The notes beneath the pieces are model-generated. The model was not told where the DNA came from, did not search any database, and saw only the letters and a list, made by a program, of their open reading frames with translations. From Candidatus Woesearchaeota archaeon (GTDB lineage: Archaea > Nanobdellota > Nanobdellia > Pacearchaeales > UBA284), in the NCBI GenBank assembly GCA_964354405.1, contig CAYGZP010000001.1, positions 272,879-336,133 on the forward strand: DNA of 63,255 bases, given 5' to 3'. Below, in pieces: positions 1 through 63,255 of the stretch; within the stretch, counting starts at the first letter, position 1; each line of letters starts with the position of its first letter. The position numbers and the translations under genes were made by a program.

Positions 1-1322
1 GCGGCTACAGTGAAGTTGGAAAGAACATGAGTTGTATTGAGATTGGGGATGATGCTTTTGTTTTTGATACAGGTTTATTCTTACCTCCTATAGTTGAACT
101 CGATAATCCTCGAGGCGAGCCCTACACTGAAAAAAAGCTTCGAGAGATAGATGCCCTGCCTAACGACACTGTAATAAAAGCCTTGCAGCCAAAAGTCAAG
201 GCAATTCTTGTGAGTCATGCTCATCTAGACCATGTAGGCGCGGTTCCTTACATGGCACAGCACTATCACCATGCTGAAATCGCTGCAACCCCGTTCACAA
301 TTGAGTTTTTGAAATCTGCGCTTCAGGATCAAAATACAAAACTTAACAACAAGATAAGGGCGGTAACTCCTAATTCTAAATTTATTGTCAAAGGTAATAG
401 CGGCAAAGAGTATGAGATAGAATTCTTGAATGTTACCCACTCTACATTACAGGCTGCGATTATAGTTCTCCATACAGAAAAAGGCGCGATAGTCTATGCT
501 AATGATTTTAAGTTTGACAACACCCCTATTTTAGGAAAGCGGCCAAATTATGAAAGGCTCAAGGAAATAGCCAAACAAGGAGTTTTAGCATTGATAGTTG
601 ATTCTCTTTATGCCAATGAAGAAAGAAAAACCCCAAGCGAAAAGATTGCCCGAGGCTTGTTAGAAGATGTCTTGTTAACAACAGCTAATGAAGATGCCTG
701 CATCACTGTCACGACATTCTCAAGCCACATCGCAAGATTGAAAAGCATTGTTGATTGCGGCAAACAGCTAAACAGAGAGATATTATTTCTTGGGCGCTCG
801 TTACACAGATATATTTCAGCAGCAGATAAATTAAAACTAGTGCCTTTCATGAAAGATATAAGATTAGTCAGCTACAGAACACAACTTGAGCGAGTTTTGA
901 AACAAGTTGCCAAGAACAGAACTCACTACATGCTTGTATGCACAGGGCATCAAGGTGAGCCAGGAAGCATACTTGACAGACTAGTTCGGGGAGTTTTGCC
1001 ATTCAAATTTAACTCAAGAGATCATGTAATTTTTTCCTCGCGCATAATCCCCTCTCCAATTAATATGGCAAACAGAAAACAATTAGAAAAGAAACTTAAA
1101 GAAGGCGGAGTCAGGATATTTACAGATGTTCATGTTTCAGGACATTGCGGCCGCGAAGACTTGCGAGATTTGATAGAGATGTTGCAGCCGCAGCACATTA
1201 TTCCAGCTCATGGAGACATGCAAAAGTTGACTGCTCTTGCAGAATTAGCAACTGAATTAGGTTACAGTCTTGGAAAAGATGTTCATATCTTGCAAGATGG
1301 GCAGACATTACATTTAGCTTAA
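1..1322 (+). CDS. rnj: Ribonuclease J (MBL/beta-CASP), 5'-truncated by window edge
   Basis: SHAHLDHVG metallo-beta-lactamase motif; FSSHIARL, HVSGH and IPAHG motifs. The frame stays open upstream of 27 (GYSEVGKNM, typical RNase J N-terminus). Confidence 0.9.
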   Translation, partial: GYSEVGKNMSCIEIGDDAFVFDTGLFLPPIVELDNPRGEPYTEKKLREIDALPNDTVIKALQPKVKAILVSHAHLDHVGAVPYMAQHYHHAEIAATPFTIEFLKSALQDQNTKLNNKIRAVTPNSKFIVKGNSGKEYEIEFLNVTHSTLQAAIIVLHTEKGAIVYANDFKFDNTPILGKRPNYERLKEIAKQGVLALIVDSLYANEERKTPSEKIARGLLEDVLLTTANEDACITVTTFSSHIARLKSIVDCGKQLNREILFLGRSLHRYISAADKLKLVPFMKDIRLVSYRTQLERVLKQVAKNRTHYMLVCTGHQGEPGSILDRLVRGVLPFKFNSRDHVIFSSRIIPSPINMANRKQLEKKLKEGGVRIFTDVHVSGHCGREDLRDLIEMLQPQHIIPAHGDMQKLTALAELATELGYSLGKDVHILQDGQTLHLA

Positions 1323-1362
1323 AAATAAAAGCAAAAAAATCAAAAGAGGAAAGACAATAAAG

Positions 1363-1566
1363 ATGGTAAGACAAGACTTGATAACTGCTCTAAGAAACGC
1401 TCTCGAAAGAGGCGAGACACTTGAAGAAGCTAGGCTTTCTTTGCTTAACGCAAACTACAATTCTTCAGAAATAGAGGAAGCAGCCCGGGAGATTGAAAAA
1501 CTCAAACTCAAGAGAGCTCCAACAAAAGGTTCTTTCCCTCCATTGCCAACACCACCGAGAGCTTAA
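1363..1566 (+). CDS. Small hypothetical protein (67 aa, Pro-rich C-terminus)
   Basis: ORF with ATG start filling the gap between rnj and mre11. Confidence 0.65.
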   Translation: MVRQDLITALRNALERGETLEEARLSLLNANYNSSEIEEAAREIEKLKLKRAPTKGSFPPLPTPPRA

Positions 1567-1679
1567 AACCCAAATAACCAAAAGAGATTAGTGGCATTTT
1601 AGTGCAAGAAACTTTATATATTTCCTAGCGTTTTCTCAGCAATAAACAAGGTTAAAGGGGATAAATAAAAAGAGTTAAA

Positions 1680-2906
1680 ATGAAATTCGCTCATCTCGCA
1701 GACTGTCATCTTGGCGCATGGCGCTCTCAAGAGTTGCAACAGCTCAGCCTGGCAGCTTTCGATATCGCAATATCGCGATGCATTGAAGAGAAAGTTGATT
1801 TTGTGATAATTGCAGGAGATTTGTTTGATGTTGCCATGCCCGGCGTTGATGTATTGAAAGAAACAGTCTCAATCATAAAAAAATTGAAAGAAAACAACAT
1901 CAAATGTTTCTTGCTTGCGGGCTCGCATGATTTTTCAATCAGTGGCAAAACATTTCTCGATGTTCTTGAGCGAGCAGATTTATTCAAAAACGTTTTTGTG
2001 ATGAATCAAAGGGAAGATGAAAAGGAACTGGAGATTTTTCATGATAAAGAGCTAAGAGTGAGTTTTGCAGGAATCCCCGGCAAAAAAGCAGGCATCGAAG
2101 TGAACTTGTTCAAGAATCTTAAAGTTAAAAAAACTGAGCAGATGGATGAAAATTCATTAAAGATATTTATTTTTCACACAACATTGACAGAGTCCAAGCC
2201 AGAGGAAATGTCTTTCGTAGATTCAATAGACTTGACACAATTGCCAGATGGTTTTGATTACTATGCCGGCGGCCATCTCCATCTTGTAGCTAAGCACAAG
2301 AAAGGCAATGCCTTTGTGACTTATCCTGGCCCGCTCTTTCCAAACAACTTTGAAGAGCTCGAGAAACTTGGGCATGGAAGGTTTTTCATTGTTGAAATAG
2401 ATGAAAAGACAAAAGAGACTAAAATAAAAGATGAAGAAATAAAGATTAAGGATACAATAATCATCAACTCTGATGTGGATTCGTTGAATCCGAATGCTGC
2501 CACAGAAAAAATTCTTTTAGATATATCAAAACAGAATATAAAAGATAAAATTGTGCTGCTCAAGTTATCAGGAACCCTAACTTCTGGCCGAACCTCTGAT
2601 ATCAACTTTGAAAAGATAAGGGAAAAGCTGCATGAGAGTTACTCTTATCTAAAAAGCACTTCTGGCCTGAGCACAAAAGAGTTTAAGATTGATATAGAAA
2701 ACAAGGGCGATGACATTGAGACTATTGAAAGGAATATTATCATAGAATATAATAAGAAAGAACAGGAATTCAAAGAATTCTTGCCGCTCATCTCCCAGCT
2801 CAATGCGATATTGGACACAGAGAAGTATGAAGGTGAGACAAAAGAGAAGTATGAAACTCGTGTTCTTGGAGAATTTAAAAAAATAGCAGGAGAGTTAGAG
2901 GAATAG
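1680..2906 (+). CDS. mre11: DNA double-strand break repair nuclease Mre11/SbcD
   Basis: Metallophosphoesterase motifs ADCHLG, AGDLFD, GSHD and GGHLH; adjacent to rad50. Confidence 0.9.
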   Translation: MKFAHLADCHLGAWRSQELQQLSLAAFDIAISRCIEEKVDFVIIAGDLFDVAMPGVDVLKETVSIIKKLKENNIKCFLLAGSHDFSISGKTFLDVLERADLFKNVFVMNQREDEKELEIFHDKELRVSFAGIPGKKAGIEVNLFKNLKVKKTEQMDENSLKIFIFHTTLTESKPEEMSFVDSIDLTQLPDGFDYYAGGHLHLVAKHKKGNAFVTYPGPLFPNNFEELEKLGHGRFFIVEIDEKTKETKIKDEEIKIKDTIIINSDVDSLNPNAATEKILLDISKQNIKDKIVLLKLSGTLTSGRTSDINFEKIREKLHESYSYLKSTSGLSTKEFKIDIENKGDDIETIERNIIIEYNKKEQEFKEFLPLISQLNAILDTEKYEGETKEKYETRVLGEFKKIAGELEE

Positions 2907-2915
2907 GAAAATAAA

Positions 2916-4973
2916 ATGAGAATAAGGAAAATATCGCTGAACAACATAAGATCTTACGAGAAGCAGGAAATTAATTTTCCAAATGGCAGCGTTCTCTTGT
3001 CAGGAGACATCGGCTCTGGAAAAAGTACAATCCTCTTGGCTTTAGAATTTGCCTTGTTCGGCCTGCAAACAGGATATTTATCTGGCGCAAGTCTCTTGAG
3101 GGGCAATGCAGAGCAGGGCTCAGTTGACATCGAGCTCGAGATAGAAGGAAAACCCATCAAGATAAAAAGGACTTTGAAAAGAAATAAAAAATCCGTGACT
3201 CAGGACAGGGGTTTCTTTACTTTAGAAAGCAATCAAGAGGAGCTCGGAGCAGAAGAATTGAAACAGAGGGTTTTAGATTTATTTGGCTATCCACTATCAC
3301 TCATAAAAGCCCGAACCAATCTGCTTTACAGATTTACAGTTTACACTCCACAAGAAGAGATGAAGCAGATTCTGCAAGAAAATGCCGATGACAGAATAGA
3401 TGTTCTGAGAAAGATATTTGGCATTGACAAATACAAGAAAATTGCCGAGAACGCCGAGCTTATTGCAGCGAGGCTCAGAGAAGAATCTCGTTTCAAGGAA
3501 AGCCAGATTCTAGACTTGCCGTCATTGCTGAGACAGAAACAAGAAAAAGAACAAGAGTTAAGTGGCGAGAACTCGAAACTTCAGAAGATTTTTCCCCGAT
3601 ACAATCAAATAACTGAAGATATGAAAAAAGCCGAGGGCGAGTCAGACAAAATTTCGCTGCAGATAATCAGAGTCAATGAATTAAAACCCCAGTTCGCTGC
3701 GCTTGTCTCAGAATTAAGGTCAAAAGAGAAAGAGATGCAAGGAATCAAGGAACAAATCGCCGACAATGAAAAACAGATAAAAGAATTGGAATCTAAACTC
3801 GGCATAAAAGTTCTTGTCCCCGAGAACTTTGCAGAAAAAATAAAGAAAAAAATGCAGGAGCAAAAGGATCTGCTCGAACATTCCAAGAGTGCTGAAGCAA
3901 GGATAATTGCATTAGAATCGAAGAAGCAGGATATTCTCGCCACAAAAAGCAAAATTGAAAGTCTGGACGAGTGTCCCACATGTCAACAGCCCGTTCCTTT
4001 AGAGCACAAACACAGAATCTCGGAAGAAAATAACAAGAAGCTTTATGAAATTGAGTCAAATTTCTTGACTTTAGAAAAGAACTGCAAGGAATTCTCAGCC
4101 AATCTCGAAATAATTGAAAAAGACGTGGAAATGTTAAGACAAGAAGAGAAAAACTATGAAAAAAACAAAATAATTATAGAATCTTTGAACGAGAGAAAGA
4201 ATTATCTGGAAAAATTGAAGAGAAAAACCGAGAATGTTATCACAGAGACAGTTGAAATCAAGAATCAGAAAGAAAAAATAGAGCATGAACTCTCTGCACT
4301 GAAAAATATTGATGCTATTGCTCTGGGGATCAAGCAAAAACTGGAGAGCTTGAGAAAAAAAGAGCGCGAGGCTGAGATAGAGAAGGTTAAGCACGAAAGA
4401 AACATTGAAAACACAAGCAAAATATTGAAGATTTTGCAGGGAGATATTGAAAAAAAAGAAAATATCGCCCGAGACATAGACAAACTAAAAAAATTGAATG
4501 AATGGCTCCTCAAACATTTCATGATAATCATCTTGACGATTGAAAAGACAGTCATGGCTAAGTTAAATCACGAGTTTAATCTATTATTCGAAAAATGGTT
4601 TAGCATTCTTGTGGAAAGTTTAAACGCGCGCATCGATGAAAACTTTACTCCAGTAATCGAGCAGCAAGGTTATGAGATTAATTATGAGGCTTTGTCAGGC
4701 GGCGAGAGAACAGCCGCGGCTTTAGCATACCGCCTTGCATTAAACCAGATAATCAATCATTTCATGGGCAAGCTTAAAACCAAAGGTTTGCTTATACTTG
4801 ACGAACCAACTGATGGCTTCAGTTCAGAACAATTGGATAAAATGAAAGATATCCTGAACGAGTTGGAATTTGAACAGCTTATCCTTGTTTCGCATGAGTC
4901 AGAAGTAGAGGACTTTGTAGAAAATGTGATAAATTTTGAAAAAAAAGAAGGAATCACTAAAATTCTTGGGTGA
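2916..4973 (+). CDS. rad50: DNA repair ATPase Rad50/SbcC
   Basis: Walker A GDIGSGKST, coiled coils, central CPTC zinc hook, LSGGE signature, LDEPT Walker B. Confidence 0.9.
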   Translation: MRIRKISLNNIRSYEKQEINFPNGSVLLSGDIGSGKSTILLALEFALFGLQTGYLSGASLLRGNAEQGSVDIELEIEGKPIKIKRTLKRNKKSVTQDRGFFTLESNQEELGAEELKQRVLDLFGYPLSLIKARTNLLYRFTVYTPQEEMKQILQENADDRIDVLRKIFGIDKYKKIAENAELIAARLREESRFKESQILDLPSLLRQKQEKEQELSGENSKLQKIFPRYNQITEDMKKAEGESDKISLQIIRVNELKPQFAALVSELRSKEKEMQGIKEQIADNEKQIKELESKLGIKVLVPENFAEKIKKKMQEQKDLLEHSKSAEARIIALESKKQDILATKSKIESLDECPTCQQPVPLEHKHRISEENNKKLYEIESNFLTLEKNCKEFSANLEIIEKDVEMLRQEEKNYEKNKIIIESLNERKNYLEKLKRKTENVITETVEIKNQKEKIEHELSALKNIDAIALGIKQKLESLRKKEREAEIEKVKHERNIENTSKILKILQGDIEKKENIARDIDKLKKLNEWLLKHFMIIILTIEKTVMAKLNHEFNLLFEKWFSILVESLNARIDENFTPVIEQQGYEINYEALSGGERTAAALAYRLALNQIINHFMGKLKTKGLLILDEPTDGFSSEQLDKMKDILNELEFEQLILVSHESEVEDFVENVINFEKKEGITKILG

Positions 4974-5041
4974 TTTTTGAGACAAAATAAGTAAAAATGA
5001 GCAAACAAAAAATATTTAAACAAATCCTATATAGTAAGAAT

Positions 5042-6445
5042 ATGAAAAAGGGCGTTTTTTTGATGATTTTTGGGATAGCGCTATTATTCTTAATACCTTT
5101 AGTCTTGGCAGAGAGTTCGAATGTTACAGCTTTTAGTTTTGAAAAAGTGACTGTTACAGATGTTGTAGCCAAAGAGCTTAGTATTCCAGCAAGATTTAAT
5201 TTAACTATAACCAACAATAACTTGTATGATGATTATTTCCTTGTTTACAGTTTGATTGATTTGAAGATAACTCCTATAACTCCTTTCTGGATAAACGCCA
5301 CACAAACAAGAACAATCTCAATGGGAGCATTGCCTTTGCGCTGGCTCAAGGAGCGAGGTTTTCACTCAATGGAATATTACATTAAGAGCAATCGCGGGGG
5401 TTACACTACCGATACATTAGTTGTTTATGTGCTGCCTCTTAACGAAATTCTCGCAGTTATCGCGCCTACAACAATTACAAGAGATGATTCTCAGATAAAA
5501 ATCAATGTAACAAACAAAGAGAACATTAATTTCGGAGAAGCTCAGATTATCCTGAACACAGACCTTTTCTCAGCCACCAAGACAGTGAACATCTCACCTA
5601 AATCTTCACAAGAATTTGTTCTTGATTTGAATCCAAAAACAATGAAAATCGCCAAAGCAGGCGATTACACACTAAAAACAATATTTTACTTGAACCATGA
5701 ATACAATCATACAGTGGAATCAAAGATAACATTACAAGAATATTCAAGCATAACAACAGTTGAAAGTTCCAAGCTAAAGTTCTTTGGCTTTCTAAAGACT
5801 ATAACGAAGAAGAATGATGGAAATATCCCGAAACTTGTAACAACAGAGGTTGTGAAAAGCAGATTTGAAAGAGTTTTCAGCACTTTCAATATCCCCCCTA
5901 CATCAGAAAAACAAGGATTTTTGACTACAACAGTCTCATGGCAGCGCGAGCTAGAGCCAGGCGAGAGTCTTGTAGTTGAAGTCACGACAGATTACACAAT
6001 CCCCACATTAATATTAATTGCTTTGATTGTTGCAGTTGTATCTTTATATTTGACAAAGCGGCCTCGAGTCATAGTAAAGAAAAAAGCAATAAGAATCCAG
6101 ACAAAAGGCGACGAGTTTGCCTTGAAAATAATTTTATTCGCCAAAAACATAGGCAAAGAGATAAAAGAAGTCAAATTGACCGATAGATTGCCACACATGG
6201 CAAAACTTTATGAAAGATTTGTAGTCCATCCAGATAAAATCGAACTCCCTAGATTAGAATGGAACTTTGGTGCATTGATGCCTGGCGAAGAGCGGATAAT
6301 TTCATATATAATCTATAGCAAGGTTATGCCAGTCGGCTCAATAGAATTGCCTCAAGGAGTTGTCCATTACACAGATTACAAAGAGAGAAGAAAACTTTCA
6401 TACTCAAACAAACTTTTTGTCACAGGAGTTGCTTCTTCTGCATGA
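5042..6445 (+). CDS. Secreted/membrane-anchored protein with beta-rich (Ig/CARDB-like) domains
   Basis: Signal peptide MKKGVFLMIFG..., an internal TM helix and beta-rich segments. Alternative start at 4997. Confidence 0.7.
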   Translation: MKKGVFLMIFGIALLFLIPLVLAESSNVTAFSFEKVTVTDVVAKELSIPARFNLTITNNNLYDDYFLVYSLIDLKITPITPFWINATQTRTISMGALPLRWLKERGFHSMEYYIKSNRGGYTTDTLVVYVLPLNEILAVIAPTTITRDDSQIKINVTNKENINFGEAQIILNTDLFSATKTVNISPKSSQEFVLDLNPKTMKIAKAGDYTLKTIFYLNHEYNHTVESKITLQEYSSITTVESSKLKFFGFLKTITKKNDGNIPKLVTTEVVKSRFERVFSTFNIPPTSEKQGFLTTTVSWQRELEPGESLVVEVTTDYTIPTLILIALIVAVVSLYLTKRPRVIVKKKAIRIQTKGDEFALKIILFAKNIGKEIKEVKLTDRLPHMAKLYERFVVHPDKIELPRLEWNFGALMPGEERIISYIIYSKVMPVGSIELPQGVVHYTDYKERRKLSYSNKLFVTGVASSA

Positions 6446-6507
6446 GCAAGCCATATCAATCCAGGACAATTCAAAAACTTTAAATATTCTCTCGCGTAAA
6501 TATAACT

Positions 6508-7797
6508 ATGTTCATATCAGTAAAAGAGGCATTGGAAAAAAAGAAAGGCCGCGTTGCCTTGAGAGGTTGGGTTTACAGAGTAGCCAAACTCAAAGACAAG
6601 ATTTTTGTAACCCTTAGAGATTCTTCTGACATCGTTCAATGTGTTGTTTCTAAGGATGCTGTATCAGACAAAGAATTCAAGGCAGCTGACAAGCTGCTCG
6701 TGGAAAGTTCATTAGAACTTGAAGGCGCGATTAAACAAGACCCCCGAGCACCGACAGGATTCGAAGTAGATGTTTCCAAGTTAAATGTTATTCATTATTC
6801 AGAACAATTTCCAATAACTAAAGACATCAATGAAGAATTATTATTAGACAGAAGACATCTATGGCTTCGAAGCAGAAAAATGACCGCAATCTTGAAAATC
6901 CGCAGCACAGTTTTCGGCGCAATCCACGAATATTTCAGAACAAGGGGCTTTTATGAATATCAATCACCCATTTTCCAAAGTGTACAATGTGAAGGAGGGA
7001 GCACATTATTTGATGTGAAATATTTTGACAAGAAAACATATCTTGCACAAACATGGCAGTTATATGCCGAGCCAGCAATTTTTGCCTTGGAAAAAATCTA
7101 CACGATAGCACCAAGCTTCCGCGCAGAAAAGAGCAAAACTTCGCGGCATTTGACAGAATACTGGCATGCGGAGATGGAAATTGCCTGGGCAGATTTCAAA
7201 GATATTCAAGATTATGGCGAGCAATTGATCAAGTTCATTGTAAAGAAAGTTATAGAGAACAACAAAGCCGAGCTAGAGATTCTTGCCCGCGATGTGAAAA
7301 AACTCGAGCCCACAGTAAAGAAACCGTTCGTAAGAATTACTTATGATGAATCTCTCGAGCTGTTGAAAGAGCACAAGATGAATGTGCCTTGGGGTAAGGA
7401 TCTCAGGACAATTGAAGAAGATGTCATATCGAAACTGCATGATGTTCCAACAATAATCTCAAATTATCCAAAAGATGTCAAGGCATTCTACATGAAAGAA
7501 GATGCTAAAAATCCTAAGGTGGTTCATGGCTGTGATTTCATCGCGCCCGAAGGTTATGGAGAGATTATTGGAGGTAGTGAGAGAGAAAGCGACATCGAAA
7601 AATTAAAAGCGAGATTGAAAGAGATGGGCGAGAAGATTGAAAATTACAGATTCTATTTAGATACAAGACGTTATGGCTCAGTGCCTCATGGAGGATTTGG
7701 CATGGGCGTCGAAAGAGTAATTTCATGGATTTGCGGCTTGGAGAACATCAAAGACTCTATTCCATTCCCGAGAACTCCGGACAGATGCACCCCATAA
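6508..7797 (+). CDS. asnS: Asparagine--tRNA ligase
   Basis: N-terminal OB fold; class IIb motifs FRAEKSKTSRHLTEYW and PHGGFGMGVER; GYGEIIGGSERE. Confidence 0.9.
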   Translation: MFISVKEALEKKKGRVALRGWVYRVAKLKDKIFVTLRDSSDIVQCVVSKDAVSDKEFKAADKLLVESSLELEGAIKQDPRAPTGFEVDVSKLNVIHYSEQFPITKDINEELLLDRRHLWLRSRKMTAILKIRSTVFGAIHEYFRTRGFYEYQSPIFQSVQCEGGSTLFDVKYFDKKTYLAQTWQLYAEPAIFALEKIYTIAPSFRAEKSKTSRHLTEYWHAEMEIAWADFKDIQDYGEQLIKFIVKKVIENNKAELEILARDVKKLEPTVKKPFVRITYDESLELLKEHKMNVPWGKDLRTIEEDVISKLHDVPTIISNYPKDVKAFYMKEDAKNPKVVHGCDFIAPEGYGEIIGGSERESDIEKLKARLKEMGEKIENYRFYLDTRRYGSVPHGGFGMGVERVISWICGLENIKDSIPFPRTPDRCTP

Positions 7798-7812
7798 AAA
7801 TCTTTTAAAAAA

Positions 7813-8202
7813 ATGAAAAGAAAAAAAGTATCACAGAAGAATAAAAGTCACAGAAAGGAAACATTGGCATTAACCCTCGCTTTGATTGCAATAGCTTTCC
7901 TTATAATCAATTCATTATACTTATTAGTCTACAGGGAAAAAATTATCAGCGAATTGTTGCAAGATGAATCATTAAAGGATTTTGGAGACAATCTTCCTAA
8001 TATTGCTAATTCATTGATGGTGATTTTTTTAATAGTCTGGTTTGTCCTTACAATAGTAATGTCCTTTACAGTTTATTATGTGGAAAAGGGAAAATGGAAA
8101 TGGCACTGGCTTTTGTTTTTTTCAATAGTTTCTTTGTTGACTATAAGGGTTGACACAGCTATTTGCGGAATAATTGCAAGTATATTATACATAAAGAGAT
8201 AA
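7813..8202 (+). CDS. Hypothetical membrane protein
   Basis: 3-4 hydrophobic helices. Confidence 0.7.
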   Translation: MKRKKVSQKNKSHRKETLALTLALIAIAFLIINSLYLLVYREKIISELLQDESLKDFGDNLPNIANSLMVIFLIVWFVLTIVMSFTVYYVEKGKWKWHWLLFFSIVSLLTIRVDTAICGIIASILYIKR

Positions 8203-8230
8203 ATAACTGAAACAAAATAAAAAACAAAAA

Positions 8231-8383
8231 ATGAAAAAGAAGTACAGATGTGAAAGTTGCGGGTTCAAGTTTCAGACATCCATCGAACCAAACAAATGTC
8301 CTAATTGTGCCAGAGCAGACTCAGTTTATCTCGAGATGAGAGATGAAGAGCTGATAACTGACATTAATGACATTCTAAAGTAA
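8231..8383 (+). CDS. Small zinc-ribbon/rubredoxin-like protein (50 aa; absent from ORF track)
   Basis: Manual translation MKKKYRCESCGFKFQTSIEPNKCPNCARADSVYLEMRDEELITDINDILK; two CxxC pairs. Confidence 0.75.
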   Translation: MKKKYRCESCGFKFQTSIEPNKCPNCARADSVYLEMRDEELITDINDILK

Positions 8384-8406
8384 ATGAATAAAAAAGAAAA
8401 GACAAA

Positions 8407-9072
8407 ATGAAAGTTGGTTCTGTAGATATAGAATGGTTGGGGCATTCTGCCTTTAAGATAAAGTTCCGCGATTTAGAAATCTATATAGATCCTTATCAGA
8501 TAAACAAGCAAGAAAAAGCTGACTTAATTCTAATCACTCACAGCCATTATGATCACTGCTCGCAGCAAGACATAGAAAAAATCGCGAAAGATGGCACAAT
8601 AATCATAGCAACTCCTGATTGCCAGAGCAATCTAGCGCGTTTAAAACAAAAAATTGAAATCGCGCTCATCGAGCCCGACAAAGAAATTACACTCCGCGAT
8701 ATAAAAATCAAAGGAATAGAAGCTTACAACAATAATAAAAAATTCCATACCAAGAGCGAAGGTTGGGTAGGCTATGTCTTGCAGCTTGGAGACACAGTGA
8801 TTTATCATGCAGGAGATACAGACTTAATCAAAGAGATGTCAAAGTTAACAGGTTACGGCAAGAAAGAAAATTATTTCATCGCACTCTTGCCTATCGGGGG
8901 CAACTTTACAATGAACGCAGAAGAAGCTTCAGAAGCCGCCGAGATAATCAAACCGACAATAGCAATTCCAATGCATTATGGCTCTATCGTGGGCTCGGTA
9001 GCAGACGCAGAGAAATTTGCTAAGTTATGCGAAGAAAAAGGAATCAGCGCAAAGATTCTTGAGAAAAGCTAG
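8407..9072 (+). CDS. MBL-fold metallo-hydrolase (UlaG/UPF0173-like)
   Basis: WLGHS, THSHYDH, YHAGDT and IPMHY motifs. Confidence 0.85.
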   Translation: MKVGSVDIEWLGHSAFKIKFRDLEIYIDPYQINKQEKADLILITHSHYDHCSQQDIEKIAKDGTIIIATPDCQSNLARLKQKIEIALIEPDKEITLRDIKIKGIEAYNNNKKFHTKSEGWVGYVLQLGDTVIYHAGDTDLIKEMSKLTGYGKKENYFIALLPIGGNFTMNAEEASEAAEIIKPTIAIPMHYGSIVGSVADAEKFAKLCEEKGISAKILEKS

Positions 9073-9153
9073 AAAGCTAAAACTTTAGTCTTTTTTTAGT
9101 AGTTACAATTAGCAAGATTTATAAATCCTTTTTTCTTCTAAAAATAGATTAAA

Positions 9154-9866
9154 ATGGCAAAACAAATCAAACTATTTGGAGGAATATACAATAAAATAAT
9201 GCCTTCATTAAGAAAAGAAGGCTTTAGACCTGCAACAGCAGAAGAGATAGAAGAATTAAAATTAAACAAGCAACTTTCTTTTGATAGTTATTATGACACT
9301 GCAACTGGAATATTTTATACAGGAAACGAACAAGACAAATTTAAGATTATTCCTTATTCAGAAGATTTAGCAAATATAACGCAAGAAACAGAGCTTTATA
9401 ACGGCGGAATAAAGAAAACCCAAGAGGATTATGAAAAGACAAAAGCTCAAGAGTTTAAAAGAAAAGACATGATTCTTGATGAAAGATTAACTGAAAAAGA
9501 AGCTTTAAAACATTTAGGCTGGCTAACTGCCTTGAATGGCAATAAAAAATTGCTTGAAAAAGTTGTTGAGCATGTCTTCAAAGAAGTTAGAAATAGATAT
9601 GATGAAAGTAAGGCAATGGGCTTTTATTTAAGAGATGCTCAAAAAGTTCCGAATGAGCGCGCCCTTTACCTCGACTGGTTCGGCGACGGCGGGGGGCTGA
9701 TGCCAGCGACGACTACGGCCTCTACAACTATGCGCGTCTGGTTGGGGTATGTGAGAACGCCGAAGGCGTCGCAAAAAATTTATACACCCAAGAACAAATT
9801 AGAAAAGCATTAGGAAAAACAGGGATTTCTGGCAAATTAGAACAAACAATTATAGATTCTTTATAA
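9154..9866 (+). CDS. Putative DGR target (variable) protein, frameshifted in a G-run at 9691-9696
   Basis: The first frame ends at 9813. The second frame from 9696 reads ADASDDYGLYNYARLVGVCENAEG...IIDSL* (stop 9864-9866), a DGR-target-like C-terminus. Confidence 0.7.
9655..9749 (+). other. Putative DGR variable region (VR)
   Basis: GC-rich patch in an AT-rich gene; run of NNY codons (TAC, GAC, GGC, AGC, AAC, TAT) between fixed codons. Confidence 0.65.
9757..9769 (+). other. GAA-loop DNA hairpin 3' of the VR (DGR cis element)
   Basis: ACGCC-GAA-GGCGT: perfect 5-bp stem with a GRA triloop directly after the VR. Confidence 0.65.
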
Positions 9867-9888
9867 ATTAGTTTTTTAAACATTCGCA

Positions 9889-10830
9889 TTAAAATTTCAT
9901 CTTTCTATCTCGCGTGTCTCGTTTCATAAGCAAGACAACTCTCGAGTTTTTCTTTTCGTCAATGAGCTTGTAGTCAGAGTATTTTGAAATTTGTTTTGCA
10001 AAATCCTTAATTTCGTTATGCAGAGGCATGTAAGGCATTCCTAATCTTGCGCGAGAGAAACCTACAGCCATGTAGGCTTTAACCTCAACGAACTTTGGCT
10101 TAGCAATCTTAATTAACTTAGCATATCCCTCAGCATCAGTCATGTTAATGTTTCTTACGAGAGTCAATCTTAACACAGTCCTTGTTTTCTTGTTCAGTTT
10201 TGGCAAGAGCTCCAAGGTTTTCATTAATTTTTTCCACGAGCCTGTGACTGGCCTATCAATTTTCTTGTAAATCTGCTCGTTCGGCGCGTCAAGAGAAACA
10301 TAAAGTTGTGTTGGTGGCTCAATTTTTGCAAGAACTTTGGGAAGCATGCCATTAGTCACAAGAAAACTCGTTATTTTTCTTTTTTTCAGTTCTTTGATAA
10401 GTTCAGAGATTTTAGGATAAATTGTTGGCTCGCCTGCAAGACTTATAGCAAAATGCTTTGGTTGAAAAGCCTCTTGAAGTTTTTTTCTGTTGACTTTAGA
10501 ATTTCCCTTGAATCCGATTAATTGTTTTTTCTGCGCCGCTATACATTTATCGATGATTTCTTGAGGTGAATCAATCTTGCCCTTTATCTTGTCTCCGAGA
10601 GTATGTTCTATTGCGCGCCAGCAAAACAAGCATCTATGCTGGCACCACGCAACAGCTGGAGTCATCTGGCAGCATCTATGGCTTTTAATTCCATAGAACT
10701 TTTGTTTATAGCAGAAATCTTGGTCAAGAAGTGAGCGTTTTGTCCACATACAGACTTCAACTGCACTATGCTCTCCGACTAAGGCATAATGCTGTTTTTT
10801 CAACAAGTTCTGGAGTTTTTTTGGGAGCAT
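9889..10830 (-). CDS. taw1: 4-demethylwyosine synthase (radical SAM)
   Basis: CYKQKFYGIKSHRCCQMTP, CQHRCLFCWR and HFAISLAGEPT, all TYW1 motifs. Confidence 0.92.
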   Translation of the reverse strand: MLPKKLQNLLKKQHYALVGEHSAVEVCMWTKRSLLDQDFCYKQKFYGIKSHRCCQMTPAVAWCQHRCLFCWRAIEHTLGDKIKGKIDSPQEIIDKCIAAQKKQLIGFKGNSKVNRKKLQEAFQPKHFAISLAGEPTIYPKISELIKELKKRKITSFLVTNGMLPKVLAKIEPPTQLYVSLDAPNEQIYKKIDRPVTGSWKKLMKTLELLPKLNKKTRTVLRLTLVRNINMTDAEGYAKLIKIAKPKFVEVKAYMAVGFSRARLGMPYMPLHNEIKDFAKQISKYSDYKLIDEKKNSRVVLLMKRDTRDRKMKF

Positions 10831-10873
10831 TTCACATCACAAGAATTATAAATAAAATTAGTTTAAAAATATA

Positions 10874-11617
10874 ATGAACCATCAAGAGATAGGCAACATC
10901 GCCATATTCCATAAAATAAGTAAGAAAGAAGCTGAAAAATTCTTGAAAAAATTCAAACATATCAAAACAGTCTGTGTAAGAAGGGGCTCAATCAAAGGCA
11001 AGTTCAGAAAACCGCAGCTCAAAGTTCTTGTTTCTCGAGCAAAAAAAGCTAAAACTGAAACAATTCATCAAGAGCAAGGCGTCTTTTACAAAATTGATGT
11101 GTCAAAACTAATGTTTTCAAAAGGGAATATCAATGAAAGACATCGCATTGCGAAAATTGCAAAGAAAAATGAAACTGTAATTGATATGTTTGCAGGCATA
11201 GGTTATTTTTCTATCCCTCTTGCAAAAAAAGTCAAAAAAGTTTATGCAATTGAGCTTAATCCTATATCTTATCATTATTTGAATGAAAATATTAAATTGA
11301 ATAAATTGAGAAATGTGATTGCTTTTCATGGAAATTGCGCAAAAGTTGTGCCAAGACTAAAAACAAAAGCAGATAGAATTGTTATGGGCTTTTTGCCCTC
11401 ACCATTCAAATATCTCCGAGCTGCTTTTTTCGCCTGCAAGAAAGGCACGATTATTCATTATTCTTGTCTAATAGCCAGAAACAAGGAAAAACAAGAGATT
11501 CTTGCGCTTGTCAATAAAATAAACAATATCAAAAAGGCCAAATTAATAAGAGCAGTGAAAGTTAAAAGTTACTCACATTCTAAAGAACACTATGTTCTAG
11601 ACCTGAAGCTGCCTTGA
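10874..11617 (+). CDS. taw2: Taw2/Trm5 (Met-10+) family SAM-dependent tRNA-modifying enzyme
   Basis: KLMFSKGNINER, DMFAGIGYF and ELNP motifs; divergent from taw1. Confidence 0.75.
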   Translation: MNHQEIGNIAIFHKISKKEAEKFLKKFKHIKTVCVRRGSIKGKFRKPQLKVLVSRAKKAKTETIHQEQGVFYKIDVSKLMFSKGNINERHRIAKIAKKNETVIDMFAGIGYFSIPLAKKVKKVYAIELNPISYHYLNENIKLNKLRNVIAFHGNCAKVVPRLKTKADRIVMGFLPSPFKYLRAAFFACKKGTIIHYSCLIARNKEKQEILALVNKINNIKKAKLIRAVKVKSYSHSKEHYVLDLKLP

Positions 11618-11969
11618 AATATATTGGTTCTATATATTTTGTAATCAAATTTGATAAAAACTTTAACATTCTCTCTTCTTGAGCTAAAGGGATAGAAATT
11701 TTTTTCTTTGGTTGTTTGACTATATCCTTCCCTAAACCTTTACTAATTCTATAAAAACATTTTATATAAATATCATTATCGACTTTTTCTGTGTCTACCC
11801 AAATTGTCGCTTCAGTATACACCCTATCTACTGATTTTCCCTTACCTAATCTAATAAGTTCAATCACTTTTTCAGGCAAAAATCCAGCTTCAATGGGCTG
11901 CTCTATTCGCCAACCTTCATACAGCCTTATTTTTTCTTTTAATTTTTCATAAAAATTCGTTAATGGCAT
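11580..11969 (-). CDS. Hypothetical protein
   Basis: 129-aa ORF with no recognised motif. Confidence 0.55.
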   Translation of the reverse strand: MPLTNFYEKLKEKIRLYEGWRIEQPIEAGFLPEKVIELIRLGKGKSVDRVYTEATIWVDTEKVDNDIYIKCFYRISKGLGKDIVKQPKKKISIPLAQEERMLKFLSNLITKYIEPIYFKAASGLEHSVL

Positions 11970-12023
11970 ATTTTTCTTAAGATTTTGATTTTTATAATGA
12001 TTATGGTTTTTCAGAACATATTT

Positions 12024-13145
12024 TTAGAATACAAATTGATACAAAATTCCTGCGATGAACAACAAGGTTAACAGCGCGATTATAAAATAATTGATATACA
12101 TTTTGTACTCGGGTTTTCTTTTTCCCTTCTTTTTTGCCTTGAGAAGCATGAACAGCGCGAGGATTCCTGTTAGTCCTCCTGAAACTGCCCCGCTCCATTC
12201 AAGAATTATTGTAAAAGTGGCGAGCTGAAGTTTTGTGATGATAAGGAAAAATACAAAAGGCACTACAATCGCGAGCAGCCATGCCCAAAAATGCTTCAAT
12301 TTCAAATCAAGTTTGTACATATCTCGCAAAGCATTGCTTAATGCAAAACATGCTGTGAACATCGTGAATACAGCAAGTAGCGAGGGTAGTTTGCCTAAGG
12401 CAATTGTAGCGATTTCTGGAGTTGCCTTGCCCACAAAGCCAACAACTGCTAATGTAAAGATTATATAAGCTATGAGGGGAATCAATGCACCGATTATAAT
12501 TGCCTTTTTGAAAATCTTTTCATTTCCTTTAATTTCTTGCTTTACTTCAGGCAACGCGCTGAAACTGAGAAACGAAAATAAGATAACACCATAGGGCAGA
12601 AACCATTCAAACAAATTGCTCGAAGTATAAGTTAAATTGCTCAAGGCTATTTTTGGCAAGAATATTGCTGCAAGTATAACTACTATTGACAAAACAACAA
12701 TCATCCCGATTGTTTCGCCTTTTTTCAAAGCTTCAATGCCAAAAAATACCAGAAGCGCGACAACAACAAAGAAACCCAAGCTGAATAATAATGCTGAGTT
12801 GTTCGCGCCAGTAAAAATAAAGCTGAGAACTTGCCCTTCGCCGATAAAATATGCAATCGTCGCAGCATATATACCAAACAGCATCGCAAAAATCATAAGA
12901 GCCCGAGCCCATTTGCCAAGATAAAGCGAGGCATATCCCGGAAGCTGATGATTTCCTTTAGTTCTCAGGATAATTTCCCCGATATACAAATTAACTAAAA
13001 CAATGATCCCCGCCAGAACAACGAGATGGATAAGCCCAATCAAAAACCCACTCTTGGAAACAACATAAGGAATGCCCAAGAACCCCGCGCCTATCGCAGT
13101 TCCTGTCAGAGTTGCTACAGCTGCGAACAAGCCTCCTTTTTTCAT
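12024..13145 (-). CDS. Aromatic amino acid permease (HAAAP/Trp-Tyr family)
   Basis: GTAIGAGFLGIP motif and about 11 TM helices. ATG at 13145 preferred to 13190. Confidence 0.85.
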   Translation of the reverse strand: MKKGGLFAAVATLTGTAIGAGFLGIPYVVSKSGFLIGLIHLVVLAGIIVLVNLYIGEIILRTKGNHQLPGYASLYLGKWARALMIFAMLFGIYAATIAYFIGEGQVLSFIFTGANNSALLFSLGFFVVVALLVFFGIEALKKGETIGMIVVLSIVVILAAIFLPKIALSNLTYTSSNLFEWFLPYGVILFSFLSFSALPEVKQEIKGNEKIFKKAIIIGALIPLIAYIIFTLAVVGFVGKATPEIATIALGKLPSLLAVFTMFTACFALSNALRDMYKLDLKLKHFWAWLLAIVVPFVFFLIITKLQLATFTIILEWSGAVSGGLTGILALFMLLKAKKKGKRKPEYKMYINYFIIALLTLLFIAGILYQFVF

Positions 13146-13205
13146 AACCTGAAAAGCAAACAGAGTTTTAAATATCTTTTTAAATCTCACATCGCTTTAT
13201 AATCA

Positions 13206-13277
13206 GGGCCTATAGTTCAACGGATAAAACAACTGGCTTCGGACCAGTAGTTGGGGGTTCGAATCCTCCTAGGCCCA
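13206..13277 (+). tRNA. tRNA-Arg (TCG)
   Basis: Acceptor GGGCCTA/TAGGCCC; anticodon arm ACTGG-CTTCGGA-CCAGT; T-loop GTTCGAATC. Confidence 0.92.
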
Positions 13278-13338
13278 TTTCATAAAGTATAAAAACGAAA
13301 GTTTTGTTTTATAGTTGAACAGGAAAAAAGAGGATAGA

Positions 13339-13722
13339 ATGAAAGTCAAGGAAATTATGAAAAAGATTGTCACAATTGATAGAAAAGCAACAATAAAAGA
13401 GGCCGCGGCAATAATGAGCAAAAAATCCATTGGCTCTTTAGTTGTCACAGAAAAAGACTTGATTGTCGGTATTATCACAGAGCGCGATATTATAAAATAT
13501 GTGTCTAAATCCAATCACATGGGCGCGAAAGTAGAGGAAATTATGACTCAGGATGTAGTAACAATCGAGCCTGGAGCGAGCCTTGACGAGGCAGCTGACT
13601 GCATGTTCCAGCACAAGATTAAGAAACTTCCAGTAGTTGAAAATGGCAAATTGTTAGGGATAATCACAGCAACAGACATTATAGCTAATGCAGATAGCAT
13701 TGACGAGCCTTTCTTGTTCTAA
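13339..13722 (+). CDS. CBS-domain pair protein
   Basis: Two CBS repeats (VGIITERDI, LGIITATDI). ATG at 13339. Confidence 0.88.
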   Translation: MKVKEIMKKIVTIDRKATIKEAAAIMSKKSIGSLVVTEKDLIVGIITERDIIKYVSKSNHMGAKVEEIMTQDVVTIEPGASLDEAADCMFQHKIKKLPVVENGKLLGIITATDIIANADSIDEPFLF

Positions 13723-13768
13723 TTTATTCTAAAGTTTTATAATATTTGTTTTCTTGATTTTTTCAAGC

Positions 13769-13842
13769 GGGGTTGTAGTATAACTTGGCTAGTATTCAAG
13801 GTTCGGGACTTTGCGATCTGGGTTCAAATCCCAGCAACCCCA
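13769..13842 (+). tRNA. tRNA-Pro (CGG)
   Basis: Acceptor GGGGTTG/CAACCCC; anticodon arm CAAGG-TTCGGGA-CTTTG; T-loop GTTCAAATC. Confidence 0.9.
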
Positions 13843-13913
13843 TTTCTTAATTTTTTCATTGTTGTTCTGAAAAACGAAAATCTTTTTATATGCGCGAGTT
13901 TAAGAAAAAGGTT

Positions 13914-14381
13914 ATGGGACTTAAAAAAATATTAGACACTTTATTTGAACCGCGCAATGGGAAAAAATGTCAAGAAAAAACAGATGCTGCTATGGGTTTT
14001 GTGCTTACTAATATCGCTAGGGGGTTTTCAGAAACTTATTCTTGGATGCATGATGGAATTGGTCTCATTACAGATTCTATTGTAGAAGGCTATAAGCAAG
14101 GGCATGATGTAAGGATGTTTGCAAAGTTATATCAACAATGGATATATAAAAAAACAGATTTCTGCAATACATATTATATAAATGGGGATTCTCTCTGTGT
14201 TATTTCTAAGCAATTTTATGATAAAAGTTTTGTTGGAGATTTTTGCAACAAGAAGGGGTATGGTCCTGATACTGAAGTTAAAATAAAAAAGAGGGGTTCT
14301 TGTTTTCATAGGGGTTATTGTCAATGTTCTATAATCCCAAGAAGAGATGAACCAAAAGAAACCTTAATAAATCCAACTTAA
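13914..14381 (+). CDS. Hypothetical protein (possibly V4R-like C-terminus)
   Basis: ORF with terminal C-x5-C (CFHRGYC); family uncertain. Confidence 0.55.
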   Translation: MGLKKILDTLFEPRNGKKCQEKTDAAMGFVLTNIARGFSETYSWMHDGIGLITDSIVEGYKQGHDVRMFAKLYQQWIYKKTDFCNTYYINGDSLCVISKQFYDKSFVGDFCNKKGYGPDTEVKIKKRGSCFHRGYCQCSIIPRRDEPKETLINPT

Positions 14382-14412
14382 CTATTTCTCTTGAAAAAAG
14401 AGGCAGAGTGAA

Positions 14413-15687
14413 ATGAAATATGAAGATTATGTTGACTTGAGCTATAAGCCCAGCAAGAATGATTTGGTTTGCGATTTCTATATTGAGAGCAAGGGTTATC
14501 ATGACTTAAAACGCACAGCTGGCGGAGTCGCAGCTGAAAGCAGCATTGGAACATGGACTGAAACGACTACAATGAAAGAATATATGATGAACCTCGCTGC
14601 AACTGTTTTTTCTTTAAAGACATTAAACAAAAACTCCGCCAATATCAAAATCGCTTATCCTAATGATTTGTTCGAGCCCGCGAACTTGCCAAACATTATG
14701 TCAAGTGTAGCAGGAAATGTTTTTGGAATGAAAGACGTCGCTAATCTAAGATTGAATGATATAACTTTCCCTAAGAATATTGCGCAAAGCTTCAAAGGCC
14801 CAAAATATGGCATAGATGGCATAAGAAAACTTTTCAAAAATGCTAGGCGGCCGCTCATCAGCGTTAAGCTAAGACCCCTCATTGGAACAATTGTAAAGCC
14901 TAAGCTGGGGTTAAATGTTCATGATCATGCTCTTGTTGCTTACAAAGCTTGGCTTGGCGGCTGTGACATTGTTAAAGATGATGAGAATCTTTCGAGCCAG
15001 AAATTCAACAGGTTTGAGGCAAGATTAAAAGAGACAGTAAAATTAAAGGAACGAGCAGAAGAAGAGACAGGCGAAAAGAAAGTTTACATGATTAATGTTA
15101 CTGCTGAAACAAAAGAGATGCTGAAAAGGGCAAAGTTAGCTCAGGATTATGGAAACGAGTATGTCATGATAGATATTATAACAATGGGATGGGCAGCTTT
15201 GCAAACTCTGAGAAATGAGAACTTTAATTTAGTGTTGCATGCTCATCGCGCAGGCCACGCTGCTCTTGATAAGAATGTTAAACACGGCATTAACATGAAA
15301 GTCATTGCTCGATTGACAAGAATGATTGGCCTTGATCAATTACACATTGGCACAGCTGTAGGAAAGATGTTTGAAACTCACGAAGATGTCTTGGAAAACA
15401 AAAAAGCCTTGACTGATGATTTCTATGGCATAAAGAAAGTGATGCCAGTAGCATCAGGAGGCTTGCATCCTTTGATGATCCCCCAGCTTTACAAGATTTT
15501 CGGAAATGATGTTATATTACAGTTCGGCGGCGGCATTCACGGACATCCTTTAGGGACTTTAGCAGGAGCCAAGGCAGCTAGACAAGCTCTAGATGCAGTT
15601 CTTGAAAAAAAGAGTCTTGATGCTTATGCTAAAGCTAGAAGTTTGATTGAACTTAAGGCAGCTCTGAAGCATTTTAACAAAGAATAG
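14413..15687 (+). CDS. rbcL: RuBisCO large subunit, archaeal form III(-like)
   Basis: AAESSIGTW, GTIVKPKLG, DIVKDDE, HAHRA, QLHIGT.VGKM, SGG and GGG: catalytic residues present. Confidence 0.93.
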   Translation: MKYEDYVDLSYKPSKNDLVCDFYIESKGYHDLKRTAGGVAAESSIGTWTETTTMKEYMMNLAATVFSLKTLNKNSANIKIAYPNDLFEPANLPNIMSSVAGNVFGMKDVANLRLNDITFPKNIAQSFKGPKYGIDGIRKLFKNARRPLISVKLRPLIGTIVKPKLGLNVHDHALVAYKAWLGGCDIVKDDENLSSQKFNRFEARLKETVKLKERAEEETGEKKVYMINVTAETKEMLKRAKLAQDYGNEYVMIDIITMGWAALQTLRNENFNLVLHAHRAGHAALDKNVKHGINMKVIARLTRMIGLDQLHIGTAVGKMFETHEDVLENKKALTDDFYGIKKVMPVASGGLHPLMIPQLYKIFGNDVILQFGGGIHGHPLGTLAGAKAARQALDAVLEKKSLDAYAKARSLIELKAALKHFNKE

Positions 15688-15797
15688 CGTTGAAATGAAG
15701 TTTTCGCGTACGAAAACTTTATAAATCTACTTTTGATTTCATAGTTACTATTTAAATTTTGAATTAAATAAATTACACACAGAAAAAAACACAGAAA

Positions 15798-17084
15798 ATG
15801 GCAGGAGAAAAACCAAATTTGAACGTAGTGTTTATCGGTCACGTCGACCACGGTAAAAGTACAAGCATCGGAAGATTGATGTACGAGTCTGGGAAGTTCA
15901 CAGAACAAGAGCTTCAGAAGATGAAGGACATCGCAGAGAAGCTTGGAAAGAAGGGTTTTGAGTTTGCTTTTGTTATGGACAGATTGAAAGAAGAGCGAGA
16001 AAGAGGCCTTACAATTGATTTGTCTTATCAGAAACTCATAACAAAGAAATTCCAGGTCACTATAATCGATGCTCCAGGACACAGAGACTTCGTTAAGAAC
16101 ATGATAACTGGAACCAGTCAGGCAGATGCCGCTATTCTTACAGTAGCTGTCCAACATGGAGTTATGGCTCAGACAAAAGAGCACATATGGCTATGCAGGA
16201 CAATGGGTGTCGAGCAGATGGCAGTTCTAGTGAATCAGATGGACACAGTTAACTACGCGCAGGACAAATTCAATAAAGTTGTCGAAGACTTGAAGCAGTT
16301 GTTAAAGACAGCAGGCTACAAGACAGACAAGATTAACTTTATTCCAGCAAGTGCTTTCGAGGGACACAACATAACAAAGAAAAGCGACAAGTTGAGCTGG
16401 TATAACGGCCCAACACTGTTAGAGCAATTTGACTTGTTTGAGATGCCAAAGAAGCCTGTAGATTTGCCTTTGAGAATAGCAATCCAGGATGTTTACACTA
16501 TCACAGGTGTAGGCACAGTTCCTGTTGGCAAGATTGAAAGTGGCAAGGTCAAGCCCAATGATAAAGTTATCATTCTTCCAGCAAAGACAGGAAAGGGCAT
16601 CACAGGAGAAGTCAAAACAGTGGAGATGCATCACGAAGCATTGCCAGAAGCAATTGCAGGAGACAATGTGGGATTGAACATCAGGGGCATTGGAAAAGGA
16701 GATTGTGCTCGAGGAGATGTTATAGCACATTTAGACAATCCACCCTCAATTGCTGAAGAGTTCACAGCGCAGATAGCAGTTATCAACCATCCGACAGTTA
16801 TCGCAAAAGGCTACACCCCAGTATTGCACATCTATACAGCTCAGGTGCCGGCTCAGTTCATTGAGCTTGTGAAGACGCTTGATCCCAAGACAGGGCAAGT
16901 GGCTCAGGAGCATCCGGACTTCTTGAAGAACGGCGATGTTGCGATAGTGAAGATAAAGCCGATGAAACCTTTAGTTATCGAGAAGCAGAGTGTCAATCCT
17001 CACATGGCGAGATTCGCTGTGCGAGACGCAGGTCAGACAGTTGCAGCTGGAATTTGCATCGACGTGGTTGCTAAGAAGCTATAG
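15798..17084 (+). CDS. tuf: Translation elongation factor EF-1 alpha
   Basis: GHVDHGKST, ERERGLTID, DAPGHRDFVKNMITG, GVGTVPVG and RFAVRD. Confidence 0.96.
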   Translation: MAGEKPNLNVVFIGHVDHGKSTSIGRLMYESGKFTEQELQKMKDIAEKLGKKGFEFAFVMDRLKEERERGLTIDLSYQKLITKKFQVTIIDAPGHRDFVKNMITGTSQADAAILTVAVQHGVMAQTKEHIWLCRTMGVEQMAVLVNQMDTVNYAQDKFNKVVEDLKQLLKTAGYKTDKINFIPASAFEGHNITKKSDKLSWYNGPTLLEQFDLFEMPKKPVDLPLRIAIQDVYTITGVGTVPVGKIESGKVKPNDKVIILPAKTGKGITGEVKTVEMHHEALPEAIAGDNVGLNIRGIGKGDCARGDVIAHLDNPPSIAEEFTAQIAVINHPTVIAKGYTPVLHIYTAQVPAQFIELVKTLDPKTGQVAQEHPDFLKNGDVAIVKIKPMKPLVIEKQSVNPHMARFAVRDAGQTVAAGICIDVVAKKL

Positions 17085-17140
17085 TTTTTACTTTTTTTTA
17101 TTTTTTAATTTATAATTTAGTCTAAGCCTTTTCAAGGCTT
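17085..17140 (+). terminator. T-rich terminator with short hairpin after tuf
   Basis: Multiple T-runs followed by the inverted repeat AAGCCTT-TTC-AAGGCTT. Confidence 0.5.
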
Positions 17141-17196
17141 TTTCTATTTTTTTAAGCTAGAGCGATAGCTATGAGAAAATATTTAAGGGTTTCTGT

Positions 17197-18057
17197 CTAA
17201 GCAGCAACCAACAAAGACTCTTTTTCTACAGCCAAATTATCAAAAGTAAGATTTCTTTTAAAGATTTTTACAGTTGAATGATTATCTAATTTGTTAGTAC
17301 CATATTTAATATGACATCTTATTTCTTTTTCTTTACAAAAATTTTCAACAATTTCAGCGCACCTTTGATAAAAAGATTCGTTTTCCGGAAAATTGCTTGA
17401 TTTACAATTATAGTTGAGCTTTCCGAAAATAATATTATCTACAAAGGAAACTTCTTTTAAAATTTTTAGTAAGTCTTGTTTAATTAAATTAGGAGTAGGG
17501 TAAGGTTCCATGCTAATCCATGTCTTCAAACCAGCATCATGCAACCTTTTCAATGATTTAATTCGGCCTAAATAGGGAGCACTGAAAGGTTCAAATTTAT
17601 TTTTAAAATCTTTATCTAGAGAAACTAAAGTTATCCCATATTCATTTTTATTGCTATATTTGCTTAAATCTGCTAATTCTTTAGGATAAATGCCCTTAGT
17701 CAATACAGTACACTTTACACCATTTCTATTTAATTTATTTATTATTTTAAGAGTCATTTCCGTAATCTCTGGGTATTTATACATGAAAGGATCTGTTGAA
17801 AAACACAAATGTACAAATTTAATTTCACTTTTATATTTTGGAATTTCTTTATCTAAAAGTTCTAATGCGTTCTTAACAAGTTTGGGTTTACACCAGTCAG
17901 AATAAGATTTGACTTTTCCAAATCTCTTGGCCATCAAGAAAGCATAACATGGAAATTTACAGCCATGTGCACAACCCTCTACATGATTTATACACCAATC
18001 AGCATATTCAACCCTGCTTTTATATAAAAGACTTTTACGAACTATGAATTTAACCAT
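17197..18057 (-). CDS. Radical SAM protein (spore photoproduct lyase-like, TcmP partner)
   Basis: INHVEGCAHGCKFPCYA three-Cys motif; TDPF, LTKG, and GLKTWISMEP. Confidence 0.8.
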   Translation of the reverse strand: MVKFIVRKSLLYKSRVEYADWCINHVEGCAHGCKFPCYAFLMAKRFGKVKSYSDWCKPKLVKNALELLDKEIPKYKSEIKFVHLCFSTDPFMYKYPEITEMTLKIINKLNRNGVKCTVLTKGIYPKELADLSKYSNKNEYGITLVSLDKDFKNKFEPFSAPYLGRIKSLKRLHDAGLKTWISMEPYPTPNLIKQDLLKILKEVSFVDNIIFGKLNYNCKSSNFPENESFYQRCAEIVENFCKEKEIRCHIKYGTNKLDNHSTVKIFKRNLTFDNLAVEKESLLVAA

Positions 18058-18135
18058 CTCCTCTTTTTGACTTGCCTCTTTTAGCCAACCTTTTTGTTTA
18101 TATAAATACCAAGGAATTTTGATTTTTATATCTTA

Positions 18136-19065
18136 CTAAAATCCGTAATTAGTTAAAGGTTTTATCCCTTTTTTAATAGCATCTACTTTTTTTAATTCCG
18201 TTTTATTCTCCTTCTGAGCCTTATTAACAAGTTGTATTATCCAAGGAATAAATCTTTTTTCGACAAGAGAATAGCCGGAGTCATTCAAAGCTAAAATGAT
18301 ATAATAAATGGGGTTATTTGCTTGAGTACTTGTTATCTTAATAGGTTGTGGAATTTTATATCCTAAGGTTTTTAATTGTTCAATAAAAGTTTCGAGAAGA
18401 GCTAATTCAATAGGAGCATTTATTTTCATTTTTTGGTTACTTTTCATTTTTTCTAACCATTTATTTGTTCCTATACTTTCAGATATATTATTTATACACT
18501 TATTTTTACTTTCTTCCGATTTACATGCACCAGAGGCCTTAAACTCCTGAAGCATGCTATAAACCATGAAATTTATTATTAATTCTGGGCGTCTTAATTT
18601 ACCATTATACTCATGAAAGTGTTTAGATATTCCCTCTATAGTAGACCATTTTAGCTGTTCATGATTAGTAGGGTCTAAGTAAAATATTGAAAACTGATCA
18701 GAAGGAATTTTTTTAAGAATTTCCTTATATACACTATTTGCATCTTCACAATAATATTCGGCTATATACTCCTTGAATTCTTTAGTATTTTCTTTAATTT
18801 TTTCTATTTTATTAGGATCATTATCATTAAGAAAACAACATATATCAAAATTTTTTTTGTCAGCATGTCTTAATAAAGAATAAATAAGTGGCGGCGGATA
18901 TTTTTCTCCTGTTTCAATTATCAAACATTCTCCATCTCCACAATATAAATCTGCATAATATAACTTTTTAAAAGGACCTTGTTTTGGTTTAATGAGTGCC
19001 CGGATTAATTTAAAGTAATACCCTAACGCCCTATGTTTTTTGCAACTGTGTATTTTTATATTCAT
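18136..19065 (-). CDS. tcmP: Three-Cys-motif partner protein TcmP (MTase-like fold)
   Basis: HS..KH..L.YY, YADLYCGDG, FYLDP and ELIINF motifs; next to a three-Cys radical SAM gene. SD GGAGG precedes ATG at 19065. Confidence 0.78.
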   Translation of the reverse strand: MNIKIHSCKKHRALGYYFKLIRALIKPKQGPFKKLYYADLYCGDGECLIIETGEKYPPPLIYSLLRHADKKNFDICCFLNDNDPNKIEKIKENTKEFKEYIAEYYCEDANSVYKEILKKIPSDQFSIFYLDPTNHEQLKWSTIEGISKHFHEYNGKLRRPELIINFMVYSMLQEFKASGACKSEESKNKCINNISESIGTNKWLEKMKSNQKMKINAPIELALLETFIEQLKTLGYKIPQPIKITSTQANNPIYYIILALNDSGYSLVEKRFIPWIIQLVNKAQKENKTELKKVDAIKKGIKPLTNYGF

Positions 19066-19125
19066 CTCGTCCCCCTCCTTCATCCCACAAGCCCTCGCGT
19101 TTTTATAAATTTTGGGGTTCTGTTT

Positions 19126-22100
19126 TCAATCAATTTTGATCTTATCTATTTCATTCATTATCTTCAAAGTTTCTGAGAGAATATTAACAATTTTGACATA
19201 GGTCTCAATTTCCGTATGGGTTAATTTTCTCCCTTTTCTACTCTTTAACCACTTATCCAATACTTGATATCCGCCGATATAAAAATTCCAAATATCTTCT
19301 GAAATATTTTCAAAGTATTGCTTTTCATTGATATATACTTTTTTATCTTTATATTTGACATACTCCACTTCATTAGAGCCAGAAATTTCAAATTTTGCTA
19401 TATTTTTATTAAAATTCTTTTTCATTAAATGCAATTCTATTAATTCAGAACCAAATTCAGATAATTTCTTGAATTTTTGATAGTCTTTGACAAAAGGAAT
19501 TCTTGGGAAATCTATTTTTAGGAATTCTTGGTATTTCTTTCTGTATGTTCGGGAGTGTAAGACTGCGTAAATATAACCTAATATTTCTTCGGGGCATATG
19601 TCTTTATTTGGATAGTGTTCAATAATACTTTTCAAGAATTCATCTGTAAAATTGCTATTTGATAGTTTTTTTGTCCCTGTTGATTTAAGGAGTTTTGTTT
19701 GTGATTCTTTATCAATCTTGCTCTCACAGTATAACGGAAAGACATATGCACTCTCGCTAGTTTTAGTTGAAATGAAGCAAATATCAGTAATATTTTCTGT
19801 GCATAATACGTGATTAAAGCAATCTCCAGACAATAGTCTTGTTGAGACAATCCCGATATTAGGTTTTTCAAATAATCTCATTACCTTTTCTCTGTGTCTT
19901 GTAATAAGGATAGTATCATAGAAAATCTTTTTCATGTCAAAAGGACGATAGCAGTAGTCTTTAATTTTCGAATTGAAGTTAATCTCATTCTTTAACGCCC
20001 GCACGAATTTTTTCTCTTCCTCTTTAGTACAATTAAGCTTCTTGCGGAATTCATCATCAATATCTTCATGTTTTAGTTTGGTTAACCTTTCTATTAATTC
20101 TTTAGGGGAATCTGTTACTATAAAACCATCTCTATGGGTTTTAACGCCTACACTATTAATTTTAAATATCTGGGACAGGGAGAAATTTTTATAATATTTA
20201 GTTTGACCTCCCATGTCTTTGTCTACAAAGAAGTAATATTCTTCTTTCGGTTTAATCTCTTTCCATGCAATACTCTTGAAGTTATGTTCGTAAAGAGCCT
20301 TATATTTCTCTTCTCTGGTACCAATTAATTCAGCATAATTAATTGACTTTTCCTTTGAATCTTTCTCCTTGATTAGTAACAGGATACTAACTCCTTGTTG
20401 AATATCAAATACATTTTCATCTTTTTCATTGCTCTGTACTCTCTTTGAAGAACCATGCAAATTTAAGATGTATACTTTATTGAAGACCCTTAGCAACTCT
20501 TTTCTTATTTGACGATGAATCACTCCATCTAAATATCTATTATTTGTAATAATACCCACTACACCTTCTTTATTTTGTTCAATTTTCCATTGTGCGAATC
20601 TAATAAACTTAATATAATCATCATCTAATGGTTGTATATTTCGTTCGTTCAAATCTTTCTTATAATCTTTCATCAATTTAGTTATCCATTCAGATTTATT
20701 AGAAGAACTGACTGAGTAGGGAGGATTTCCCATTACTACTAAAATAGGTTTTTCAATTTTAATGGTATTAGCCATCATAGTTTCATGGCTTAATTCTTTG
20801 AGGAAACCCTTAAGACTACTAATCGTCTCTTGAGGATCTAAGGTGTTAGTTAAGTATACTTGCACCCTTTCATTTCCATGAATCTCATATCCTTCTTGTT
20901 TAAGCAGTAATCCTAATTTCAGATGTGCTATAACATAAGGAGAAACCAATATCTCAAAACCATAGAAATGTTTTAGTAAATGATTTTCAACTTTACTTCT
21001 TTCAACGCCAGTTAATCCTGCTTTTCTAATCTCTTGCAAAGCCAAAACAAAAGTATTTGCTAAGAAAGTTCCCGTACCAGTTGCAAAATCTAATACATTC
21101 ACAGAATCATCTGCAAAACCAAGAGATTTTCCAAATTCTTTTTTTAATATCTCATTAATTGAGGTTGTAATGAAAGAGACAACAGGCTCAGGAGTATAAT
21201 AGACTCCTAAATGTTTTCTTTTTTCAGGATCATATTCTTTCAAAAAATCTTCATAAAAGTGAATGAAGGGGTCTTTGTAATGTTTTCCTTCAAATACAAA
21301 TTCTGAAAGAATCTTTTGAATGTCTGCGGCGTTTAAGAGATCTATAATTTCATCAACTATCCATGAGCAATTAGGGGGCAAATCATCACCAGCAATATTA
21401 GTAAATATTTTTTTGATAATTTTGATGCTTGATGGAATATATGTTGCGGCAGAGTCTCTATTCAATCCATCATGAGAACCAATTTTAGACAAAAATAAGC
21501 CATAAGTAATTGTTTGCGCATAAGCATCAACGCAATCATCGGGTTTTGCATCTTTTATTAATTCTTTAAAGGCTTCATAAAATTCATAGATTGGGCTTGT
21601 TTCTCCATTATTTTTTACTTGCTCTAAATCTTCATGCAGTTGTTCTTTAACAAGATCTCTTAATAGTTTAGCTCTTTTAGATAATTCATACGCTAATTCT
21701 GTAGCACTCTTTATTGTTGGCAAGGAGTAATCTAAAAATGATTTAAGAAGCTGTTTGAGTTTCTTTAAGTTCTCTTCATTAAACTCGCTTCCTTCCTTTA
21801 AATCTTCAAATTCAATTAAAGTAATATCTAATCTTATTTCTTTATTTCTTATAAGTATAAAACGTAGATAGTCAGTGAGAATGAGGTTGGGGATAGCATC
21901 ACTCATATATCTCTTTATTTGTTCGCTTTCCAGAATTTCTTTTAACCCCCTTTCTGAAGATATTAATCCCAAATCCTTAGCTTCAATATAACCTATCTTA
22001 ATATTATTTTTGAAACAACAAAAATCAGGCTGACCTATACCTTTAATTCTTTTATTCAAAGAAGAAACTTTTATAGGAAGTAAACTTTCTAAGAATTGAA

Positions 22101-22188
22101 TTAAAGTAGGATAAAACGTTGGCTCAGTAGATTGCCCTCTTTTGTATTCTCTTTTAATTTCTTGAAAGTATTTATTGAATAAATCCAT
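19126..22188 (-). CDS. Type IIG / helicase-less Type ISP-like restriction-modification enzyme (N6-adenine MTase)
   Basis: N-terminal PD..EAK nuclease; GVYYTP, motif I DFATGTGTF, motif IV GNPPY; C-terminal specificity domain with IGGYQVLDKWLK. Confidence 0.88.
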   Translation of the reverse strand: MDLFNKYFQEIKREYKRGQSTEPTFYPTLIQFLESLLPIKVSSLNKRIKGIGQPDFCCFKNNIKIGYIEAKDLGLISSERGLKEILESEQIKRYMSDAIPNLILTDYLRFILIRNKEIRLDITLIEFEDLKEGSEFNEENLKKLKQLLKSFLDYSLPTIKSATELAYELSKRAKLLRDLVKEQLHEDLEQVKNNGETSPIYEFYEAFKELIKDAKPDDCVDAYAQTITYGLFLSKIGSHDGLNRDSAATYIPSSIKIIKKIFTNIAGDDLPPNCSWIVDEIIDLLNAADIQKILSEFVFEGKHYKDPFIHFYEDFLKEYDPEKRKHLGVYYTPEPVVSFITTSINEILKKEFGKSLGFADDSVNVLDFATGTGTFLANTFVLALQEIRKAGLTGVERSKVENHLLKHFYGFEILVSPYVIAHLKLGLLLKQEGYEIHGNERVQVYLTNTLDPQETISSLKGFLKELSHETMMANTIKIEKPILVVMGNPPYSVSSSNKSEWITKLMKDYKKDLNERNIQPLDDDYIKFIRFAQWKIEQNKEGVVGIITNNRYLDGVIHRQIRKELLRVFNKVYILNLHGSSKRVQSNEKDENVFDIQQGVSILLLIKEKDSKEKSINYAELIGTREEKYKALYEHNFKSIAWKEIKPKEEYYFFVDKDMGGQTKYYKNFSLSQIFKINSVGVKTHRDGFIVTDSPKELIERLTKLKHEDIDDEFRKKLNCTKEEEKKFVRALKNEINFNSKIKDYCYRPFDMKKIFYDTILITRHREKVMRLFEKPNIGIVSTRLLSGDCFNHVLCTENITDICFISTKTSESAYVFPLYCESKIDKESQTKLLKSTGTKKLSNSNFTDEFLKSIIEHYPNKDICPEEILGYIYAVLHSRTYRKKYQEFLKIDFPRIPFVKDYQKFKKLSEFGSELIELHLMKKNFNKNIAKFEISGSNEVEYVKYKDKKVYINEKQYFENISEDIWNFYIGGYQVLDKWLKSRKGRKLTHTEIETYVKIVNILSETLKIMNEIDKIKID

Positions 22189-22219
22189 ATTCCCCTTAAG
22201 TCCCCCGCATTATAAAAAC

Positions 22220-22915
22220 TTAACCCTCATACGCCTTCCTTTGGTTTTTTAATCTAATTAACTCTTTTTCTAGCTTCATTATAGGTTCAGTGATTCTAAC
22301 ATAGTTATATTCATCTATTGCTTTAGCAAAAGTTCTCTTATCATCACCAAACTTTATATCCCCAAATTTTTCTTTCATTAATTCTAAAAATTTAATATAA
22401 TTCTCTACAGAATCCTTTTTGAAACCATAATATTCTCTTATTCTTCTATCCCACAAAATAAAAACTTTAGGATTTCTTAGATGCATTATCTTAGTAGCAC
22501 CAACAGATTTCACTTGATTTGAAAGAGCATTATAAATTGTAGTTATTTCTTTATTGAACTCTTCAAATTTTATCGTTCTAAATTCTTTCTCCCCTAATTT
22601 TTTGAATAATGGTTCAAGATTATTTATAGACTCATTAAATTTGTTAATGTCAAATTGTCTTATTAAGTACCTAAATCCTGCGAAATTCCAGGTTGCTAAG
22701 ATAAATAAATATGCTTCTAATTTATCTCCCCTATTCATAAGTTTTAGAAAGAGTGGATAAAGACTCCCTCTTTTTTCTGTTTCCTCAAATTCTTTAGGGG
22801 CGTTATCAAAATCAATTTGTGAAACTTTTTCTATTTTTTTACTTTCCTTATTTCTTAACTCTTTTAATAAATTTTTTACTTTTAATATTTCTTCACGAAG
22901 TTCTTTTTCATTCAT
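22220..22915 (-). CDS. Hypothetical protein with HhH-glycosylase-like motif
   Basis: VGATKIMHLRNPKVFILWDRRI resembles the HhH-like K..H...P..F..WD motif. Confidence 0.55.
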   Translation of the reverse strand: MNEKELREEILKVKNLLKELRNKESKKIEKVSQIDFDNAPKEFEETEKRGSLYPLFLKLMNRGDKLEAYLFILATWNFAGFRYLIRQFDINKFNESINNLEPLFKKLGEKEFRTIKFEEFNKEITTIYNALSNQVKSVGATKIMHLRNPKVFILWDRRIREYYGFKKDSVENYIKFLELMKEKFGDIKFGDDKRTFAKAIDEYNYVRITEPIMKLEKELIRLKNQRKAYEG

Positions 22916-23574
22916 TTTATTTTTTTGATTATTTCTTTAAAATCTACTTCTTTCATCTCTTTATATTTTGAAATTATTTCTTTTTTATCATATTTCTTTT
23001 TTAAATTTTCGTCCCCAAAAACCCACCTTGGATGAGCGGTTTGTTTAAATAAACAGAAAATATATTTTCTAATGTTGCCTTCATTATTTTCATATCTCTC
23101 TTCGAATTTCTTGCCGACATTCCTTGTCGTTTCAAAAATATAAAAAATTCTTTTTATTGGAATTCCAAACTTTTTGCTTATTCTATTTAATCTTTTTAAA
23201 TATTTTTTACCTTTTACTAATTCCCTATCCCAACCAACATTCGTCTTAATTTCAATAGCCGCCCAGTTCTTTTCATTTTTTTTAATAAGAATGTCTATTC
23301 TAACCTTCTTTTCTTTCTGTTCCAATAAAATTTCATAATTTTTTGATAAAACTAATTTTAAATAATGCGCAATTAAATCTTGGAATATATCTGCTATAGA
23401 GTAGTTTACATCTCTATTAATTTTCTTGCCATATCTTTCTTGTGCTTCCCTGATTCTGAATAAATCATAAAATATTTGTAAGGAAATATCTTGGAAGGGG
23501 ATTTTTTTACCTTTATTCGCTAAACTGTCTAAAAATTTCTTGAAATTAACTGAAATATCCGATTGAATTTTCAT
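22912..23574 (-). CDS. Putative PD-(D/E)xK endonuclease
   Basis: RIDILIK...AAIEIKT motif; basic protein; in an R-M context. Confidence 0.6.
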   Translation of the reverse strand: MKIQSDISVNFKKFLDSLANKGKKIPFQDISLQIFYDLFRIREAQERYGKKINRDVNYSIADIFQDLIAHYLKLVLSKNYEILLEQKEKKVRIDILIKKNEKNWAAIEIKTNVGWDRELVKGKKYLKRLNRISKKFGIPIKRIFYIFETTRNVGKKFEERYENNEGNIRKYIFCLFKQTAHPRWVFGDENLKKKYDKKEIISKYKEMKEVDFKEIIKKIK

Positions 23575-23596
23575 ATCTTCTTCCCTCCCACTTTTC

Positions 23597-23920
23597 TCAT
23601 TCCGTTTTGTACATAGTAATCAGTTGGACAATTATCTCATTTTCTAGACTTTCAGATATTTTGGTGGCCCACGTGCATTTTGTTTCTGGATCAAACAATG
23701 AGAGTATTCTGTGCGTTATTTTTCCAGCTAAATCTAATTTAAACTTCTCGAAGGCCTTAAAAAGGAGGACTATTTCCACGGGTTTCCTTTCCACCACAAT
23801 CTTTTTTAGTTCTTTGTTAAGGTTCTGTTCAAAATTAGGCCCCTTTATAGAAAATTGATAAATATTCCATTCATTCATATCTTGTATAGAATCTTTATCT
23901 TTAAAAATCCTTTTCTTCAA
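23597..23920 (-). CDS. Small protein resembling an isolated FtsZ C-terminal domain
   Basis: TTG start after SD GAGGGGGG. The C-terminal 60 aa align by eye with the C-terminal domain of the FtsZ in this window. Confidence 0.55.
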   Translation of the reverse strand: MKKRIFKDKDSIQDMNEWNIYQFSIKGPNFEQNLNKELKKIVVERKPVEIVLLFKAFEKFKLDLAGKITHRILSLFDPETKCTWATKISESLENEIIVQLITMYKTE

Positions 23921-24005
23921 ATCCCCCCTCCTTTTAACTTTTTCCCCATCATGCTCGTAGCCTAATGGTTCGCTTCAATAAAAAAAAGAAAACAAAAAAA
24001 TCAAA

Positions 24006-25224
24006 TTAAAAACTGATTAACTTAAGGCTCTGGCTTGTTGTCGTGAAATTCTTTGCCACAATGAACTTGCAGTTGCTTTTTTCAGCAGCTCGGATTATAT
24101 TCAAGGTTGCATTGCCGTCGATGACTAAACCGATGGTTTCTCCAGCTCTTAGCAATGCTCTTGGAACTTCGTTCATTGAAGTTTTTCTCAGCACTTCAAA
24201 ACTCTCTTCCTTCAAGCCGATTAAAAGCGCGCTCTTGGTGCCATCAATCTCATAAAGCCATCCCTGCAGATTGCTCATGTTNNNNNNNNNNNNNNNNNNN
24301 NNNNNNNNNNNNNNNNNNNNNNNNNNNNNNNNNNNNNNNNNNNNNNNNNNNNNNNNNNNNNNNNNNNNNNNNNNNNNNNNNTCTGCTCGTTCTCTTCAGA
24401 TATTTGTCCTTGAAATCTTCCACGCTCATCCTGTTTCTCAAACAAGTCACTATTTCTTTCTCAGTGAGCTCTTCAACTTCTTTTCCATCAGGTGCTCTTG
24501 CCACAAAAGCAACGCGGGCATTCTCTAGAACATCTCTTGCGATAAGCAATCCGCCTCTGTCGCCGTCCAAGAATAGAACAACTTGTTTTTCTTTGCTCAA
24601 GTCTTTGACAGCTTGCGGAACAACTGTCCCGTTCATGGCTATCGCGTTCTTTATTCCTGCCCTTAACAAAGTCATGACATCTGCTCTTCCCTCTACGACA
24701 ATTATCTCTTCAGAAGTTTCTATGTCCGGCCCTGCAGCCAATAGCTCTTTGCCATAATCGCGAACTTTTGAAGTTCTCGAGTGGCTTACAATGTCTTGCT
24801 GCATTTCTCTTAGCTCGGGTGCATTTCCCTGGAACTTTTCTATAAGTTTCTTCGCTCTCTCTAGAATGTATTCTCTTTTGGAGCTTCTGACATCTTCAAT
24901 GCTTTTGATCTCGAATTTTGCGTCACATGGCCCAACTCTATCAATAGTCTCGATAGCAGCTGCTATGATTGTGGTTTCTGATTTATCTATAGATGTAGGA
25001 ATCTCAACAGTCCCAGTGGTTTTAGACTCACTGACTGTCATATTCGCGTCTATTCTACCTATTTTCCCTTTCTTTTGTAGCTCTCGGAGCTCTAGCTCTT
25101 CGCCTAACAGCCCTTCTGTCTGGCCGAAAATCGCGCCTATGACATCAGGCTTCTCAACAACACCTTCTGCAGTGAAATTTGCATAAATGATGTACTTTAT
25201 TGAAGGGGGTGATACTTTTCCCAT
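24006..25224 (-). CDS. dnaG: Archaeal DnaG-type primase (spans assembly gap)
   Basis: GVVEKPDVIGAIFGQTEGLLG; TOPRIM VVEGRAD and FLDGDRGG. The C-terminal part continues beyond the N-run to the stop at 24006. Confidence 0.92.
24282..24381. other. Assembly gap (100 N)
   Basis: Run of n bases. Confidence 1.
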
Positions 25225-25343
25225 TTTTCCTCCTTCACATTATCTCATTCACTACAGAATTCACTCAATACACTTCAACTGATTCAACTATAAAACAATC
25301 CAACCCTTTTAATTAAACTTAATAAATAAGCATTAAATTGAAG

Positions 25344-25442
25344 GTGATTCGTGATTGTTATTCGTGAAAGTTGATTCGTGATCTGTGAATTCTTGATATG
25401 TGATCTGTGATATGTGATTTATTTATTTGTGATATTTGATAT
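25344..25442 (+). repeat. Degenerate heptamer tandem array (GTGATHY, about 13 units)
   Basis: GTGA at 25344, 25351, 25364, 25378, 25385, 25400, 25407, 25414 and 25429, with TTGA/GTTA variants filling the roughly 7-nt register. Confidence 0.75.
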
Positions 25443-25539
25443 ATTATAAAAATCGCAGGAGTATTTAAAGCTTTTGAGGGCGATAGGGCAATATTTAAAT
25501 AATTATGAGAATATAATAATGAAATAAAAAGAGGCGAAA

Positions 25540-26112
25540 ATGAGCTTGAAACACACCATCATTCTTTTATTTATTCTGGTTTCTTTTCTCATTGTTTTTA
25601 GTGTGTGCGTGGCAGGACAGAGTGAAAATGGTGTTGCCCTTAGTTTGGACATGAATATTATCAAGTCTCAAATTATTCTTCCAGAGCCCCTTATAGCTAA
25701 AGTAGAGATTTATAAATTTGGAAGCGCTGGAAGAATGGATATTATAGTGAATAAAGTGATTAAGGATTCGAAAGGCATTGTGGTTTATTCAAGCCAGAAG
25801 ACAATTGCACTTGAAACTTCTGTTTCATTTATTGATACTATGGATCTGCAGAAAACACTGGCGCCGGGAATCTATACTCTTGTTGTTTCAGCCAATTATG
25901 ATAGTAAGACTGCTTCAAAGACAGAGACTTTTGAAATAATGGAAGAAAAGTTCCATGTAACTGTTCTGACTGTAGTCGGTGCTATAGTTATAATCACTTT
26001 CATCTCGATTCTAATTGTTATTTTCAGAAGATTGAAAAAAATAAACGAGCTTATGAGAAAGTTATATAAATCCAAAGACTTTGAAAAAGATATAAAAGGG
26101 AGTTTTATGTAA
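25540..26112 (+). CDS. Secreted/membrane-anchored Ig-like domain protein
   Basis: Signal peptide, LAPGIYTL beta motif and C-terminal TM. Confidence 0.7.
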   Translation: MSLKHTIILLFILVSFLIVFSVCVAGQSENGVALSLDMNIIKSQIILPEPLIAKVEIYKFGSAGRMDIIVNKVIKDSKGIVVYSSQKTIALETSVSFIDTMDLQKTLAPGIYTLVVSANYDSKTASKTETFEIMEEKFHVTVLTVVGAIVIITFISILIVIFRRLKKINELMRKLYKSKDFEKDIKGSFM

Positions 26113-26113
26113 G

Positions 26114-26881
26114 ATGGACACTATCAGACTTGTTATAGAGATATTATTAATAGCAACCTATCTTGCCCTTGCTGTCGGATTATATATTTTCTTTAGATTT
26201 ATAACGCTGCTCAACAAAGCAAAATACAGCAACAAAAATATCAATGAAGATAATATGCCTGCAATAAAGATGCTGAACATGCTTGTTTTATCTATTTTTA
26301 TTCTTGCAATAGCGCACGCGTTTTACTTCATGTTTATCAGCGATGTAATGTCAATAAATTTTCTATTCATTTTTTATACACTATTTTTTGTTTCATCTTT
26401 CTATATATTCAACTTGGCAAACAAATTATCTATCATAAACATAAAATCAGCCAAAGATAATACTGCTAAAGACTACATCATATATGTCTACTGGTTTGTT
26501 TATTTTTTCCTTAATTTGTTTTTTATAATAAATATGCCAAATTCTAATCTGTTGGTGTCTCAACTTCTTTTTTCTTTATTTTCCCAACTTTTCATTGGTT
26601 CAACGTTTATATTAATAGCATTTTTACAGAGAACTTATTCTAAGAGTAAGTCTGTGTTCTGGTTATTGCTTATAGCAGGGCTAATGCTGCCGATTGGTGT
26701 TACTATTAATATGGCCGGCTATTCTATCTTCTCTTCAAACTATCTTTTAACGAGGCTCATGGATTCTTTAATTAAATTTATAGCATCTGTGCTTTTCTTG
26801 ACAGGGATGATAAAATTAACCAAGCTGACTTATCTCAAACTAGATGGTTTTTACAGAGATCATATAAGAAAAAAGAGATAA
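26114..26881 (+). CDS. Polytopic membrane protein (about 7 TM)
   Basis: Repeated hydrophobic helices. Confidence 0.7.
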   Translation: MDTIRLVIEILLIATYLALAVGLYIFFRFITLLNKAKYSNKNINEDNMPAIKMLNMLVLSIFILAIAHAFYFMFISDVMSINFLFIFYTLFFVSSFYIFNLANKLSIINIKSAKDNTAKDYIIYVYWFVYFFLNLFFIINMPNSNLLVSQLLFSLFSQLFIGSTFILIAFLQRTYSKSKSVFWLLLIAGLMLPIGVTINMAGYSIFSSNYLLTRLMDSLIKFIASVLFLTGMIKLTKLTYLKLDGFYRDHIRKKR

Positions 26882-27033
26882 AAAGCGAACTTATTCTTTT
26901 TTTATGTTAATATTAATGAGAGTAGTGCAGGATGACATCAGCCGCACAATAAGTCAATGTTCAAAGGTTTCTACCACTACTTTTAAATGATAACATAGGA
27001 AAAGTATAAAAATGCCAAGGAGTTTAAAATAAC

Positions 27034-27372
27034 ATGACAATTGATAGTGTTTTTGATATGGATTCCATGAAAGAGCGAGCTAAAGAAGTAATAGAAGAGT
27101 CAAAAGATATAGCTTATGTAGTAAATGTGTTACATACGGGGATAGTAAAAGAGCAGGTTAAATTAAGGGCCATAAAATTTTTGAATAAGCGAGACGACCC
27201 CCAAGCAGATTCCAACGCTCAACAAATTGAAAAATTATTAGGATCAATAGAAAAACAAAACGGATACAAACAAATCTATGAAATAATTTTTAATTCTTAT
27301 AATTATATCAGAAAAGTTGCTGGGAAAGAGGGATATCGCCCATCAATTAAACAAGAAAATCCTTCTCACTGA
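27034..27372 (+). CDS. Hypothetical protein
   Basis: 112-aa ORF with upstream AGGAG. Confidence 0.55.
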   Translation: MTIDSVFDMDSMKERAKEVIEESKDIAYVVNVLHTGIVKEQVKLRAIKFLNKRDDPQADSNAQQIEKLLGSIEKQNGYKQIYEIIFNSYNYIRKVAGKEGYRPSIKQENPSH

Positions 27373-28648
27373 GTCTAGGATTGAACTCTTTTGCTAAGTT
27401 CTGAAGCATAAGCTGTTTGGCTTTCTTAGAGTCTTTTTCCTTGCCCAAGACAAAGCCCAACTTCACGAATGCAGTTTCCGGGAGTATATCTTTCAAAAAT
27501 AAAACTCCGACTTTTTCAAACTCTCTTCCTGCTGAATAAACAAATGGATCCAATGTCCCATATAGAGTTTGGCAGGCAAAACACACAACAATATCTTTCT
27601 TAACAGCTTCTTTAAGCTTGCTGAGCCATGAGAATTTTCCCTCGCTAGCAACATGCCCGAATCCAGTTGCCTCGATGACAATTCCTTTATATCCATTCTT
27701 GATGAAAAAATCTAATAATTCTGGAGAAGAGTTAGGATGCCATTTGACTAGTGCAACTTTATCTTCAAATGTTGCTTCTGCCTTTGCTTTTCCTTTGTCA
27801 TTTCTCTTGTTGAAAGTCCCATAGCTTTCAATTTTGCCATCATCATATATTGTTGCTAAAGGCTTTGCGTTTATTGGCCTAAATGTGTCTCTTCGGCTCG
27901 TGTGCATTTTTCTTACTTTTGTTCCTCTCAGCGCAAAACAAAAGTTGTCTTGGGTTGTGGCATGCGAGACAATCATGACTTCAGCGATATCGCTGAGCGC
28001 AGCATAAGCTGAGCATGTGAGATTTAACAAAGCATCTGTCGAGCCCCTGTCAATGCTTCTCTGTGAGCATGTGAGAACAACTGGTTTGTTTAATTTTCCT
28101 AACATAAATGATAATGCGGAGGCAATATAATGTAATGTATCAGTCCCTGCCAAGATTATACAACCTTTGATGTTTGGCTTGTTCAAAGCTTTTTCAACTG
28201 ACATCGCTAACTTTTTCCAGTCATCAGCCGAGATGTTTTCACTCCAAATCATGAAAGGGCTTTCGATAATTGGCTTGGCTATTTCCTGGAGTTTTGGTGC
28301 TGTTGTGATTATATCCTCTGGCTTTGTCAAAGGCCTCACAGCTCCTGTCTTGTAGTCAACTCGGGATGAGATTGTGCCTCCTGTGACAATAACAGCAATC
28401 TCAGGCAAGTTAGCTCTGAACTTGAGCTCCTTGATTTCTTCCTTGATTTCAGCCTTTTCCTTTATCTCTTCAATGTTTTTGATTTTTGTTTTCTCTATGC
28501 CAATATTATAGCCGCTCTTTAGCTTCAGCAAGATGATGGAAGGATCATAAGTCTCGAGAACAGTTCCTTGAAACTCCTGCTTCTCCAAGATAATTTGGAC
28601 TTTCTTGCCGGTGAACTTATCAAAACTTTCTTTTTTCCCTTTTTCCAT
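27347..28648 (-). CDS. gatD: Glutamyl-tRNA(Gln) amidotransferase subunit D
   Basis: KLKSGYNIG N-domain; TGGTISSRVDYKTGAV, GTDT, SQRSIDRG and KMHTSRRD. Confidence 0.94.
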   Translation of the reverse strand: MEKGKKESFDKFTGKKVQIILEKQEFQGTVLETYDPSIILLKLKSGYNIGIEKTKIKNIEEIKEKAEIKEEIKELKFRANLPEIAVIVTGGTISSRVDYKTGAVRPLTKPEDIITTAPKLQEIAKPIIESPFMIWSENISADDWKKLAMSVEKALNKPNIKGCIILAGTDTLHYIASALSFMLGKLNKPVVLTCSQRSIDRGSTDALLNLTCSAYAALSDIAEVMIVSHATTQDNFCFALRGTKVRKMHTSRRDTFRPINAKPLATIYDDGKIESYGTFNKRNDKGKAKAEATFEDKVALVKWHPNSSPELLDFFIKNGYKGIVIEATGFGHVASEGKFSWLSKLKEAVKKDIVVCFACQTLYGTLDPFVYSAGREFEKVGVLFLKDILPETAFVKLGFVLGKEKDSKKAKQLMLQNLAKEFNPRLSEKDFLV

Positions 28649-28816
28649 GTTAAATTATTAAGTATTATTGAATTTTTAATATAAATTAATATAAAAAACT
28701 ATCTGAACAGCCTCTAAAACTAATCTATATACTACAATATATATTTTACAATATATAGGTTTACTTGCAACAATGTATTTAAACTATTTTCAGCTAGAAT
28801 GTTTAAATAAAAATTT

Positions 28817-28952
28817 AAAAATTATTCGACTTTCGGGGGAAACATCGAATAATTTTTCACGTCTTTGAGGTGTGAATTCTTTTCTTGAGTTATTAAACTC
28901 TTTTTATTTATAAAATTAAGTTAGACCAACTTTATAAAGATTTCGGTTGGTC
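28817..28952 (+). promoter_or_regulatory. Inverted repeats and TATA box upstream of ftsZ
   Basis: AAAAATTATTCGA-N15-TCGAATAATTTTT, and GACCAAC-N15-GTTGGTC enclosing TTTATAAA. Confidence 0.5.
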
Positions 28953-28997
28953 AAAAACGAATCGGAAAATAAAAGGAGAGATAAAAAAATACAAAAA

Positions 28998-30074
28998 ATG
29001 GCACTTGATTTTGCAAAAGAAGCAATCGAGGGAGCAGGAAAATATGGCATTAACTTCGACGAGCTTAAGGCAGGAAAAGCGACTATCAAGGTCGTTGGTG
29101 TTGGCGGAGCAGGCTGTAACGCAATAACCTGGCTTTTCAATAAAGGACTCCAGGGCGCAACAGTATATGGAGCAAACACAGACGCTTTGCATCTTAGTGT
29201 GAGCAAAGCAGATGAGAAGATTCTTATAGGAAAAGAATTGACTCGCGGTCTTGGTTGCGGCGGCTATCCTGAAAAAGGTCGTGAAGCTGCCAAAGAGGCT
29301 ATAGTTGAGCTCAAGAAAGCTATCAGTGGAGCAGACATGGTTTTTGTAATCGCAGGCATGGGCGGCGGTACAGGAACTGGAGCGGCCCCAGTTGTAACTC
29401 AGCTTTCAAAAGAAGTTGGCGCTGTCACAATTGGTGTAGTCACAATGCCTTTCGAGACTGAAAGAGCAAGAATTGACAAAGCCGAGTTTGGTTTGCAACA
29501 GCTAAGAGACTCGACAGACACAGTAATAGTGATTGACAATAACAGACTAGTTGACATAGCAGGAAACTTGCCAGTTGAACAGGCATTTGCAGTAGCAAAC
29601 GAGTTAATCTCAACAATGATAAAGGGTATTGTTGAAACAATTACCATTCCATCATTGATTAACTTGGACTACGCAGATGTCTCAGCCATCATGAAGAATG
29701 GCGATGTCAGCTGCATCGGAATAGGCGAAAGTGATACACAGAACAGAGTCGAAGAAGCTGTCAAACAAGCACTGTCACATCCATTATTGGATATAGACTA
29801 CAAAGGAGCCACAGGAGCTTTAATCCACGTCATATGCGGCGAGGATTTGAAACTTGAAGAGCTTAACAACATAGGCCAACTTGTTACTGAAAATTTGAGT
29901 CCAGACGCACAAGTGATCCTTGGAGCAAGAATCAATAAAGACTTCAAGGGAAGAGTAAGAGTTATTACAATAGTTACAGGTGTTAAATCACCTTATGTGC
30001 TCGGGCATTCAAGACACTCGGAATCTACGCCAATACCAGTCATGTCAGACTTGGGCGTTGAGTTCATGAGATAA
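28998..30074 (+). CDS. ftsZ: Cell division protein FtsZ
   Basis: [15 protein letters not shown] signature and INLDYAD T7 loop. ATG at 28998. Confidence 0.96.
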
Positions 30075-30123
30075 GAGTAGGTAACATCATCACTTCATGT
30101 TCCCCTTAGCCTTTTGGGTTCTC

Positions 30124-30170
30124 GGCTAGCTCTCTTCATGGGAGCTGGCCTTCTTTTTTTCTTTTTTATT
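30124..30170 (+). terminator. Hairpin plus T-tract terminator after ftsZ
   Basis: GGCTAGCTCTC-TTCAT-GGGAGCTGGCC stem (2 G-U pairs) followed by TTCTTTTTTTCTTTTTT. Confidence 0.65.
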
Positions 30171-30249
30171 TTGATTTTTTATAATAAGATAGAAATATAT
30201 TTCTGAATAATAGGTTTATCCAAATTTTATAAGAAATGAATATTAATTA

Positions 30250-30852
30250 TTAAATGAAGTCTTGCGCTGTGTATTTTTTATCTTCAATGCGCCTTTCTTC
30301 TGTCCTTATCTGCGATTTTGCCTGGGCTCCATCGCGGGGCATTCCTATTTTGTCATACAATGCCGCGAGTTTCAGGCATACTTCATTGTGTTTTACCATC
30401 GGCAAACCCAACATCAAAATTCTATTGTAAGCTGCGATAGCCTTAGTAAGCTGTTTCTCTTGCTCATAGCCTTGAGCATGCCCTAAATACAAAGTTATAA
30501 TCTTTTGTTTAATAGCATCTTTATCCTTTGTCGCTGATAAAACAAGAACTTTTCTGAAGAAATCATCTGCTGTTATGTAATCTGCGCTTCTCAAGTATAA
30601 AACAGCGGTTTTGAAATACAGATCTATCTTTTCTCGGAAAGTATTTGCTAAATCGCCTGCATAACCATAGTTTCTTGCCCCCAAGCTGAACATTTTCTTG
30701 CCTATGAACACTTCAGCGAGTGTAGTCAACGCAGTGATTTTAACATCAGTCTCCAAGTTCTTTTTTAACAAACCCTCAAGAAACTCCTGCTTTCTTGCTT
30801 CGCTAGTAAAGGTTCTCAAGTGTTGAAGCAATTCGTCTTTTGTTACAGTCAT
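30250..30852 (-). CDS. TPR-like helical repeat protein
   Basis: TPR-like A..Y/A..F patterns (AIAAYNRIL, LAALYDKIG). Confidence 0.7.
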   Translation of the reverse strand: MTVTKDELLQHLRTFTSEARKQEFLEGLLKKNLETDVKITALTTLAEVFIGKKMFSLGARNYGYAGDLANTFREKIDLYFKTAVLYLRSADYITADDFFRKVLVLSATKDKDAIKQKIITLYLGHAQGYEQEKQLTKAIAAYNRILMLGLPMVKHNEVCLKLAALYDKIGMPRDGAQAKSQIRTEERRIEDKKYTAQDFI

Positions 30853-30971
30853 TTTAATATTTTTTGTTTTTACTTTAGCCTTTTTTTATGATTGTTATAT
30901 TGTTATTACTTTGCTCTGTATTTATATTTTTTTGTATTCTAAAATATATATTGTGAGAATGGAAAGAACAA

Positions 30972-31526
30972 TCAAATTCCTATTTTTCTTGACTTCACTC
31001 TATCCTTGCCCCATATATCAAAATATAAAACTTGTTTAAGCTCGGGCTTTTTCTTCGCTGACGGCTTGCTTAAAGGCAGCGCAATAGGCAATAGAGCCTC
31101 GACTTGTATTTTATCAGGAATTCTCAAAATTCTTCTGACAGCTTTTTCATCGAATGCGCCAATCCAGCATGTCGCTAATCCCAAATCAGTCGCTTTCAAG
31201 AACATATTTTCTATAGCTGCCCCCGCCTGCTGTCTCGAGAATATATGGGCATTCTCGCCGTAAGATCTTCCTAAGTTAGTTAAATCTGAACATACAACAA
31301 GAATGTAAGGCGCATCTGCAATGAACTCTTGTTCTAAAGCAGCTTCTGCTAACTTTAACTTACTCTCTTTATTGCTCACAAGAATCAATCTTATAGTATA
31401 GATGTTCCCTGCCATCGGAGAGAATCTCGCGGCCTCGCATATCTCAAGAACATCGCTCAAGCTGATACCTTTGACAGAAAAATTTCTCACGCTCCTTCTT
31501 TCCTTCAACACATCGCCAAATTCCAT
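30972..31526 (-). CDS. Nitroreductase family protein
   Basis: RRSVRNF, SPMAGN and LGLATCWIGAFDE. Confidence 0.9.
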   Translation of the reverse strand: MEFGDVLKERRSVRNFSVKGISLSDVLEICEAARFSPMAGNIYTIRLILVSNKESKLKLAEAALEQEFIADAPYILVVCSDLTNLGRSYGENAHIFSRQQAGAAIENMFLKATDLGLATCWIGAFDEKAVRRILRIPDKIQVEALLPIALPLSKPSAKKKPELKQVLYFDIWGKDRVKSRKIGI

Positions 31527-31619
31527 AAAAAGCCAAGCAACTTTCAGTATAAAAAGTTTATGTTATTAAGTTAGTCAAGACAGAGAAAAGAATAAAAAAG
31601 CATTTTGGCTTCTATATTT

Positions 31620-33377
31620 ATGCTTTTTTCACAGCTAACAGAAGTATTTGAAAAACTTGAAGCCACGAGCAAAAGGCTTGAGATGTTCGAGATTCTCAGC
31701 GAATTCTTCAAGAAAGTCTCGGCAAATGATGCTGACAAGGTGGTTTACTTATGCGAGGAGCAGTTGCTACCGCCCTTCAAAGGCTTGGAGATGGGGATGG
31801 CAGAAAAGATGATTGAAAAAGCAATAGCAAAAGTTTCTAACAAATCTTCTGAAGACATTGTAAAACTCTACAAAAAAATGGGGGATTTGGGGTTAGTCGC
31901 GCAAGAAGTTTTAACGAAGAAACGCGCTACGTTATTCTCATCAAAAGCCCCATCTATTTCAGAAGTTTATGAAACCCTCACGAAAATTGCCCAAACAACT
32001 GGCCATGGCAGCGTTGACAGAAAAACTGACTCAGTTGCAGGATTATTGACAAGAGTCTCAGCCAAAGAATCCAAGTTTATAGTTAGATTTGTCCTTGGTA
32101 GTTTGAGACTGGGTATCGGAGATCCAACAATAATGGATTCATTGAGCAAAGCTCTTACAGGAGACCGGATGAAATTGCGCGTGGATATTGAAAGAGCTTA
32201 CAATTTATGCTCTGATTTAGGGCTTGTAGCCAAGATTTTACTTGACAAAGGAGCTAATGCACTTAAACAATTCAAGATTCAAGTTGGCTCGCCCATTAGA
32301 ATGGCTCTTGCAGAAAGATTGCCAAGTGCAGAGGATATAATAAAAAAAATTGGCAAGTGTGCAGGAGAATCGAAATACGATGGAATTCGTCTGGCTGTGC
32401 ATAAGCAGGGAGAAAAGATAGAAATTTTCTCTCGCAATCAAGAAAGAATGACCAATATGTTTCCTGACATAATCTCAGGGATTAAGAAACAATTCAAAGC
32501 CAAGAGCGCGATATTAGAGGGCGAAGCAGTCGCGTTCAACGAGGAAACTCAGGAGTTCTTTCCATTCCAAGTTACAATGACTCGTAAGAGAAAATATGAA
32601 ATAGAGAAGCGAGCAAAAGAAGCTCCTCTTGTGTTGTTTGCATTTGATTTATTGTATATCAATGGCAAAGACATGACAAAACAAAGCTATGAGGAAAGAA
32701 CCCAAGTCTTAAGAAAAACAATAGGAAAAGGTTTCACAATTCGCGCAGCTGACAAAATTCTTACAGATGATCCAAAAGAACTTGAAAAATTCTTTGAGGA
32801 TAACATCCAGAGAGGCACTGAGGGAATTATAGCAAAAAGACTTGATGCTCCCTATCAAGCTGGCGCAAGAAACTTCAACTGGATTAAGCTTAAGAGAAGT
32901 TACAAAGGCGAGCTTCGCGATACAATTGATGTTGTTATTGTTGGTTATTTCAAGGGCAGAGGAATGAGAGCAGAATTTGGCATAGGCGCTTTGTTAGGGG
33001 CGGTTTATGAAGAAAAAAGCGATTCATTCAAAACAATATGCAAGGTTGGAAGCGGATTAAGCGAGGAAAAATGGGTTGAAATAAGAAAACTACTTGACAA
33101 AAACAAGATTGAACACAAACCTGCGCGAGTTGATTCAGAGCTCAAAGCAGATGTGTGGACCCAGCCCAAATATGTTTTTACAGTGATGGCAGATGAAATA
33201 ACACTAAGCCCGATGCATACAGCAGGCAAATCCCAAGACAAGGCGGGCTTCGCGCTCAGATTCCCTAGAGTTCAAGGATGGATTCGCGACAAAAAGCCAG
33301 AAGATGCTACAAGCGTGAAAGAAATTGAAAAACTTTTCAAGATGCAGAAAAGAGTTGAGGAAAAAACTTTTGCCTAA
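31620..33377 (+). CDS. lig: ATP-dependent DNA ligase
   Basis: KYDGIR adenylation motif; EGIIAK, WIKLK and LRFPR. Confidence 0.95.
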   Translation: MLFSQLTEVFEKLEATSKRLEMFEILSEFFKKVSANDADKVVYLCEEQLLPPFKGLEMGMAEKMIEKAIAKVSNKSSEDIVKLYKKMGDLGLVAQEVLTKKRATLFSSKAPSISEVYETLTKIAQTTGHGSVDRKTDSVAGLLTRVSAKESKFIVRFVLGSLRLGIGDPTIMDSLSKALTGDRMKLRVDIERAYNLCSDLGLVAKILLDKGANALKQFKIQVGSPIRMALAERLPSAEDIIKKIGKCAGESKYDGIRLAVHKQGEKIEIFSRNQERMTNMFPDIISGIKKQFKAKSAILEGEAVAFNEETQEFFPFQVTMTRKRKYEIEKRAKEAPLVLFAFDLLYINGKDMTKQSYEERTQVLRKTIGKGFTIRAADKILTDDPKELEKFFEDNIQRGTEGIIAKRLDAPYQAGARNFNWIKLKRSYKGELRDTIDVVIVGYFKGRGMRAEFGIGALLGAVYEEKSDSFKTICKVGSGLSEEKWVEIRKLLDKNKIEHKPARVDSELKADVWTQPKYVFTVMADEITLSPMHTAGKSQDKAGFALRFPRVQGWIRDKKPEDATSVKEIEKLFKMQKRVEEKTFA

Positions 33378-33934
33378 ATTTTTTCTAATTTTTCTAATCT
33401 GAATGTTGATAATCTGACATTTACCCCACCTTGTCTTACCAAATCTCCCGCAGCATAAATCGCCTGTTCATGGGCTGTTCCTTTTGTTGCCCACGAGACT
33501 TTTGCTGATTTTCTCAATTTAGAATTAAATGGAGTATATCCGTTATCACTTAATCTTGAAGCAATACAATCTGCAGTAGCGGGCATAGTAGAAACCCCAA
33601 AAATATAAGGACCAAATAAAGGTATCACCCCCTTATCTAAATATGCAACCAAACAAATATCTTCTTTGTTCTCAAAAGATTTATTTTCTTCAGGGGTCTC
33701 TGCAAGTTTCATTTCAAGGTGAGAAAGAATAACCTTCTTAACTTTTCTTTTATCTAAAAAATCTTTTGCGCCAGCAGTGGCTTTTTTTATTGTATTATAA
33801 GGAGTTAAGTCATTAATTTCAAAATTGCCATAATTTCCATCACTTGAATTTTTTTCTGATGCACTCCCAAACATGGGAACAAGATTATTATCTTCAAAAT
33901 AAGCTAGAAACACATAACCTTTTATATTTCTCAT
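33374..33934 (-). CDS. Hypothetical protein with internal duplication
   Basis: LAYFEDNNLVPMFG..N.LTPYN and VAYLDKGVIPLFG..NGYTPFN repeats. Confidence 0.6.
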   Translation of the reverse strand: MRNIKGYVFLAYFEDNNLVPMFGSASEKNSSDGNYGNFEINDLTPYNTIKKATAGAKDFLDKRKVKKVILSHLEMKLAETPEENKSFENKEDICLVAYLDKGVIPLFGPYIFGVSTMPATADCIASRLSDNGYTPFNSKLRKSAKVSWATKGTAHEQAIYAAGDLVRQGGVNVRLSTFRLEKLEKI

Positions 33935-33985
33935 TTTTTATTTAATAAACTAATATTTTATAAATATCTCTATCCTAAAAAATAT

Positions 33986-34786
33986 ATGTCAAAAGAGGTA
34001 AGAGTCAGATTTGGCCCAAGCGGAATCGGCGGGGTGAAACAAGCGATTGAGAATTTGCGCGAGTACAAGAAAGCAGGCTTGAAAGCTGCAGAGATTGAGT
34101 TCACTTATGGAGTTTATATCAAAAGCAACAAAGACGCCGCGGCAATTGGCAAAGAAGCCAAGAAACTTGATATCTCTTTAAGCATACATGCGCCTTATTA
34201 TATCAATCTCGCTTCTCATGACAAGAAAATAATTGAATCAAGCAAGAAAAGGATTCTTGATTGCTGCGAGCGCGCTCACTATCTTAGAGCCCAGAATGTT
34301 ATTTTTCACGCAGCTTATTATGGCAAGTATTCGCGAGAAGAATGCTACAAAATTGTCAAGCAGGCTATATTAGAGATGCAGAAAGTCATCAAGAAAAATA
34401 AATGGAGAGTTGCTCTTGCTCCCGAGACCACAGGAAAAGCCTCGCAGTTCGGAAGCTTGGATGAGTTGTTAAAATTAACAAAAGAAACAAAATGCTCCAT
34501 GTGTGTAGACTTCGCTCATCTTGAGGCAAGAGAACAAAAAATAAATTACAAAGAAGTTTTTGACAAACTAAAAAACATGTCGCATATTCAAGCTCATTTT
34601 TCTGGGATTGAATACACAAGCAAAGGCGAAAGAAGACATTTGATCACTTCTGAATCTAAGTTGCGCGAGTTACTTTCTTATGTTTCGCGATACAACCTTT
34701 CAATAACAATCATAAACGAGAGCCCCTCTCCTTTCAATGACTCGCTGAAAGCCGCGAGAGTTTGGAAACAGATTTCCCGTCGATAA
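33986..34786 (+). CDS. nfo: Endonuclease IV / AP endonuclease (TIM barrel)
   Basis: HAPYYINL, FH, PETTGK.SQFG, DFAH and HFSGIEY...GERRH. Confidence 0.88.
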   Translation: MSKEVRVRFGPSGIGGVKQAIENLREYKKAGLKAAEIEFTYGVYIKSNKDAAAIGKEAKKLDISLSIHAPYYINLASHDKKIIESSKKRILDCCERAHYLRAQNVIFHAAYYGKYSREECYKIVKQAILEMQKVIKKNKWRVALAPETTGKASQFGSLDELLKLTKETKCSMCVDFAHLEAREQKINYKEVFDKLKNMSHIQAHFSGIEYTSKGERRHLITSESKLRELLSYVSRYNLSITIINESPSPFNDSLKAARVWKQISRR

Positions 34787-34936
34787 ATCACTCTCGCGCA
34801 GAATTACCCACAACAAGTAATAATTTTTCTATCGTTGCTCCCAATTACTTGCAGTTAGTGATAACACTCAAGATAACACACAAAGCTTTTTAAATTAATT
34901 TGATTGCAGATAAACATATCTAAATAACTAAATTTT

Positions 34937-36277
34937 ATGAAAATGAAAAGCAAATTTTTTGTATTAGCTTTTGTTTTAGCTTTTATTGCAGTGATTTCTT
35001 TTTCAACAGTTCTAGCTGAGCAATGGTACGAATATTCTGAACCTGAAATAAACGAGATGACCGTTTATGTTGAAGGCGAAGCAGTATGGTATGGCTATTG
35101 CATGCCCGATATTGTTATAGACAGATGGGTTTGTTATACATATCAGTACTCTCCTGCTGGTCTTGAAAGAGGCTCAACAGTAGATGTAAAGGTAAGTTTC
35201 ATCTCAAATGTAGACATTGAGGAAGCAACTGTACACACATGGGTTACAGGTTATCATGAAGACATTGAGGCAGAAACACCTCAATTTGATGTTTTCAATG
35301 GAAACATGTACACCAAGACAATGAAACTTGAGCTTCCTGATGATTTGGATGCCAAGGAAGATTACACTTTGTATGTGCAGATTGAGAGCCAAGAAGATCT
35401 TTCAGGAATTGACAGAGCAACAGTCGACACCGAAATTCAAAGAATTGCCAACATATTGGAAATCTTGAGTATTGAATTGTATGATTCCGATTACGGATAC
35501 ACACATACTTTCGATGCAGGAGATACAATCTATGCAGATGTAGTTGTCAAAAACAGAGGCAACTATCAAGCAGAAGATGTTTATGTCCAGTTAGCTATAA
35601 AGGAACTTGGCATAAGCAGAACTGTTTATATTGGCGATCTTGAGCCTAATGATGACGACGACGATGAAGATGCAAAAGAAGTAACAGTTGCATTGCAATT
35701 GCCCCAAAGCATGAAAGCAGGAACCTACTTTTTGGAAGTTTCAGCTTTTAACGATGAGGTAAGTGATGAAGCAGTTGGTAACATTATTGTTGGTGGTTAT
35801 CAATCAGCTCCAGAAGAACAGCAACCTGGCAAAGTTGAAGTAAGCGCTCAAGTTTCTAGTAATGAAGTTGAGCAGGGCAAGGGCGCGGTTTACGCGGTAC
35901 TTGTCGCAAACTTCGGAAGCACTTCTCAGAACTTCATTGTTGAAACAGTCGGCACAGAAGGATGGGCAACTACAACTGTAACACCACAGACTTTCACACT
36001 TGCACCAGGCCAAAGTAAATTAGTAAACATTTACTTGGCTGCAGGCGAAGAAGCTGTTGTAGGCGAGCACATCTTCAGCGCAAAAGTGCGCTATGGCAGT
36101 GAATCAAAACAATACAGTCTTACTGCAAATGTCACAAAGAGTGCTGGTGAGATTAACTGGAAGTTAATCTTGATGATAATCGGCATAGTTTTGGCAGTTG
36201 CAATAATTGTATTATTGATTATATTGCTGACAGCAAAGAAGAAACCCGCAACAGAAACATCAGAGAGTTATTACTAA
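34937..36277 (+). CDS. Acidic cell-surface/S-layer-like protein (CARDB-like), C-terminal TM anchor
   Basis: Signal peptide, VKNRGN..AEDV motif, poly-Asp and C-terminal TM. Confidence 0.75.
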   Translation: MKMKSKFFVLAFVLAFIAVISFSTVLAEQWYEYSEPEINEMTVYVEGEAVWYGYCMPDIVIDRWVCYTYQYSPAGLERGSTVDVKVSFISNVDIEEATVHTWVTGYHEDIEAETPQFDVFNGNMYTKTMKLELPDDLDAKEDYTLYVQIESQEDLSGIDRATVDTEIQRIANILEILSIELYDSDYGYTHTFDAGDTIYADVVVKNRGNYQAEDVYVQLAIKELGISRTVYIGDLEPNDDDDDEDAKEVTVALQLPQSMKAGTYFLEVSAFNDEVSDEAVGNIIVGGYQSAPEEQQPGKVEVSAQVSSNEVEQGKGAVYAVLVANFGSTSQNFIVETVGTEGWATTTVTPQTFTLAPGQSKLVNIYLAAGEEAVVGEHIFSAKVRYGSESKQYSLTANVTKSAGEINWKLILMIIGIVLAVAIIVLLIILLTAKKKPATETSESYY

Positions 36278-36550
36278 AGTTACTAAAAGGCTACCAAAAA
36301 CACTAGGACAAAAGGCTAAGAGAATTGATTGAATTTTTTCTTTTATTTTTTTCTTTTTTTATTTATATTTTTTCTTTTTTTGTTTTTGATTATTTACCGT
36401 CGTTATTATCTATTTTTTTCTTTCTGATTTTCTTGATAATATCTTCTTTTTAAGAAGATTTTTCATATATAGTGTAAATATTATATTATACTACAAAAAA
36501 GCTTATATATGGACTTTTGCTTTTAAAGTAGCAACACAAACTAAGGGAAA

Positions 36551-38965
36551 ATGAGAAAGGTATTTTTGATTTTTTTATCGTTATTGTTCTTAATGGCTAT
36601 TGCGACACAGGCAACATTTGCCAGGGCCGAGTTTACAGTTACAACTCACATGGAGACCAACACTGTATGCCCAAGCACTACTATAGTTATAGAAGATGTA
36701 GTCACAGCCTCTTCTCCTGGCGCGATAACAATCACTTCCGCAGGCTCTGCTGCTAATTTTGCGACAGTTATTCCTTACGGATTTTGGCTCGAGCCAGGCC
36801 AGAGCGAAGTTGTTTATTCTTATATAACTCCATCATCTAAAGTCACCCCAGGAACTTATGTTCTTGAAGTTGTTATAGCTCAAGGCATTTTTGTGAAAAC
36901 AGTCAAGCATACTGTTATAGTTGAAAATTGCCATAATACAGTTATCAAGGTTGAGCCAGCTTCTCAATCAATATGCGCTTGCGAGCAAAAGAGTTTCTTA
37001 TTGACTGTTTCAAACTTAGGAAGATACATGGAGAATTATGAGTTGAGCATTGAAGGCCCCGCGTCCAAGTGGATTGAATTATCTTCAAAATCTATAACTC
37101 TAGCTGCAGGTTCAAGCGCAAAGATAACAGTAAATGTCAACACTCCTTGCAATGCCGCAGGGAATTATGATACTAATTTTGTAGTCAAATCAAAATCAGA
37201 ATATGCTCAGGCAAATGTCAAAGCCGCATTATCAATTGTCTCTTGTTATGATTATACTATATCTAGCGACAAGACATATTACAGCATCTGCGAGGCAGAG
37301 AAATTAACCGCACCAATAAAAATAAAGAATTTAGGAACAAACAATAATATTTACAAAATAAACTTACAGGCTCCTAACTGGACTCATCTTGATTTAAATC
37401 AAGTTACAATTGAGAAAGGCAAGGAAGCCACTTTCAACTTGATTGCAGAGCCTCCTTACAAGACACAAGGGAACTTTACAGCATACATCGAAGTGATGAG
37501 CGACTTCGGAAAAGTTATCAAGAAACATGATATCTCATTGCAAGTTTCAAAATGTTATGATGCTTCTGTAACAATCGAGACAGACAAAGACAAGATGTGC
37601 AATGCATTGAGCAACACATACTCTGTCGCTATAAGAAACACAGGAAAATTCCAGAACACCTATGATATTGTTATTGAAGGGCCAGACTGGGTTACAATAA
37701 GTGAGAAGAGAGTTACTCTTAACGCGTCAAAAGAAAAATCACTTGTGTTAGATGTTCACCCTCCTTACAACACAAAGCCAGGAGAATATAAAATAAAAGT
37801 CAAGGCAATAGATGCTATAAGCAAAACAGAGGCTTCTGACACATTGACTGTAACAACAGTCTCATTAGAGGAATGCTACAGCCCCGCAATAAGCACTAAA
37901 GATGACATCGTTGCTGTATCCAAGGACAACACCGCAACAGCATTATTCATAATCGAGAATAAAGGAACTCACGATGCAAACTACACTATCGAAGTAAGTG
38001 GAACAGCGACAAAATTCTCACAGGTTCACCCTGGAACAATTGCATTGAAATCGACAAAAGCGCAGACAGTTTACTTGTATTTAGCTCCTCCTTTGGAGAT
38101 TGCAGCCCAGGATTATGTCATAACAATAACAGTAAGATTAGAAGACACAACAATCCTGGCGAGCAAGACAATAACAGTGAAGGTTTTAGAAGCAGGAGCA
38201 TTGCCACAGCAGCCACAGCCACAACCTCCAGCAGTCAAGCCAGCTGAACAATCATTATTCTCAAAGATATTTTCATGGTTCTTGAATTTGTTCAAAGCAA
38301 AACCCGCAACTAATGAAACAAAGACAAATGTCACAAATGTTACAAAAACAAACCAAACAAAAGTTAACGAGACAAAGACAAACGCAACAAATCAAACACA
38401 ACCAGTACCGCCAGTAAAAAACATCGCGCCAGTCTTGAGTAAAAAGATTCCAGATATATCAGTTCAATCAGGCAAGAAACAAACAATTGATTTATTAGAT
38501 TACTTTGATGATCCAAACGCTGATATTTTGACTTTTGTTACTGTCAAGCCGCAGAACATGACAGTTAATATTATAGGAAGCATCGCGACTCTTGAAGCAC
38601 AGCAAGGTTTCACAGGAACTCGCGAAATTTCATTCTACGCGAGCGATGGTTATGATATCACACAGAGCAACACATTAAAGATAACAGTTACAGCAGCTGC
38701 GCAAGGAACAACCCCAACAACAAACAAAACAAATGTTACAAAGACAAACGCGACAAACGCAAGCTGTGGAAATGAGTCATGCACTCCAGCGACAACTCCC
38801 ACAAAGATTGACTGGCAAAAATTTCTGCCTTGGATAATTGTAGCTGTAATAGCAATACTGATTATTGTCATAATCACCACAGGCCTGGGCAAGAAGATTG
38901 TTGATTTCTTCGAAGAAGATGTAAGCAACGGCAATGGCAGAAAGAATAATAATCACAAGAAATAA
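36551..38965 (+). CDS. Large cell-surface protein with repeated Ig-like domains and Thr/Asn-rich linkers
   Basis: Signal peptide; repeated (I/V).N.G....Y.(I/L) units; many N-x-T sequons; C-terminal TM. Confidence 0.75.
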   Translation: MRKVFLIFLSLLFLMAIATQATFARAEFTVTTHMETNTVCPSTTIVIEDVVTASSPGAITITSAGSAANFATVIPYGFWLEPGQSEVVYSYITPSSKVTPGTYVLEVVIAQGIFVKTVKHTVIVENCHNTVIKVEPASQSICACEQKSFLLTVSNLGRYMENYELSIEGPASKWIELSSKSITLAAGSSAKITVNVNTPCNAAGNYDTNFVVKSKSEYAQANVKAALSIVSCYDYTISSDKTYYSICEAEKLTAPIKIKNLGTNNNIYKINLQAPNWTHLDLNQVTIEKGKEATFNLIAEPPYKTQGNFTAYIEVMSDFGKVIKKHDISLQVSKCYDASVTIETDKDKMCNALSNTYSVAIRNTGKFQNTYDIVIEGPDWVTISEKRVTLNASKEKSLVLDVHPPYNTKPGEYKIKVKAIDAISKTEASDTLTVTTVSLEECYSPAISTKDDIVAVSKDNTATALFIIENKGTHDANYTIEVSGTATKFSQVHPGTIALKSTKAQTVYLYLAPPLEIAAQDYVITITVRLEDTTILASKTITVKVLEAGALPQQPQPQPPAVKPAEQSLFSKIFSWFLNLFKAKPATNETKTNVTNVTKTNQTKVNETKTNATNQTQPVPPVKNIAPVLSKKIPDISVQSGKKQTIDLLDYFDDPNADILTFVTVKPQNMTVNIIGSIATLEAQQGFTGTREISFYASDGYDITQSNTLKITVTAAAQGTTPTTNKTNVTKTNATNASCGNESCTPATTPTKIDWQKFLPWIIVAVIAILIIVIITTGLGKKIVDFFEEDVSNGNGRKNNNHKK

Positions 38966-38998
38966 ATTTTTTATTTCTAAGATACTCTCTAAAATAAA

Positions 38999-39502
38999 AT
39001 GGCATCCAAGCCTAAGCCTATAATAATTTCTTACCATCCTAAATCAGAGAACTTTAGAGAATGTTTAGTTCATATCATTAAATGGTATTCTCCAGATGGC
39101 GCAGAACTAAGTGTTGAATCAAAGAGTAAAGGTAAGACTTATTGTAAGGATGAGCTCCACTTAGTTTCAAAAACGAGTATTGGGATAGCCCCGAGATACT
39201 ATAAAGATGGAAAAGCAGTGAATTATATAAACCTCCAGGGTAAGATTAACCATCATAATATAGAGAGGATTCTTCAGATGCAGGAGTTATTGGGAGATGC
39301 GGACGTTGTAGAAGTAATTAAAAAAAAGTTTAAACCTCATAAGAAAATGATTCAGCCCCAAGGTGGCACTCTTTATTGTACACTTTTTGTAAATCTCTAT
39401 AAATTTATTATATTATCCAAACCAGAAGAAAAAACAGCGATAGGAACAGAGACACAGCCACAATCAACAAAAATCTCTCCTGGATCTCAACAGATTTCTT
39501 AA
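38999..39502 (+). CDS. Hypothetical protein
   Basis: 167-aa ORF with no recognised motif. Confidence 0.55.
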   Translation: MASKPKPIIISYHPKSENFRECLVHIIKWYSPDGAELSVESKSKGKTYCKDELHLVSKTSIGIAPRYYKDGKAVNYINLQGKINHHNIERILQMQELLGDADVVEVIKKKFKPHKKMIQPQGGTLYCTLFVNLYKFIILSKPEEKTAIGTETQPQSTKISPGSQQIS

Positions 39503-39518
39503 ACTTAAACTTTCAACC

Positions 39519-42437
39519 TTAAACTTTTAAGGTGAGAATCTTGCTGATTCCTTCTTGCATGCTTGTTCCATACAACCTGTCTGCATTGTTGATTATAGCG
39601 TCGTTGTGCGATATGATGATGCATTGAGAACCTTTGACATTGCCCCTCAAGATAGTTGCAAGAATCTCGCTGTTCCTCCTGTCTAACGCAGGATCGATTT
39701 CATCGAAGATATAAAAACAATAAGGCTTGTATTTCTGTATCGCGAACATGAGCGCGAGAGCCACAATAACTTTTTCTCCTCCTGACAACGCATCCGCGCT
39801 TCTCTCCTTGCCCCTGGCAATCTTGATAATGATGTCCATGCCTCCTGCAAAAGGATCTTGTTTGTTCTCAAGCTCCAAGAAAGCTCTGCCTTTGTTGCTT
39901 AGCGAGACAAAATTGTCGCTGAATGACGAGTTTACAGCATTGAACGCCTGCATGAAAGCTTGTTTCTTTTTCTTGTCAACCTCTGCGATTATTTTTAATA
40001 TCTCTCCTTTCTCCTCCTCAATCTTAGCAGCTTTCTGCGCTATTTCATCATACTCTGCCTTAATCTTGTCATAAACCTCTAATGCTCGCAGATTGACAGA
40101 GCCCAGTGTTTGCAGAATCTCTTCATGTTTTTTTAATCTTATCTCAAGCTCATCAATTCTCATTGAAACAATCTCATTCTCTACAACATTATACTCCTTA
40201 AACTCCGCGTCCAAAGAACTTGTTTCAGCTTCTAATCTAGCTTTATCGATTTTCAGATCGTTAAATTGCATCTCATTGATGCTTCTGCTTGTTTGCTGTT
40301 CATTTATGGAAGTCTCGTTCTGGTGTATTAAATCCTGCAATTTCTGTTTCTTGTCTATGCTGTTCTTGAATTTCTTTTCAATCTCCGAGGAGTCTCGCTC
40401 TTTTATCAGAAGCTCTTTCTGCTTTACAGTTAAATTTTTCATGAATTCTTTCAACTCAAACTCTAGCTCGAGCTTCTCCTGCCTTGCTCTTTTGATAATC
40501 AGATTACTGTTCTCTATCTCCCGCTTTTTTACAGTCATCTCAACATTATAATCATGCTCCTCATAAATCGGCATGTTTAACTTTATTTTCATCAATGTCT
40601 CTTGTAGTTTCTCAAGCTTAGCTTTCTCTTTGCTGTAGCTTTCGTCAATGAATTCAGGACTTTTCAGAGTTTCCTTCAATTCTTTAATCTCTTCATTTAA
40701 TCTTGAAAGGTTTACAATTATATTCTCCTGATCAATCCTTAATTTTTCTTGTTCTGTCTCTTTAATCTTTATATTATGAGTTATTTCAAGAGCTTCATGA
40801 TACTTTCTCTCTTGCTCCACGAATTTAGCAATTTGTTCCGCGATGTTCTTTGCTTCTTTTTTTATTGCAACTTGGCTTTTCTCTCTTTCTTTCTTGTCTT
40901 TCTCAAACAATCCAACAGCTTCTTTCAATTCTTTCATCAGAGCTTCTTTATACTCTTTAGTCAATGCCTGTTTGCACTTAGGGCATTTATTCAACTCGAG
41001 CACTGCTGAGATGTCTTTCTCATGAATTTCTTTTTTAGTGAGAATTCCAAAAATATCTTTCTCTATCTTATGGATCTCTTCCTTAATATCATCGAGCTTC
41101 TTTTCATGCGCGCTCTTGCCCTGCCTTATCTCCTCGATATTTGCCTTGGAGCTTGTTTTAATCAATGTTTTTATCTCTTCCTTGATTTCAAAGAGCTTCT
41201 TGTCGATTTCTTTCAACTTTACATTGTTTTCGCTTAGCTGGAAATCTTTCTTTGAAATCTCTAATTTTGTGAGATTGTAATTTTCCCTTTCAGCCTCAAT
41301 CTCGCTCATCTTTTGTTTTATCTCTTTAATCTCATTATTGATTTCTTCAGCCCTCTTGGAATCTTTCTTCACTTCTTCCTTGTCATAGCTTTGAGATTGC
41401 CTCTCTAAAGCGCTTAAATCCTCATAAAGTGTTTTCAATTGCTCTTTGATGTGCTCGCTTCTTTTCTCCAAGTTGACTATCTTGTCATTAGTGTTCTCTT
41501 TCTTTACATTCAGGCTCGCGAGCTCTGTTTTAAGCTCAAGAATAACCCCGCGCAGCTTGTCCTGCTCAATTCCAGTCTCATTTTGCATCTCTTGCTCTAT
41601 TTTTTTTATCAAGTCTATAGCCTCGCTAATCTTGCTTTTGAATTCCTGCTCTTTCAATCTTAATTTTTCGATTATCTTTGTCCTTTCCCCTATCTCCTCA
41701 TCGACTTTGCCAAGAGCTTTCTTCTTTTCCTTTATCTTCTGCCATATGATAGAAGCTTTTTCAACCCCGACACTTTTCTTCAAATTCTGATATTTCAATG
41801 CCTGAGCTCTCTCGCTCTCCAAGTTTTTTAAATAAGAACTCCTTTCATTCAATATTGTCTTGACTTCTTTCAGCCTTTCATCAGTTTTTTCAAGTTCATG
41901 CAAGGATTTTTCCTTCCTTTCCTCATAAATGCTTATCCCCGCAGCTTCCTCAATAATCTTTCTTTTGTCTTCAGAATGCATCGCTATAATGCTGCTTATC
42001 TCTGCCTGTAAGATTATGTTAAAACCTTCAGCATCAATTCCTGCCTGTGACAGCAATTCAAGCATCTCTTGTCTTGTCTTTGTATCATCATTTATCTTAT
42101 AAACACTTGTTCCATCTCTTCTTACAATCCTTGATATAGCTACTTCCTGAGCAGGCAGCGCGAAAACCCTGTCAGCATTGTCGAAAACCATGCTCACTTT
42201 GGCATTTTGAGCTGGCTTATATTCCTTGCCCCCATCATAGATAAAATTAGCAGCCTTGGTTGCTCTCATAGTCCTTACTTTCAAGCGCCCCAGAACAAAA
42301 CATATTGCATCAGCCAAGTTGCTTTTGCCCGCCCCATTAGGCCCGACAATGACATTCATGCCCCTGTCAAAAACAATATCAGTTGGCCTGGCAAATGACT
42401 TAAAACCATGTAAATGCAATTTCTTGATATAAACCAT
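39519..42437 (-). CDS. smc: Smc-family chromosome segregation ATPase with central CxxC and no recognisable hinge
   Basis: GFKSF, GPNGAGKSN, NIILQ, GSVNLRALE, LSGGEK and FYIFDEIDPALD heads; CPKC at residue 485 of 972. Confidence 0.85.
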   Translation of the reverse strand: MVYIKKLHLHGFKSFARPTDIVFDRGMNVIVGPNGAGKSNLADAICFVLGRLKVRTMRATKAANFIYDGGKEYKPAQNAKVSMVFDNADRVFALPAQEVAISRIVRRDGTSVYKINDDTKTRQEMLELLSQAGIDAEGFNIILQAEISSIIAMHSEDKRKIIEEAAGISIYEERKEKSLHELEKTDERLKEVKTILNERSSYLKNLESERAQALKYQNLKKSVGVEKASIIWQKIKEKKKALGKVDEEIGERTKIIEKLRLKEQEFKSKISEAIDLIKKIEQEMQNETGIEQDKLRGVILELKTELASLNVKKENTNDKIVNLEKRSEHIKEQLKTLYEDLSALERQSQSYDKEEVKKDSKRAEEINNEIKEIKQKMSEIEAERENYNLTKLEISKKDFQLSENNVKLKEIDKKLFEIKEEIKTLIKTSSKANIEEIRQGKSAHEKKLDDIKEEIHKIEKDIFGILTKKEIHEKDISAVLELNKCPKCKQALTKEYKEALMKELKEAVGLFEKDKKEREKSQVAIKKEAKNIAEQIAKFVEQERKYHEALEITHNIKIKETEQEKLRIDQENIIVNLSRLNEEIKELKETLKSPEFIDESYSKEKAKLEKLQETLMKIKLNMPIYEEHDYNVEMTVKKREIENSNLIIKRARQEKLELEFELKEFMKNLTVKQKELLIKERDSSEIEKKFKNSIDKKQKLQDLIHQNETSINEQQTSRSINEMQFNDLKIDKARLEAETSSLDAEFKEYNVVENEIVSMRIDELEIRLKKHEEILQTLGSVNLRALEVYDKIKAEYDEIAQKAAKIEEEKGEILKIIAEVDKKKKQAFMQAFNAVNSSFSDNFVSLSNKGRAFLELENKQDPFAGGMDIIIKIARGKERSADALSGGEKVIVALALMFAIQKYKPYCFYIFDEIDPALDRRNSEILATILRGNVKGSQCIIISHNDAIINNADRLYGTSMQEGISKILTLKV

Positions 42438-42595
42438 TTTCTCTTTTACCTTATCTTTTCTCTTACTTTGACTCTTTTATCGAATAAAAATTTGAATACA
42501 TTAAAGCCATGAAAGGGGATTATTTAAAATTTATTATAATGCAAGAATAATGTCTTTATAGTTAATTTATTAAATCTATCCCGCTTGAGGATAGC

Positions 42596-42856
42596 ATGTT
42601 TTTCAAGAAAAATAAGAATAAAGTCGAGAAAGTGAAGAAACAATATGTGAAATTTTGCCCTCGCTGCAAAAGCCTCAATGTAAAGGTGAGTAACACAGGA
42701 GGCTCGGCAGGCACTTATTTTGGCTTGCCAACTCTTTACAAATGTCTGAATTGTGGCTATGCAAACTATGCTTTTCCAGAGATAGACCTAAATGAACTAA
42801 AAAACCAAGAAGAACAAAAAAAGGAAAAAGAAAACAAAGAAGATGGCAATGATTGA
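42596..42856 (+). CDS. Small zinc-ribbon protein
   Basis: CPRC...CLNCGY. Confidence 0.7.
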   Translation: MFFKKNKNKVEKVKKQYVKFCPRCKSLNVKVSNTGGSAGTYFGLPTLYKCLNCGYANYAFPEIDLNELKNQEEQKKEKENKEDGND

Positions 42857-43781
42857 ACCAAAGCCCGAGTTTCTTGCAAGGATTAAAGAGCTACTTGGCG
42901 ACGAGACAGATGAGTATTTAAAATGGATACGAGTTCCTTTGAAACCATCAATCCGAGTTAACACACTAAAGATCTCTAAACAAGAATTAAAGGAAAAACT
43001 TGAGAAAAAAGGATGGGATATCGCTGAAAAATTTAATAATGCTTTCATAATCAAATCAAACCTGATGCCAGGAGAGTTAGGCAAGGCATTAGAACATCAA
43101 CTCGGCTATTATTATGTTCAAGAGCTAAGTTCAATGATGCCTCCAATCGCGCTCGAACCTACAAAAGAGGATCTTATTCTTGACTTGTGCGCAGCCCCTG
43201 GTTCAAAAACAACAGAGCTCGCGGCAATGCTGGAAAATCAGGGCACAATCATTGCGAACGATGTAAGAATTGACAGACTCACGGCATTAAATTCTAATCT
43301 CGAGCGATGCGGCGTGACAAACATAATAGTAACAAGGATGAATGGCATAACTCTGTGCAAAAAACTTGCAAAGTCAGGATTTCTTTTTGACAAAATTCTT
43401 GTGGATGCTCCTTGTTCAGGCGAAGGAACGATTCGCTCAAGCCAAGAAACATTAAGAATGTGGAATTTGAACATGATTAGAGGCTTAGCAGCTCTGCAAA
43501 AGAAACTTGTAGCAGTTGCTATAGAATGTTTGAAGCCAAATGGAATTTTAATCTACTCAACTTGTACTCACACTCCTGAAGAAAACGAGCTTGTTGTGGA
43601 TTTCGCATTGAAAAATTTTAATGTTGCTCTGGAACAAGTCTCGCTGCCCCTTAAAACCCGTCCAGGAATAACAGAATGGCAAGGACAAAAGTTAAATGGT
43701 GATATTAAACTATGCGCGAGAATATGGCCCCAAGACAACGACAGCGAGGGTTTTTTTGTTGCTAAAATAAGAAAATTGTGA
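42843..43781 (+). CDS. RsmB/NOL1/NOP2 RNA m5C methyltransferase
   Basis: DLCAAPGSKT, DAPCSGEG and YSTCT..PEENE. Confidence 0.92.
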   Translation: MAMIEPKPEFLARIKELLGDETDEYLKWIRVPLKPSIRVNTLKISKQELKEKLEKKGWDIAEKFNNAFIIKSNLMPGELGKALEHQLGYYYVQELSSMMPPIALEPTKEDLILDLCAAPGSKTTELAAMLENQGTIIANDVRIDRLTALNSNLERCGVTNIIVTRMNGITLCKKLAKSGFLFDKILVDAPCSGEGTIRSSQETLRMWNLNMIRGLAALQKKLVAVAIECLKPNGILIYSTCTHTPEENELVVDFALKNFNVALEQVSLPLKTRPGITEWQGQKLNGDIKLCARIWPQDNDSEGFFVAKIRKL

Positions 43782-43796
43782 AAAAAGGATAAAAAA

Positions 43797-43994
43797 ATGA
43801 TAGAACAAAAGTATATAGTTAGAACGCATGTCAATGGCAAATGTTATGATGAGCCTTTTAGTGATAAAGAGCTTGCAGAACACATTTATTTTTCTGATCA
43901 TCTTCATTCAGCTCTATTTATTGACAAAATAGAACTGATAGAGAAAGCAGATGGAATAGAAAAAGTAATAAAAACAAAAAATGGCACATATTGA
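43797..43994 (+). CDS. Hypothetical protein
   Basis: 65-aa ORF in an operon-like array. Confidence 0.45.
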   Translation: MIEQKYIVRTHVNGKCYDEPFSDKELAEHIYFSDHLHSALFIDKIELIEKADGIEKVIKTKNGTY

Positions 43995-44436
43995 AATCTT
44001 AAGAAGAACTGAAAAAATAAAGATAGAAGAAAAATTCAGAGAGTTTGACATAAAAATCCCTGTTCAATATCAATTTATCCAGCAGGCAAGAGACAAGATA
44101 AGGATTTTTACAGGAGATTTGGGGGTGCATGATTTGATTCGCCTTAGCAAGCTCCTGACAATTGATGCTATAGGTTTATATTTCGCGTTTATGAAAGAAA
44201 AAGAATTCAGACTGAGCTATGATGCCTCAATTCTTTATGGCGCGAGTTCTGAAAAATTCATAGAACTTGACAAAGAAGATGCCATAGCATGGCTTAGGGG
44301 CGAGGAAATTGAAAACAAGACAAAAAAGCAGGGTTATTTCTTGATAAAGCACGGCAGCGATGTCTTGGGCTGCTGCAAAGCCACTCAGGAGAAACTCATG
44401 AATTTCGTGCCCAAAGAAAGGCGAGTAAAACTATAG
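43981..44436 (+). CDS. NIP7/RsmF C-terminal PUA-like protein
   Basis: GLYF, WLRGEEI, LGC and NFVPKERR; follows the m5C MTase gene. Confidence 0.72.
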   Translation: MAHIEILRRTEKIKIEEKFREFDIKIPVQYQFIQQARDKIRIFTGDLGVHDLIRLSKLLTIDAIGLYFAFMKEKEFRLSYDASILYGASSEKFIELDKEDAIAWLRGEEIENKTKKQGYFLIKHGSDVLGCCKATQEKLMNFVPKERRVKL

Positions 44437-44503
44437 TTTGCTGTCACAACACAATAGTAACAAACAGTAAGATTTATAAACTGCTATTTCTTATGGTATT
44501 AAA

Positions 44504-45529
44504 ATGGTAGACGAAGAAACATTAATCAGACTAGTGCATAGTGCTAAAGAATTGAAAATCTTGAAAGCAATCACTCAGATAACCAAATCAAGTGATAATC
44601 TAGATGTTATCATAAGCAAGGTTATAGGCTTGATTCTGAATGAAATAGATGTCAAGATAGTCTTCTTTGTTGTTGAAGAGAACGGGCAGCTAGTTATAAA
44701 GAATACAGATGAAAATCGCCCATTAAATTCAACATTCCAGGAGCTTATCCACTTTATAGCACAGGACACAATAAAATATTCTTCTCCAGTACTTGTAAAA
44801 CAGACTAGAAAAGGAACTATAGCTGATAAATTTGGAATAAAGAGTTTCTTGAGCGTTCCTTTGATGCTTCATGAAGGTCCTGTGGGCTCGATCATACTTA
44901 TGGCCCAATACAGAAGTTTCTCTCAGGCTACATCAAAGATATTGAGCACAATTGCTAACCAGACAGCTTCTGCTGTCGAACATCTATGGTTAAAGAAAGC
45001 CATAGACGAAAAAGAAAAGAAAATCACAAAACTTTACACAAAGCTCTATACAAAAGAGACAAAGAGAGCATTAACAGATGCCTTGACAGGATTATTCAAC
45101 AAAAGATATTTCCTAGAATTGATAAACTCAAAAGTCAAATCAGGCAAAGCAATCAACTTGATAATGGTTGACTTGGATTTTTTCAAGCATTACAACGACA
45201 CTTTCGGCCACGTCGAAGGTGATGTCTTATTGAAAAATCTTGGTAAACTTGTCCAGAAGATTAAGAATGTAAAGGCAAGCAGATATGGCGGAGAGGAATT
45301 CGCGATTATAGCTGAAAGCGATGTCAATGAAGCTATAACAATTGCCGAAGACTTAAGACACGAAGTCGAGAAACTTTATCCAAAGAAATCCAAAAGGCCA
45401 GTAACAGCTTCATTAGGAGTTGGACAAAGAAAGAGAGGAGAAAGCGTAGATGAATTTATAAAGAGAATTGATGCAGCTTTATACAAAGCAAAAGAATCAG
45501 GAAGAAACCAGGTTCAAATCGCTAATTAA
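44504..45529 (+). CDS. GAF-GGDEF sensor diguanylate cyclase
   Basis: GAF (SFLSVPL); DALTGLFNKR, DLDFFKHYNDTFGHVEGD, RYGGEEF and ALYKAKESGRN. Confidence 0.9.
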   Translation: MVDEETLIRLVHSAKELKILKAITQITKSSDNLDVIISKVIGLILNEIDVKIVFFVVEENGQLVIKNTDENRPLNSTFQELIHFIAQDTIKYSSPVLVKQTRKGTIADKFGIKSFLSVPLMLHEGPVGSIILMAQYRSFSQATSKILSTIANQTASAVEHLWLKKAIDEKEKKITKLYTKLYTKETKRALTDALTGLFNKRYFLELINSKVKSGKAINLIMVDLDFFKHYNDTFGHVEGDVLLKNLGKLVQKIKNVKASRYGGEEFAIIAESDVNEAITIAEDLRHEVEKLYPKKSKRPVTASLGVGQRKRGESVDEFIKRIDAALYKAKESGRNQVQIAN

Positions 45530-45538
45530 GGAGACAAA

Positions 45539-45727
45539 ATGAAAAATATAAATAAATTTTTGATAGAGAGTTTTGCTCTCACATTAGGGATTATAGAAAC
45601 AACTGGAATGCCTATTGATGAAAAAGACAAGAAATTAATTGATTATTTTGACTATAAGAAAAAAACAAGCGATAAAGAGAAAAGTTTATTTGATGCTTAT
45701 GGCAGACCCTATCAAAAAATAAATTAG
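45539..45727 (+). CDS. Small hypothetical protein
   Basis: 62 aa with upstream SD AGGAG. Confidence 0.55.
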   Translation: MKNINKFLIESFALTLGIIETTGMPIDEKDKKLIDYFDYKKKTSDKEKSLFDAYGRPYQKIN

Positions 45728-45741
45728 GAGGAAAAAATAAA

Positions 45742-45903
45742 ATGGAAACCAAAGAACAAGAAATAAAACCAACCGAGGCTAAATATTGCATTTGGAAGTA
45801 TTTTGCAGAGAATTATTGGAATAGAGAGAATATTCATACAAAGAAATGTCTTGAATGCCCTGCAGATAAGGAATATTGTGACCTTTATACAGATAAAAAA
45901 TAA
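45742..45903 (+). CDS. Cys4 microprotein, copy 1 (53 aa; absent from ORF track)
   Basis: METKEQEIKPTEAKYCIWKYFAENYWNRENIHTKKCLECPADKEYCDLYTDKK; upstream SD AGGAGG. Confidence 0.72.
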   Translation: METKEQEIKPTEAKYCIWKYFAENYWNRENIHTKKCLECPADKEYCDLYTDKK

Positions 45904-45904
45904 A

Positions 45905-46066
45905 ATGAAAACAGAAACAGAAAATCAGAAGATGTATTGTGTATGGAAATATTTTGCAGAGATCTTTTGGAATAAAGAACTTGAGGCCACACAGAAATGC
46001 CGTGAATGCCCTGCAGATAAGGAATATTGCAATTTAGCTAGATTTATTATTAACAAAAAAAATTAA
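45905..46066 (+). CDS. Cys4 microprotein, copy 2 (53 aa)
   Basis: MKTETENQKMYCVWKYFAEIFWNKELEATQKCRECPADKEYCNLARFIINKKN; paralog of the preceding gene. Confidence 0.72.
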   Translation: MKTETENQKMYCVWKYFAEIFWNKELEATQKCRECPADKEYCNLARFIINKKN

Positions 46067-46067
46067 A

Positions 46068-46385
46068 ATGACAAATAATTTAATTGATTTAGCAAGAGAA
46101 AAAGGAAAAAATCTTTATAATTATGTAATTGGAAAAGATATTGAAGAAGAGCTTAACAAAATAAAAGGAGAATATTCTTCTTTCGCAAAAATAACATCTG
46201 GGATAACTCTTTATAGTGGAAGAATTATGCCTTGGATTTCGGCAGCTTTTACCTTGGGTTGTCTAATTCAAAGGGAATATGGATGGGCTGGCGCATTTGC
46301 TGCCCAAACCGCGATTTTCATAGGTGCAGAAAGAAGAAAAAGCAAAAAATTAAGATTCACTTTAGAAAACAAGGTCGCTAATTAA
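46068..46385 (+). CDS. Small hypothetical membrane protein
   Basis: 105 aa with a hydrophobic hairpin. Confidence 0.6.
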   Translation: MTNNLIDLAREKGKNLYNYVIGKDIEEELNKIKGEYSSFAKITSGITLYSGRIMPWISAAFTLGCLIQREYGWAGAFAAQTAIFIGAERRKSKKLRFTLENKVAN

Positions 46386-46434
46386 TTTTTCCTTTTTTCT
46401 ATAATTTTATAAATCTAATTTCTCTATGTAATCT

Positions 46435-47343
46435 ATGAACGAGAAGGAATTAGAAAAGTGGCGAGAGGCAGGCAGAATTGCTGCAAAAGTTCTCTCGTAT
46501 GCAAAAAGTCTTGCTAAGCTCGGGGTTCCTTTGCTTGAAATCTCAGAAAAAGCCGAGGCAGAGATAGAAAAACATGGCGCGAAGAGCGCTTTTCCAATAA
46601 ACTTGAGCATAAATGAAATTGCCGCGCACTATTCTCCTTTAGTCAACGACGAAGAAAAAGCCCAAGGCTTGCTTAAAATTGATTTAGGAGTGAACGTTGA
46701 TGGCTACATCAGTGATAATGCATTGACAATTGATTTGACTCCTGATCAAAAATATCGCGAACTGGTAAAAGCTTCTGAAGAAGCCCTGCACAACGCAATC
46801 AAAATAATCAAACCCGGTGTCAAACTCGGAGCAATAGGAAAAGTTATTCAAAAAACAATCAATGACAAGGGATTTGCTCCAATAGTAAACTTGTCAGGCC
46901 ACGAGCTAAAGCAATGGAACTTGCATGCAGGATTAACAGTTCCAAATTATAATAATGACAGCGAAACAATTCTGAAAGAAGGCATGGTTCTCGCTATAGA
47001 GCCATTTGCAACAACAGGACAGGGCATTGTTCAAGACGGCAAGCTGAGCGGAATTTACAAATTTCAAGAGAGACATAACACAAGAGACATGGACTCGCGC
47101 AAAATTCTCGAGTTCATAGAGAATGAATTTCACGAGCTTCCTTTCTCATCGCGATGGCTCGTGAAAAAGTTTGGAACTCGAGCTTTAATCTCATTGAGAC
47201 TTTTAGAACAGGTTAATGCACTGCATCATTTCAAACAGCTAGTGGAAAAGACAAAAGCTCCTGTCTCTCAGGCAGAAGCAACAGTTCTCGTGACAAAGCA
47301 AGGCTGTGAGATTCTGACAGTCAGCGCAGTCAACGAGAGATAA
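46435..47343 (+). CDS. map: Methionine aminopeptidase type II
   Basis: AAHY, KIDLGV.VDGYISD, NLSGH and AIEPFAT, with the type II insertion. Confidence 0.94.
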   Translation: MNEKELEKWREAGRIAAKVLSYAKSLAKLGVPLLEISEKAEAEIEKHGAKSAFPINLSINEIAAHYSPLVNDEEKAQGLLKIDLGVNVDGYISDNALTIDLTPDQKYRELVKASEEALHNAIKIIKPGVKLGAIGKVIQKTINDKGFAPIVNLSGHELKQWNLHAGLTVPNYNNDSETILKEGMVLAIEPFATTGQGIVQDGKLSGIYKFQERHNTRDMDSRKILEFIENEFHELPFSSRWLVKKFGTRALISLRLLEQVNALHHFKQLVEKTKAPVSQAEATVLVTKQGCEILTVSAVNER

Positions 47344-47392
47344 GTTTTTATATCCTAAAGAATAAATATTTTCATAAAAAGAGGCATAGAAG

Positions 47393-48289
47393 ATGAAACA
47401 TAAACTTTTCTTTGTAATGGCAGTTATGGCGCTTTTTTTAGGACTGCTTTTATTAAATGGAAATGGGTGCGTGCAGACGCAAGAGCAGAATGAAAACAAC
47501 CCTGAAGAGAATTTATCAGAAGGAAATGAAGCCCCAGAACTTCCTCAAGTCAACTATAACACCTCTAATAAATTGACTGAAATAACTTTAACAAGAGAAG
47601 TTGATGGAGGAACTGTAACACAAAAAGCAAGCTTTAAGATTACTGGTTATCTCAAAGAAATTGCTCCTGAATCAAATAGTTTGACAATGTATTCTGATAG
47701 GGCTTTTGATTTTAACCAAGGTACAGTAGAATGGTCAATGGAAGAAAGCGAGACAGATGTGGGCACTGACTGTACTTATATCACTTTAGTAACTAGCTCT
47801 GGCAAAGAGGCTATATCAAGCTTAAATGTTCCTTGGAGCACAGATGAAGGCAAGTATCCTAATGGCAGCTTAATGCATTTATCTGATTGGGGCAATTTAA
47901 AATTAACTTATAAGGAGCATGGGTTCAATTCAGAATCTGAATCCGAGTTTGCCTTGGCAGGAAAAATACTTATTCCTTTGACTGTGACTGAAAAAGTCGA
48001 GCTAAACAAGGCCAATTCGATTTGCGGCGGCTATAACTATCCAAGAACCGCAACAAGATTAGATGAGGGCAATGCAGGATTCCCTATAGTTTTATTGGGT
48101 CTTGACTTAAAAAGTTCAAATTATGCAGGTTCATTTAATGCTTTTGAGCCCTATGGTAATTCATGGGAAGGAACCATTGTTTCAGGCTACCAACACGCCA
48201 AATTCAAGAGTATAGTTGGCGGCGGAGAAGTTCCAATGCCCGGCGATGAAGCGCCCTGGGTTGTTTCATGGAATATTAATTTGCCTTGA
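47393..48289 (+). CDS. Secreted/lipoprotein-like hypothetical protein
   Basis: Signal peptide ending NGC; acidic beta-rich body. Confidence 0.65.
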   Translation: MKHKLFFVMAVMALFLGLLLLNGNGCVQTQEQNENNPEENLSEGNEAPELPQVNYNTSNKLTEITLTREVDGGTVTQKASFKITGYLKEIAPESNSLTMYSDRAFDFNQGTVEWSMEESETDVGTDCTYITLVTSSGKEAISSLNVPWSTDEGKYPNGSLMHLSDWGNLKLTYKEHGFNSESESEFALAGKILIPLTVTEKVELNKANSICGGYNYPRTATRLDEGNAGFPIVLLGLDLKSSNYAGSFNAFEPYGNSWEGTIVSGYQHAKFKSIVGGGEVPMPGDEAPWVVSWNINLP

Positions 48290-48313
48290 TGCTAATATTG
48301 TTAATTGTTAAAA

Positions 48314-49420
48314 ATGGCTTTAATCACTGAAGCAAAAAATGCAGGAAAAAAGGAAAAACAGGGCTTTAGTAAAGCAAATGTGGTTTTATCAATAATTATT
48401 ATAATTCTTTTGTTTTTTTTGCTGTCATTGCTTGTGTATGCCTTTTTCTCACTTAGGGAAATAAATTTCCTCTTGCGAGATTTTTATGTTAGTAATGTCA
48501 TTCAAAAAGCAACTAGTCAGAAAAGCGGAAATGGCTGCAGCGTATTCAACACCTTGCTTGGTAACAAGACCATAGAAATAATCCAAGATGGCAATCCTCT
48601 GCCCGGTGCAAAATGTTATTACACTTACGTTTGTATAAATGAAACAGTAGAATGTGAAGAAGAATGTGTCGAAGATAACCAAACCTGCATGAATGATTCT
48701 CAGTGCTGCTCTGGCTGCTGCAATTATATTAGCAATGGTATTTTTCAGTGTCAGCCTAAAGAACAGTGCGAAACCTGCAGAACTTATGATGAGCCTTGTG
48801 CAATAAACAATACAGAATGCTGTTCAGGCTACTGCTGCAAAAATGGAAAATGCAGGCCCATTCAAGAGTGCTGTGTTCAGGAAAATCTGACTTGCGTGAA
48901 TAGTTCTCAATGCTGTTATGGTTTGGAGTGTATAAACAGTCTTTGCGGAAGCAGAGAAGGATGCAATGAAATCAAGGAAAATTGTACTGCAAACAAGGAA
49001 TGTTGCTCTGAATGCTGCAAATATGTGGGCAATGGGATTACAGAATGTGTCCCGGCAGAAGAATGTTGTAAAGATGAAGGCAGTGATTGTAAGTATGATT
49101 CAGATTGCTGCGGGGATCTTGACTGTATAAACGAAACATGCCAGCCGCCATGTATGGAACACAATGAAATCTGTAAGTCAAATGACGAGTGCTGTTCAGG
49201 ATGCTGCCATTATTCAGACGGAACTTCAACATGCCAACCCTTATCAGAATGCTGCAAGCATGAACAAGAGCTGTGCAAATCAAATGACGAGTGTTGTTCA
49301 GGATTATTTTGCAATGACTATAGTGTATGTCAAAAATGCATTACGGGTGGCTATTCTTGTTACGATCCCGATTCCTGCTGCTCGCCTTACAAATGTACGA
49401 GCGGAATGTGTGTTCTTTAA
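48314..49420 (+). CDS. Membrane-anchored Cys-rich repeat protein (8 knottin/Dickkopf-like units)
   Basis: N-terminal TM; repeated C-x6-C-x5/6-CC units. Confidence 0.75.
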   Translation: MALITEAKNAGKKEKQGFSKANVVLSIIIIILLFFLLSLLVYAFFSLREINFLLRDFYVSNVIQKATSQKSGNGCSVFNTLLGNKTIEIIQDGNPLPGAKCYYTYVCINETVECEEECVEDNQTCMNDSQCCSGCCNYISNGIFQCQPKEQCETCRTYDEPCAINNTECCSGYCCKNGKCRPIQECCVQENLTCVNSSQCCYGLECINSLCGSREGCNEIKENCTANKECCSECCKYVGNGITECVPAEECCKDEGSDCKYDSDCCGDLDCINETCQPPCMEHNEICKSNDECCSGCCHYSDGTSTCQPLSECCKHEQELCKSNDECCSGLFCNDYSVCQKCITGGYSCYDPDSCCSPYKCTSGMCVL

Positions 49421-49508
49421 ATAAAAACAGAATAAAAAATAAAATAAGTTCTAAAAACCGAAAGGTTTAAATAATGTCCTATCATATAATATTATATGGT
49501 GATATACT

Positions 49509-49679
49509 ATGACAAAAATTCAAATCGATTTAGACAAGGAGGAAGATAAAATCGTAGAAGTATATAAAATTGTAAATGATTTGAATACAAAGGAAGAAGC
49601 GATCAAGAAAATGGTAAGATATTTCAAAGCAGAAATTAAACCTAAAAATCTAAAAGAAAAAGATTATTTCGAGGTATAA
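49509..49679 (+). CDS. Small ribbon-helix-helix/DUF2683-like regulator (56 aa; absent from ORF track)
   Basis: MTKIQIDLDKEEDKIVEVYKIVNDLNTKEEAIKKMVRYF...; upstream SD GGTGA. Confidence 0.65.
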   Translation: MTKIQIDLDKEEDKIVEVYKIVNDLNTKEEAIKKMVRYFKAEIKPKNLKEKDYFEV

Positions 49680-49683
49680 TAAA

Positions 49684-50271
49684 ATGGAATTTTCAACAAT
49701 AATATGGATTGGTGCGTCTGCAATTTTAGCAATTGTGTTATTTCTGTTAATTAAAGGATGGATTAGAATTTATAATAAATTTATATATTGGATCACTAGA
49801 GCGAACAGAAAATTTGCAGACATTGATGTGATTATACAACAAAGAATAGACATGATTCACGCTTTAGCACAAGTGGCTAAGAAATATTCTATTCATGAAT
49901 GGAAAACACTTAAAGATGTCATTGAAGCTAGAAGTCGATGGACTAAAGATACACCTTTAAGTGAAAAAGTAATAAATACAGAGAAATTAGAAAATAATTT
50001 TATTAAAATTCAGGCTGTATTTGAAAGGTACCCTAATTTAAAGGCCAATTCTTTATACAAGAGATTAATGGGCCATGGAAATATATCCAGGATAGAGTAT
50101 CGTTTGCGTGAAACAAGATTGGGTTATAATAAAATAGCTCAACAATATAATGAAAGAGTACAAAAATTTCCAAGAAATATTGTTGCAAAAATACATGGAT
50201 TCAAACAAATACCTTACTTGAACTTCGGTAATCAAGAGCCATACAAACCTAAAGAGATTTTTAATGATTGA
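49684..50271 (+). CDS. lemA: LemA family protein
   Basis: N-terminal TM; IDV..QQRIDMI, ERYPNLKAN and YN...QKFPRNIVA. Confidence 0.88.
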   Translation: MEFSTIIWIGASAILAIVLFLLIKGWIRIYNKFIYWITRANRKFADIDVIIQQRIDMIHALAQVAKKYSIHEWKTLKDVIEARSRWTKDTPLSEKVINTEKLENNFIKIQAVFERYPNLKANSLYKRLMGHGNISRIEYRLRETRLGYNKIAQQYNERVQKFPRNIVAKIHGFKQIPYLNFGNQEPYKPKEIFND

Positions 50272-50279
50272 GGTAGAAG

Positions 50280-50543
50280 ATGAAGCCTTCTTCGGATAAA
50301 ATAAAGCCTCCAACACAAAAGAAAGAGATTTTCATGGAATTTTTAAAATATAATAAGCCCCTATTTATAGGGATTATAGCAGGATTAATTTCGGGGATTT
50401 TCTTTTCAGCATATAATGATTTAAGACCTCAAATTAAAAATACATTACTTCTTTTAGGTTCCTCTCTTCTAGTCTGCCTTATTTGGTATTTTATTATTCT
50501 CCTCATCACATTTATAATATTTATCATCTTTAGAAAAAAATAA
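50280..50543 (+). CDS. Small 2-TM membrane protein
   Basis: Two hydrophobic helices. Confidence 0.6.
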   Translation: MKPSSDKIKPPTQKKEIFMEFLKYNKPLFIGIIAGLISGIFFSAYNDLRPQIKNTLLLLGSSLLVCLIWYFIILLITFIIFIIFRKK

Positions 50544-51266
50544 ATGGCACATTATTTAATAGAATTCAGGTTTCAGTCAAAAAAAATACGAACATATCTT
50601 AAGGGTATGATTTATGGCATAAATAGAAAGTTTGGTGTTGGGAAAAGAAAACATGTTCCTCATATAACTTTAGTTGGTCCTTTACAAACTACCCAAGAAA
50701 AAAGACTTATCTCCGATTTTGCGAGAGTTTGTTCTCAAACAGAATTGATGAAGTTTAAGGGAAATGGATTTGGAACATTTGATTCAAACAGGGTAGTTTT
50801 TATTAATATTGTTCCTAATGAACGATTTAATAAATTCAGGGTAAATCTTTCTAAAACGTTAAAAGAATATTGTAAATTACCCCCACATAATAAGAGAGAA
50901 GATAAGGAGAAATTTGGATATCATTCAACATTAGCTATGAAATTAGATCAAAGAGAATTTAATTCTATTAAAAATTATATTAAAACTAAACCTGCACCAA
51001 ACTTTACACAAATTGTAATGAGAGTTACTTTACTAAGAAATGGTAAGATTCTAAGAGAATATGACTTTTTACAAAGACGATTATTAAATAGGCGACAAGC
51101 ACTAAACAAACATATTACGCGTAGAAGTAAAACTTTACTCAAGGAATTTATGCAAGGAAGATATGATCCAAATAAGAGGATTAGTCAGAAAGTAGAGAAA
51201 ATTGAGGATATTTCTGAATCTCCATTGTTATTTAAAAAGATAATTTCATTCTTTACAGGAAAATGA
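50544..51266 (+). CDS. 2H phosphoesterase (2'-5' RNA ligase superfamily)
   Basis: Two HxT/S motifs: PHITL and YHSTL. Confidence 0.82.
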   Translation: MAHYLIEFRFQSKKIRTYLKGMIYGINRKFGVGKRKHVPHITLVGPLQTTQEKRLISDFARVCSQTELMKFKGNGFGTFDSNRVVFINIVPNERFNKFRVNLSKTLKEYCKLPPHNKREDKEKFGYHSTLAMKLDQREFNSIKNYIKTKPAPNFTQIVMRVTLLRNGKILREYDFLQRRLLNRRQALNKHITRRSKTLLKEFMQGRYDPNKRISQKVEKIEDISESPLLFKKIISFFTGK

Positions 51267-51655
51267 GTTATAAAAGAAGAAAGGGTGTTGCGATTGTAGA
51301 TACTAATAAAGGAATTTTAGTAGTTTCTGGAAGAAGTAAGAGGTTTATCTTGCCTGGTGGTGGCGCTGAGAAAGGGGAAAGCAGAAAAAAAGCTGCAATA
51401 AGAGAACTTTATGAAGAAACAGAATTAAAAACTAAGGAAATTAAATATCTCTTTAAATATATTGGGGGCAGATGGCACACTCGTCGAGGTTCTGTAAGAA
51501 ATTATGCAAAAGTATTTTTAGTTAAAACCTATGGAATTCCTAGACCAAGACACGAAATAAGACATATTGCATTTTGGAAACCCGAAAGCAACTTACATCT
51601 AACGACTGGAACAATAAAATTAATTGAGAAATATCTTAATGAATATAAAAATTAA
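51263..51655 (+). CDS. NUDIX hydrolase
   Basis: Nudix box GGAEKGESRKKAAIRELYEET. Confidence 0.9.
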   Translation: MSYKRRKGVAIVDTNKGILVVSGRSKRFILPGGGAEKGESRKKAAIRELYEETELKTKEIKYLFKYIGGRWHTRRGSVRNYAKVFLVKTYGIPRPRHEIRHIAFWKPESNLHLTTGTIKLIEKYLNEYKN

Positions 51656-51658
51656 GAA

Positions 51659-53965
51659 TTATCCAGTATAACTTTGGGGAGTTCTGTCTAAAGCAGCTCT
51701 GGCGCTTCTCAAGTAGTGTGTCTCGATGTCTTTATAACGCTTAATGGTATCTTCGGTGATGCTCGCGCCAACTTTTTTCATCGCCGCATCAAAATGTTTT
51801 TTCTTGACTTCTTTAGCTTTGATGTCTTCTCTTAAAGCCAACATTCCAGCTTCTTTGCATATCGCCTCAATGTCAGCTCCGCTGCAGCCCGGTGTTTTTT
51901 CTGCCAATAGTTTTATGTTTACATCTTTAGTCAATGGCATATTCTTTGTGTGAACTTTGAAAATTGCTTCTCTTTCAGCTTTATCAGGAGCATAAATTCC
52001 AATTATTCTATCAAATCTTCCTGGCCTCAAGAGCGCAGAATCAAGCATGTCTGGCCTGTTTGTAGCCGCCACAACAACAACATCATGTAACTCTTCAATT
52101 CCATCCATTTCTGCCAAGAGCTGGTTTAAAACTCTTTCAGTAACATTATTTCCAACTTCGCGGCCTCGGGTTGAAGCCAAAGCATCTATCTCATCGAAGA
52201 AAACAATGCAAGGAGCAACTTGTTTCGCTCTTTCAAAAACTTTTCTTACTCCTTCCTCGCTTTTACCCACCCACATGCTCAATAACGAAGGACCCTTAAC
52301 TTGGATGAAATTTGATTCGCTCTCTGTTGCAACTGCTTTCGCCAACAAAGTCTTGCCAGTTCCAGGTGGCCCATAAATCAAAATTCCCTTTGGAGGTTTG
52401 ATTCCAATGCGCTTGAAAGCCTCGGGATGCTTCAGTGGCCATTCAATTGCTTCTTTCAATTCTCGCTTAATATTCTCCAATCCGCCGACATCACTCCATT
52501 TAACATTAGGCGATTCAACTAAAACTTCCCTCATAGCAGAAGGCTGGACAAATTTCAAAGCTTCATGGAAATCTTTTTCAGTGACTCTTAATTTCTCAAG
52601 CAAGCTGGGATCTATCGGCACATCTTCTTTTAATTTGAGATCAGGCAAGAGCCTTCGCAAAACATTCATTGCAGCTTCTCTGCATAAAGCAGCTAAGTCT
52701 GCTCCTACAAAACCATGCGAGATACTTGCCAAATCATCCAAATTAACATCTTTTGTAAGGGGCATATTTCTGGTGTGAATTTTTAAAATCGCTAATCTTC
52801 CCTTTTTATCAGGAACTCCGATGCTTATCTCTCTGTCAAATCTTCCCGGCCTTCTCAAGGCAGGATCAATTGAGTTTGGCATGTTAGTCGCGCCAATAAC
52901 AACAACTCGTCCTCTTGATTTCAATCCATCCATCATTGTCAGGAGCTGCGAAACAACTCTTCGCTCAACCTCGCCGAAAGATTCCTCGCGCTTTGGTGCA
53001 ATTGCATCTATCTCGTCAATAAAAATAATGCTCGGAGCGGATTTTTCAGCTTGGTCAAACAAATCTCTAATCCTTTTCTCGCTCTCCCCATAAAATTTGC
53101 TCATGATTTCTGGGCCGTTCAACAAGATAAAATTAGCCTCGCTCTCTGTAGCAACTGCTTTCGCCAAGAGAGTCTTGCCAGTTCCAGTCGGACCAAACAA
53201 CAAGACACCTTTAGGAGGTTCTATTCCTAAGCGTGAGAAAATTTCAGGATGTTTCAAAGGCAACTCGACCATTTCCCTAATTTTTTTGATTTCTTCATCT
53301 AATCCGCCGATATCTTCATAGGCAACATCAGGAACTCTTTCTTCTGAGATTTCTACTGCTTTAGGATTGAGAACAAGTTCTGTTGATTCTGTGATTATGA
53401 CTGGTTGTTTTGGCATTGTGGATACAACAACAAATTTTGTCTCGAAGCCGCCAAATCCGAATTGCATGTTTCCAAATCCAAATGCCTCGCCGAAAATTTG
53501 CTGCGCAAAAGAACCTTCCATCAAGTCTCTTCTCCTCTGCGAGCCACCTATTGAAACTAAATCCCCTGTACTGATTGCTCTTCCTAACATTCCTCGCTTC
53601 AAGTTATCCACAGCTCCTTGACTTGCCTGAACCATTATCCCTTTTTGTGCTGGCGCGATTATTACTTTCTTAGCTTCTTTGATGTCAGCTTTTTTTACAT
53701 TAACTGTTTCTCCTATTCCAGTCTTGGCATTTCTCCTTATAATCCCATCAATCCTGATAATCTGCTCGCCAACATCAGCAGGATAACCCCTGTCGATTAT
53801 AGCTACAGTTTCGCGCGAGCCAACAATAAGAATAACATCGCCTGGCCTCACGCCCAACTCTTTCATTGTGGCTCCGTCTATTCTCGCGATGCCCTTGTAA
53901 GCATCTTCCTGCAAAGATTCCATAACCTTCAATTTTGTGAATTTATCATCAACTTTCGCTATCAT
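51659..53965 (-). CDS. cdc48: CDC48/VAT AAA+ ATPase
   Basis: N-domain plus two AAA modules ([23 protein letters not shown]). Confidence 0.95.
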
Positions 53966-54351
53966 TTCTCTTCCTCCTCTTCATCTTCTTCCTCTTCTTT
54001 AAATGTTAAAGATAATCTTCCAGGTTCTTCAAGCCCTATTCTTACCATTTGGGTCATTCTTTCTATTTGCTTTTCCATTTCATGAAACATTTGCTCCTGA
54101 AAATCAATTATCTCGCGAGGGATTGATACAGTATAACTGTTGCCAACCATTCTCAACTTAACCGCAAATGGTCTTTGTCTTAACTCTTGGAATTTTTTGT
54201 ATTCTTCAATGTCGTTGGGATGATAGATATACTTGCCGCACTTTTTGCATTCCAAAGCTCTCAATGAAAAACCATTTCTTACAACAGTAACCTTATCCAT
54301 TTTCTTGCTGCACTTGCTGCACATGATAGTTTCATCAAATATGTCTGTCAT
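53962..54351 (-). CDS. Zinc-ribbon plus AbrB/SpoVT-like DNA-binding protein
   Basis: CSKC and [21 protein letters not shown]brB motif; overlaps the cdc48 start. Confidence 0.8.
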
Positions 54352-54353
54352 TT

Positions 54354-54400
54354 TAGTGTATCCTTCGTGTATACACATATAATATACACTATTTAAATAT
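54354..54400 (-). promoter_or_regulatory. Palindromic operator and TATA box of the abrB-like/cdc48 operon
   Basis: TAGTGTAT...ATACACTA outer IR, central GTGTATACAC palindrome, adjacent TTTAAATA. Confidence 0.5.
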
Positions 54401-54507
54401 TTCGATTTGATTTTTGGTTTCTAAAGGAGTTAAAAAATATATTATTGACTATAGATTTGTTTATAAATCTCCGGTTTCTTTGTGTATTATGGCTGAAGAA
54501 AAATAAA

Positions 54508-54987
54508 ATGGATAAAATAAATTTAGTTGATTTGTGTAAAAAGGCGGGTTTTAATAGATTTGGAGTTCAAGAGATATTTGATAAAGAAAAAAATTATATT
54601 CGAAAAATTTACAAAAGATTTGAAGTACCGGAGGACGTTTTATTGTATTACAGGGGTTTGCCTCCTGAAGGAATAGAACTATTTCTTTTTCCTAATAAAG
54701 AATACTTAAAGGAACAAGGAGATTTTTACTCAGAACAAGATAGAATAGATGATAGTTTTCAATATTTTTGCCTCCCGAATAATGCGAGAATAGAATTAGC
54801 TGCTCAAAAAATGAGAGGTATACTCCAGCTGGGTATCGATGTGACTATTGAAGGTAAAGTCCCAGTTTTTTATAAACCTAAAATAGGAAAAGGTAATATA
54901 CGTATAACAGAATTACCCCCTGATAAATTTGGAGAAGAAGCCTTAGAAATTCTTTTAGCTTATGTAGAATTTGCTAATAAAAAATAA
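54508..54987 (+). CDS. Hypothetical protein
   Basis: ORF with ATG at 54508 and no recognised motif. Confidence 0.55.
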   Translation: MDKINLVDLCKKAGFNRFGVQEIFDKEKNYIRKIYKRFEVPEDVLLYYRGLPPEGIELFLFPNKEYLKEQGDFYSEQDRIDDSFQYFCLPNNARIELAAQKMRGILQLGIDVTIEGKVPVFYKPKIGKGNIRITELPPDKFGEEALEILLAYVEFANKK

Positions 54988-55030
54988 TTAATCGTCTGAA
55001 ATAATGCTGGCTATTAAGATTTAGATTCAA

Positions 55031-55669
55031 TTAATTGATTTTCATATCAATTTGCTTTTCATAAATCTTTTCGATGATTCTGATTGCCATTTGATTCAGT
55101 TTTTTCAAATTATCTTCAGTGTGTTCAGAAGGCACAAAGATAAGGAACTCGTCGCCAGCGCTTTCATTAAGCCTGTGTCCTATAACATCTGCAACTCTTT
55201 TGCCTGTAGAAGTCAGATTTTCATGTCTTATATTATGTTTGATTGCCTGTCCTATAATCCCAAGATGCTTGTCAACTTCAGCATAGCCCAGTTTGTTATT
55301 CCACTCGTGCAAATCATCCAAATCAAATAACAGGTAATAACCCTCTGTAATCCCTTTCTGTTTTAATTCCTCAAGTCTTAAAACAAATCCTGTTTTGTTC
55401 AACAAACCCGTGACAGGATCTCTTAATGAGAAATTTTGCAAAATCTTCACTTGCTCATCCGAGAGCCCTTTAGCTAATTTATAATATTCTTGAACTCGTT
55501 GCTTAAAACTGTCAGGGATTTTGCTTTTGAGCCTCTGTCCTTCCCAAACCTTGATGTTAAAGTCATTCTTGCCTTTCTCTTTCTTGGCTTCTGCCATGGC
55601 TCTCGCCGCCTCTTCGAAACTGCGGCCGATGCCGCATGAGACTTTGATAATGTCGTTTCTCGTCGTCAT
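55031..55669 (-). CDS. Circularly permuted GGDEF/mCpol-like nucleotide cyclase domain protein
   Basis: DPVTGLLN, FDLDDL..WN..LG...VD and AGDEF. The usual C-terminal elements (VSCGIG..A..AM..AK...GKN) are at the N-terminus. Confidence 0.72.
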   Translation of the reverse strand: MTTRNDIIKVSCGIGRSFEEAARAMAEAKKEKGKNDFNIKVWEGQRLKSKIPDSFKQRVQEYYKLAKGLSDEQVKILQNFSLRDPVTGLLNKTGFVLRLEELKQKGITEGYYLLFDLDDLHEWNNKLGYAEVDKHLGIIGQAIKHNIRHENLTSTGKRVADVIGHRLNESAGDEFLIFVPSEHTEDNLKKLNQMAIRIIEKIYEKQIDMKIN

Positions 55670-55769
55670 CTTCAGCTTTAAATTTCACCAGATTTTAGCA
55701 ATAATCGCAAAATGGCGAATTACATTAAATATAAAGAATATTTATAAATCTTAGCTTTCTGTTTATATT

Positions 55770-58637
55770 ATGGCAGAAAAAGAGATAGATTTCAAAGCCA
55801 TTGAGAAGAAATGGCAGCAAGAGTGGGAAAAATCTAAAGTCTTCCAGGTTAAGGAAGACAAGACAAAGAAAAAATTCTACTGCCTTGAGATGTTTCCCTA
55901 TCCGAGCGGCGAAGGCTTGCACATGGGCCATGCTTTCAATTACACAATCGGAGATGTTTTCGCGAGATTCAAAAGAATGCAAGGGTTCAATGTATTATAT
56001 CCTACAGGTTATGATTCTCTTGGATTGCCTGCAGAGAACGCAGCAATTAAAGCAGGGGTTCATCCTAAGACATACACTGAAAAAGCAATTATCAATTTTA
56101 TCAAACAACAAAAAACTCTCGGTTTTAGTTACGATTGGGGCCGCGTTGTAAAAACTTCCGACCCAGATTATTATAGATGGGATCAATGGATTTTCTTAAA
56201 GATGTTTGAGAAAGGGCTTGCATTCAGAAAAAAAGCTCCTGTAAACTGGTGTCCGAAATGCAACACCGCCCTGGCAAATGAACAAGTCCATAATGGCAAG
56301 TGCTGGCGCCATGAAGACACGAATGTAGAGATAAAGCCATTAGAACAGTGGTTTTTCAAAATCACAGATTATGCCGAAGAGATATATGAAGACATCAAGA
56401 AACTAAAAGGATGGCCTGAGAACATCAAAGCAATGCAAGAGAATTGGATTGGCAAGAGTCATGGCATTAACATTAATTTCATAATAAACAAAAAACCATG
56501 GCCCATCTTCACAACTCGCCCAGATACAATTTACGGAGTTACATTCATGGTTATCGCAGCACAACATCCAGAGCTCATGAAACTTGTTACAAAAGAACAA
56601 AAATCCAAGATAGAGGCATTCTTGAAGAAAATTAAAAGCACTAGTGAAAAAGATATGGAAGAGCTCGAGAAAGAAGGTGTTTTTACAGGTTCTTATGCAA
56701 TCAATCCAGTTAACAATGAAAAAATTCCTGTTTATACAGGTAATTTTGTCCTCGCGGAATATGGCTCAGGCATGGTTATGGCTGTTCCAGCTCATGATCA
56801 GCGCGATTTCGAGTTCGCCAAAAGATATAATTTGTTGCTAAAAGAAGTTATAAGACCAATTTACGGCGAAAAACAAAAGAATGAGGAATTCAGAAAAACA
56901 ATTTCGGCAGTTGTTCATAGAAAAAGAGATAACAAATTTTTAATATTAAAATGGAAAAATAATGAATGGGTTTCTCCTGTTGTCGGAGGAATTGATGAAG
57001 GAGAAAAATTAGAAAAGGCTTCAGAAAGAGAAGTTTTAGAAGAAACGGGCTATAGAGTAAAATTTGTTAAGAAGTTAGGAGGAGAATTTGAAGCACATTA
57101 TCTTGCTCCACACAAAAAAGTTTTTAGATACAGAATTGACCAACCAGTTTTAATGGAATTAATTGATGAAAAGCCTAAGAAAATCGAAGAAAGAGAGAAA
57201 AACCTGCATGAAGCTATTTGGTTAACTGCAGATGAAGCATTAAAACAGATCACTCATGAATATAATAAATTGGGCTTATTAAGATATTTAGGAAAAGATA
57301 TGGCTTTTATAGGAGAAGGAATTTTAATAAACTCGGGCAAGTTCAATGGCTTGACAAGCAAGGATGCAATCAAGGTCATTTCAGATTATATTGAGAAACA
57401 AAAGTTTGGCAAAAGAACTGTCAATTTCAAGTTGCGAGACTGGCTCATCTCTCGTCAGAGATATTGGGGAACTCCAATCCCGATTGTTTATTGTGATAAG
57501 TGTGGCATTGTCCCTGTGCCAGAGAGCGCATTGCCAATCGAGCTTCCAAACAAAGTTACATTTGGCAAAGGCAACCCTCTTGCAACAAACAAAGAGTTTA
57601 TCGAGGTAAAATGCCCAAAATGCAAAGGAAAAGCCCGCAGAGAAACAGACACAATGGACACGTTTGTCAATTCAAGTTGGTATTTCTTGAGATATTGTGA
57701 TTCTAAAAACAATAAAGAAATCTTCGACAAAAAGAAAGCAGCTTACTGGATGCCTATAGATCAATACATTGGAGGAGCAGAACATGCCTGCATGCATCTC
57801 ATATATTTCAGATTCTACACAAAATTCCTGCGAGATTTAGGTTTAATCGCTATTGACGAGCCCGCTCTCAAATTATTCAACCAAGGCATGGTTCATGGGA
57901 CAGATGGGACTGTCATGGCAAAATCCCGAGGTAATGTAGTCAATCCTTTAGAGATAATTGAAAAATATAATGCTGATACTCTTAGATTATATCTCATCTC
58001 AACAGCCTCTCCTGACAAAGATTTTACTTGGGATGAAAGAGCAATCGAAGGCAGCTACAGATTCATTAGAAAAGTTTATGATTATTTCTTGAAAGTCAAA
58101 AAAAGCAAGCCAACTCCTAAAACAGAAAGTAAGCTCAATAAAACAATCAAGGAATTCACAGATGATATTGAGAACTTCAGATATAATCTTGCAATAATCA
58201 AGCTTCGCGAGTTATTTGATTATCTTAGCGAGGAAGAAAGCAAAGAAACTCTAGAATCTTTCTTGAAATTTCTTTCTCTTTTCTGCCCCCACGTTTCAGA
58301 AGAACTATGGCACAAATTAGGCAACAAGTCATTCATCTCGACAGCAATATGGCCTCAAGCTGATGAGAAGAAAATCAAGCCAGAATTTGAACAACAAGAT
58401 AAAGCTGTCGAGCAGCTTAAACAAGACATCTCACATGTTCTAAAGATAATAAACAAGAAGCCAAAAGCAATTTACATTTATGTTATTCCTAAAGAGACTT
58501 CATTATACAATTCAAAGGAACTTGAACAGGCATTCTCGTGCAAGGTTCAAATCATGGCAAACAACAAGGCAACTTATGACCCTCAGAAAAAGGCAAGTAA
58601 GGCAAAACCTGGCAAGCCCGCCTTGTATATAGAATAA
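55770..58637 (+). CDS. leuS: Leucine--tRNA ligase (bacterial-type) with inserted NUDIX domain
   Basis: MFPYPSG.GLHMGH, FTTRPDT, DWLISRQRYWG and VMAKS; Nudix box within the CP1 region. Confidence 0.93.
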   Translation: MAEKEIDFKAIEKKWQQEWEKSKVFQVKEDKTKKKFYCLEMFPYPSGEGLHMGHAFNYTIGDVFARFKRMQGFNVLYPTGYDSLGLPAENAAIKAGVHPKTYTEKAIINFIKQQKTLGFSYDWGRVVKTSDPDYYRWDQWIFLKMFEKGLAFRKKAPVNWCPKCNTALANEQVHNGKCWRHEDTNVEIKPLEQWFFKITDYAEEIYEDIKKLKGWPENIKAMQENWIGKSHGININFIINKKPWPIFTTRPDTIYGVTFMVIAAQHPELMKLVTKEQKSKIEAFLKKIKSTSEKDMEELEKEGVFTGSYAINPVNNEKIPVYTGNFVLAEYGSGMVMAVPAHDQRDFEFAKRYNLLLKEVIRPIYGEKQKNEEFRKTISAVVHRKRDNKFLILKWKNNEWVSPVVGGIDEGEKLEKASEREVLEETGYRVKFVKKLGGEFEAHYLAPHKKVFRYRIDQPVLMELIDEKPKKIEEREKNLHEAIWLTADEALKQITHEYNKLGLLRYLGKDMAFIGEGILINSGKFNGLTSKDAIKVISDYIEKQKFGKRTVNFKLRDWLISRQRYWGTPIPIVYCDKCGIVPVPESALPIELPNKVTFGKGNPLATNKEFIEVKCPKCKGKARRETDTMDTFVNSSWYFLRYCDSKNNKEIFDKKKAAYWMPIDQYIGGAEHACMHLIYFRFYTKFLRDLGLIAIDEPALKLFNQGMVHGTDGTVMAKSRGNVVNPLEIIEKYNADTLRLYLISTASPDKDFTWDERAIEGSYRFIRKVYDYFLKVKKSKPTPKTESKLNKTIKEFTDDIENFRYNLAIIKLRELFDYLSEEESKETLESFLKFLSLFCPHVSEELWHKLGNKSFISTAIWPQADEKKIKPEFEQQDKAVEQLKQDISHVLKIINKKPKAIYIYVIPKETSLYNSKELEQAFSCKVQIMANNKATYDPQKKASKAKPGKPALYIE

Positions 58638-58638
58638 A

Positions 58639-59256
58639 ATGACTAATTGTATTATAATTCATGGTTGTCCTGATAACATAGAAAAAGCAATGAATCCTAA
58701 AACGAGAACATATGATAAACATTGGATTCCTTGGATAAAAAAACAATTGGAAAAAGAAGGAATTAAAACAGTCACGCCATTAATGCCAACTCCGTGGGAA
58801 CCAAAGTACGAAGAATGGAAAAAGGAATTGGATAAATTAGATGTTAATGAGAATACTATCCTTATTGGGCATAGTTGTGGCTCAGCATTTCTTGTCCATT
58901 GGTTGGGGGATACAAAAAAGCGCATTAATAAATTGATTCTTATAGCTCCTTGGAAAGTCCCGCCAAAAGATAATCCAATAAAAAAGAAATTTTATGAATA
59001 TTCTATTGATCCAACAATCAAATCGAGAGTCAAGGAAATTATAATTTTTACTGCTAATGATGAAGTCAAAGATGGAAAATTAAGTGCTAAAATGTTTCAT
59101 GAAGCACTCGGCGGGAAATTAATCAAACTTAAGGGCATGGGGCATTATACTCAAAATGATATGGGAAAAACCGATTTTCCTGAACTTTTAGAAGTTATTA
59201 TTTCTTCACAACAATCTTTAAAAACTTTCGAGTTTAAATATAATCATGGCAGATAA
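58639..59256 (+). CDS. RBBP9/YdeN family alpha/beta hydrolase
   Basis: IIHG, W.PW, GHSCG nucleophile motif and terminal GH. Confidence 0.85.
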   Translation: MTNCIIIHGCPDNIEKAMNPKTRTYDKHWIPWIKKQLEKEGIKTVTPLMPTPWEPKYEEWKKELDKLDVNENTILIGHSCGSAFLVHWLGDTKKRINKLILIAPWKVPPKDNPIKKKFYEYSIDPTIKSRVKEIIIFTANDEVKDGKLSAKMFHEALGGKLIKLKGMGHYTQNDMGKTDFPELLEVIISSQQSLKTFEFKYNHGR

Positions 59257-59527
59257 AATAAAACCAGAGATGAAACTGGCAATGGTCATGGCAGTTAACG
59301 AAGTTCTTGAGTACAAAGAAAAAAAACCCTATTCAAGCACAGAAGAGATACTGCAGTATGTAATGAGAAACATCAAAGCAAAAGGTGAGGCTAAGATGGG
59401 GGCAATGGCAGCTGCTTCTCATGCCTTGAATTACAAAGAGAAGAATCCGGAAGCAAAAGACAAGGAAGTCATGCAAATCGTTATGAATCGAAGCTCTGAG
59501 ATATTAAATTCTATAGGAAAAGAGTAA
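59246..59527 (+). CDS. Hypothetical protein made of two helical repeats
   Basis: LEYKEKKP..EILQYVM and LNYKEKNP..EVMQIVM. Confidence 0.65.
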   Translation: MADKIKPEMKLAMVMAVNEVLEYKEKKPYSSTEEILQYVMRNIKAKGEAKMGAMAAASHALNYKEKNPEAKDKEVMQIVMNRSSEILNSIGKE

Positions 59528-59627
59528 AATATATGCTCATTACTCAAGCACAGCTCTAATTCTCCTCACCCCGCCCGCGACAGACTCTTGTAAAAGGATT
59601 TTTAAATCTTAGATTATATTTAGTTTA

Positions 59628-61097
59628 ATGAATAAAAACATATTGGAAGTAAAAAATTTAAGTTATAGCTACCCTGCCGAATCAAATTTAGTTTTGAATG
59701 ATATTTCTTTTAATGTCAAGGAAAGAGAGTTTTTTTCTGTTGTTGGGCCTAGCGGATGTGGAAAGACAACGTTAGCTTTAACTTTAAATGGGTTAATCCC
59801 AAAGTCACTTAAAGGCAAGATAAAAGGAGAAGTTATAATCAATGACAAGAATATAAAAGATATTCCAACAGCTGAAATAGCTCAAGAGGTGCAGATTTTA
59901 TTTCAATCCCCAGAATCTCAGTTATTTGCTTTGAACGTAGAAGATGAAATAGCTTTTGGTTTGGAAAATTTGAATATTGACCGGGAGAAAATAGAGAAGA
60001 GAGTTAATGAAGCGCTGAAAAAGTTAGGAATAGAAAAGTTGAGGAATAGGTCAATAGAAGAATTAAGCTTGGGACAGAAGCAGAAAGTTGCTTTGGCTTC
60101 AGTTTTAGCTATGAAGCCCAAAATTTTAATTTTAGACGAGCCAACCGCAAATTTAGATCCTTCTTCCGTTAAATCTTTTTTAAACATATTAAAAAATCTA
60201 AAAAAGGAGATGACTATACTTTTAATTGAACATAATATGGATTTTGTAAAGGATTTTTCTGACAGGATTATGCTGATTAACAGAGGGAAGGTTATGAAGA
60301 TAGATAAAACTTATAAGATATTTAGAGATAAAAAATTCTTACAAATAATGAACCCTCCTTCTAATGTGAAAGCTAGTATAGAAAGAATTAAAAGAAAGAA
60401 GAAAGTTATGGGAGAAAAAATACTGGAAATTAAAGATTTAACTTTTTCTTATCAAAACGAAGTTGTTGCGTTAAAGAACATCAGCTTAGACATTTATAAA
60501 GGAGATTTTTTAGGAATTGTTGGTTTAAATGGAAGTGGGAAATCAACTCTTGCCTTAAATATTATTGGTTTGCTAAAAGGGAAAGGCATAATCTTGTTTA
60601 GTGATGATGACATAACCCAGAAAGATGTTTATGAGAGAACGAAGGATATAGGTTATGTTTTTCAAAATCCAGATTATCAATTATTTGAAGATAATGTTGG
60701 CAAAGAAATTGAGTTTGGACTAAGAAATATCAAGCTGTCAGAAAAAGAAATTAAAAAAAGAGTGAGCAATGCGTTAAAAATAATTAATCTAATAAAATTT
60801 TCTAAAAAAGACCCATATTCTTTAAGTGTTGGACAGAAAAGAAGAGTTACTATTGCTTCAATTTTAACTATGCTTCCTAAGGTTATTATTATTGATGAAC
60901 CAGATACTGGTTTAGACTATAGAAGTGCAAAAAAATTAATGGATTATATAAAAAAATTAAATGAGTTGGGGCATACCATCATGGTTATTTCTCATAATAT
61001 CGAATTAATAGCTGATTATTGTAATAGAGTTATATATTTAGAGAATGGTGAGATTAAAGATATAGAGAAATTTATTGAGAAGATTAAAAAAAGCTAG
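59628..61097 (+). CDS. ECF transporter ATPase with fused tandem NBDs (EcfA-A')
   Basis: GPSGCGKT and GLNGSGKS; FQSPESQ and FQNPDYQ Q-helices; DEP motif twice. Confidence 0.88.
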   Translation: MNKNILEVKNLSYSYPAESNLVLNDISFNVKEREFFSVVGPSGCGKTTLALTLNGLIPKSLKGKIKGEVIINDKNIKDIPTAEIAQEVQILFQSPESQLFALNVEDEIAFGLENLNIDREKIEKRVNEALKKLGIEKLRNRSIEELSLGQKQKVALASVLAMKPKILILDEPTANLDPSSVKSFLNILKNLKKEMTILLIEHNMDFVKDFSDRIMLINRGKVMKIDKTYKIFRDKKFLQIMNPPSNVKASIERIKRKKKVMGEKILEIKDLTFSYQNEVVALKNISLDIYKGDFLGIVGLNGSGKSTLALNIIGLLKGKGIILFSDDDITQKDVYERTKDIGYVFQNPDYQLFEDNVGKEIEFGLRNIKLSEKEIKKRVSNALKIINLIKFSKKDPYSLSVGQKRRVTIASILTMLPKVIIIDEPDTGLDYRSAKKLMDYIKKLNELGHTIMVISHNIELIADYCNRVIYLENGEIKDIEKFIEKIKKS

Positions 61098-61098
61098 A

Positions 61099-61659
61099 TT
61101 AGTTTTGGATTTGTCTCACAAAAGTTTTGTTTTGTATTTTTTTGTAAATTAAAAATCCAATAAAAATTCCTATAAAACTTTCAACTAAAAAAATAACAAA
61201 TAAGAAAGGAGCTGTTTTGAGCAGCAAATCAGCTTGAGGAAGCCCTAGAGAAATATACATATAAAGCATTGAAGGAACCAATATAAGATACACAATAACA
61301 AAACCTAAAAATAAAGTCCATTTTTTGTATTTTCCTATCTTGACAACAGCATCAAATGGGATTCCGATTCCTAAGGCAAGAACAATTTTCAATGGTCCTG
61401 GTAGATTACCTAACATATTTGTAGGAATAGCTAAAATTCCATAAATAAGCCACATAATAGTCACTACTCCAAATTTTCTGACTATAAGTATAACAATAGT
61501 CATGATTATAGCTTGAATAAAAGTTGAAACAAGACCAGAAGCAGCTGGATTTCCTATAGCCACATTTAATCCAGAGCCCAGGACAAAACTAAGAACAAAC
61601 ATTAAAGCCCCCATTAGAGCTGCAAAAATTAAGTCTTTGGTTGTAAATTTTTTAAACAT
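61099..61659 (-). CDS. ECF S-component (MptD-like), paralog 3
   Basis: About 6 TM; KDLIF.ALMGAL and VRKFG. Confidence 0.75.
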   Translation of the reverse strand: MFKKFTTKDLIFAALMGALMFVLSFVLGSGLNVAIGNPAASGLVSTFIQAIIMTIVILIVRKFGVVTIMWLIYGILAIPTNMLGNLPGPLKIVLALGIGIPFDAVVKIGKYKKWTLFLGFVIVYLILVPSMLYMYISLGLPQADLLLKTAPFLFVIFLVESFIGIFIGFLIYKKIQNKTFVRQIQN

Positions 61660-61660
61660 T

Positions 61661-62200
61661 TTAACTCTGAATTTGTTTTATTAGTTGTTTGTTCTTTAGT
61701 TTGTTGTGAAGTAAATAACCTAAAATTCCTCCAATTGCCCCGATTACAAATCCTATAAGAATAAATAAGCTTAAACCCGATTCTTGAAGGGAAGGTAATC
61801 CAAGCAGCCTAGCTGTTAAATAGTATGTAATTGAGCTTGTGGATACAAATAATCCCCCAGAAATTATTGATGCAAGTTTTTTTCTTTTTTGTAATGTAAA
61901 AAATACAATTTCTGCTACAATTGCTGTAGGCACTAATACAAGATATTTTGCAACTCCCGGAACTCCAAATGCAGGAGTCGGAAGTGCAATTGTGCTTACT
62001 AAAATAGAAGCCAAAATAAGAACCCCAAATTTTCTTATAATAAGTAATATTAATATTGCAGCCATGGCGTCTACTATGGATACAAATAAAACCATAGGTA
62101 TTGTCCCACCAAACGCAGAAAGAGAAAGCTCCATTACAAAAATAATTGCACTAAATAAGGCAATTAGAATTAACTCCTTTGTTGTAAACCTCTTTAACAT
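61661..62200 (-). CDS. ECF S-component (MptD-like), paralog 2
   Basis: About 6 TM; KELIL.ALFSA and IRKFG. Confidence 0.75.
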   Translation of the reverse strand: MLKRFTTKELILIALFSAIIFVMELSLSAFGGTIPMVLFVSIVDAMAAILILLIIRKFGVLILASILVSTIALPTPAFGVPGVAKYLVLVPTAIVAEIVFFTLQKRKKLASIISGGLFVSTSSITYYLTARLLGLPSLQESGLSLFILIGFVIGAIGGILGYLLHNKLKNKQLIKQIQS

Positions 62201-62201
62201 A

Positions 62202-62756
62202 TTAACTTGAAATTTGTCTTACTGCTCTTTTATTTTTCAGTTTGTTATAAATAAACACAGCAATTAATGCTCCAATTACAGCGGTTACTACTCCCATTAG
62301 GGTCATCACCCAAACAAGCTCTCTTGTTTTTTCTAATCCTGGCAAACCCATCAAGGTTCCAATGAATAGTAATAACCAAGGAGTCAATCCAACAGAAACC
62401 GCGCTTGCTAATATAACAGCTAGTTTTTCTCTTTTTCTGAAAATATAAAAAATAATATCAAATACCAAACATATCGCAAACATTAGAGGTACTTTATGTA
62501 GGCCGGGCCCTCCGAGAGCAGGGGAAGGAATTACTAAAATCCCCCAAATAATACCCAGTAAAGTAACTGCCCCAAATTTCCTGATTACTAATGCTGTTAA
62601 GACAAAAAAGATAGTCAATATTAGTGGAGATAAAAATGAACTTAAAGGTATTCCTGTAATGACATTTATGGCTGTTGTGAAATAAGAAATAACAGTACCT
62701 AAAGCGGCCATCAAGGCAATGAATATGAATTTTTTTATAGCCCACTTTTTTAACAT
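62202..62756 (-). CDS. ECF S-component (MptD-like), paralog 1
   Basis: About 6 TM; FIALMAAL and IRKFGA. Confidence 0.75.
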   Translation of the reverse strand: MLKKWAIKKFIFIALMAALGTVISYFTTAINVITGIPLSSFLSPLILTIFFVLTALVIRKFGAVTLLGIIWGILVIPSPALGGPGLHKVPLMFAICLVFDIIFYIFRKREKLAVILASAVSVGLTPWLLLFIGTLMGLPGLEKTRELVWVMTLMGVVTAVIGALIAVFIYNKLKNKRAVRQISS

Positions 62757-62796
62757 ACTTAAATAAATTTATTAACCTATATAAATTTAATGCGGT

Positions 62797-63255
62797 ATGC
62801 AATTTTACGACTTCATTTATAGGGATTCGATAATCCACAAACTTGACCCAAGAACAAAAATCTTATGGGTTTTTATACTTACTTTAATGGTTTTCATGAC
62901 AAACAATGCTTACATTATTATCGGAACTTTTATTTTTGTTCTCTTCACTATTTTTCTTGCCAAGTTGCCTTTGAAATCTGTATGGTTAAGTTCGAGACTG
63001 TTTGTTATTGGATTTACAATTGCTTATGTTGTCCTTTTTAGTTTGCTATTGTGGGATTTAAAACAGGGAGTAACCGGGGGTTTATTGTTTTCAATTAAAT
63101 TTTTGATAATTATTCTTTCTACAATAGTTTTTGCTATGTCTACATCTCCAAGAGATTTAATCTCAAGTTTAATCAAACTTAAAATTCCATATGAAATAGC
63201 ATTTATGTTGACTTTAGCTATAAGATTTGTTCCTGTTATAACAAAAGAATTTAAT
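62797..63255 (+). CDS. ECF transporter T component EcfT/CbiQ (3'-truncated; absent from ORF track)
   Basis: Manual translation MQFYDFIYRDSIIHKLDPRTKIL...STSPRDL...LKIPY...LAIRFVP. Confidence 0.85.
   Translation, partial: MQFYDFIYRDSIIHKLDPRTKILWVFILTLMVFMTNNAYIIIGTFIFVLFTIFLAKLPLKSVWLSSRLFVIGFTIAYVVLFSLLLWDLKQGVTGGLLFSIKFLIIILSTIVFAMSTSPRDLISSLIKLKIPYEIAFMLTLAIRFVPVITKEFN

Follow-up and report, generated by a model that had tools for sequence, protein, structure and literature searches.

A hinge-less Smc with a Rad50-like distal arm and an apical CxxC motif in one archaeal order

The single Smc of an 834 kb archaeal genome (98% complete) has no hinge domain and carries, at half of its length, a CxxC motif set in Rad50-like coiled coil. 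Its gene lies in the window analysed here, by which we mean the whole stretch of 63,255 nucleotides. We consider it highly probable that this sole Smc is the Smc-ScpAB orthologue, that its distal arm and hinge were replaced in an ancestor of the order by the arm and hook of the lineage's Rad50, and that it dimerises, as predicted, through that hook. The host order is presumably Pacearchaeales, and we take Woesearchaeales to be the name of its sister group. The features of the window that bear on this reading are the following.

1680..2906, plus strand: mre11, directly upstream of rad50 and unlinked to smc
2916..4973, plus strand: rad50, 685 aa, with CPTC at residue 353; the part matching the putative graft in Smc is residues ~227-490 (nt ~3594-4385)
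39519..42437, minus strand: smc, 972 aa, hinge-less, with an apical CxxC (open reading frame, Pfam, NCBIfam, motifs and AlphaFold2)
39522..40112, minus strand: C-terminal neck and head of Smc, residues 776-972, with the LSGGE signature, the FDEIDPALD Walker B/D-loop and switch H944 (alignment)
40113..40562, minus strand: Smc-derived proximal arm, C strand, residues 626-775, from the predicted break at 620-629 (offset +190 against sister Smc in windows 641-760; model)
40563..41372, minus strand: putative Rad50-like graft (distal arm, hook, distal arm), residues ~356-625 (diagonal -132/-134 against the order's Rad50; sister Smc unmatched)
40974..40985, minus strand: CPKC zinc-hook motif, residues 485-488, with C485 and C488 (motif position, homolog alignment and hook HMM)
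41373..41837, minus strand: Smc-derived proximal arm, N strand, residues 201-355, to the predicted helix break at 349-357 (offset 0 against sister Smc in windows 201-360; model)
41838..42437, minus strand: N-terminal head and neck of Smc, residues 1-200, with Walker A GPNGAGKSN and Q-loop Q144 (motifs and alignment)

The preliminary description of this DNA, made from the letters alone, had reported Smc-type head and neck motifs, and all were found where it placed them, starting at residues 11 (GFKSF), 32 (GPNGAGKSN), 779 (GSVNLRALE), 884 (LSGGEK) and 912 (DEIDPALD). The central CxxC that it located at C485 (nt 40974-40985) was recovered as the CPKC of residues 485-488. A plus-strand reading of the smc interval was rejected, its translation being closed. 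C485, P486 and C488 were invariant in 90 hook-bearing homologs chosen for alignment, as were L884-G887, D912, E913, L918, D919, H944 and N945; hinge absence in these 90 was taken from precomputed Pfam lists and the genome survey.

The reported lack of a hinge in the 972-aa protein was borne out as well. A Pfam scan, which the preliminary description had proposed as a comparison of SMC_hinge with Rad50_zn_hook, found SMC_N at E 4e-52 and no SMC_hinge (PF06470) even at E<=1, the hinge domain had no match anywhere in the 98%-complete source genome, and the AlphaFold2 monomer model contained no alpha/beta hinge. Rad50_zn_hook (PF04423) was found at residues 473-506 with E 0.014 and 15.6 bits, which is below its 24.3 cut-off. 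The monomer model, built with the 90 hook-bearing homologs as input, predicted a long antiparallel coiled-coil arm (mean pLDDT 80, pTM 0.41) with helix breaks at 349-357 and 620-629 and an apex made of helix 434-481, a short hairpin (strand residues 484 and 491) and helix 494-590. Residues 441-540 had no significant sequence match in the PDB (best E 0.26), and no solved Rad50 hook was retrieved by that search. Foldseek matches to whole models were dominated by heads and coiled coils and were uninformative on the apex.

Profiles and trees assigned the heads to Smc. The protein scored 490 bits with the NCBIfam profile for archaeal Smc (TIGR02169, cut-off 729), 117 with that for Rad50 and 86 with that for ASRP (NF045487, cut-off 300); a score below the TIGR02169 cut-off is expected because the hinge is missing. 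A PDB sequence search placed archaeal Smc at the top (E 3e-158), with Rad50 at E 7e-15. Separate phylogenies of heads and of hook regions had been suggested in the preliminary description, and in both head trees the heads fell with hinge-bearing Smc. A head-plus-proximal-arm tree of 65 rows, with 10 of the 20 Smc rows of family f2 dropped, recovered the order's 31 Smc as one group (SH-aLRT 100) among the class's hinge-bearing Smc, adjoining a 10-row hinge-bearing clade at a value that is not firm (SH-aLRT 83). The head-only tree of 46 rows joined the order's 14 Smc (SH-aLRT 100) to six hinge-bearing Smc (97) and set 12 Rad50 apart from Smc (100). These were quick trees with SH-aLRT as their only support and no bootstrap; left out of the head tree were two haloarchaeal Rad50 that the motif rule could not cut and one Rad50 of the order. 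The single ASRP/Sph row of the head-only tree had a branch length of 8.9 and an uninformative placement, so the separation of this Smc from ASRP comes mainly from the profile scores. Judged from its sequence, the protein is an Smc orthologue, though not a canonical hinge Smc, since it has no PF06470 domain.

Close homologs carried the source label Candidatus Pacearchaeota and are called ordinary SMC by standard annotation. Among the best 120 of 7637 homologs, a hinge domain was listed for none, 94 had a CxxC at 42-58% of their length, and two more, which bear inteins, had a displaced one (apical CxxC in 96/120); 24, of ~800 aa, had no CxxC. Within these best 120 the hook architecture persisted down to ~40% identity. 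A non-random choice of 40 smc genes that we fetched contained the hook in 33 and neither hinge nor hook in 7. A wider survey, also suggested at the outset, found a hinge in 214 of 301 genomes of the class, with 0/62 in the host order versus 214/239 in the other orders. The 25 genomes of other orders without a hinge comprised 19 with no Smc match, 3 with fragments at contig ends and 3 with weak matches only. Across the order an Smc head was present in 199/201 genomes, ScpA in 99/101, ScpB in 60/61 and a separate Rad50 in 40/41. The genomes surveyed are related, so all of these counts describe one lineage and not independent events.

The search for a kleisin that the preliminary description had proposed found ScpA across the order, and in the source genome ScpA and ScpB, both full-length, lie on contig C5, which is evidence of co-occurrence. 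Intact ATPase motifs and the retention of ScpA and ScpB make it most likely that the complex serves the cell as its condensin. Each of two monomers would contribute C485 and C488 to one Zn2+, forming a predicted Cys4-zinc hook, and the pair joined in this way would switch between rod and ring. ScpA, together with bound ScpB, would bridge an Smc neck and head, and the arms would be opened and DNA loops extruded through head engagement driven by ATP, as in an ordinary prokaryotic condensin. Two CxxC motifs bind one zinc in Rad50 as described in PMC6969161 and 10.1101/2020.06.24.160820, and the former treats zinc hooks as stable dimer modules.

Points against this reading include the sub-cut-off Pfam match of the hook and the lack of linkage between smc and scpA or scpB (0/40 loci). 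The lack of linkage also favours another view, that a protein of Smc ancestry has changed its job and, no longer a homodimeric condensin, either works alongside Mre11 in repair or in end sensing or pairs with Rad50 in mixed hook dimers. The Smc hook is close to that of the resident Rad50, and cross-pairing of the two proteins would be chemically possible because their hooks are alike. We regard such a change of job as improbable. The heads and proximal arms are of Smc type, ScpA and ScpB are kept at the frequencies given above with no second Smc in the source genome, and a dedicated rad50 stands beside mre11. An inspection of 40 of the order's smc loci (flanks ~1-3 kb) turned up neither mre11 nor scpA nor scpB; the neighbours of smc here are unrelated genes for an RsmB/F methyltransferase, a zinc-ribbon protein and Ig-fold surface proteins.

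The likeness of the hook to that of the genome's own Rad50, claimed at the outset, was upheld. The window's Rad50 (2916-4973) contains IESLDECPTCQQPVPLEHK, matching the sequence quoted in the preliminary description, and an HMM of the Smc hook run on the source genome had Rad50 as its best non-Smc match (E 7e-8; next 0.0018). The hook consensus of Smc is K.KLD.CPLCK.KIT.EH versus KIS.L..CPTCKQ.V..EHK in Rad50, and the non-cysteine positions -6, -3, +7, +10, +11, +15 and +23 are common to both. The proposal of a chimera stands in that the centre is Rad50-like, but its extent needed revision, as the Rad50-like part is not the hook alone and spans ~260 residues of arm and hook.

To map this extent, profile windows of 40 residues from the hook-Smc alignment were moved along two reference profiles, one of 9 sister hinge-bearing Smc and one of 31 Rad50 of the order. 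Windows 161-360 matched sister Smc at offset 0, an offset that applies to the N-terminal head and neck in the windows scanned from residue 161 on, and windows 641-820 matched at +189/+190 (741-780 excepted). Between these Smc-derived flanks sister Smc gave no consistent window match. The order's Rad50 was matched by windows 441-620 at -132 and by windows 361-420 at -134, which requires a 2-residue shift, and windows 401-460 matched neither reference. Column by column, the arms of Smc and Rad50 resemble each other weakly (mean BLOSUM 0.2-0.5). The borders of the putative graft, uncertain by ~20 residues and weaker on the N side before residue 430, coincide with the two breaks predicted in the helices and lie ~130-140 residues from the cysteines on each side. 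Once the hook core was removed from the comparison, the diagonal anchored at the hook ranked 1/642, 1/624 and 1/625 for segments 430-472, 500-560 and 561-620 against the order's 31 Rad50. It ranked first for all three segments against 17 sister-clade Rad50 and 329, 6 and 16 against 16 Rad50 of more distant families.

The simplest history for this pattern would be one recombination that swapped ~455 Smc residues for ~265 residues of the resident Rad50. The exchange would have taken place between the two facing coiled-coil breaks (~355 and ~625) in an ancestor of the order, and an exchange between facing breaks would keep the antiparallel arm symmetric. An identity of these junction breaks with the 'elbow' found no support in a literature search. 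The GC content of the graft was 0.34 versus 0.36-0.43, and base composition gave no sign of a recent insertion in smc.

The likely donor is the Rad50 of this lineage or of its sister, the narrowest assignment within reach. The Smc-hook HMM gave the Rad50 of the order a median score of 31.5 bits (n=31) and that of the sister clade one of 33.9 (n=19), against a median of 23.0 for Rad50 of other families (n=16). In a tree of the centres, those of Smc fell with the Rad50 of the order and the sister clade (99), separate from all but one of 12 distant Rad50, and the two nearby groups were indistinguishable as donors. That tree has many long branches and split the Smc centres into two groups, although a single clade was not rejected (p-AU 0.51). 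Its poor resolution, and the presence of only one ASRP in the trees, leave some room for a foreign donor, either an ASRP/coalescin/Sph gene or a distant Rad50, acquired by horizontal transfer; a zinc hook is reported in most ASRPs (PMC9389158). We judge such a donor very improbable, as no ASRP above cut-off was found in 151 genomes of the phylum, the hook scores are higher for local Rad50 (those of the order and its sister clade) than for other families, and the diagonal of the flanking arms is specific to these local Rad50.

Also very unlikely is a plain deletion of the hinge followed by a convergent CxxC turn, with the resemblance to Rad50 reflecting coiled-coil periodicity. The low per-column similarity of the arms agrees with it, as do the fixed heptad phase relative to any apex and the hookless helical apex of some relatives. 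However, around the hook, controls shifted in phase by multiples of 7 fell far short of the score of the anchored diagonal, and a plain deletion would predict a match to sister Smc in segment 361-640, which was unmatched. The non-cysteine positions common to the two hooks also speak against convergence, which is largely refuted by the diagonal ranks obtained without the hook core.

An assembly chimera of smc and rad50 is vanishingly unlikely, since the same architecture recurs in many independent assemblies (96 of the best 120 homologs and 33/40 fetched genes) and the centre has diverged far from the genome's own rad50 (no phmmer match at E<=1e-3). The continuity across the centre that the preliminary description wished to see confirmed was found in part: a single independent contig of 151 bases runs across the CxxC with 2 differences, but public contigs on smc are short, none spans the gene, and among the pieces shown neither graft junction is bridged with 31 bases on both sides. 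The public DNA came from three runs of one study, with small shares each, and no public RNA runs with the smc gene were listed. A hinge, heads of Rad50, Sph or ClsN type, and a misassembly had each been named beforehand as refuting the proposal, and none was found, with the distinction from ASRP drawn mainly by profile scores.

A hinge counts among the defining parts of SMC proteins, and its proposed roles are those of a DNA gate, a site of DNA binding and a means of getting past other SMC complexes. One preprint suggests that it is kept for SMC-SMC traversal (10.1101/2020.12.04.411900). A hinge-less order, with relatives that have neither hinge nor hook, would supply evolved test proteins for which hinge-gate and traversal models predict specific defects. 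The bearing of the protein on whether a hinge is needed, pointed out in the preliminary description, stands in part, as the question was already partly answered by the engineered B. subtilis Smc(Zh), in which the hinge is replaced by the P. furiosus hook and which is reported to grow normally (Burmann 2017, PMC5344682). This also makes a natural hook-Smc less surprising. Like Smc(Zh), the protein combines Smc heads and arm with a Rad50 zinc hook cap; unlike it, the present case is natural, order-wide and old, has ~130 residues of Rad50 arm per strand, and had a donor that was likely the lineage's own Rad50. The reverse swap is described by Tatebe 2020 (PMC6969161).

With archaeal and bacterial Smc (TIGR02169; Pyrococcus Smc, PDB 5XEI, 5XNS and 4I99) the protein shares the split ABC head with all catalytic motifs, the neck, the proximal arm, the single copy and the presence of ScpA and ScpB in the genome, and it nests among the hinge-bearing Smc of the class. 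It differs from archaeal Smc in having no hinge, in being ~190 residues shorter than sister Smc and in its Rad50-like distal arm and apex. The apical CxxC hook (motif and model) and the homologous distal arm resemble Rad50/SbcC, but the heads are not those of Rad50, no mre11/sbcD is linked, and the true rad50-mre11 pair is separate. ASRPs such as coalescin ClsN and Sph are described as separate archaeal SMC-superfamily ATPases with a hook and not a hinge (PMC9389158); the hook in place of the hinge is a shared trait, whereas here it is the Smc orthologue itself that bears it, at an NF045487 score far under the cut-off. The hinge-less SMC without CxxC reported from marine Actinobacteria (PMC12153180) parallels the hookless ~800-aa form and not the hook form, the likeness being that of hinge-less heads, with apex homology uncompared.

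No natural hook-bearing Smc was found in the open-access literature, where the hinge-to-hook swap was encountered only in engineered form. A survey of archaeal SMC presents DPANN Smc as canonical, and its main text, so far as accessible, mentions neither Pacearchaeota nor a missing hinge (10.1101/2021.05.15.444277); sequence tables of surveys may contain such proteins without comment. Surveys seeded on hinge alignments would miss hook-Smc genes. The protein offers an example in which an exchange of domains between the Smc and Rad50 families can be mapped.

Relatives of ~800 aa have neither hinge nor CxxC, and their existence (24 of the best 120 homologs) means that not every member of the order needs the hook. 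In the model of one such relative, the same two breaks enclose a hairpin made of helices 359-403 and 407-443. The hairpin matched neither the hook arm nor Rad50 nor sister Smc, and its homology extended over three families (E 1e-6 and 3e-5). Strong matches to the hairpin were found in 9/401 genomes of the order, each in an Smc frame of ~807-908 aa. Thirteen weak matches (E 3e-6 to 9e-5) were set aside as short frames, most with an internal stop, and at two inspected loci they were not Smc.

In a genome of the same genus (G320), the hookless gene occupies the same locus, flanked by the five neighbours that the hook gene has here. Co-resident hook and hookless smc paralogs were sought and not found, and the source genome has one smc. 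Head and arm trees conflicted: arms sorted largely by apex type and heads did not, and a hookless clade was rejected on heads (p-AU 2e-51). Four head-sister sets with unlike apices had heads 73-85% identical and proximal arms 24-45% identical, and three of the pairs with like apices had heads 74-82% and arms 59-70% identical. Because near-identical heads carry dissimilar arms when the apices differ, it appears that whole arms (~residues 200-775) were traded as blocks. The synteny and the single smc copy agree with allelic exchange as the route; lost paralogs with gene conversion of the heads would be a tenable alternative. We lean slightly toward a broader reading in which arm and apex form an exchangeable cassette, such that after the graft a long hook arm and a hairpin arm ~80-87 residues per strand shorter were repeatedly swapped at one locus onto near-identical heads. 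If so, three unrelated apices would each serve a native condensin, and one of them may have no known dimerisation module.

The two forms also differ in arm length. Where the anchors matched, 28 hook genes had a head-to-head span of 587-609 residues and 3 hookless genes one of 435-436, which makes the hookless arm shorter by ~76-87 residues per strand. The functional period of Smc arms is given as 91 (PMC5344682), and that the shortening lies near one superhelical period is suggestive only.

The heads of the window Smc, whose apex carries a Rad50-like CxxC hook, shared 79–85% identity with those of hookless relatives (locus L040 and proteins P0032/P0033), and the proximal arms (within window 40113-41837) shared just 25–32% with the same relatives. 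Identity changed abruptly near residues 200 and 775. Whole Smc arms appear, from sequence comparison, to have been exchanged as a block between hook and hookless relatives.

The hookless form is an Smc of about 800 aa with neither hinge nor CxxC (e.g., P0032-P0036) and an apex predicted to be a helical hairpin of ~90 residues. Its genes were found at the following loci, and in G320, a genome of the same genus as the source, the hookless gene occupied the locus of the hook gene.

L040:3042-5438 (G320), hookless smc
L041, L043, L044, L046, L057 and L058, hookless smc

Other Smc variants occurred within the class. Some Smc genes had large in-frame insertions, namely P0025, P0097, and, in the genome survey, frames of ~1650–1720 aa; P0025 and P0097 had intein and LAGLIDADG Pfam domains (PF14890, PF14528) sited N-terminal of the hook, inside Smc. 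L078 (G300:C4) encoded a 938-aa Smc with a hinge and a short arm. Its head-to-head span was 574, vs 741–798 in 10 other hinge Smc, each strand being about 100 residues shorter.

The survey returned no Smc match in genomes of families f25 (n = 14), f11, f51, and f76; three of these genomes were single-contig. Rad50 was likewise not found with one query in 4/4 f25 genomes examined. In the class, Rad50 was short (about 650–700 aa) and most rad50 genes adjoined mre11 (window 2916-4973; L119-L189). Class Rad50 scored 95 bits against the profile of ASRP, a mostly hook-bearing archaeal family (ClsN, Sph), about equal to its score on several Rad50 profiles.

The most conserved smc neighbor was an Ig-fold surface protein gene, near smc in 18/40 loci examined. 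Reading of the source genome sequence placed scpA tail-to-tail with a MinD/ParA-family ATPase gene, and scpB about 4 kb from this pair on the same contig, downstream of an aRF1-like gene. The window also contained a putative GAF-GGDEF ORF, an uncommon gene in archaea.

Window 36551-38965, Ig-fold surface protein gene (804 aa), near smc
L001:269-1063 and 1113-1982 (G000:C5), scpA and MinD/ParA-family ATPase pair, tail-to-tail
Window 44504-45529, GAF-GGDEF (diguanylate cyclase-like) ORF, based on a GGEEF motif
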